Below are positions 1-34,518 of a stretch of DNA of 34,518 bases, piece after piece. A model generated the notes under the pieces. The model ran no database searches. It worked only from the letters and a program-made list of their open reading frames with translations, and had not been told where the DNA came from. This DNA is from a virus. Lineage: Duplodnaviria > Caudoviricetes. Positions within the stretch are counted from its first letter, which is position 1; each line of letters begins with the position of its first letter. The position numbers were made by a program, and so were the translations under genes. The stretch lies in the IMG/VR virus record IMGVR_UViG_3300016466_000164, positions 1-34,518 of that record; one strand, given 5' to 3'.

Positions 1-3
1 CTT

Positions 4-441
4 GTGTATGTCCCGGAGCCATTGCCAATGAAGGTGGACGAAAACAACCCCTGTGTACTGGCAATTCGTATGCTGGCACCGAAGTATAACGTGCCGGTGG
101 TGGTGGCGCTGACCATCAGTCACACAGAGAGCCGATTCAACCCAAAGGCGGTGAACAGAAACACCAACGGCAGTGTTGACCGTGGGTGTATGCAGATCAA
201 CGGCAGCGCACACCCAAAGGCGTTTGCGCGACAAGAGGATGCTTTTGTGGCCGTCATCAATGTGGACTACGGCCTGCGCTTTCTGCGCGACTTGTACCAG
301 GAAACCGGGGACTGGCGAAAGGCAATGGTCAAGTACAACTCCCGTACCCCGGCCAAGCAGACGATCTACCATGGGCACCTGAACAGAAGCTCCCACGCTT
401 TGATGCAGAAGCCTCTGGAAAAGGTTCTGGCTGGACTTTAA
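4..441 (+). CDS. Lytic transglycosylase (SLT domain), possibly 5'-truncated by the window edge
   Basis: Catalytic motif 'TESRFNPKAVN', 'DRGCMQIN' (GLMQ-like), 'NVDYGLRFL' and 'AMVKYNS', all typical SLT motifs. Confidence 0.85.
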   Translation: MYVPEPLPMKVDENNPCVLAIRMLAPKYNVPVVVALTISHTESRFNPKAVNRNTNGSVDRGCMQINGSAHPKAFARQEDAFVAVINVDYGLRFLRDLYQETGDWRKAMVKYNSRTPAKQTIYHGHLNRSSHALMQKPLEKVLAGL

Positions 442-443
442 GG

Positions 444-472
444 TTGACATTATGGAGCATAGTGCCTATAAT
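444..472 (+). promoter_or_regulatory. Consensus sigma70 promoter
   Basis: TTGACA (444-449), 17-nt spacer, TATAAT (467-472); perfect consensus directly after the SLT stop codon. Confidence 0.9.
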
Positions 473-477
473 ACAAG

Positions 478-705
478 GCAATAGAACTTTCCACGGGATC
501 ATCGACGGATGACCGCACCCCGGAAAGTCAGAGGCCAGAGGCAGCCGCAGGGAGGGAGTGCACTCCTAAAACTAAATGCCTTATTCGGGGAGCCTAACCA
601 CCTTCCTAGCCCGTATACCGAAGTGGTGCTTTCGGCCAATGCGGGAGTATAACAGAGGGGCGGTAACTGCGTAGCGGGTGCCGCCCTATGTTATACATCC
701 TGCCG
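478..705 (+). ncRNA. Candidate structured ncRNA or long structured 5' leader (family unknown)
   Basis: Non-coding stretch after the promoter with stems 486-492/522-528, 499-503/508-512, 610-616/639-645, 618-623/629-635, 647-654/689-696 and 658-665/679-686. Confidence 0.5.
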
Positions 706-715
706 CAGAGGAATT

Positions 716-979
716 ATGCCGGATAATGTCATCCCTTTCGGGGGGAAGTCTTCACAGGAGATTGTTGAGCTGAACCTGGAAAAAGAAGTCCTGGACACTG
801 TGAAAGAGGTACTTGACTCGCTTGAAAAAGAGCCGTATGAACACGCCATCATCTTGCTTGGGAATTGCGGGCAAATGCCCCGCATTATGACAAGCCCGAT
901 GTTACCTGAAACAGCAACATCCATGTTGGCAGATGCACAATGGGCACTCGCATTACTCAAGCATACAGAGCAGCTTTAG
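716..979 (+). CDS. Hypothetical protein (87 aa)
   Basis: ATG preceded by GAGGA; 'DNVIPF' N-terminus is common in phage proteins; first gene after the promoter. Confidence 0.7.
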   Translation: MPDNVIPFGGKSSQEIVELNLEKEVLDTVKEVLDSLEKEPYEHAIILLGNCGQMPRIMTSPMLPETATSMLADAQWALALLKHTEQL

Positions 980-1221
980 TCTCTCTGGCGCTTATCCTGG
1001 CATCAGGGAAAGCGCACTCAGCGTGTTATGAGCATTACGCGCACATAGAACAGCTTCGCAAGCAAAACGCTGTGCTGCTGGAGTATAACCGCCACCTACT
1101 GAGACAGAATACAGAACTCAACTGGAAATTGAGCCGCGTGGATCAAACACACCCTTGGGGGAAAAACCCGGATAAACCAAGGGGGTATGGAAAGGGAATG
1201 AGGTCACTAAGGGATGACTGA
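940..1221 (+). CDS. Hypothetical protein with N-terminal hydrophobic/signal segment and coiled coil (93 aa)
   Basis: Fills the gap to thyX and overlaps its start; 'AALVSLALILASGKAHSA' looks like a signal peptide. Confidence 0.55.
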   Translation: MGTRITQAYRAALVSLALILASGKAHSACYEHYAHIEQLRKQNAVLLEYNRHLLRQNTELNWKLSRVDQTHPWGKNPDKPRGYGKGMRSLRDD

Positions 1222-2143
1222 AATGTTTGTACGGCGCGTTGACGACAGTAACCCTGACCTCCTTGCGGTTAATGCAGCAAGGGTGTCATTTGGCCGGTTT
1301 AAGACGGAGTTTGACGACAAGGACCGAAAGCTGCTGCATTATCTTGCGAAGCATAACCACTGGTCGCCGTTCTCACACCCGCGATATACAGGGCGGTTTG
1401 TGTTCACCAATCAGGTGATCGACAATATCCTTGAAGATCGCACATTGTCTGCCGGAATTGCGAGCTTGCGGATATTGGATTCAGGAGTCACTGTCAAGGT
1501 GATCGAGGCCAACATCTCTCTGTACGGCCTTTTCCGTCTGGGTGGGCACTGGATGGTGAAAGAGATTGCGCCGGAGTGTTACGCTGCGCTTGACGCCCAC
1601 CGGGATCGTATTCTCCCTGCCAAACCGTGTGGGATGCTAATCCGGGACAAGGCCGTTCTGAAGTTCCCTGAGCTTCAATCGGCAACCTTCCATGTCCGGG
1701 CACCGATTGATGTCGCTCGTCAACTTGTCAAGCACACGCAAGGCGTGAGTTGGAATGAGATCAGTCGCCGGTATGTGGACTTCGAGCCTGAGTTCTATAT
1801 GTGGGAGGAGGGCGTCCGGGAGAGGGCAGAGAACAAGAAGCAGGGCAGTGCCGGTGAGTTTGAGGACGACACTCACTATAAGGCCCTGCTGCAATACAAC
1901 ACGGAATCTTGTTTACGGAATTACCGCACTGCGCTAGAATGTGGTATCTGCCCGGAACAGGCAAGAGAGCTGCTCCCGATCAATATGATGACTGAGTGGT
2001 ATTGGACAACAACGCTTGAGCACTGGGACAGAATCCTCAAGCAACGCCTTGATTCACACGCACAGAAGGAAACGCAATATGCCGCGCACTTACTTAAAGA
2101 AGGACTCATTCGAGCCTACCCCGGCCAAAGATTTGGGGATTGA
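1214..2143 (+). CDS. thyX: FAD-dependent thymidylate synthase ThyX (309 aa)
   Basis: Motifs 'NAARVSF', 'HWSPF', 'ARQLVKH...SWNEISRRY', 'PEQARELLP', 'TEWYWT', 'RLDSHAQKETQ'. Confidence 0.93.
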   Translation: MTEMFVRRVDDSNPDLLAVNAARVSFGRFKTEFDDKDRKLLHYLAKHNHWSPFSHPRYTGRFVFTNQVIDNILEDRTLSAGIASLRILDSGVTVKVIEANISLYGLFRLGGHWMVKEIAPECYAALDAHRDRILPAKPCGMLIRDKAVLKFPELQSATFHVRAPIDVARQLVKHTQGVSWNEISRRYVDFEPEFYMWEEGVRERAENKKQGSAGEFEDDTHYKALLQYNTESCLRNYRTALECGICPEQARELLPINMMTEWYWTTTLEHWDRILKQRLDSHAQKETQYAAHLLKEGLIRAYPGQRFGD

Positions 2144-2489
2144 GCACTTCTACTACACTACAAAGGAAAGCTCTTACCTATTTAAAATTATTCACGTTCG
2201 GAAACAAAAGTATTACACCGGGATTGCAAAACACCCTAACAAGGGCGTGCATTGGTCTGCTAGAGGCAAGGTGTATCCAAATATGTCAGCAGTGCGTCGG
2301 GCACTCCAAATCCTGACCACGGATTTGGCGGAGAAGTACCCGGATGAGGGACTGACTTCGGACAATTTAGGAGTCATTGCGGTTGTGAGCAAGCCATATT
2401 GCTATATCCCTGCAACGACATTTGACAAGTACCGGGACGGCGTGATCGCTGCGAATATGTATCAAGACTTTCAGAAGGTGCGGCCATGA
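2079..2489 (+). CDS. Hypothetical protein (136 aa; start re-called from 2016 to 2079)
   Basis: ATG at 2079 has GAAGGAA upstream; stop overlaps the next start (ATGA). Confidence 0.6.
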   Translation: MPRTYLKKDSFEPTPAKDLGIEHFYYTTKESSYLFKIIHVRKQKYYTGIAKHPNKGVHWSARGKVYPNMSAVRRALQILTTDLAEKYPDEGLTSDNLGVIAVVSKPYCYIPATTFDKYRDGVIAANMYQDFQKVRP

Positions 2490-2791
2490 AGTATATCCCG
2501 ACTTGTTTACTGATCCTGACATCTGCTTGTACGCCTATCGAAAAGCGTGCTCCCAGTTATGAGTACAGCATCGTGACGATGTGCCGTACAGGGGCAGATG
2601 CGCTGGAAGTTCTCACTGTGCGCCATACAGAAAAGCCCCTGTCTCCCAGCCAGGTTGCGACAACCAGAGAAGCGGCAACTGCTCTTGCTGACGTGTGTAT
2701 GCAGGAAGATATTCCCACTGAGCACGAGATGTGGGATATTGCAAATGACGCTGTGAAGAATCTTTTGATTATTAAAGGGGAAACAGAATGA
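2486..2791 (+). CDS. Putative lipoprotein (101 aa)
   Basis: N-terminus MKYIPTCLLILTSAC is a short signal with an imperfect lipobox Cys; ATGA coupling at both ends. Confidence 0.55.
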   Translation: MKYIPTCLLILTSACTPIEKRAPSYEYSIVTMCRTGADALEVLTVRHTEKPLSPSQVATTREAATALADVCMQEDIPTEHEMWDIANDAVKNLLIIKGETE

Positions 2792-2994
2792 TTACAAAAG
2801 ACAACGCCGCCCTTTTGGTGGCGGCGCTGAATACAATTTCGTCTATCGCTGAGATTGTCAAGGATGTTCAGGATGGTCGATATGCCAAGACCGATCCTGA
2901 AACACTCAAGGAATTACAGCGAAAGTGGGATAGAACGCGAGAGCGTTTTGAAGGGGTGGCAAAGAGCTTCTTCGACATCACGAAGGTTTCTTGA
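2788..2994 (+). CDS. Hypothetical protein (68 aa)
   Basis: ATGA-coupled, AAGGGG upstream; last + strand gene, converging on the late operon. Confidence 0.6.
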   Translation: MITKDNAALLVAALNTISSIAEIVKDVQDGRYAKTDPETLKELQRKWDRTRERFEGVAKSFFDITKVS

Positions 2995-3163
2995 TTTCTT
3001 CCCGGATTACTTCGTAAAGTCCAATTAAGGCAACAACAGCCCCTAACACCGATGATAGTAACTCAGGGCTAATGGCAACGCCAACACCACTGAGGATGAC
3101 GAGAAGGCCCGCTTTTGTGGATGGTTCCACGAGGCGGGCTTTTGTCCATGCGAGTAGCTTCAT
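2978..3163 (-). CDS. Small two-TM holin-like membrane protein (61 aa)
   Basis: 'RLVEPSTKAG' followed by two hydrophobic segments and a charged tail; AGGTGA RBS. Confidence 0.6.
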   Translation of the reverse strand: MKLLAWTKARLVEPSTKAGLLVILSGVGVAISPELLSSVLGAVVALIGLYEVIREEIKKPS

Positions 3164-3179
3164 AATTCACCTATTCTGA

Positions 3180-6100
3180 TTATGTTTCTGGAAATTCTAC
3201 TGAGATGCCGCTGGCTTTTTTATCTATATCTTCTTCTTTTAACTTGTCATAGCTTTCCAACAAGTCCGCAACGGCTTGAGCACTGATTGCAGATGTCGAG
3301 GTGGTAGCAAGTGCCCCTGCCCATGTTCCGGGGCCTGCACCATCTTTAGCTCCCTCAGTCATAACCGTAGCACGGATTTTTCCTCCCGGCGGCGTGTACA
3401 ACATTGCATCAAGATCACGCTTGTTGCGCTGCCACTCAGGGGACTTTGTGATGGAGCGCATAAAATCGCGCAGCATATCATCCCGCTGTTTCATCAGGGA
3501 GGTGATGTAAGCCCCTTTGGTAGGGTCGCCCCCTTCTTCGCGTTCCGGTGTTCCGATAGAGGGGTCCTGAACGATGGAGTTCAGTGAAGCGTTGATGCTT
3601 TTCAACTCATCTGCGATTGGCTCAAGTTGCTCATATAGGGCGACAAGATCGCCATACTGCTCCATAAACTCGTTTAAGCGATCATCCTCTTCTTCTGTTG
3701 CCGTGTCATTAGTAGCACTCTTTTCGAGCTGGTTATATGCGTCATACACCGGACGGAGGTTAAAAGACAGGTTTTGGAACTGTTTATAGTCTTCTGTGGC
3801 TTCGCCCACGCTGACGCCAAACCGGCCCAGCACACCAAGGCCTTCTGGTCGAGCGGCCATTTCAGGGCCAATGGCGGCTTCATTAATCATGTCTCCAATA
3901 GCATCCTTGATAATGGCCCCGGTCATGCCAGGAAGCATAATATTCACGACGAAATCAGTTTTGCCGGGGGAGAACCCAAAGTGCTCCGCAACGGCAGCAG
4001 CAATCGGTGACGTGTTTACTCGTATCTGTTCCTTGGCGGACTCTTCTTTCAGGTGTGCCGGAGTCAAGGGGAATCCTTGTGAGGACACGCCGCCGATAAG
4101 AGCAGAAACATCCTGTACAAGAGTCGGGGCTGCTGACATAAGTGTCGGAACGCCCCGTGTAACGGCCATAGTTACATCTGCGGCAGCTTTGGCCGGACGT
4201 GGCTCGTGCCCATTCATGTGTCGGACAAGTTCTTCCGTTACAGCGAAAAATATTGGAGAGAAGGAGAACCCTACCACCGGAATTGAAATGACCTCCATGC
4301 CATATTCATCCCGCAACTCTTTGGGGAGAGCTACGTTAAACATTCCAGGTGCGCGGTACTTGTCTGTGATCGGGACACCAGTCTCGTCCACCTGCGTCAT
4401 ATTCCACGAGGATAACAATGCTGCTGGCGGAACCAGCGTCATCATCCCATACTTGATAATGCGCTCAGGCCCATACCTTACCCGGCGAGCCATATCATTC
4501 ATGCCCTGTATCGCAGCGTTTAGAAACATGCTCAGGCGGTAAGTGCCACGGAACAAGGGAGAAGAAGATTGAGCAAACAGGTTAGTAGAAATATTTTTCG
4601 CCTGCTCAACAGCAGCCTCGTGGTCAACGCCCTTCTCGCGCAGCCTCTTGTAGATCGACCACCGGCTTGACAATTCAAAGCGGCTCACCCACTCAGTGTT
4701 GTACGCCTCCCACACGTCATTCAAGGCATTCCGCGCACGGCCCATGCGCGTACCGCTTCGCATAGCGGAAGCAACCTGTCGAGTAGCATCCTTTGTGCGT
4801 TCCGCAGCATCTGATCCCATTCCTGGCCGGACTGTGCTGCCACGAGTAACGCCAAGGCCGGAAAGAAACTCGTGATATAGTGGATCGCTTTTGAACTTTG
4901 TCTTGGCCCAGTCCCTCAGAGGGGTGTATATTGGAATGAAATCTGTACCAAGACCAATCTCTTTTGGCAAACGTAATGCAGACTCTGCCTGATCTTTCAT
5001 GAAGGTTATGGGAGAGAACATGGCGTCGAGTGTCGTAATAGCATTTCGGCGCAACGCCGTGTACTTGCCCATCCACTCCCATATATTACTATTGACCACA
5101 TCCTCGCCCAAACTCCTTTTGCCGCGCATTCTCTCATCAATGCGGGCCAGAGATGCAAACAGGGGTGAGTCATGGATGTGTAGCCTCAACTTCACACCAT
5201 TAACAAACACGTCAAAGCCTGGCTCACCGGCGATTTGCCTTGCCCCAGTGCCGTACTCCTCCAGCAGGTTCACTGTTTTTTTGTCGAAAAGGCCCTTCTG
5301 CGCCTTTGACATGGCATCTAAAAAGTCCGCCTTAGTGGTGCCATAAATGAACGTCTCCCACACCTCGTCAGGGGCTTGTAACAGGAGATTAAGCGCCTCC
5401 CTATTGCGCTGTAGTGTCTCTGTGTGGTTCGCCATGCGAACGACATCAGCAACAAAAGCATCAAGATAAGGGACTTTCTCCAGCGTCTCTGAGCCTACCC
5501 GCTCTTGCGCTGCCCGGCCAAGTTCCGTGCCGGATTGCACTGTAGGGGACTGCGGGGCCAGTAGGCCAGGAACCTCCTTACGCTTCACCGGCGTGTAGAA
5601 AGGGTTATCCCGCAAGATAATGTTTGCTGTGGTGGCGTTAAGCTCCCCCTGACGCACCTGCTCATCAAGGAACATCCGCGTGATGTTCGCACGTCCTTCG
5701 AGAAAGGAGACCACCCCTTTGTTGCCCTTGTACTGCGCAAGACGTTTAAGGAGCTTCTCACGGGCATCCGGGCCACTGACTTCGCTCGCGATGTACCGTG
5801 CAGAAAAGTCTTTACCATCCTTACCTTTGACGCGGTTCCCCGCAGCATCGAGGACAAACTGCTTTCCGGTCTGCTTATCAATGTCCAGCGTAAACTGTGG
5901 CGTTTGGGTCTGCTGGCCAGACGTGCCTGCTTTCACCAATGCCTGCGCTTCTTCAAGCAGACGGTCGCCTTTGATCTTGTTGCCGGTAACAATATCGAGG
6001 TTGTGCAGGATGCCGGAAACATCTTCCAGAATCTCCTGTGTAGCCCCATTCCGTGCAGCAGTGTCCAGTACTTTCGTCAGCGGCGCAATTTCCATGCGCG

Positions 6101-7706
6101 TCCCTGATGGGGTAAAGATTGCCGGGCCTTCCTGTAGCCCGCCAAGCACCTGACGCAGGAACGATCCAGACCCTTCAACAATGCGCACCAGTGGGTTGCC
6201 CCGCGAGGCAAGCACGTCGAATTTTGACGTTGCCGCCACTGGCTGCCCCGTTTTAGGATCAATCTTAATATGCTGCGCAAGTTTATTCGCCTGACTGAGG
6301 AGGCGGTAATTGAATGCGCCGTCAGCAAGAATGGTGGTTTGTAATTTATTGGTGAGCCTACCAACTTTGTATAGAAACCCGGAAAGCGTTCCTGGTGGGG
6401 GCAGGTTCTGGCCCAGCGAGGAGTAAATGCGCCGCGCCTCTTTTGTCAGGTATGCTATCTCATCCGTCTCAGGGGCCTTGAACGCCTGTTCTTCCGGCAG
6501 AAGGTCTGCCGTCTTTCCTTCGCGCACCTTTGCGTCAAAAGACAGGGCAGCTTTAGCTTCCAGTTCAGGTAAGTACGCCTCAGCAGACCGGCGAAGCGTA
6601 GTGGACGTAAATTGACTCGCTTCATCCAGCGACATCCCTTGGTCAAGAGCGCCAAGAAACAGCTCGTCTTGTACCGTTTTTGGATCATACCCATAGCTTA
6701 GGGCTTTGGTGGCCGTGGCTTCAATCGCCCGCTCCTGATCCGCATCCACCTTCAAGAGGCCGGTTGCCGCATCCTTCTCCAGCTTGGCAGTGGCGACATA
6801 CGCCTGAAGCTCGCCAATTTCCTCTCGATACGCCAAACGGCGAGCGGTGTCTTCATGCCCGCCCGTTCCACGGACTGTAGTCCCGCTGGGAGTGACGACA
6901 TCTTCCTGCGGTGCTGCCGAAACAAGGGACTTCTTCCCTTCCGGCAATGCCCGGCCAGCAATAGCTCCTCCAGTACCACCGAGCAAGCCGCCCGTGATGA
7001 CGGATACGGCCATGCTGGATGCTATCCGGTCGGGCTGTGCCTCAACGCCCTGGTACTGATCCACGGCCACGTTTGCACCTTGCCCGATAGCCGAGGACAC
7101 TCCGGCTTCATACGCACCCCTCGCTGCCCCAGTAGCCAGCCGCATTCCGACGGGAACACCGCCGCCACGCAAAGCGGCTTTCGCAGCAGGCATCCCTGCT
7201 TTGGCGAGAATGCGGGCAGACCCGAAGGGAAGCCAGCTTTCGGGGCTTCCCATAGAACCTGCAACAAACGCCAGAGTGTTCAGCACATCCTTGTGCAGTG
7301 GGTCGCCTGGGTTATAGAACCCCTGCTCCAGTGCATCGTTGATTGATCTGGCTTCTTTTGTGAAAGCGCCTTCCTTCCCTTGTACCAACTTAGCTGCGGC
7401 ACCGGCAGCAGTGGATGACCATCCCCCTTCAAGGTAGTCCATTGCGGTCAACCTTCTGCGCTCAGGGGCAGGTTCCCTTTCCTCATCTGCGCTAGGGCCT
7501 TCCCACTCATACTCCTCGCCTAGAGAGGGGGAAGATTGTTCGTCGGAAGGGGATGGCTGCGCAGGTAAGTCCCATTCGTACTCCTCTGAAAGAGTGCCCG
7601 GTTCCGCCGGAGAAACTCCCCCATCTGCGCTAGGGCCTTCCCACTCATACTCCTCGCCTAGAGAGTCAATAGGTGACACATCGGTACTTGGGCGCTGCTG
7701 AATCAT
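3180..7706 (-). CDS. Large internal virion (ejection) protein (1508 aa)
   Basis: Largest ORF, at the end of the structural operon; Gly/Ala-rich hydrophobic segments. Function inferred from size and position. Confidence 0.7.
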   Translation of the reverse strand: MIQQRPSTDVSPIDSLGEEYEWEGPSADGGVSPAEPGTLSEEYEWDLPAQPSPSDEQSSPSLGEEYEWEGPSADEEREPAPERRRLTAMDYLEGGWSSTAAGAAAKLVQGKEGAFTKEARSINDALEQGFYNPGDPLHKDVLNTLAFVAGSMGSPESWLPFGSARILAKAGMPAAKAALRGGGVPVGMRLATGAARGAYEAGVSSAIGQGANVAVDQYQGVEAQPDRIASSMAVSVITGGLLGGTGGAIAGRALPEGKKSLVSAAPQEDVVTPSGTTVRGTGGHEDTARRLAYREEIGELQAYVATAKLEKDAATGLLKVDADQERAIEATATKALSYGYDPKTVQDELFLGALDQGMSLDEASQFTSTTLRRSAEAYLPELEAKAALSFDAKVREGKTADLLPEEQAFKAPETDEIAYLTKEARRIYSSLGQNLPPPGTLSGFLYKVGRLTNKLQTTILADGAFNYRLLSQANKLAQHIKIDPKTGQPVAATSKFDVLASRGNPLVRIVEGSGSFLRQVLGGLQEGPAIFTPSGTRMEIAPLTKVLDTAARNGATQEILEDVSGILHNLDIVTGNKIKGDRLLEEAQALVKAGTSGQQTQTPQFTLDIDKQTGKQFVLDAAGNRVKGKDGKDFSARYIASEVSGPDAREKLLKRLAQYKGNKGVVSFLEGRANITRMFLDEQVRQGELNATTANIILRDNPFYTPVKRKEVPGLLAPQSPTVQSGTELGRAAQERVGSETLEKVPYLDAFVADVVRMANHTETLQRNREALNLLLQAPDEVWETFIYGTTKADFLDAMSKAQKGLFDKKTVNLLEEYGTGARQIAGEPGFDVFVNGVKLRLHIHDSPLFASLARIDERMRGKRSLGEDVVNSNIWEWMGKYTALRRNAITTLDAMFSPITFMKDQAESALRLPKEIGLGTDFIPIYTPLRDWAKTKFKSDPLYHEFLSGLGVTRGSTVRPGMGSDAAERTKDATRQVASAMRSGTRMGRARNALNDVWEAYNTEWVSRFELSSRWSIYKRLREKGVDHEAAVEQAKNISTNLFAQSSSPLFRGTYRLSMFLNAAIQGMNDMARRVRYGPERIIKYGMMTLVPPAALLSSWNMTQVDETGVPITDKYRAPGMFNVALPKELRDEYGMEVISIPVVGFSFSPIFFAVTEELVRHMNGHEPRPAKAAADVTMAVTRGVPTLMSAAPTLVQDVSALIGGVSSQGFPLTPAHLKEESAKEQIRVNTSPIAAAVAEHFGFSPGKTDFVVNIMLPGMTGAIIKDAIGDMINEAAIGPEMAARPEGLGVLGRFGVSVGEATEDYKQFQNLSFNLRPVYDAYNQLEKSATNDTATEEEDDRLNEFMEQYGDLVALYEQLEPIADELKSINASLNSIVQDPSIGTPEREEGGDPTKGAYITSLMKQRDDMLRDFMRSITKSPEWQRNKRDLDAMLYTPPGGKIRATVMTEGAKDGAGPGTWAGALATTSTSAISAQAVADLLESYDKLKEEDIDKKASGISVEFPET
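7484..7665. repeat. Perfect 44-nt direct repeat (7484-7527 and 7622-7665)
   Basis: catctgcgctagggccttcccactcatactcctcgcctagagag occurs twice, 138 nt apart; encodes SLGEEYEWEGPSAD; a degenerate third EEYEW copy lies between them. Confidence 0.95.
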
Positions 7707-10066
7707 TTCCCGCCCCGATCTTGTTCCATGCGACGGGACTCCTGTGCATAAAGTGAACGCAGATTTTCTTGTTCTGCGAATCTCTCGCTTAACATATCGG
7801 GAGCTTGTTCTGGCTCAGGCAGGGTAACTTCCACCGCCTTTCCGGCAGCTTTTTCGGCCTCCAAAATCCTCTGTCTGACTGACTCAATCACCTTCCGTGC
7901 TTGCGGAGACAGGGTGTCCCTTCGTGGCTCCACAGCTTCCCCACGGGCAACTTTGTCTTGGATATGTTCCGCATACAAGCGCTCAAGAGTCCTTTTCTGT
8001 TCCGCCGCCTCAAGGCGAGACAGCCGCTCCAGTCGAGCGGTGGTGTATGTTTCCCTCAGAAAAGCAAAGAACTCTCTCGGAGCCGCGTCGGCTTTTTTCA
8101 ACCACTCTGACTCAGATGTCCGCAATCTCTCATCGAAGGCGCTCAGTCTCTCAGATATGCTGCGACGGGATTCCCTTCTTTGTTCGGCATCTTGGCGAAT
8201 CCGATCTAAAATGCCCACGCCTGCGGCATCGTCAGGGCCTGTATTTTGCACAGGACGATTAAACGCCTCCATCTGTGACTCAAAGTCCCTAACCGGCTCA
8301 AGATTAACTCCCGGCTCTCGCTTAGGGGCTTCCTTGGTCTCCGGTTTATTTAGTTCTTTTTTTATGGTGCCCCGTAGTGCCTGTTGTCTCTGACCATCTG
8401 GGCCAAAAACAACAAATTTGCCATTCTTTTTGCGCGCAGCATACGCATAATTATCCGGGTCAAGTCCCTGTTGCACTGCCAGTTCTTTGGCAGTCTGCAC
8501 CACTTCCTGCGCCTCTAGTGCCTCTTGCGCAACTGCCGCTGCATCTTCCGGGTGAATGCCTTGGATTTCCCCATTATTAAGGCGCTCTAAATCTTTCAGT
8601 GAGAGTAAGTTTATTCTCTTGGCGTAAGAGAATAGCGCCTTTGTGTAGTCAGGGCTAGTCTCATTAAGACTCTCTTTCGCATAGAACACGTCAGGAAGTT
8701 GTTCCATAGCTTTGGCGCTTAATCGCTCCGCTGCCTTACCTTTACGATACTCTGTGTACCCCCGCGTTACATCCGAGGCAAGGTCTTCCCTACCGGCAGC
8801 GGCAAGGATTCTGTCGAATACCGTATCCGTATCTGGTTTTAGTAATGGGAGGCCCTGTGCGTTTGCTCCAGCGCCATAGCGTCGATTGCTGGCCAGCTCT
8901 CGCAGCAGGGAATTTTCAGAGAGTGTCGCATGGCTGGCGTTTTCCCACAGCCCCCCGCCTGAAATATTATCCAATGTTCCAGCAGCCAACTTAGCTACGG
9001 TTGCATACTGCTGTTCCGAAAGCTCCCCTGACTTCTCCTTCAGAAGATACAGGTATGCTCCGAGGTTAAGAACTTCCTCTGGTGACGTGGCAACGGCACT
9101 CTGTAAGACATGGGCATTAATGTCGGCAGCGAACGCACTGTTCTTTTGTACATCCCACCGCTGTATCAAAGGCAAAAGAATATTCGCCTCGCTTTTTGCC
9201 CCGGAAAGGAAGGAGCGATATTCCACAGAGCCAATGTATTGGTGGCCAGTAATCTGCTTAAACCCATTGTAATCATTGGGAGTGTCCGAGATGTACGTGC
9301 CTATGCCCTCCCAGCTTGTCGCCAAGGTTTTTGCGTTGGAGTTTTCGTCTTTCAAAGCATCTTGAAGCGGCTGCTGAGTTGGGCCGGTTTTTGTCCAATA
9401 CACCCCAGTCGTCACCCCGGTGTTGGGGTTTTGCTTTCCACGGCCGGAAGTAAAGTTGGGTATTTTGTCACTCACAGAGACTGTTTTGTGGGGTATGACT
9501 GGGGCAGGCGCATCTTCTGGCATAGGCGCTGCCCCTGCCCCTTGCGATGCCTCTAATTCAGCGTCCCATGCTTTCCAGTTTACTTGGTCGGGGCTGCTGG
9601 GTTGACCTTCCCCTTCAGCGAGGGGAGACACATTCACCGGGGTACGCGGAGGAGCAGCAGTAGCGCGTCGAGTTCCGGTGCGTTGATCCTCCAGCATAGA
9701 ATTAAGGAGGCTGTACGCATTGGGGGCGTTCATCAACGAACTTGTGCTTAATCCCGCACTTCTCACCCGAAGCGAGAGAGTATCAATTTCTTCTTTCGTT
9801 GCGTCCGGGAATACCATTGACAGATAAGAGCGGTGCTGATTCATCTCCTCAGCAGTCTGTGCCTCCTGCTTCAACCGCTCTGTTTCCTGTTGCGCTTTTT
9901 GCAGCGCAAGCGCATTTTCCCCTGAAAGGCGATATTCTTCCCGCAGTTCTTCCATGCGGGCGGCTTTCTCCCGATCCTGCTTAAAGACTTCTCGCTCAAA
10001 ATCACGCTTGGCCGACAGGGACTGTCCAATCCCCATCACGGCCCCAAAGAGAATATCGCTAACCAT
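7703..10066 (-). CDS. Putative internal virion protein (787 aa)
   Basis: Long ORF coupled to both neighbours; N-terminal 'ILFGAVMGIGQ' then coiled coil; position in the virion-core cluster. Confidence 0.65.
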   Translation of the reverse strand: MVSDILFGAVMGIGQSLSAKRDFEREVFKQDREKAARMEELREEYRLSGENALALQKAQQETERLKQEAQTAEEMNQHRSYLSMVFPDATKEEIDTLSLRVRSAGLSTSSLMNAPNAYSLLNSMLEDQRTGTRRATAAPPRTPVNVSPLAEGEGQPSSPDQVNWKAWDAELEASQGAGAAPMPEDAPAPVIPHKTVSVSDKIPNFTSGRGKQNPNTGVTTGVYWTKTGPTQQPLQDALKDENSNAKTLATSWEGIGTYISDTPNDYNGFKQITGHQYIGSVEYRSFLSGAKSEANILLPLIQRWDVQKNSAFAADINAHVLQSAVATSPEEVLNLGAYLYLLKEKSGELSEQQYATVAKLAAGTLDNISGGGLWENASHATLSENSLLRELASNRRYGAGANAQGLPLLKPDTDTVFDRILAAAGREDLASDVTRGYTEYRKGKAAERLSAKAMEQLPDVFYAKESLNETSPDYTKALFSYAKRINLLSLKDLERLNNGEIQGIHPEDAAAVAQEALEAQEVVQTAKELAVQQGLDPDNYAYAARKKNGKFVVFGPDGQRQQALRGTIKKELNKPETKEAPKREPGVNLEPVRDFESQMEAFNRPVQNTGPDDAAGVGILDRIRQDAEQRRESRRSISERLSAFDERLRTSESEWLKKADAAPREFFAFLRETYTTARLERLSRLEAAEQKRTLERLYAEHIQDKVARGEAVEPRRDTLSPQARKVIESVRQRILEAEKAAGKAVEVTLPEPEQAPDMLSERFAEQENLRSLYAQESRRMEQDRGGK

Positions 10067-10581
10067 TAGTCAAGCAGCCCTTTCTTCACCGGCTCATCTT
10101 CTTCTTCGGAATCATCCTCATCGTCTTCCAGCTCAAGCTCGCCTTCCAGCATATCTTCATCCATCTCTGGTTCAGGCTCAGGTGGAGGAGGCGCGGCAAC
10201 GTCCTCCTCCGTAAGAATACCGAGGAGCTTATCTTCCCGCTTGTTGAAGATTTTAATGTCCTTTACCTTCTGCATCGCACCAACAGCAACCACCTGGTAC
10301 AACACCGGGCGAGCAATCAGCAGGGCAAGGTCAGGCGACCACTTCCCTTGCGCAAATCCGGTAAACACAAGCGTCCGGGCAACGTATTCTGCCGGAACGC
10401 CTTTTTTCAGCAGGACGCCGATCTGGTAGGCGCGTTTCGGTTGCGTGATCCGCTCCCAGACATATTCAAGGGCAACCTCCGCTTTTGTAAACTGAGGCGG
10501 CTGCTCCCAGTTTGCGTTTCCGGGTGCGGTGGTAAGAGATTGCCCCGGAACCGGGGCAGACATGAGATCAAGTGCTTCCAT
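10066..10581 (-). CDS. Conserved phage protein with acidic C-terminus (171 aa)
   Basis: 'APVPGQSLT..PGNANWEQPPQF' motif recalled from podovirus structural clusters; GAGGGG RBS. Confidence 0.7.
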   Translation of the reverse strand: MEALDLMSAPVPGQSLTTAPGNANWEQPPQFTKAEVALEYVWERITQPKRAYQIGVLLKKGVPAEYVARTLVFTGFAQGKWSPDLALLIARPVLYQVVAVGAMQKVKDIKIFNKREDKLLGILTEEDVAAPPPPEPEPEMDEDMLEGELELEDDEDDSEEEDEPVKKGLLD

Positions 10582-10583
10582 GT

Positions 10584-10976
10584 TTATCCCCTCTCAGAGG
10601 CAGTAGCTTTTGCTGTTTTTTGTACCGTGGCGAACAGATAGCCAAGGCGTTCAAGCCATTCAGATTCTAGCGCCTTGGGGTTGGCAGAACTGGTGCGCTT
10701 TGTCTGCCCCGGCTGGAATGCCTGTGGCCCGGCAAAGATGCCTTCCATGTCAGCATCCGGGCTGAACTGGCGACGCGGATTGATCTTCTGCGCTTCCATA
10801 AACTTCTGCGACAACGGGGAGCTGCCTGTTTTGCCAGAAAAATCATACTCTCCGGAGAGCATCTGATCCAGTCTGCTCTCCTTTACCAAGTCCTTGCCCA
10901 CCGTCCACAACTTATCTGCGGTGTCAGCACCGTAGTCGTACAAGTCATCAAAGATTCCGGCGAAAAAGTCACTCAT
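10584..10976 (-). CDS. Hypothetical virion-cluster protein (130 aa)
   Basis: ATG with AAGGTGA RBS; tight packing with neighbours. Confidence 0.65.
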   Translation of the reverse strand: MSDFFAGIFDDLYDYGADTADKLWTVGKDLVKESRLDQMLSGEYDFSGKTGSSPLSQKFMEAQKINPRRQFSPDADMEGIFAGPQAFQPGQTKRTSSANPKALESEWLERLGYLFATVQKTAKATASERG

Positions 10977-10984
10977 ACTTCACC

Positions 10985-12298
10985 TTAAAATGCGGAGCTG
11001 AAAATGTCCGTGGCAATAGCCCCGAGGACTTGACCGAACACCTGCTTCCTGTCGCGCTGGTACACATCCTCAGCATACTGGCGATTGTTTGCGGCCACCG
11101 CAAGGTTAAAGTTACGGTTTGCAGCGTTTTCGCTGGACATGAACGCCCAGCTTGCCGCATCTCTCCACTGCTGCCACACGTTGTTCAAAGCAGTCTGTGA
11201 AATGTTAAACCGATTGGTCACATTGAACTGGTTTGCGGCGTTTACCGCCGCAGTATTTGCGGTGTTTATGCTTCTGCGCCACAAGACGTTGCTTTGGTCA
11301 ATCGCAAAACGAGACTGTGCCTCAAACTGCTGGCGCTGGTTCGTCAGGGTTGCATTGAACTGCTTAACGGTGTTGTCCTGCTCAGTATTGAAGGTGCTGA
11401 CAGCATTTGCACGGGCAGCGTTCTGATCCCGGATTTGCGAGACAAGGGTCGCCTGAAACTGGCGTACCTGAATGTCATTCGTGGCGTTGAACTGCGCTGC
11501 GGCATTCAATGCCGCCACATCACTGAGCATGGACTGCTGTGCTACACGCAAGTTCTCAAGACGGGTTTGCTGATCCGCATTGAGGTTCGCAACATCCATC
11601 TGGAAGTACGTCTGCGCATCCTGCGCTGCAATCGGCAGGGCAGCATTCTGCAATGCCTGTACCACAGCCCCGGCAGCAATGCTTGACCCGCCAAGGCCAC
11701 GGGCTGCCAGCATATCCTGCGCCAAGGCAACAGAGCCTTTGGCCCAGGCCGGAACTTCCCCGGCTTGGAAGTCCATGAGCTGTTTGAGCTGGCCTTGTAT
11801 GGTAGCCTGTTCAGACACCTGCCCTTGCGCAGCGGTTGCTTGCGGCCCTTGCCCCTGCGTTGTTGCTGCGGTGACTTTCGGTGCCTGCATCTGTTGAAGG
11901 CCGGGAATGTCCTCCGGCCTGACCTGAGCCGCTTGCGCCTGCGTTGCCTGTGAAAGCGGCAGTGGTGCAAGATCGCCAGCTTGCTGCTGCATGAACTCGC
12001 CGGTTTGCGGATTCATCAGCACTGGCACAAGGCTTGTCCCTGCGGGCAGGTTTGGTTGCTGCACCTGCCGCGATACAAGATCGACAACAGACACGCTCCC
12101 CGGCTGCGTAGCAGTCGGAGTTGCTTGCTGTGTTCCACCGGCCTGTGTTACCATAGCCGATGGTGCTGTTATCGCTGAAGGGAGCGGGGTGTTCTGCAAT
12201 GCGGTGAATGTCGGTTGTGGCGCGGCAGGAGTGGCGGCAGGGTTCAAGGGAACCCCCTTGCTGCCAGTTGCTCCTTGCGCGTAAGACGTAGTTGCCAT
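10985..12298 (-). CDS. Gln/Ala/Asn-rich putative internal virion protein (437 aa)
   Basis: 'ARGLGGSSIAAGAV' and repeated QFN-like motifs; GAAGG RBS. Confidence 0.7.
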   Translation of the reverse strand: MATTSYAQGATGSKGVPLNPAATPAAPQPTFTALQNTPLPSAITAPSAMVTQAGGTQQATPTATQPGSVSVVDLVSRQVQQPNLPAGTSLVPVLMNPQTGEFMQQQAGDLAPLPLSQATQAQAAQVRPEDIPGLQQMQAPKVTAATTQGQGPQATAAQGQVSEQATIQGQLKQLMDFQAGEVPAWAKGSVALAQDMLAARGLGGSSIAAGAVVQALQNAALPIAAQDAQTYFQMDVANLNADQQTRLENLRVAQQSMLSDVAALNAAAQFNATNDIQVRQFQATLVSQIRDQNAARANAVSTFNTEQDNTVKQFNATLTNQRQQFEAQSRFAIDQSNVLWRRSINTANTAAVNAANQFNVTNRFNISQTALNNVWQQWRDAASWAFMSSENAANRNFNLAVAANNRQYAEDVYQRDRKQVFGQVLGAIATDIFSSAF

Positions 12299-12301
12299 AT
12301 C

Positions 12302-12343
12302 TAATACCTTCTGGTATTATATCATACTTTAATTAAAAAGCAC
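12302..12343 (-). promoter_or_regulatory. Putative extended -10 promoter with overlapping inverted repeat
   Basis: Minus strand TGaTATAAT (TATAAT at 12316-12321) in an AT-rich gap; 7-bp inverted repeat taatacc-ttct-ggtatta (12302-12319) spans the RBS. Confidence 0.5.
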
Positions 12344-12344
12344 G

Positions 12345-12527
12345 CTATTTCTTCATTTTGGCAAGGGTTTTTGCCAGTCTGGCGCGTTGCCCCATCTTGC
12401 CGGGGGCTTTTGCGGACTTGTCCAGCTTCTCTGCGGGGATTTTCTCCCCTTCCTTGACTTTCAGGGACTTGCGCAGTGCGCCTGGCTTTTTGATTGCATC
12501 TTGAATCCACTTTTCTTTTTTAGCCAT
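12345..12527 (-). CDS. Small basic phage protein (60 aa; start re-called to 12527)
   Basis: MAKKEKWIQDAIKKPGALRKSL..., GGAG RBS; the longer ORF-track start would overlap the upstream gene. Confidence 0.75.
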   Translation of the reverse strand: MAKKEKWIQDAIKKPGALRKSLKVKEGEKIPAEKLDKSAKAPGKMGQRARLAKTLAKMKK

Positions 12528-12768
12528 TTTGTTCTCCAAAGATTTGATAAAGTTCCGCAACTGTTGTTGCAGCGTCGATCCGAATCTGCTCCAAAGCGTC
12601 TGCGTCACGGATAACTTGTCGTTGTGCTTCCAGAGCGTCAAGGTCAGTCCCTGGAATGCGTAAGGAAATTGCTTCATCCAACGGTGCAAAGGCAGCTTCT
12701 CTGCGTGCTCTACGAATGCTGTGTGCAATGGCATTGGCTGTTGCTAGATCGACTTTAATCATTGTCAT
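12520..12768 (-). CDS. Tail-fibre-associated/assembly-like protein (82 aa)
   Basis: 'IRRARREAAFAPLD...QRQVIRD...IDAATTVAEL' pattern typical of small genes after tail fibres. Confidence 0.65.
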   Translation of the reverse strand: MTMIKVDLATANAIAHSIRRARREAAFAPLDEAISLRIPGTDLDALEAQRQVIRDADALEQIRIDAATTVAELYQIFGEQNG

Positions 12769-13010
12769 TCCTCAAAGCTGGTAATGCTGCCACCCACGCC
12801 GTCTGTCAGTTCGGCTTCATCCACCGTCCATGCGGCGCGGAATGTGCGGTCTTCCGGAATTTCGGCAGCGTCAATGATTTTGTACGGCTTTCCTTCTGGC
12901 ACGTCTTTTTCAGCAATGGCCTGAATACCATACTTTTCGAGTGCTTCCGGGGCCGGAATGATGATCGACACGCCGCCGTCATCATTTTTGTAGATAATGC
13001 ATTGGGTCAT
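12765..13010 (-). CDS. Tail-fibre assembly-like protein (81 aa; start re-called to 13010)
   Basis: 'IIYKNDDGGVSIIIPA...IAEKDVPEGKPYKII...PEDRTFRAAW'; directly follows the tail fibre gene. Confidence 0.7.
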   Translation of the reverse strand: MTQCIIYKNDDGGVSIIIPAPEALEKYGIQAIAEKDVPEGKPYKIIDAAEIPEDRTFRAAWTVDEAELTDGVGGSITSFEE

Positions 13011-13014
13011 GGGT

Positions 13015-14961
13015 TTACCTGAAGATTGCGACGTTTGCAAAAGCCGGATCACTTAATGCGCCTGCGTTACCAGTAAAATTAATTAACCGCACAGCGGATG
13101 ATGTGGGCGGATTTGTTGCGCTCACGCTTAAAGTGGTATTTGTCGCAGCGCCACTTTGCCATTGTGACGCTGTAACAGTGCTATAATTTGCATCCGGCAT
13201 CGCTGTTGTGAAGTTCACCGTATAATCGCCAGTGCCGTTATCCGTGATACTTGTCACGTTCCCGCTTGCCCGGATTGCAACAGTGCCAGTTCCGTTAAAG
13301 TTGACCCACGCCCGCGCTGCATACAAGGGCGCTGATCCACTGGGTGTAGCCTGTACTGCCGAGCCAATGCGGAAGTTCCCCGTGATGTGAAGCTGTTCTG
13401 CGGGTGTAGTGCCAATACCAAGCCGCCCACTGCTATCCAGTCTCATCTGTTCAGAGTAAACGCCAGTAGCGGTTGTGAAAAAACTCAGGCCAACCTGATC
13501 CGAAAATGCCCCCACATAACCACGAACGCTTGATCTCCAAAAAGGATTGCCGCCGGTGGATAAAAAAGACAGCTCGTTAAACGCCTGATTGGTGATGACG
13601 TTTGTGCCTGCGGTATTGAACAGATCAATTTTTGCGTTGCCGATAGCGTTTTGTACTGATACCGAATTTGAGGTAGAAATGGTCGTGGAGGTAACTCGCA
13701 GCCTTTCCGCCCCGTCCGTTTCCACCGTTACCGTGTCAACGGCAGGAAAACGGATTGATGTGTCGGTGTCACCGCTATGAATGATCTTATCTGTGATCGT
13801 GACATCGCCATTCACGTCAAGTGTAGTGGCAGGGCTTGCCGTTCCAATTCCAATACTACCAGCAGATGTCACCCGCAGACGCTCAACACCACCTGTCTCC
13901 ACCGTCACCGTGTCCACAGCCGGAAACCGGATAGACGTATCGGTATCACCGGAATGGATGATTTTATCAGTGATCGTCACATCACCGTTTACGTCCAGCG
14001 TTGTGGCCGGGCTGGTCGTACCAATGCCGAATTTGCCATCCCATTGCAATTTTGCCCGCAATGCCCCGCCGACAGAAAACAGAATGCTGTTGTTCCCGCC
14101 AATAGTGTCTGCAACAAGCGCAAGGCTTGTACTGCTGAATAACCTTCCAACAGCTCCATTAATCCCCACATAATTATGCGTTGCGCCAGTTCGTCCTAAA
14201 ATAATACCTTTTGTGCTATCCGATAAATCCTGAAATTGAAATCCATTGTCATCTGTAGATGAAATGTTTGCAGAAATGACTAATGCCCTTGTCGGCGTGG
14301 CAACATTTACGCCAATGCCAGTATTGGTAAAGCGAATACGTTCAGACCCACCAGTCTCCACAGAAACAACGTCATCTGTAGGGAATCGGATGGAAGTATT
14401 TGTGTCGCCGCTGTGTATGATTTTATCCGGGAGAGTAACATCTCCGCTTGCGGTAAGTGTGGTAGCTGATACTGTTCCGCCTGTAATATTAACAGCGCCA
14501 GCATCTTGAGTGGCAATGCTTCCCAGTCCCAGCGTTGTTCTCTGCGCCGTGGCGTCTGCGTCATCCAAGAGTGCCCGGCCCGCAGCAGTCAAATCCGCCA
14601 CAGCATACACATCGCTGGATGTGGTATAAAGCATTTTATTGGCTGCTGTCGTCAGCCCAGCAATGGATTGGAGGCCGGGATCATACGCCTGTACATCTGT
14701 CCCTATTGTTAGCCCAAGGTTCGTCCGAGCATTGGCCGCTGTGCTTGCTCCCGTGCCGCCGTTTGCGACCCCAAGCGTCCCGGTGACGGCGGTGGCGAGG
14801 GAGATATGTGCCCCGCCTCCGGCTGTTCCATCGTGGTTGTGCCCGGTGGTTGCGTCCATTGCCGCCTGAACTTGGTTGAACTCGTTATTCAGGGGAGCAG
14901 CGTTGATGGTGTTGCCGGTGACAATGTCTGCGGCGGATTGGCGTGTGTAGCCGGTAGGCAT
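13015..14961 (-). CDS. Tail fibre protein (648 aa)
   Basis: N-terminal 'GYTRQS...[12 protein letters not shown]', '[17 protein letters not shown]', repeated 'GIGTTSP' and 'ERLRVTS' motifs, C-terminal '[11 protein letters not shown]...[14 protein letters not shown]'. Confidence 0.88.
13687..14445 (-). repeat. Internal protein repeats in the tail fibre (59-aa period, two tandem copies plus one diverged copy); boundaries approximate
   Basis: [30 protein letters not shown] twice at 177-nt spacing; third copy [21 protein letters not shown] near 14330-14445. Confidence 0.85.
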
Positions 14962-14962
14962 A

Positions 14963-16492
14963 TTATCTCCTGCCTTTCAAAGCGTATTCAATGTGCATGG
15001 CGTCGATTTTGTGGGGGATAGCCGTGTCATCTGTAGAGAAGCGCACGCTCACGTTTCTGAACGAGCCTTGCATAGGTTGCGTATGCTTAAAGTCAAGGAT
15101 GGAAGAATAGATCGACGTTCCATAGACTGCTGACCCAAATACGGCTGCTGCTGATCGTGAGACAAACGGGCGGGTAGGGGGTTGGTACGCATCGGGGGAT
15201 GAGTAATTAAAGGATACCCCTATATCTACTTTGAAGTCCCCCTCTTGGCGCACATACATGTGCATCTTGTGGAACACCTTCCGCAGTGTCTCATCCCCGA
15301 AGGTGTAATAAGGGGTTTCGTACACATACGGAATGAATATGCCATCAAAGGTATTCCCGCTTTCCTGCCGGTACACATATCCATTGGATGGGTGTCCGAA
15401 CACGGCGTATTCTGTGTTTCCGATATACCCGGAATCACAGCAAGCGACATTCATGCCGCGAATAAGGCTCCAGGCGAACTGAAGCCTCTGATCCAGATTC
15501 AGTTTTCCGATTGTCCCGAAAGCTGCCGAGTCAATCGCCGATATGTTGTACACAAACAGCCGGTACTGAGATTTGCTCTGTATAGGCATAGCAGAAAAGT
15601 CGTTATTTGACTTTCCTGCTATTTGCGCATCCAATGTGCGCTTGATAGGGCGAGACACTGACGACAACTCAATATCGTCATTTCGTTCTGTTCCGGCAAG
15701 AGACCGTATGCCGTCCGGCGCAAGAAAGATAACATCCCCGCCCACCTCTTGTATAGAGTCCGTGGCGATACAGCCGATCTTGTCTGTGACGTTCTGTACC
15801 GCAAAATCAGTGGAGCTAGAGCCGACGAGTTTCTTGATCGAACGCTTGCAAAAGATATACAGCGTCTCTCGGAAGGACTTCAGGCCGACAATCTCGTCGC
15901 CAACAGACAGCTCAATGGCCCCTGACGAGTTGAAATCTGTATCAGAAGTGGGGTGTGAAAGTGAGAGTGCTGCTTTATTCGAGCTATACCCGGAAAGCGC
16001 AATGCGCTCTAGGTGGTATGCAGCGAAGGAGGGATTGGCCGGAGCACCGGAGCCATTAATGAGGGTGTACGTCGTGCCATCCCACTTTGCAGCGGGGTTT
16101 ACGCCGTCACACATAATGACCGCAGGGGCGGACATAATGTAGTCCAGAAACCTGTACTTGGCATTCGTGGTGCCAGAGCGGGCGGGGGAGTTTATCGGAC
16201 TTCCCCACCCGGTCCCGGCAGAGAAATACACATTGTCCCCACGGGCTGCCAATACGCCGCCCAGTGCAACTTTTACGCCTAGAATCTTGCCTGATCCGGG
16301 AACGGTGCTGGAGCTATACTTGCTATAGCCAAGAATCGTCTTATACCCGCTGGATGAATCCTGCTCATAATTTTGCAGTAGCCTTGCGCCTCCGGGGCCG
16401 ACTCCTTCACCTGCTTCCCCCTGCAAGATGAGGTTCTGGGATTCATCCATACCTCCTGTGCAGATAACTTTAAATGTGCCCCAACGATCCAT
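14963..16492 (-). CDS. Tail tubular protein B / nozzle-like protein (509 aa)
   Basis: Beta-rich; '[27 protein letters not shown]' motif; lies between the adaptor and the fibre. Confidence 0.75.
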
Positions 16493-17172
16493 TACAGTGC
16501 CCGCATGGTGGTGGAACGGTTTATCAGTGCCCGGCGCATCATTCGCACGCAGTTGTCATACTGCCCTTGCGCCATACCTGCCTGTTCTACGTTGTCCCGG
16601 AACATGTAGGCGTGGTACATTGCTGCGTGAAAAATGGCATCCTCAAACGCATCCGGGATAATCGCCGTATCATTATAGGCGCTCAGATTATTTGGCCGGG
16701 AAAAGTATTCAAACTTGACCGTGTATGTTGCGTCAGGGTATGGAGTGACAATGAATTTCGACCCTGATTGGTGTAGCGTGACGTTCTTAGGCGTCGCATA
16801 CTCCGTCACTACCGCATTGTTAAGGTCCTGTAAACGAAGGACTTGTCGGTACTGGTCAAAGTTAATATACCCAAGGTGCGTTGCAGAAACTGTTGCAGAC
16901 GGCTGGATGTAGAAAGAGTCCCAATCCACCTTAAAACAATTCGCAGGCAAATTATATGTGCCTTGCCCGACTACAAGGACTTGCGTCCCTTCTGTATGAA
17001 GAAACGGCCACTCGTATTCTTCTTCTTCAAGAACCTTGCGAATAGCGGCATTTACCGCTGATTTGGCTTCAGCATGAAACCCATACGCAGAAGCAAAAGA
17101 GATGCTATCCAGCTCCACTTCATTCAGTGCCCGGAGTACTCTATTTGTCAGATCGAGGTATGTCAGTGCCAT
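16492..17172 (-). CDS. Tail tubular protein A / head-tail adaptor (about 226 aa)
   Basis: 'TYLDLTNRVLRALNEVEL', 'EWPF', 'PYPDATYTVKFEY'; position after the capsid genes. Confidence 0.75.
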   Translation of the reverse strand: MALTYLDLTNRVLRALNEVELDSISFASAYGFHAEAKSAVNAAIRKVLEEEEYEWPFLHTEGTQVLVVGQGTYNLPANCFKVDWDSFYIQPSATVSATHLGYINFDQYRQVLRLQDLNNAVVTEYATPKNVTLHQSGSKFIVTPYPDATYTVKFEYFSRPNNLSAYNDTAIIPDAFEDAIFHAAMYHAYMFRDNVEQAGMAQGQYDNCVRMMRRALINRSTTMRAL

Positions 17173-17181
17173 GCTCAAACC

Positions 17182-17212
17182 AAAGGAAAAGGGGAGGGGC
17201 CGAAGCCCCTCC
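17182..17212 (-). terminator. Rho-independent terminator after the capsid genes
   Basis: Minus strand GGAGGGGC-TTCG-GCCCCTCC followed by CCTTTTCCTTT. Confidence 0.85.
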
Positions 17213-17218
17213 GCTCAG

Positions 17219-17677
17219 TTAGCCAAGAACCGGAGAAGTGGCCGGTGCTTTGCGGCTTGCATCCGCCAGAACGGCGACAATGCGAACCGTACCCGTTGCA
17301 CTAGCAATCGTGCCAGCGACCTTGAGGTCGATGGTGTCAGCGGTTGCGTAGAGGTACGGGGCATCCAGAATGATCGCGTGGTTTGTGCCAGCGGTCAAAG
17401 TGGTAGCGTTGGTGACAAAACGGTCATCATCCCCGCCATCGCCAAGATCGAAACGGGTCACGTTGGTGACTGCCGTTGCGTTTTCCAGAACGAGGGCCAG
17501 AACCAGAGTGTCCTCCGGGACTGAAAGGAGAGCGATCTGATCGCCGGTGGCAAAGCCGGTGATGTTGCGGAGGTCCGCAAGATCAATTTCATGCTTGACG
17601 ACAACCGGTGGGTTGACGTAAGCACTCAGGCCAGTGGCGGGCGAAGTGCCTGAAACGAGGTTAGTGAAAAGAGCCAT
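17219..17677 (-). CDS. Putative capsid decoration/minor capsid protein (152 aa)
   Basis: AAGGAG RBS; between the MCP and the terminator; beta-rich. Confidence 0.65.
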   Translation of the reverse strand: MALFTNLVSGTSPATGLSAYVNPPVVVKHEIDLADLRNITGFATGDQIALLSVPEDTLVLALVLENATAVTNVTRFDLGDGGDDDRFVTNATTLTAGTNHAIILDAPYLYATADTIDLKVAGTIASATGTVRIVAVLADASRKAPATSPVLG

Positions 17678-17690
17678 GTGCTTCTACTCC

Positions 17691-18608
17691 TTAGCTATAG
17701 CTGACGTAAGCGACGGCCAGAGCTTCGGGGCGGATAACCTTGCGGCCCCACACCAGAAGGCCCCGGTGAATGTCACCGAAGGTTTCGGTGCTGCGGAAGT
17801 TCTCCTGCTTCACAATGTTCTTCGCAGCAGCGGTGGCCGACTTGTGGCCTGCCAGAACGGTGCGGAAGTTTTGCGAGGCGCTGCGGGCAGCATGGTTGGT
17901 CACATACATGGTGAAACCATACACCGGGCTGCGGTAAGCACGGATGCCCTGACGGGTCGGAGAAGTTGCATCGCCGGTGATCGAGGCGTCGATCATCTTG
18001 CTGTCCTCTTTGTAGAGGGCATTGAAGAAGTACGGGTCAGCAACGAGGAACATGTCGTCCTCCGGCACGTTTTGCAGGCGCAGGTCGCGGAGCAGGAGGC
18101 CCACAACATCCACCGGCGAAATGTCAGAAGCGCCAAAGCCCACGCTCAGGTCGCCGCTCACAGTGTCCGTGCCGAGGTCAGAGGTGCCGCCTTGTGCGCC
18201 AGCGACCATGACTTCGAGGATGTCCTGATCGTAAGCCTTGGCAAGCTCATACTGACCACTGTTCAGCGCCATGCCTTCATAGTCAACATGGCTGTGTGCC
18301 TTCTCGATGTCGTCCAGAGCAAAGGCAAAGTAGTTTGCCTGGTCGATCACCAGAGTGGTTTCTTCGTCCACGATGGGCTGGGTTTGCAGCTTTTGGCCCC
18401 GGCTGTAGGATTGAACCGTCACTTTCGGCTGTTTGATGACGCGGACTTCGGAACCCATGTCCGAGATTTCGCCATAAAAGCCCGTGGTGGTGATCTGGTC
18501 TGCGATGGTGTTCTCACGCAGATACAGCAGGGTCTGTTTGGAATAGATGACCGGATCGAAAACCCCGTTCGGGAGGTTATTGTACGAACCGGCTGATTGG
18601 AAAGCCAT
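17691..18608 (-). CDS. Major capsid protein (305 aa)
   Basis: 'AGSYNNLPNGVFDPVIYSKQ', 'YGEIS.MGSEVRVIKQP', 'LVIDQANYFAFALDDIE', 'FGDIHRGLLVWGRKVIRPEAL'; follows the scaffold gene. Confidence 0.9.
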   Translation of the reverse strand: MAFQSAGSYNNLPNGVFDPVIYSKQTLLYLRENTIADQITTTGFYGEISDMGSEVRVIKQPKVTVQSYSRGQKLQTQPIVDEETTLVIDQANYFAFALDDIEKAHSHVDYEGMALNSGQYELAKAYDQDILEVMVAGAQGGTSDLGTDTVSGDLSVGFGASDISPVDVVGLLLRDLRLQNVPEDDMFLVADPYFFNALYKEDSKMIDASITGDATSPTRQGIRAYRSPVYGFTMYVTNHAARSASQNFRTVLAGHKSATAAAKNIVKQENFRSTETFGDIHRGLLVWGRKVIRPEALAVAYVSYS

Positions 18609-18623
18609 AGTTGTGTTCCTTGA

Positions 18624-19313
18624 TTAGAGGTTTGGATTGTACCTGCCCTCTTTTTTCGCCTTCAGGATTTCGTCCTTGAATTTGGCGAACTGTGTCACAG
18701 ACATTGCTTTGACTTCGGAACCCGTCCACACCTTCTTTTCAGGGGGTAGGTTTTCTTGGCTGTTCGGAAGTCCGACATCCAGCGAGGCATCCACTTGCGA
18801 GCCTTTTTTCGTGACGCGGGATGTGTACAGCTCCAGAACGGAGATCACATCTTCTGCGTCGTCACTGGCCAGCAAGGCTTTCACCCGCTTTGTCTGTGCT
18901 TCCAGCCAAGTCTTGAATTGATCCGAGTGGCGAATAGCGATTGCGTCTGGAAATCTGCGCAAGACTTTCTCGCGTGCTTCCTTCATAGCAACTTCTTTTC
19001 GGGTCTTCTCAACTTCCTTGTCAGGACTTTCGTCTGTGCCCGTAGAGACTGACAGGCGTTCAATAGTTTTTTCAAGTTCAGCAATACGCTGTTCAAACTC
19101 TTTTTTCTGTTTATCAGAAGCGGAGCGAAGATGTGCGTAACGCTGCGCCCAATCTTGGTTGTCGTCGTAACGTTTACGATCAGGGTCTCCTGAAACAGCG
19201 GTGGCCTTATCGGGGGCTGCGGGAGAGTTATCTGCTCTCTGGTTCGTTGACTCTGGCACCATCACTGCTTGTTCAACAGGAGCGGTGGTGAAGCTCATAT
19301 CGAGAATTGGCAT
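18624..19313 (-). CDS. Capsid scaffolding protein (229 aa; start re-called to 19313)
   Basis: GAGGAA RBS; coiled coil 'WAQRYAHLR...'; C-terminal 'MSVTQFAKFKDEILKAKKEGR'; directly upstream of the MCP. Confidence 0.75.
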   Translation of the reverse strand: MPILDMSFTTAPVEQAVMVPESTNQRADNSPAAPDKATAVSGDPDRKRYDDNQDWAQRYAHLRSASDKQKKEFEQRIAELEKTIERLSVSTGTDESPDKEVEKTRKEVAMKEAREKVLRRFPDAIAIRHSDQFKTWLEAQTKRVKALLASDDAEDVISVLELYTSRVTKKGSQVDASLDVGLPNSQENLPPEKKVWTGSEVKAMSVTQFAKFKDEILKAKKEGRYNPNL

Positions 19314-19335
19314 TATTTCCTCATCAGGGTTTGTC

Positions 19336-19866
19336 TTACGACAAAGTGGCTGCGGGTGCATTTGCCTGTTGCACCGGGGCACTCATTTGAGCAGTAGCCG
19401 GGCTTTGTTGTGGTTGCGGTTGTGGTGAAGGTTGTTGGCCTTCAGGCGGGGCTTGCCCTTCTTCCTGTTGGCCTTGTTGATACATCTTTTGGAACTCTGC
19501 CCGATCCATCGGGACAAGGATCACAGATTCATCAACAAACGGGCGGAGAGCCTCACCAACGGCTCTGCCAGTAATCAGCGTGAGCATCGCCCACGTTTCC
19601 GGCGTCAGATTCGCCTGAATCCAGTTCTTCTGCTCATCGGTCAGTGACGCAATGTGCTCAAGAACATTCTGCCGGAGTGTTTCATCATCAGGGCCGAGTG
19701 CTTCCTCTTGCGGCTGTTCAGGGGCCATGCCTGCATCAGCGCCGGGTTCCATTGGCCCTTGCCCCATCTCGCCTTCTGGTGCAGTATCCTGCTCCATTGG
19801 CATGTCTTCTTCTGTCACGGGGGCTTCCCCGCCGAGCATATCTTCTTTCATCGGGATTGATTCCAC
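19336..19866 (-). CDS. Acidic, Pro/Gln-rich hypothetical protein (176 aa)
   Basis: GTG start with GAG upstream; fills the gap between neighbours. Confidence 0.6.
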   Translation of the reverse strand: MESIPMKEDMLGGEAPVTEEDMPMEQDTAPEGEMGQGPMEPGADAGMAPEQPQEEALGPDDETLRQNVLEHIASLTDEQKNWIQANLTPETWAMLTLITGRAVGEALRPFVDESVILVPMDRAEFQKMYQQGQQEEGQAPPEGQQPSPQPQPQQSPATAQMSAPVQQANAPAATLS

Positions 19867-21050
19867 GTTCTCAAAAATTCTTCAAAGGACTGGTCATCCG
19901 TGATCGTGCCTATACTGCTTCCGCCACCTGATCCTGCTTGTGGCATATCCTCGCGGTTTAGTCCAAACTCAAGGTCATCGAGAAAATCGCTGACGCTCTT
20001 TGCCTTTGAGTTCAGAATGCGGTCGCGGTACTTCTGCTCAATGGAGAGTCCTTGGCTTGTAGCAAGACGATTAGCAATTCCGCGCACCGCTTGGTTCTGA
20101 AGGGTGTCAAAGTCACCGACGCCATACGATCCGAGTGTCTGGCGCTGTCCCCCTTCGACTGGGGCACCAGACGCCTGTTGCAATGGATCAAGGTGGAACT
20201 GCGTGGCATCCCTGCTGCTCACCTCAAAAGACATCCGGTTAAACCCAAGGTTCTGTTGCATGAACCCGGTGTCCTCAAAAATCTTGTCCTCTAGTTTCAG
20301 GATGGTCTGCATACGGTCAACAGAAGAAACAATGCGCCCCTTCTGCTCCTGCCATGCGCCGACGTTATCCTGCCCCTTCGACTCAAACCCATACATCTTG
20401 CCTGTGAACGGGTCAAACCCGCCCCCGGCAGCCTTTCCTGACGGCTTTTTATTCCCAAACAGCCCGCCGATTGCAGAGCCTGCAATTCCTGCCAAAAGAA
20501 GGCCCACTGGCCCCAGTCCTGCGGCAAGGCCGATTCCAACCCCGACAGCTCCGCCTATGCCGCTGCCAGTCGGATTTCCGCCGGTGACTTTGGACATCAT
20601 CGTGCCGCCAAAATAACCCAGAGCCATTGGCCCGGCATAAGCAGCAATCGTCCCCAGTGCAGCTCCAGCACCGGCAGCAGCGGAGCCAAGGGTGCCCGTA
20701 GCAGCAGCCCCAGAAGATACTGATGGCAAGGCGCTGAATCCAAGTGCGCCGCCGGTTGCATAAGCGCCGGTGCCAACGGAGGCTAAGTATCCTTTAACTG
20801 CACTGACCGCAGCCTTGCCAATGTATTTTGCGGCAAGTGATTGACCAACTTGGCCAACCATCTCCCCTGTTCCGGACTGTTTGACCGATGGGAGATTAAC
20901 CACAGTTGACTGGGGGGTAATGCTTGTGTACTGTTGCGCGGGAGAAGGAGCAAAGACCGGCGCCGTGACAGGGGACACCTGCACAGGAACGGCCTGAATC
21001 CCCGTAGCTACGGGGGCCTGTTCAATCGCGCTTGGTTGCAACCCGTTCAA
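19848..21050 (-). CDS. Gly/Ala-rich putative virion/ejection protein (400 aa; start uncertain)
   Basis: Long GxxxG hydrophobic tract 'GSGIGGAVGVGIGLAAGLGPVGLLLAGIAGSAIGGLFG'. Confidence 0.65.
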   Translation of the reverse strand: MNGLQPSAIEQAPVATGIQAVPVQVSPVTAPVFAPSPAQQYTSITPQSTVVNLPSVKQSGTGEMVGQVGQSLAAKYIGKAAVSAVKGYLASVGTGAYATGGALGFSALPSVSSGAAATGTLGSAAAGAGAALGTIAAYAGPMALGYFGGTMMSKVTGGNPTGSGIGGAVGVGIGLAAGLGPVGLLLAGIAGSAIGGLFGNKKPSGKAAGGGFDPFTGKMYGFESKGQDNVGAWQEQKGRIVSSVDRMQTILKLEDKIFEDTGFMQQNLGFNRMSFEVSSRDATQFHLDPLQQASGAPVEGGQRQTLGSYGVGDFDTLQNQAVRGIANRLATSQGLSIEQKYRDRILNSKAKSVSDFLDDLEFGLNREDMPQAGSGGGSSIGTITDDQSFEEFLRTWNQSR

Positions 21051-21252
21051 TGTTTTGCCTCAACGTCTTTTTAAGCGTTACCAGAAAAGCCAGCTTCCCC
21101 TGGCATCGGAGAAGCTCCGACTCCGATTGTGCCGCCACCACTTCCGGTAACGTCTCTTGGATTAACGCCTCCAGTAGCGCCTCCACCTTCCCCCATCTGT
21201 CCTCCGACAGAAGGAACGCCAGCTCCCTCAGGGCCTTGTTTTTGTCCTGCAT
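21022..21252 (-). CDS. Small helical protein overlapping the portal 3' end (76 aa)
   Basis: ATG start; 'ELLRCQGKLAFLVTLK' resembles the small gene usually found after portal in such phages. Confidence 0.6.
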   Translation of the reverse strand: MQDKNKALRELAFLLSEDRWGKVEALLEALIQETLPEVVAAQSESELLRCQGKLAFLVTLKKTLRQNIERVATKRD

Positions 21253-23236
21253 TCAGTGCCATCATGTAAAGCATCGCCTGTTGCGGATCGTTGATGACCT
21301 TATCTGGGTCAAGATCAAGGCTCCGCGCAATCTCTTTGATGATTTCAGGCCAGTTGATGAAAGGTGCCATGATCTGATTCGCACCCACCTGCACCAGTGA
21401 AAGCAGGCGTTGCGTCTTGATCTCTTTTTGCAACAGGGCAGTCGTGCCCTTAGCTACTATCTTGAGGTCGCCAACGACTTCAAGATCGTCGGAAAACTGC
21501 ATATTCCAATGGAAATACCCTTGCCCCAGCGGCTCAAGTAGGTACTGGTCAATGTTGCGGATGACCTTCTTGATGTTCAGTGCCGCAGCACCCATCAGCA
21601 TAGACATCCCGGAAGCCGTCCGCGTGGTCCCGCTGACTCCCGTTGCGCCATGACTATAGCTGTAAATTCCGGTGGATTCGTCAGCCAGCTGCCGCGCCTT
21701 GTCGAACATCTGGATGTGCGCCGGGGCGGTGTTGTTAAAGCTGATCGAGTAAATGCTCTGGCCGGGGGCACCGCCTTGGCGGAAGAACATCTTTCCGGGA
21801 TAAATTGTCATATCCTGTCCAGGGGACAGGTTTGTCTCATCCACCTCAAAGACACAAGACCCAGCAAATTTCAAGTTATCCAGCGCCGCACGATAATGCG
21901 TGTTCATCGCGGCTTGCGTATCGCTCATGTTCTCCGGAACACCAATGCCCCAAATTTGGGCCGGGTGGCGTTCATACGGAAACATTTGGTACGGGATGCG
22001 GGAAGGCGTAAACGGATTTACGACAACGCGAAGAACTTCGTCCTTGGCAACCCACACATTCACATGGATTGTGTCGGCAGTGCGGTATTCATCCGGGATG
22101 CTGACCTCAAGGGCTTCCAGCGTCTCACGATCCAGTGTACCCCAGTACTCAATGATTTCATACCGCAGCGGCTTGGCCGAGATATTGGAGTCGTCCAGTT
22201 GGTAATCCCACGTTTCCGTGAGAGCCTCCGGCGCTGTGTCAAGAATGCGTTGCACCGCCATCTTGTCAAAGAACGGGCGGTTCAGGAGTTCCCTGACCTT
22301 GCTCGGCCCCAGAAGGTGCCGCTCGATCAGGTATTCACACTCGTGAATAGAAGTCGCTTCCGGGTCTGGGAACAGGTTCCAGATGGTGACAAACTGCGCC
22401 TTAGGGCACAGTTTCTTTACCGGCATGTACACCCTTTGCCCGGTCGCTTTGTCTTTTTCCCAGGCTGGGGTGGTTTCCCATACGGAGAACGGCCCTTTGA
22501 TTGCCCCTGTGCCATAAATTACTTGCTCCTGTGTTGCTTTGATGAGATCATCTACCAGGCGCGTTTCCTCGATCTGATCGTGGATGCGCCGTTCCATCCG
22601 ATACGCCGCTTCATCTGCTGGATGAACCTGCGGAATCTTGGTTTTATCAGGACTAGGCCCTTCTTTCCACTTTCCAGCAATGGAGCCAAACTTACGTTTA
22701 ATCGTATCTCCAAATCCAGAAAGCAGGGTTGCCGTTGTGGCCCCACGCGGAATCTCTTTGCCATCGCCGGGGAATCCGTAGATGTCCTGCGGCTCTGGCG
22801 CAGCCTGTTCCGGTGCCAAGTGTACGACATCCGCCACTCCTTCGGGAATCGGGGTCGGCTTGACGCCAACCGGGAACTTGTTGTCGCTAAGGAGGACTTC
22901 CAGAATCTGAGCGTGAGCAGCTTCGCTTTTGGTTTTCGTGATCTTGATAAAGATTTCCGAAACCATAGGATTGTACTGGCGAAGCTGCGCCATGTTTGCC
23001 GCTTCCTCGGCAGACAAATCCCCGCGCCATGCCCGCAGCGCCTCTAGCCAACGCTGTTCATGCGGGTTGCGGGCGTCCTTGGCAATCGTGTACCTATCGC
23101 GCACAAACGAGTGTACGCGCTGAAACCGCGCTTTCTTTTCATACTCACGCGGGCTGTACGCCTCCGGGGAAGCCGAAACGACCTCCTGCTTGCCCGCAGC
23201 AAGCATATCCTCAGAAAGATCGGTCTCCAAGTCCAT
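21071..23236 (-). CDS. Portal protein (721 aa)
   Basis: 'EQRWLEALRAWRG', 'IFIKITKTK', 'YGTGAIKGPF', 'WNLFPDP', 'IWGIGVPENM.DTQ', 'RTASGMSMLMGAA'; follows terminase. Confidence 0.9.
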   Translation of the reverse strand: MDLETDLSEDMLAAGKQEVVSASPEAYSPREYEKKARFQRVHSFVRDRYTIAKDARNPHEQRWLEALRAWRGDLSAEEAANMAQLRQYNPMVSEIFIKITKTKSEAAHAQILEVLLSDNKFPVGVKPTPIPEGVADVVHLAPEQAAPEPQDIYGFPGDGKEIPRGATTATLLSGFGDTIKRKFGSIAGKWKEGPSPDKTKIPQVHPADEAAYRMERRIHDQIEETRLVDDLIKATQEQVIYGTGAIKGPFSVWETTPAWEKDKATGQRVYMPVKKLCPKAQFVTIWNLFPDPEATSIHECEYLIERHLLGPSKVRELLNRPFFDKMAVQRILDTAPEALTETWDYQLDDSNISAKPLRYEIIEYWGTLDRETLEALEVSIPDEYRTADTIHVNVWVAKDEVLRVVVNPFTPSRIPYQMFPYERHPAQIWGIGVPENMSDTQAAMNTHYRAALDNLKFAGSCVFEVDETNLSPGQDMTIYPGKMFFRQGGAPGQSIYSISFNNTAPAHIQMFDKARQLADESTGIYSYSHGATGVSGTTRTASGMSMLMGAAALNIKKVIRNIDQYLLEPLGQGYFHWNMQFSDDLEVVGDLKIVAKGTTALLQKEIKTQRLLSLVQVGANQIMAPFINWPEIIKEIARSLDLDPDKVINDPQQAMLYMMALNAGQKQGPEGAGVPSVGGQMGEGGGATGGVNPRDVTGSGGGTIGVGASPMPGEAGFSGNA

Positions 23237-23238
23237 TA

Positions 23239-23472
23239 TCAGCCAACCAGCTTATTTGCGCCGCCAGTCGGAAGCGTCATATTTTTCTTCGACGCGCCCT
23301 TCTTCGGCATCCCCTTCATCAGGGCGTTGCCTTCGGAAGATTTCAGCGACGATGCCATATTCATCTTGCCATCCGGCTGCTTTTTTGGCATAGTCTTGAA
23401 GAACGTGTTTTCACAGCACGCTGTCAGGTTCATGGTGCCGGACGATCCGCCAGCAGGGAAGGGTGCGTTCAT
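23239..23472 (-). CDS. Small basic hypothetical protein (77 aa)
   Basis: Exactly fills the terL-portal gap; AGGA upstream. Confidence 0.55.
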   Translation of the reverse strand: MNAPFPAGGSSGTMNLTACCENTFFKTMPKKQPDGKMNMASSLKSSEGNALMKGMPKKGASKKNMTLPTGGANKLVG

Positions 23473-23473
23473 T

Positions 23474-25984
23474 CTAGTATCCTGTCTTTCTGTTTAGGAT
23501 GACTGGGGGTTGCGGGCGTATTAATCGCCCTCGGTCAGAGAATAGGCTTGTTTTTACCGGGCGGCTCGCTAGCCCATAGCGCATGGCATCGTAGCAGTTT
23601 TTGACGAGTATCCCTCCGCAGATGGAGAAGCATCCCGTCTTAGGCACAGTCAGGCAGTACACATCCGCTTTGCCTGCTGGCTCTATCTTTACGCAAACTT
23701 GCTGCGCATTTTTTGCTGCAAGTCTGTTGTTGCTTTCCATATTTGTAGCGCAAAAAACTCGTCGAGCAAACCAGGCAACTGACTTGCGTGTAGTAGTCTT
23801 CTTTCGCTCTTGCGGCCCTAGACTTACAGGCGTTACTGCAAAATTTTCCCCTTCCGATTTTTTCGCAAGACTTCCCGCATACTTGGCACACGATGCCCAC
23901 AATTTTGTGTAGTAGGTGCTTATACCTTTCATACTGTTCCCGGTGCCAGTTTCTTCCAGCTTCGCTTCTGTGCCACTCTGCGGCACCCTCTTTTGCAAAC
24001 TGGATAGCATACTGCCCGTTTTTCCGTAGAACGTCAGAATGCCTGTCAGACAAGTGATCGTGGTGAGACACTGCTTCCAGATTCTCTGGGGAGTTGTTTG
24101 CTCGGTCCCCATCAATGTGATGAACGTGGAACCCTTGGGGGATGTCGCCGAAGTTTTCTTGCCAGACTTTTCTGTGCAGTCTAATCCCGTCCCTCTGAAA
24201 GTATTTCCCACAGAGAAAATATTTTTTGCCCTGAAAAACTTGGCAAGTCTCACTGATAACTTCCGGGCGCATGGGTAACTTCCTGCGAATACATTGGTGT
24301 ACGACTTACCCAACATATCGGATGCAGAAACCCACCCTTCTTGCGACCAAAATTTGTGGTCTGGGGTGCAGGTGACTTTCTTTCCATCTGCAAAAGTGAG
24401 CGTGACAACATCTGCACTTTTTCGAGTAAGTCTCCTATTGTAATACACTTCTTCCCTTCCGTCAACAGAGAAGACTATCCCCTTGTCGCTTGGAAGAAGT
24501 TCTATTGGGATTTGCCCCTGTGGGGTATCTACTAAAGTGCCTGCAACAAAGCAATGGTCGGGGGCGTCCGTATCCACGTCCTCAGTATTCTTCGGATCAA
24601 GCGGGAGCGTGGAAAGCTCTTTTATAAGCTCTCTACAGGTACTGAATATCTTCAGCCTTGGCTCCGCCGTGTTTACATCATCCGCAAGATAATGATGCAC
24701 CAGCATCTTGCCATGCGACCGCGAACCCTTTGTCTTGTTGTCCGCTGGCCTCCAATGGCATCCTGCCCGAATCATCGTCAGGGCAGGGGATGTAGCGCCC
24801 CTGTTATCCCATGCGCTGGCGTCCAAGACGCCGTAGCTTATATCTTCTTCAGACTCTCGGAAAAGTATGTTTTCAGCAAACTTTTCCGGGCGCTCATTTG
24901 TTGCGCCATACTCGCGGTAAACATAAAGAGTGCCACGAGGATCGACCGCAAACCAGAGACATGCCGCTCTGGAAGAGAACCCCCAGTCCGCTGCCCGAAA
25001 CTTCTTCCAGTAGTGTGGGATTGGGAAGGGGTCACAGATATGTTTCTTTTTACTGAACTCACTAAAAGCGAGGCCGTCGTCAGCATCCCAGTCTCCATCT
25101 AACCACTGCCTCCTCAGATTTTCATTGCCAAGCGATTGAAGCTGCGCAATGTATTGTGGATCGCGTTTCAGTGACGGGTTGTTGAATACCGTCGAGTTAA
25201 TAGCTTTGCGGCTCAGGTTTACTACCTTACCGCCGATATTATACTCGACATCAAACTTATTCATTAAGAAAAAGTTTTCATCACTGTCTTCATCAATATA
25301 TTCCACCTTTTCCAGCGGAGCAGGGTCAATGAATCTTGCTTTAACCCAATGCTTACCAACGCCGGAAGGGTTGGCCGTGAGCCGGACACACTTTTTAATA
25401 TCGCTTTTGCTGCTTCGGATGGACATCAGCAGCTTTTGGTATGGTTCTTCCTCCGAGAGCTGGCATACCTCGTCAATGCCCAGCCATGAGAACTCAAGCC
25501 CTTGATAACGCTCAACATCTGCGTCTGTTTCAAAATACCCGCACCAGAGGAAACCGCCTGCGGGAAAAATAAACTTCTTATCCTGCTCTCGCCACTTTGT
25601 ACCTGGAACGGCTTTGAAGAACAGGCTTTTGCAGCGTTCGATAAGCTGCTCCAAGTCCTTTAACATCTTCCTAAGCAGCAGCCCCTTGAAGTCCGGGTGA
25701 TGCACATAATGCAACATGTCAGCAATCAGGGCGTGGGACTTTGCTGATCCCCTTCCGCCTGAATGGAGGACTTCAAACTCGCCCGCCTCAAGAAAAGCCG
25801 TCTGGGGGCCAAGGTGCGGTCTGAAGATGTACTCCACATCATTTTTAACCATGTGACCAGAAGAAGTGAACGACACCTCATCCGGCTGTTCTGGTACAAT
25901 AGCGACAGCCTGTTTCTTTGGCTGTGCTTTAGTCCTCGTCTTCGGTAATAGATGTGATCGCTTTACCGGAGGTGAGTTCTTCAT
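23474..25984 (-). CDS. terL: Terminase large subunit precursor containing an intein (836 aa; 517 aa after splicing)
   Basis: Walker A 'GGRGSAKS', Walker B 'WLGIDE', 'LTANPSG', nuclease 'AADWGF'; the motif DH-CYDAMRY is restored on intein removal. Confidence 0.93.
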   Translation of the reverse strand: MKNSPPVKRSHLLPKTRTKAQPKKQAVAIVPEQPDEVSFTSSGHMVKNDVEYIFRPHLGPQTAFLEAGEFEVLHSGGRGSAKSHALIADMLHYVHHPDFKGLLLRKMLKDLEQLIERCKSLFFKAVPGTKWREQDKKFIFPAGGFLWCGYFETDADVERYQGLEFSWLGIDEVCQLSEEEPYQKLLMSIRSSKSDIKKCVRLTANPSGVGKHWVKARFIDPAPLEKVEYIDEDSDENFFLMNKFDVEYNIGGKVVNLSRKAINSTVFNNPSLKRDPQYIAQLQSLGNENLRRQWLDGDWDADDGLAFSEFSKKKHICDPFPIPHYWKKFRAADWGFSSRAACLWFAVDPRGTLYVYREYGATNERPEKFAENILFRESEEDISYGVLDASAWDNRGATSPALTMIRAGCHWRPADNKTKGSRSHGKMLVHHYLADDVNTAEPRLKIFSTCRELIKELSTLPLDPKNTEDVDTDAPDHCFVAGTLVDTPQGQIPIELLPSDKGIVFSVDGREEVYYNRRLTRKSADVVTLTFADGKKVTCTPDHKFWSQEGWVSASDMLGKSYTNVFAGSYPCARKLSVRLAKFFRAKNIFSVGNTFRGTGLDCTEKSGKKTSATSPKGSTFITLMGTEQTTPQRIWKQCLTTITCLTGILTFYGKTGSMLSSLQKRVPQSGTEAKLEETGTGNSMKGISTYYTKLWASCAKYAGSLAKKSEGENFAVTPVSLGPQERKKTTTRKSVAWFARRVFCATNMESNNRLAAKNAQQVCVKIEPAGKADVYCLTVPKTGCFSICGGILVKNCYDAMRYGLASRPVKTSLFSDRGRLIRPQPPVILNRKTGY
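23597..24553 (-). mobile_element. Intein in TerL (aa 478-796, 319 aa)
   Basis: Block A 'CFVAGTLVDTPQGQIPIE', block B 'VTCTPDHKFW', block F 'ADVYCLTV', C-terminal 'GILVKN' followed by Cys+1. Confidence 0.92.
23640..24272 (-). CDS. HNH endonuclease with two C-terminal Cys4 zinc-finger-like modules, nested out of frame in the intein (210 aa)
   Basis: 'LHRKVWQENFGDIPQGFHVHHIDGDRANNSPENLE'; CQVC...FCSNAC and CLVC...TCSKKC; own ATG with AGGAAG 6 nt upstream. Confidence 0.88.
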   Translation of the reverse strand: MRPEVISETCQVFQGKKYFLCGKYFQRDGIRLHRKVWQENFGDIPQGFHVHHIDGDRANNSPENLEAVSHHDHLSDRHSDVLRKNGQYAIQFAKEGAAEWHRSEAGRNWHREQYERYKHLLHKIVGIVCQVCGKSCEKIGRGKFCSNACKSRAARAKEDYYTQVSCLVCSTSFLRYKYGKQQQTCSKKCAASLRKDRASRQSGCVLPDCA

Positions 25985-26312
25985 AGAGTTTCTGCCGTTC
26001 TTCCCGCGACTTCTTCCAGCAACAGTTAAACGGTGGCCTGTTTTGCATGATCTTCTGGAAGGCGCTGAGGTTCAGCGGTATCCCTGTTTCAGTCTGTAGC
26101 CAATTCAGCGTATCCCGCTGAGAACAATTTTCTTTCAGATATTGCAGCGCCTGTTGCACTGCTTTAAATACTTTTTCATCCGGCTCAAGCCACCCGTCGT
26201 CCGCCTCAATATACCCGTACGGGATTGTGCGGGCCATTTTACGCACCGGAAGCCCAAAACGATACCGAACGGTATTATCAAGCTCCAGCGGACTTTGCGG
26301 CTTGACCCTCAT
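25929..26312 (-). CDS. Conserved terminase-adjacent protein, possibly HTH DNA-binding (127 aa)
   Basis: 'ARTIPYGY...LEPD...SQRDTLNWLQTETG'; ATGA-coupled to the upstream gene. Confidence 0.7.
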   Translation of the reverse strand: MRVKPQSPLELDNTVRYRFGLPVRKMARTIPYGYIEADDGWLEPDEKVFKAVQQALQYLKENCSQRDTLNWLQTETGIPLNLSAFQKIMQNRPPFNCCWKKSREERQKLYEELTSGKAITSITEDED

Positions 26313-26677
26313 TCTTCCTTCTTGGCCGGAAGGATCACAATGCCCGTCGGGGCCTGCACCGTAATATCCAGTGCGTCCTTCTTGACCAATCCGGCACGAT
26401 CCAGAATGTCCCCCGCAACCTTGCGGATATTTTCCGAGTTAGGGGGCGGGTTATCCAGCAAATTCACCAGTTGCGCAGCGGCTTTGGGCGTCTTGCGCTT
26501 CAGAAACTTGGCCGTGTACTCAAGGATGGTCGTCTCGTCGATGCTGTTTGCAATCGCAGAAACGTCCGTGGTCTCTGAATACCCAGCCTTTTTCGCGGCA
26601 AGTGTGTAGTTCCCGTTGACATCTGAGTCGAACAGGGCCTCTACAAATTTGCGTTGCTTCTCTGTAAGCTGCTGCAT
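26309..26677 (-). CDS. terS: Terminase small subunit-like protein (122 aa)
   Basis: 'LTEKQRKFVEALF...AAKKAGYS' N-terminus, 'DILDRAGLVK', 'GIVILPAK'. Confidence 0.72.
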   Translation of the reverse strand: MQQLTEKQRKFVEALFDSDVNGNYTLAAKKAGYSETTDVSAIANSIDETTILEYTAKFLKRKTPKAAAQLVNLLDNPPPNSENIRKVAGDILDRAGLVKKDALDITVQAPTGIVILPAKKEE

Positions 26678-26683
26678 TTTAAT

Positions 26684-26712
26684 ATATTAGCACAGTTTTT
26701 TCTAAAAATCAA
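26684..26712 (-). promoter_or_regulatory. Putative sigma70 promoter for the packaging operon
   Basis: TTGATT (26712-26707), 17 nt, TAATAT (26689-26684) preceded by TG; the ATG is only 6 nt downstream. Confidence 0.5.
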
Positions 26713-26719
26713 GATGTTT

Positions 26720-26965
26720 TTAGTCACGCATTGATTTTTTTCCGCGACACTTCCATTTTTTTCTTGACAGGTTATTTGGGGAGTTCGGATCGTTTTTCCA
26801 GTCCCCCTTGATTCCGGCGGAACGGGCGCAGTAGGCATCCCCTTTCTTTGTGCCGGGACGGATTCTGTCACCGCCGTCCTTGGCTTTCCCCGCCTGCCCG
26901 AAGCGCACTGTTTTCGTGCGCCCGGTTTCGGGATTCTTGACGACTTTTTTGAATCGCTTCTCCAT
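26720..26965 (-). CDS. Small basic conserved phage protein (81 aa)
   Basis: 'KTVRFGQAG...PGTKKGDAYCARSAGI...SPNNLSRKKWKC'. Confidence 0.75.
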   Translation of the reverse strand: MEKRFKKVVKNPETGRTKTVRFGQAGKAKDGGDRIRPGTKKGDAYCARSAGIKGDWKNDPNSPNNLSRKKWKCRGKKSMRD

Positions 26966-26966
26966 G

Positions 26967-27422
26967 TTACACCCCTGTTTCGCCAGACAGACGGTAAGCC
27001 GCTGCCGTGTTGTTGAAGTTGTTCCGCACGGTCAAACGGCCCTCGGCATTCTGGCTTGCGCTTTTGGTGTGGCTGCTGGCGTTGTTGCGGATAAGCCCCC
27101 AGTACCCCGTCTGTCCGCCAAGAAATGTCTGCATGGCGGAGGCGTTGGTCAGGCCGTTTGCGTCATAAGACAGTGCGGCAGAGCTGCTGTCTGCGCGGTA
27201 AACCTCTCCGGGGTTTGTGGTCCCCGTTTCCAGCCGCCGAGCAGCGGAAAACTGGTAGATTGGCGTAATTACCGGGTCTCCGCCCCCACCTCCTCCGCCT
27301 CCTCCAGCGGAAATACGCGCTTCGTGATCGACCAAAGCGTCATCAAAATGCGCTAAAATCTCCCGAATCTCTTGCACATTCGTGGTGTTTATTTTTATCG
27401 GGGATTTCGATGTGTATGTCAT
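26967..27422 (-). CDS. Hypothetical protein with poly-Gly linker (151 aa)
   Basis: ATG start, coiled N-terminus, Gly run, abuts the next gene. Confidence 0.6.
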   Translation of the reverse strand: MTYTSKSPIKINTTNVQEIREILAHFDDALVDHEARISAGGGGGGGGGDPVITPIYQFSAARRLETGTTNPGEVYRADSSSAALSYDANGLTNASAMQTFLGGQTGYWGLIRNNASSHTKSASQNAEGRLTVRNNFNNTAAAYRLSGETGV

Positions 27423-27516
27423 TTACGCTTGATCCATTTTTCTGGGTTCTTCTCGAACGCCGCCGCAAGTTTGTACAGGCCATGCAAGAGCGGCGTTGCC
27501 ATGTATCCAGCGAGTA
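27419..27516 (-). pseudogene. 3' remnant of a homolog of the 29002-29316 membrane protein gene
   Basis: Encodes LLAGYMATPLLHGLYKLAAAFEKNPEKWIKRK* versus VLAGYMATPILHGFYKLAGAFEKDPEKWIKRK*; an in-frame TAG lies a few codons upstream. Confidence 0.85.
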
Positions 27517-27624
27517 GCGGAAGCTGGATGCCCCATTGCTATTGCCTATTTGATCAAGTGGAACATGTTATAAAATGAACATGTCCCGGTTGATATGTTC
27601 AAAAAATGCCATTTTATGAACATA

Positions 27625-27648
27625 AGCGCCCCGGTTCGCCGGGGCGCT
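27625..27648 (-). terminator. Strong hairpin, probable terminator after the DUF2829 gene
   Basis: Perfect 10-bp stem AGCGCCCCGG-ttcg-CCGGGGCGCT, 11 nt past the stop; weak U tract. Confidence 0.65.
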
Positions 27649-27659
27649 ATCCCATTACA

Positions 27660-28169
27660 TCAAGCGACGATCTGCCAATCTTCCGCCAGAATGTCGGTTT
27701 GGCTGGCAAGCCAGCCCATCAGGATCTCACCTGTTGCCGTTTTCATGGTGATGCAGGGCAAAACAAGCGCGGTTCCGCCATTTTCCTTTGCGTATTGCGC
27801 ATTGTGCGGCGACCAGAAGCACTCCGCTTCCACATGCCTTGTGCCATTGCAAGAGAGGCTCAGCCACATACCCTTACCGTTCCATCCGGCGCGGGCCACT
27901 TTGTGACCGGCCTTCAACGCCTCAAGCGCATGACCAAACGTCAAGGCGGTGATTGGCTGATATGCATTCTCAAACTGCGCTTTGGGCAACCAGCTGACAT
28001 ATCCGGCAAAGCCTTCAACGTTCGGTTTCTCGCCGTCCAGATATTCCACCAGATAGCCCTCATCATCGCCGTTTTCGTCTGCTGGCAATTCCCATCCACG
28101 GAATATATTATATTCCGCGCGATTGATCGGCTTGGCTGCAATGCGTTTGGTTCCGTAAAATTCTTGCAT
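27660..28169 (-). CDS. DUF2829 (Tad2-like) domain protein with an extra N-terminal domain (169 aa; start re-called to 28169)
   Basis: 'LTFGHALEALKAGHKVARAGWNGKGMWL...MKTATGEILMGWLASQTDILAEDWQIV' is the DUF2829 signature; AAGGA RBS. Confidence 0.8.
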   Translation of the reverse strand: MQEFYGTKRIAAKPINRAEYNIFRGWELPADENGDDEGYLVEYLDGEKPNVEGFAGYVSWLPKAQFENAYQPITALTFGHALEALKAGHKVARAGWNGKGMWLSLSCNGTRHVEAECFWSPHNAQYAKENGGTALVLPCITMKTATGEILMGWLASQTDILAEDWQIVA

Positions 28170-28173
28170 TGTT

Positions 28174-28350
28174 TTAGTCCTTGTTTTTTGTTTCAGGCAG
28201 AAAAATGGAAGCGAAACCAGCAAGGCCGACGCCGACATAAGTCACGGCCTCCACAATTCCTGCCGGGAGAGCAACGCCAAGCCCGACAAGAAGCGCAGCA
28301 ATGCCGGAATAGGTGGACGGTTCGCGGAATCGTTTCAGAAGATAGCTCAT
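28174..28350 (-). CDS. Holin-like two-TM protein (58 aa; absent from the ORF track)
   Basis: Manual translation MSYLLKRFREPSTYSGIAALLVGLGVALPAGIVEAVTYVGVGLAGFASIFLPETKNKD*; AGGAGG RBS; ATGA overlap with the upstream stop. Confidence 0.8.
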   Translation of the reverse strand: MSYLLKRFREPSTYSGIAALLVGLGVALPAGIVEAVTYVGVGLAGFASIFLPETKNKD

Positions 28351-28568
28351 ATTTCCTCCTTGGTTTTAAAAACAAATCCAAACTGCTGGCGCGGGGTGTG
28401 CAGTTCGTCGCCGTTATGATCATATAAACCACTGAATGTGTCGCGTTCTATTTCATGTACAGTCACGCTTGGCGTATTATCATATGGTGCATATTGCCAA
28501 TGCTCCCGCGTCCACTCTGGTTGCGTAAGATGATATGCGGCGCGTGGCGGGCGAGATTCGTATTTCAT
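28347..28568 (-). CDS. Hypothetical protein (73 aa)
   Basis: ATGA-coupled at both ends; 'FSGLYDHNGDELH...FGF'. Confidence 0.6.
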   Translation of the reverse strand: MKYESRPPRAAYHLTQPEWTREHWQYAPYDNTPSVTVHEIERDTFSGLYDHNGDELHTPRQQFGFVFKTKEEI

Positions 28569-29005
28569 TCCGGCCACCTTCCATGCTCAAAAACAAATGC
28601 GTTGCGCTTGGCCCTATTGCCCACCTGACGGGCATAACGGCTATCCAAGCATTGTACCGCAGCTTCTTCCCACTGTCCACGATGCAAGGCCGCTAGCATC
28701 TTTTGGAAGCCTTTGAGGCGTTGGATGCCAAGATTAAAGCACATATCACACAACGCTTCTTGCCGTGCGTCTGACAAACCGCGCCATCAAGGTAAATGCC
28801 AATCAAGATCAGCAGCAGCATTACGGGCATCATTCAACAGAACGTGTTCAGCGTGATTCTTTGTCCACTTGATTCCTTCCACCACACTCGGCCCGGTATG
28901 GCCATAACCTATGGTCAGTTTGCCAGCGGTGCAGCGATATGGTGTCAGCCGCAATCCCTCATTCACTTTGAGGATATCGACAAGGTTCTGAATGTTCATT
29001 GTCAT
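28565..29005 (-). pseudogene. GH24/T4-type lysozyme (endolysin), 146 codons, interrupted by one in-frame TGA at 28787-28789
   Basis: 'EGLRLTPYRCTAGKLTIGYGH' and 'RQEALCDMCFNLG...MLAAL...AAVQCLDSRYARQVGNRA' are in one frame, separated by HLP-TGA-WRGL. Confidence 0.85.
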
Positions 29006-29316
29006 TTACGCTTGATCCATTTTTCTGGGTCCTTTTCAAATGCCCCCGCCAATTTATAAAATCCATGCAAGATCGGCGTTGCCATGTATCCGGCCAGTAC
29101 TGCCGCGCCCAGTTTCTGTTTTTCAGTCCAAGCCATGCCATCAAGCACCAAAACGGTTATGACGCCAATCAGAATGCTTCCGGCCATGTTAATGAACATT
29201 TTGCGAGCAGTCATTTCTTGAAATGGGACATGGTTTACACACGCCATAAAACCGGCAAACGCACATAACGCCGCCAGTGTTGCCCATTCTTCAATCCATT
29301 CTCTGAGATGCTTCAC
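29002..29316 (-). CDS. Membrane protein, holin-like (104 aa; GTG start)
   Basis: Three hydrophobic segments and a basic tail; directly upstream of and coupled to the lysozyme. Confidence 0.65.
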   Translation of the reverse strand: MKHLREWIEEWATLAALCAFAGFMACVNHVPFQEMTARKMFINMAGSILIGVITVLVLDGMAWTEKQKLGAAVLAGYMATPILHGFYKLAGAFEKDPEKWIKRK

Positions 29317-29714
29317 CCATACCGCCTGACGTACCGATGGAACGCAACTAAAACGCGACTTGTGCAATAATGCATATATGACCAAAGAAGGTTGTCATAT
29401 ATACCAATAATGTTCCATCCCGCCTTGATATACCAATCTGCCAACAGGCAGAGCATCATCAGGCATGAGATGTTGGACAATGACAATATCCACGCGGATT
29501 CCGCACTTTTCCATCGTCCCTGCCAATGCATGAACGTATCCACGCCAGTGTAAATGGCGCGGAGGTGGATCAGGGGCACAAGCAGGTTTAAAATCCACAA
29601 CGCCAGTAAATTGTTACCGGCAAGGTATCCGAACAGCGGCAACGTCAGCGCCATACTGTCCATCAGGATAGTGATCCTGACGGATAGCGGTTGTGTAGAT
29701 TGAATTGAGATCAT
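29313..29714 (-). CDS. Multi-TM membrane protein (133 aa)
   Basis: Several hydrophobic helices; ATGA/GTGA coupling at both ends. Confidence 0.6.
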   Translation of the reverse strand: MISIQSTQPLSVRITILMDSMALTLPLFGYLAGNNLLALWILNLLVPLIHLRAIYTGVDTFMHWQGRWKSAESAWILSLSNISCLMMLCLLADWYIKAGWNIIGIYDNLLWSYMHYCTSRVLVAFHRYVRRYG

Positions 29715-29956
29715 GCTGGATATTCTGGCACCGGGAACCATGCCACGTCGCATTCCACCCCGTCCTCATCCGGGGAAGGAAACACCCACCGCCCGTCTAA
29801 AATCTGCTGCGGGACGGACCAACGGACAGTCAGCACATCCGGCATAACCTCACCCGTTGCGGCGTTAATCCCCGGCGTGGCATAGCCCATGCCTGCGGAG
29901 ATAGCGGCCTCTGCTGCAATGGCTTCAGCTTCAGTGTCGAAGATACGGTATTTCAT
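29711..29956 (-). CDS. Hypothetical protein (81 aa)
   Basis: 'KYRIFDTEAEAIAAEA...TVRWSVPQQILDGRWVFP'; small partner gene after the LamG-like gene. Confidence 0.65.
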   Translation of the reverse strand: MKYRIFDTEAEAIAAEAAISAGMGYATPGINAATGEVMPDVLTVRWSVPQQILDGRWVFPSPDEDGVECDVAWFPVPEYPA

Positions 29957-29965
29957 GACTGCTTC

Positions 29966-30781
29966 TTACGCGGTTGGTGGAGTGTTTTTGAAAGGGTGGC
30001 CTGCGGGAAGATTGGCTTCGAGGCCCCATTTCCACGCGAGGTAGCCTTCGAGGCGCTGGCGGTCGGCGGTTTGCAGGTCCCTCGCAAAAATCACCTCTCC
30101 GAGTATTCCATCCCAGTTTTCGTCAAGAGATTGCAGACTCTGACCGATCAAGAGACCATCTGTTGTGTTTAGGTCAAAAGAGGCATTTTTTACCCCCACA
30201 GCCTGCCCATCCACGGTGAAAACCAATGAATTTGCGAGTAATTGAGAATTGATTATGTATGGCACACCAAAGGTACTGTTGAAAAGCGAGGAGCCGCTTC
30301 CGTTTTGATAAGTTCCAATGTTGGAAGATGACCCATCAAGGTAGATCGGTATCCACGATCCAGCGTTATTAAAATCATTCGCCTTACCCGACTCGCGCAA
30401 ACTTAGCAACCGAGCAAACGAATTAGAGGTTGACGCACGAGTTGCCACAACAAAAGCATCCCAACCTGTGCCAGTTAGCACCAAGTTAGGCACTGCCAAT
30501 TCGTCTTGCGTCAGCGTGATTACTGGCTTCCCGTTTAGACCGTTCACCGTGTAGGCTGGCTGAATCGCAGCAATGCCCTGCGAAGCGTGCCGCGCGTTGC
30601 CTGACTTGTCCCTCCACTGCGAAACCGTGCTGCCATTCAGCGTGATCGTGCTGGCATCAGCGGCATCAAGCCACAGGGCAAGGTTTGAAAATTGTGCTGG
30701 CGTCCAGTTTGGAGCAAAACGGCGCGACAGTGACTGCCCTCGCGGACACGTCAGTTGCCGCTGAAGGCTCAGAATGTTCAT
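29966..30781 (-). CDS. ConA/LamG-like beta-sandwich protein (271 aa)
   Basis: 'LALWLDAADASTI...VSQWRDKSGNARHA', 'WDGILGEVI', 'LEGYLAWKWG'. Confidence 0.7.
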   Translation of the reverse strand: MNILSLQRQLTCPRGQSLSRRFAPNWTPAQFSNLALWLDAADASTITLNGSTVSQWRDKSGNARHASQGIAAIQPAYTVNGLNGKPVITLTQDELAVPNLVLTGTGWDAFVVATRASTSNSFARLLSLRESGKANDFNNAGSWIPIYLDGSSSNIGTYQNGSGSSLFNSTFGVPYIINSQLLANSLVFTVDGQAVGVKNASFDLNTTDGLLIGQSLQSLDENWDGILGEVIFARDLQTADRQRLEGYLAWKWGLEANLPAGHPFKNTPPTA

Positions 30782-31158
30782 ACCACAATGGCCTCTGCCG
30801 TGACGGTGACTTGCGTGTTCGACGTGTCCACCCGGCGCACTTCGATGCTGTTGGCGTTCGTAATCCCCACCACCAGACGCGCACTGCCCGACGGGATCGG
30901 AATCGCACTGCCAGCACCACCGCGCCGATACTCAATCGTCGTGCCGGTATTGTTCACGATGTCCAGCGCCACACAGGCGGTTGAGCCAAAGGCCGTCCAG
31001 TTGGTGCCCGTGGCCGCAGTCGTCACGCTGACGATGCTGGCGCTGGCCGATGTCGGGACAGATGACCGCTGGTGGGGCGTATGAACCCCGCCCGTGTCCG
31101 TGGTGCGGATGGTCTCAGTGACGCCCGTGGCGTTTTTTACCGTGATATTGTCTGCCAT
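30778..31158 (-). CDS. Hypothetical beta-rich protein (126 aa)
   Basis: GAGGA RBS; coupled to the downstream gene. Confidence 0.65.
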   Translation of the reverse strand: MADNITVKNATGVTETIRTTDTGGVHTPHQRSSVPTSASASIVSVTTAATGTNWTAFGSTACVALDIVNNTGTTIEYRRGGAGSAIPIPSGSARLVVGITNANSIEVRRVDTSNTQVTVTAEAIVV

Positions 31159-31165
31159 GTTGTCC

Positions 31166-33568
31166 TCAGTACGTTAGAATGTGTCCGCTGTTTTCAGTGT
31201 ATTGGAAATCCCACTGCCCGCCGTCGCCGGTCAGAGTACCAGAAACAGGGGTCAACCCAACGGTAAACGGCTTCACCGGCACACCGGCGGCATCACCAAT
31301 CACGCTGGCATTGGTAAACACGGTGTTCGTTATTGCCGGATTCTGGATGTCGATATAATCCACCGCATCCGTGACCAAGAACGATCCAGACAGCCGAACG
31401 CGGTCTGTGCCGATAATGGTCGCCCCCGTGATTGTCTGGGGGGTGCCGCCACGCAAGACGCGGAATCCCGTAATGGTGTGAGGCGTTGTAAGGCCCTGCA
31501 ACGTGGTGCCGAAGTTCAGCGTGAACAGCACGTCGATGTCTGTCCCGCCGGAATTGATAGTCGCACCGACAACACCCGCCCCCGTCATCGGGTTTGTGTA
31601 AGTGCCCGGCAGGTAATAGTTCAGATACGCCTGTGCCTGCCGCTTGCCAAGACGGACATAGCCTGCCGCAGACGGGTGCAGCGCATCTCCATGCGCCAGA
31701 TCATACATCTCAAGCTCAAGCGCATTGGTGATGTTCGGAAGCGCCTGCGCTTGCCCATTCCGCACTTGCCGCCATCCTGCATCAACAGCAGAAGTCCCCG
31801 CCGTATTGGTGCCGAGCTTGGCAATCACCACTGGCAATGTCGCCGCCGTCCGGCCTGTCACATAGCTGCGAATCTGCGGGATAACCGCTTCCAGCGCCGC
31901 CTGATATGCCGCTGCGCTTGGCGGGCTGCTCGCGTTTGCATCGTTCGCGCCCTGAAGCCAGTAAATGACTTCATAATCGCTTTCGGTGTTGGCGATTGCT
32001 GCCTTCAGTTTTCCGTGTGTCACGGTGTCTGAATAGGTCGCCCAGTTGTTCGGCGCACCGCCGACAAGCTGAGAGCCTGTCTTTGCTCCGAACACCGCCA
32101 TGCACGGCACCCCGGCATAACGACGCACCCGGTCAACGGTGTGCATAACACCGCCGACGCTGTTGTTGATGGTGTCGTTCTGAATTGCGGAAATGTCCAC
32201 CGCCGTCCATCGGGATGGGTTCGCCGCCCGGTCTGCCGCGAATGTTCCACTTGCCGGGCTTGTGTGGCTGGACGCACACCGCCACAAGGTAAAATCCAGC
32301 CCATCACAGACGAGGGAGGTGTTGGCGGTATAGCTGGTGCTATTTTGCCAAGCATCCCGGAAATACAGGATGCTACTCTGCTGCCGATCCGGCGCAAATG
32401 TGCTTGACGGATAATCCGTGCTGGCCGTGTCCGCCCACGCTGATCCGGTAGCCTGCTGGTCGGCAATAGACTCCCCGGTAAACAACAGAACCGCACCAAC
32501 ACCCCACGGGAGCTGTGTCCGCTGGATGTTCGCCGTTGTCACAGTATCCCGCACTTCGAGCGCCAGTTGCCCACCTTGGGGAACGGTCAGGGTCACATTC
32601 CAAACCCCGGCAGAGGGTGTTGTGCAACGTGTCCACGCTGTTGCGCCTGCTCCCGTAGCATCAATGACCCGCGCTTCAATCCCGGCAGGAGAACCGTTAT
32701 ATGTGCCGCTGAACGTGATGCTGCGGGATGTGCCACCGCTGGCCCGCTGGAAGACATACCCATACACGGCATCAAGCTTGCCATTGAGGGTGCTGATAGC
32801 AAACGGCATCCCGGCCCATTTCGGCCCGCCACGGGACTGAGGCACACCGACACGGGTTGCCACATTGGCCCCGCTGCCGCTGTCATTGATGGTGGCACTG
32901 GCTGCATCGAGCCGGATATACATCGACGGCGAAAGCGTGGACGGATCAGCGCCAGCGGCAAGCGTCAGAAGACTGGCATCAGAAACCGTGCCGTCCACTT
33001 TAAACACATAACTGACATGCCCGGTGAAGAACCGGGTGCTATTGGCATCCTGACGGGAAGCAATCGCTGCAATGCCGCTTGGCGTAATGGCCGCCGGGGT
33101 TGTTATTGCCTGCGCCGTTCCGTTTGTAATCGCCCCGTCTTGCGGGATGGAAAACACCGCGTAGTTGGTTCCCGTCCGGCGCACCCCGATCAAAAACCAC
33201 CCGCTTGCATTGCTGGCCGTCAGCGTGGCCCCTGTGGCCGTCGTAGATGCTGCGCCGCTGGTTCTGACAATGGCCGTCACCACGCCATTCACCAGATACA
33301 ACTGGACGTTCTGCGTACCGCCTGTGTTTCCGTGGTTCCAGATGTATTGTGTGCCGGATGTTTTGGTAAATTTAATCAGCGCCGCGACACACCAATCGCC
33401 GTTAGGGTAATCAAGGTTTGCTGAATCCGCGACGGAATAATAGTCATCCACACCATCGAACCAGACAGACCCACGCGAGGCAACGGTAATCGAGCCGTTC
33501 GGCTGCGGTCTGGCAATGCCACCACGTCCGTAGCTGACTGCGCTCAGTTTGGTGGCGGCTAATCTCAC
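31166..33568 (-). CDS. LamG-like plus SGNH/sialate O-acetylesterase-like protein (800 aa; GTG start)
   Basis: N-terminal 'FDGVDDY...WCVAALIK...WFLIGVRR...FFTGHVS'; SGNH blocks GES, GSQL, WLQGAND, DALHP. Confidence 0.72.
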   Translation of the reverse strand: MRLAATKLSAVSYGRGGIARPQPNGSITVASRGSVWFDGVDDYYSVADSANLDYPNGDWCVAALIKFTKTSGTQYIWNHGNTGGTQNVQLYLVNGVVTAIVRTSGAASTTATGATLTASNASGWFLIGVRRTGTNYAVFSIPQDGAITNGTAQAITTPAAITPSGIAAIASRQDANSTRFFTGHVSYVFKVDGTVSDASLLTLAAGADPSTLSPSMYIRLDAASATINDSGSGANVATRVGVPQSRGGPKWAGMPFAISTLNGKLDAVYGYVFQRASGGTSRSITFSGTYNGSPAGIEARVIDATGAGATAWTRCTTPSAGVWNVTLTVPQGGQLALEVRDTVTTANIQRTQLPWGVGAVLLFTGESIADQQATGSAWADTASTDYPSSTFAPDRQQSSILYFRDAWQNSTSYTANTSLVCDGLDFTLWRCASSHTSPASGTFAADRAANPSRWTAVDISAIQNDTINNSVGGVMHTVDRVRRYAGVPCMAVFGAKTGSQLVGGAPNNWATYSDTVTHGKLKAAIANTESDYEVIYWLQGANDANASSPPSAAAYQAALEAVIPQIRSYVTGRTAATLPVVIAKLGTNTAGTSAVDAGWRQVRNGQAQALPNITNALELEMYDLAHGDALHPSAAGYVRLGKRQAQAYLNYYLPGTYTNPMTGAGVVGATINSGGTDIDVLFTLNFGTTLQGLTTPHTITGFRVLRGGTPQTITGATIIGTDRVRLSGSFLVTDAVDYIDIQNPAITNTVFTNASVIGDAAGVPVKPFTVGLTPVSGTLTGDGGQWDFQYTENSGHILTY

Positions 33569-33873
33569 AGCAGTTCTGTCAGTTCAAGAGTGCCGCTGGT
33601 AGCAGCATTGCGGATCACAGCAATATTCGGCGTTTTCGGCACAGCAATATCCAATCGCTCACCGTCAGCAATAAAATGACTGGTGGCGGAAGCCGTCTGT
33701 GCTGCGCTTCCAATAGCAAAACGAATGTCAGCGCCAACAGCGCGGATGCTGATCCGGCGACAAGCCTCAGTCAACACCGTGTTTGCGCTTGCAGCCCCAG
33801 CAGCAAGCTGCCGAGCAACGCCTGGTACACTCAAAGGCTCTACCGGCGAACGCATATTGCTCTGTGTGCTCAT
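33565..33873 (-). CDS. Hypothetical protein (102 aa)
   Basis: GAGG RBS; GTGA coupling to the downstream gene. Confidence 0.65.
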   Translation of the reverse strand: MSTQSNMRSPVEPLSVPGVARQLAAGAASANTVLTEACRRISIRAVGADIRFAIGSAAQTASATSHFIADGERLDIAVPKTPNIAVIRNAATSGTLELTELL

Positions 33874-33876
33874 GTC

Positions 33877-34125
33877 TTACCTCTTTTTCCCAGCGTTTTT
33901 GTTGCGCGGGAAGCTCCGATTCTGTGATTTTGATTGTACGCGCAGGTTTCCGGGTGAATTATCTGTGGGGTCGCCATTTTTATGGTCCACATCTCGTCCA
34001 TCACCGCGCTTCACCTTGCCAGCGGCCATCATTTTGCGCCGCGCCTCATTACGCTTATTGCGCTTTTTGATCTGTTCCGGCTTGGAATGGTAGTTGTCGT
34101 ACTCTGAACGATAATCGCGTGGCAT
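33877..34125 (-). CDS. Small HNH endonuclease-like protein (82 aa)
   Basis: 'RDYRSEY...RNEARR...GDGRDVDHKNGDPTDNSPGNLRVQSKSQNRS'. Confidence 0.8.
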   Translation of the reverse strand: MPRDYRSEYDNYHSKPEQIKKRNKRNEARRKMMAAGKVKRGDGRDVDHKNGDPTDNSPGNLRVQSKSQNRSFPRNKNAGKKR

Positions 34126-34157
34126 TTTCTGCTCGCATGAAGAAGGAAATCATATAG

Positions 34158-34185
34158 ATTATACCACATTTTAGACAAAATGCAA
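34158..34185 (-). promoter_or_regulatory. Sigma70-like promoter heading the leftward late region
   Basis: TTGCAT (34185-34180), 16 nt, TGgTATAAT (TATAAT at 34163-34158); inverted repeat catttt-agac-aaaatg at 34167-34182. Confidence 0.65.
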
Positions 34186-34518
34186 GCAAAATATTTGTTG
34201 TGGTCAGTATTTTTGGCCTGATTATTTTTTGGGGGTACAAAAAACAGAAAAATAGGCGAAAATGTCCCCTAGTGGGGGGGTCAAGGATGAGCAAAAATGT
34301 GCGGTGGTGGTCAGCGCATTTTTGTCGTGGTGTGGGAGGTTGGTATATCCATACACCGGGGGCACCCCGGCTGGCCCCCGCAGGGCGGGGTAGGCCCTTA
34401 CCGGCGCAGAAATTTCCGGCATCCGATGGGGGTAGCCCTCATTTTGACCCCCAAAGTGTGACATTCATCATACTGAAAAGGCTCAAAGTTTTATAATCCG
34501 TATTATGGAAAATAAAAA

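Follow-up and report, generated by a model that had tools for sequence, protein, structure and literature searches.

The window analysed here, a 34,518-nucleotide stretch of caudoviral DNA (IMG/VR record IMGVR_UViG_3300016466_000164), contains a terL gene whose terminase identity is given by Pfam (Terminase_6N and Terminase_3) and PHROG (terminase large subunit) profiles. The gene carries an intein, and within the intein lies a second, same-strand ORF that encodes an HNH endonuclease in a different reading frame (Table 1). The initial annotation placed a 319-aa intein at DH/CYDAMRY of TerL, and the ORFs, the junction residues and colinear intein-free alleles all agree with that placement. The intein-free alleles L257-L260 are 85-87% identical to the N-extein and colinear with the predicted spliced TerL, and their DH/FYDGLRY is colinear with the DH/CYD junction. 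As an in-frame insertion the intein is absent from 12 of 13 inspected TerL relatives, the exception being a near-identical contig. TerL would require splicing because the insert divides an H-x-x-D motif of its nuclease domain. This motif may be likened to H400/D403 of SPP1 gp2, by motif only, because no solved structure matching the TerL nuclease domain by sequence was found.

Table 1. Features of the terL locus (window coordinates).
Feature	Position	Strand	Properties
terL precursor ORF	23474..25984	-	836 aa; 517 aa left after predicted splicing
N-extein	24554..25984	-	477 aa; C-terminal end ...DAPDH
Intein	23597..24553	-	319 aa; Cys1, block B TPDH, terminal Lys-Asn, Cys+1
N-terminal Hint part	24287..24553	-	residues 1-89; pLDDT 92-98
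Predicted mRNA hairpin	24273..24337	-	pairs AGGAAG; -29.4 kcal/mol, z -2.0; 7/200 shuffles equally stable
Shine-Dalgarno-like AGGAAG	24279..24284	-	6 nt upstream of ATG; moderate, duplex -4.6 kcal/mol
Intein-frame insert	23702..24286	-	stop-free linker without predicted fold, pLDDT 42-59; shadow frame of HNH gene
Nested HNH endonuclease ORF	23640..24272	-	210 aa; 2-nt shift from terL; HNH_3/zinc-ribbon
HNH_3 core	24054..24182	-	H51, H52, N60, N64, H73; Arg at family His77 position, His at 78
Cys4 module 1	23826..23888	-	C129, C132, C145, C149; kept in 99-100/100 nested homologues
Cys4 module 2	23706..23777	-	C166, C169, C185, C189; C185 and C189 read from sequence
C-terminal Hint part	23597..23701	-	residues 285-319; pLDDT 84-98; first 21 codons shared with HNH C-terminus
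C-extein	23474..23596	-	40 aa, CYDAMRY...; bears Asp of H-x-x-D motif
Near-invariant tract	23417..24682	.	intein with flanks of about 130 and 180 nt; candidate for co-conversion

The class 1 intein residues C1, T63, H66, N319 and Cys+1 are all present, and block B TxxH recurs in 95 of 97 family inteins. A penultimate His is usual in class 1 inteins, though not obligatory. The window intein has neither this residue nor a block-F His, and 13 of the 97 family inteins are alike in this; family inteins end in HN (61), SN (27), KN (6) or otherwise (3). The splicing parts form a Hint fold in the AlphaFold model (pLDDT 84-98). Foldseek with the intein model gave 27 matches at E <= 0.001, all of them inteins or intein-like among the matches listed, and the N-terminal part matched the RecA, DnaB and gp41-1 inteins (E 3e-5 to 2e-4). 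In profile searches of the two frames, HNH_3 and NCBIfam intein_Nterm (27.8 bits; threshold 24.5) exceed their cut-offs, and Pfam Intein_splicing, at 28.7 bits, remains under its own of 35.8. Between the splicing blocks the intein frame gave no nuclease profile match, as had been claimed. The insert likely splices itself out to give a 517-aa terminase.

The HNH ORF opens 281 nt after the start of the intein, 2 nt out of step (281 mod 3 = 2), and the third frame of the region has many stops. Its product matches Pfam HNH_3 (E 9.6e-16; 57.6 bits, cut-off 24.8) and, over residues 1-198, phrog_15471 (E 7e-37), with 31 homologues found. The catalytic H-N-H residues H52, N60 and H73 are present, while at the family His77 position, occupied by His in 164 of 172 members, there is an Arg; C166 and C169 of the second Cys4 module occur in 83 of 100 nested homologues. 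Among solved proteins the closest in sequence is I-HmuI (PDB 1u3e; HNH_3), a homing endonuclease with which the N-terminal beta strands and the HNH_3 core align (profile match, E 0.002). Foldseek with the HNH model returned nothing at E <= 0.001, I-HmuI being the best at 0.087. I-HmuI is intron-encoded; the window HNH is intein-encoded and further differs in having His in place of the Asp before the catalytic His, long C-terminal helices and the two Cys4 modules. Every element of the complete out-of-step ORF that the initial annotation described, from its own ATG and AGGAAG to both Cys4 modules, was located. So was the extension of its 3' end into the C-terminal part of the intein: translation of the HNH would stop 14 codons short of the intein end (the median in the family is 18), and the ORF therefore overlaps the C-terminal strands of the fold, at residues of about 285-305. 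Because of this overlap in another frame, one indel may be unable to yield a canonical in-frame intein. In a canonical mobile intein the endonuclease shares the frame of the splicing domain; here the offset is 2, and the insert is a non-canonical intein, with a contiguous intein frame and a complete nuclease ORF in another frame.

Relatives of this arrangement were drawn from 256 loci, of which 197 passed the family filter and formed 180 clusters at 90%; its threshold had removed 58 of 255 loci before counting. Because the viral and metagenome scans contributed their best 80 loci each, the class shares that follow are shares of a sample: 100 clusters are nested in the window's frame, 6 are nested in another frame, 34 are split, 32 lack an intein and 8 are partial or truncated. 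None of the 180 clusters above the family threshold carries the HNH in the intein frame; some weaker matches under that threshold (e.g. L140, L153, L171, L174) are in frame within inteins. A search for in-frame forms among proteins of 483-2000 aa (a scope beginning above the 369-482 aa range) left 2 of 4121 candidates, both ending at the HNH end. Four cultured phages, phiCDHM19, Highwayman, the actinophage TJE1 and LS06, have the nested layout annotated solely as terL. On the HNH tree we count 31 changes between forms, and well-supported branches require no fewer than 7 for nesting. Across 83 nested loci, co-phylogeny gave rho 0.34 for HNH and intein against 0.33 for HNH and TerL (0.21-0.34 overall); because the trees are too deep, joint travel of HNH and intein is not demonstrable by this means.

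How surprising is the open shadow frame? When the window's HNH protein is held fixed and synonymous codons are redrawn from local usage (20,000 draws), 2.7 intein-frame stops are expected and the probability of none is 0.051. The value of ~1e-4 first proposed, from (61/64)^200, was too strong. The strong statistic is that of the family, in which 99 loci have an open intein frame against 3.1 expected. A Met followed by K, N, T, I or M in the HNH frame produces a stop in the intein frame; such pairs number 0 in 99 nested, 42 in 34 split and 34 in 32 intein-free loci, the zero being partly circular because an open frame defines the nested class. Only 1 of the 32 intein-free loci has the corresponding frame open. 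H33, N64, H73, W100, C129 and C132, none of them part of the search patterns, occur in 100 of 100 nested loci, while conservation at H51, H52, D54 and partly N60, which the patterns included, is not independent. In 30 pairs drawn from relatives, the window having no close partner that is informative, the amino-acid sequences are 45% identical in the intein-frame insert and 69% in the HNH frame, and HNH-frame differences at codon positions 1/2/3 are 0.25/0.20/0.46, a pattern shared with split and free-standing copies. Such comparisons indicate that the HNH frame is under purifying amino-acid selection across relatives and that the intein-frame insert drifts, constrained only against stops save for about 20 C-terminal codons. 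Selection on both frames, as initially suggested, thus stands in full for the HNH frame only; the other is held merely stop-free outside those codons.

We consider it about 80% probable that the locus is a dual-coding selfish element, in which the intein would be spliced from TerL while the nested HNH, made from its own ATG, would cut intein-free terL so that repair copies the element. This reading, already put forward in the initial annotation, gains from the conserved ATG, the enrichment of Shine-Dalgarno (SD) sequences, purifying selection, the predicted Hint fold, intein-free alleles and a near-invariant tract around the intein. Between the window and another viral contig, L001, none of 35 SNPs falls within this tract and the intein is identical. 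Unphased unitig pieces from runs X7 and X18 likewise show a near-invariant intein with flanks that are ~10% different; in X7 one 1227-nt piece has 0 differences, with alternative pieces on either side. We infer that an X18 piece with a 65-letter loose end (36 + 29 letters) fits an intein-free allele. A near-invariant tract amid variable flanks would fit recent spread, and the nested HNH nuclease is the likely agent of such spread.

Alternatively, the family may work as proposed while the window copy is decaying, its nuclease weak or dead and its intein merely inherited. The Arg at the His77 position, the missing penultimate and block-F His residues and the moderate SD would all suit such decay. 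However, the ORF runs unbroken and retains H51, H52, N60, N64, H73 and all eight Cys, His78 may replace His77, and the near-invariance of the tract across studies would fit recent spread; we regard decay as unlikely, though as the least unlikely of the alternatives.

Separate translation of the HNH, which the dual-coding reading calls for, is likely on comparative grounds. An ATG lies within the expected window at 92 of 100 nested loci, and in alignments stand-alone homologues have their N-terminus at the window HNH Met. Median anti-SD energy is -5.8 at candidate ATGs (n=108), against -2.3 at internal Met codons (n=123; p 1e-11) and -1.65 at other-frame ATGs (n=244; p 6e-16), an enrichment at nested starts like that of free-standing copies. 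Across related terL inteins the internal ATG is thus mostly kept and ribosome-binding sites are enriched, a comparison that the initial annotation had proposed. The predicted hairpin over AGGAAG is a candidate translational brake; family-wide the hairpin signal is weak, 22 of 98 regions around the start having z < -2, compared with 7 and 13 of 98 for two sets of control regions. The SD paired in the predicted hairpin, and two database proteins (P0032, P0033) that fuse TerL, the N-terminal intein part and HNH, would suit a model in which the HNH is instead reached by programmed ribosomal frameshifting from the terL frame, with no start of its own. Yet both fusions, which are also the two candidates from the in-frame search, are single-contig singletons without an intein C-terminus and may be indels, and conserved, SD-enriched starts make frameshifting very improbable.

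Transcription from within the intein is a separate matter. A sigma-70-like TTGACG-17-TACAAT lies at 24465-24437 inside the window intein; with 2 sites against 1.3 expected, an internal sigma-70 promoter was rejected as not significant. Among relatives, TAnnnT occurs 5-9 nt upstream of the start at 20 of 44 weak-SD versus 9 of 124 strong-SD loci (background 3.9%), and in the nested class alone at 9 of 24 versus 6 of 74. This motif, absent from the window, is a promoter lead only, uncorrected for AT content and intein codons.

The HNH could also be a domesticated TerL packaging cofactor like that of HK97, nested for co-expression. The family sits nearly always in or beside terL, and the idea has been raised for Brucella phages; such HNH cofactors exist, according to the available part of one account (PMC10448857). 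But the 2-kb flanks of 10 of 11 intein-free relatives' loci contain no family-profile match, the match at the eleventh belongs to another HNH, itself carried by a different intein, the position and orientation of the HNH vary, and the kinship to I-HmuI is to a homing enzyme, so we rate this slightly below even frameshifting. An assembly artefact, in which two compensating indels shifted an in-frame HNH, could draw on the chance of only ~5% that a shadow frame stays open at one locus but is refuted by contigs of 8 runs from 8 studies (one of which, X1, may be the window's source) that contain no intein indel, by the identity of L001 across the intein and by 100 diverse clusters in the same frame.

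Under the dual-coding reading, ribosomes translating terL would read the HNH region as a disposable stop-free linker, to be removed with the intein. Other ribosomes would initiate at ATG 24272, possibly damped by the AGGAAG hairpin, and in some relatives the HNH may come from a short internal transcript. The HNH and its two zinc modules would nick or cut near the DH/FYD codons, and repair would copy the intein with 100-200 nt of flank. As to origin, a free-standing HNH family at the terL 3' end may have invaded mini-inteins at that site; at the intein-free loci terL is present in 29 of 32, and the HNH lies within ~100 nt of its 3' end in about 21 of 32. For as long as one frame stays open the intein would remain whole, and stops arising in it would produce a split intein. 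More tentatively, at somewhat less than even odds, nesting may be a lasting condition, and the prevailing one, in a very common HNH family with its own start and partly its own promoter or hairpin control, rather than a rare intermediate. The family would then switch repeatedly between whole, split and free-standing forms and represent a large unannotated source of split inteins, and many 'degenerate' terL inteins would be mobile.

An out-of-frame nuclease within an intein is real, common in phages and already published (2015, 2025, 2026). In Brucella phage Tb (JN939331 ORF07/08), as far as the available text describes it (PMC4422536, 2015), a contiguous terL intein likewise contains a same-strand HNH in another frame, but at the ATPase site (RAD/C...HN/CVIIDD) and not at the C-terminal nuclease motif. 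The frame offset there is 1 and not 2, and the Tb HNH is C-terminal, matches PF01844 and scores only 18 bits against the window's family profile. The non-canonical actinobacteriophage inteins of Gosselin et al. (bioRxiv 10.1101/2025.01.02.630785) share the same strand, a nuclease in frame 3 relative to the intein, an unstructured intein-frame insert, terL among their hosts and the proposal that they arose from a free-standing nuclease; their enzyme is endonuclease VII-like, and the accessible sections list HNH in frame only. In the cyanobacterial dnaX intein of Phillips et al. (bioRxiv 10.64898/2026.09.14.751524) purifying selection similarly acts on an overlapping +2 ORF and the intein frame is left to drift, but the host gene is cellular and the nuclease LAGLIDADG, HNH and terminase being unmentioned in the portion available.

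Fractured genes, in which split inteins surround a free-standing endonuclease, were described by Dassa et al. (2009, PMC2677866). The 34 split clusters are of this form, their frame being closed by a stop beyond the N-terminal intein part and reopened by a new start for the C-terminal one; as in the examples given there, the endonuclease 3' end overlaps the C-terminal intein part and hairpins precede the nuclease start. The nucleases there are GIY-YIG and Vsr-like, and the window intein, unsplit and with its frame open, is in a state outside that model. ShiLan (Arsenault et al. 2025, PMC11855218) also conceals an HNH in another frame of a stop-free insertion, within a phage methylase; going by the available text, its insertion has no splicing domain and its host gene is non-essential. 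We found no report of this HNH family at the TerL nuclease site with nested, split and free-standing forms in the literature outside subscription journals and bioRxiv supplements.

The general layout would hardly surprise an intein specialist in 2026; more surprising might be how widespread it is and that an in-frame form is missing. The layout would offer a second route to a mobile intein, with two proteins from one DNA stretch and a nuclease whose translation is controlled separately. With more than a hundred natural versions at one site, nested, split and free-standing, the endonuclease-invades-intein model becomes directly testable. Because the HNH is unannotated in all four cultured phages, annotation pipelines evidently miss the nested form and may label these inteins as degenerate. 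The split members of the family, with C-parts down to 36 aa, are candidate new trans-splicing inteins.

The window belongs to a phage genome; its terS, terL, portal, capsid and tail genes all lie on the minus strand, and the runs that contain it come mostly from freshwater metagenomes. Its terL gene most likely hosts a mobile intein with a separately translated nuclease gene nested inside it. On present sequence comparisons we put this reading, of an arrangement both real and widespread, at roughly four chances in five. Removal of the insert leaves a TerL of 517 aa. The nested ORF is two bases out of step with terL, and its product matches Pfam HNH_3 (E 9.6e-16) and contains two Cys4 modules; the insert passes the NCBIfam intein_Nterm cut-off and scores below that of Pfam Intein_splicing. 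ORF reading and these profiles confirm the initial annotation of a TerL intein with a complete out-of-frame HNH ORF.

Features of the window and of selected relatives
Feature	Position	Strand	Description
terL	25984-23474	minus	single open frame, 836 codons
TerL insert (intein)	24553-23597	minus	TerL residues 478-796; first residue Cys, TPDH inside, terminal Lys-Asn, next Cys
nested HNH ORF	24272-23640	minus	210 aa; begins 281 nt into TerL insert
ATPase-site segment of terL	25471-25494		22 letters exchanged for 910 in runs X5 and X7
ORF antisense to portal gene	21650-23047	plus	465 codons; probably a shadow frame
thymidylate synthase	1214-2143	plus	PHROG match; strand opposite to structural genes
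terL of relative L260	L260:615-3056	plus	85% TerL identity; no C-terminal intein
nuclease gene of L260	L260:1899-1273	minus	208-aa HNH_3 + HTH; strand opposite to its host intein
insert in Exiguobacterium phage vB_EauM-23 (L010)	L010:2285-3260		terL stops at ...KNNHSMAA; missing DATRYAME tail resumes after HNH gene
mini-intein of relative L015	L015:2501-2899		134 aa, in terL; best phage-collection match to splicing parts (47%)

An AlphaFold model of the intein, built from 64 sequences, is folded at residues 1-89 and 285-319 (pLDDT 84-98), with a middle region at only 42-59, and its Foldseek matches are the RecA, DnaB and gp41-1 inteins. Confidence is high for the HNH model, with a mean of 91.6; the nearest solved relative is I-HmuI (profile match E 0.002), with a weak resemblance by fold (E 0.087). 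Splicing would matter to the phage because the insert separates the His from the Asp of an H-x-x-D motif that, judged by the motif itself, may be equivalent to H400 and D403 of the SPP1 terminase, metal ligands whose mutants lack nuclease activity (PMC3592435).

The layout is not an assembly artefact. Over 5021 nt, the window and a separate viral contig share 99.3% identity, and none of the 35 SNPs between them falls in the intein. Contigs of 8 runs, drawn from 8 studies and one of them possibly the window's source, contain no indels within it.

A profile from 29 HNH homologues yielded 240 loci among the matches listed; together with loci found previously and the window itself, the set came to 256, 255 of which had a profile match. 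The family filter, which required a score of 110 bits or more and coverage of most of the profile, passed 197, forming 180 clusters at 90% identity. Among these listed matches, 100 clusters have the HNH inside an unbroken intein and in the same frame as the window, and 6 have it nested in the other frame; in 34 it lies between the halves of a split intein, 32 have no detected intein, and 8 are incomplete. In none of the 180 is the HNH in frame with the intein. The inteins sit at a D/H-x-x-D motif near the TerL C-terminus, their position varying by a few codons. TerL profile matches, again among the matches listed, accompany 89/100 nested, 6/6 other-frame, 33/34 split and 29/32 intein-free loci, and HNH sits about 100 nt or less from the terL 3' end in some 21 of these 32. 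Two longer proteins, both singletons, join TerL to the N-terminal part of the intein and to HNH in one frame and end there. Four cultured phages carry the nested form, annotated as plain terL. Lactobacillus phage CL2 (L006) has the split form, its C-terminal intein part and TerL tail lacking annotation; with 33 other clusters (e.g. L030, L031, L213) it is predicted to hold a natural split terL intein around HNH, with N-parts mostly of 92-104 aa and C-parts down to 36 aa. The other-frame clusters (L024, L027, L034, L043, L044, L046) have a shorter HNH without the second Cys pair, and 4 of the 6 have a -10-like hexamer 9 nt upstream of the ATG and no SD. In Clostridium phage phiCD119 (L013), near-identical to phiCDHM19, the terL annotation is fragmented, and the frame breaks across its intein region may be sequencing errors. 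No intein was detected in the L010 insert, possibly an intron at the same terL site with the same HNH family, and the L015 mini-intein may illustrate what such inteins were like before HNH invaded them.

Chance accounts less poorly for the open shadow frame than the ~1e-4 proposed initially, a value that needs correction: when the HNH protein was kept constant and its synonymous codons were resampled, the intein frame stayed open in 5.1% of 20,000 draws. Across the family, 99 scored nested loci keep it open, against 3.1 expected by synonymous chance. Because the nested class is itself defined by openness, the intein-free loci are the better control, and there the frame is open in 1 of 32, with a median of 7.5 stops. 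In the exception, L092, a complete terL is followed by HNH and by another CDAMRYACM tail; this locus may be what is left of a nested element. Residues H33, N64, H73, W100, C129 and C132, all outside the search patterns, are conserved in 100/100 nested loci. In 30 related pairs, differences at HNH-frame codon positions 1, 2 and 3 are 0.25, 0.20 and 0.46, a pattern that nested copies share with split and free-standing ones, and the HNH frame retains 69% amino-acid identity vs 45% for the intein frame. These sequence patterns indicate that HNH is the selected protein and the intein-frame insert a stop-free linker; of the selection initially proposed for both frames, amino-acid selection on HNH stands, whereas the insert appears only to be kept free of stops. 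Met followed by K/N/T/I/M, absent from 99 nested HNHs but occurring 76 times in 66 others, is a visible cost of nesting.

The internal start is conserved, with enriched ribosome-binding sites: the expected start window holds an ATG in 92/100 nested loci and any start codon in 98/100, with median anti-SD pairing of -5.8 vs -2.3 and -1.65 kcal/mol at control ATGs. The window's AGGAAG pairs moderately (-4.6 kcal/mol) and is itself paired within a predicted hairpin (z -2.0); the family-level hairpin signal is weak. Dassa et al. report upstream hairpins for free-standing endonuclease genes. A -10-like hexamer just upstream of the HNH start occurs in 20/44 weak-SD vs 9/124 strong-SD relatives, which in this uncontrolled count hints at short internal transcripts.

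Four terL alleles of 85-87% protein identity lack the intein and read DH/FYD (slash, insertion point), and eight more distant alleles likewise have no insert. The intein and ~130-180 nt of flank form a near-invariant stretch beside pieces ~10% different. In run X7 there are 0 differences in 1227 nt and 33 in 314 in the adjacent alternative piece; in run X18 the intein pieces have 0-3 each and a neighbouring piece 74 in 697, and a loose end resembles the empty allele, with consistent length. Since these pieces are unphased, the pattern supports mobility but does not prove it. On an unrooted FastTree phylogeny with long branches, the four states need 31 changes vs a shuffled mean of 65, and the window HNH falls within a supported 38-member group containing all four; tree comparison did not demonstrate joint travel of HNH and intein. 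The window copy may be weaker than the rest of the family, since its HNH has Arg where 164/172 have His, and its intein, like 13/97, lacks the penultimate and block-F His.

An out-of-frame nuclease within an intein is already known. One in Brucella phage terL, annotated in GenBank and stated in 2015 (PMC4422536), differs from the window in insertion site, frame and HNH type. Three further papers describe inteins that hold endonuclease VII-like genes in frame 3 or nucleases on the antisense strand (Gosselin et al.), a dnaX intein whose out-of-frame LAGLIDADG shows asymmetric selection like that seen here (Phillips et al.), and a split form that resembles our split clusters but carries other nuclease types (Dassa et al.). 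We found no published account of the present HNH/terL-intein family in the literature searched. The antisense nucleases in the sections of Gosselin et al. consulted are LAGLIDADG and VSR, whereas the antisense nuclease of L260 is an HNH. Its host is another intein of ~300 aa at the ATPase site (GMEY/C...RN/CWIGVDE), corresponding to the window segment replaced in X5 and X7. Because the 910-letter replacement and the window's intein lie on one 4871-nt contig in X5, that strain may have two terL inteins.
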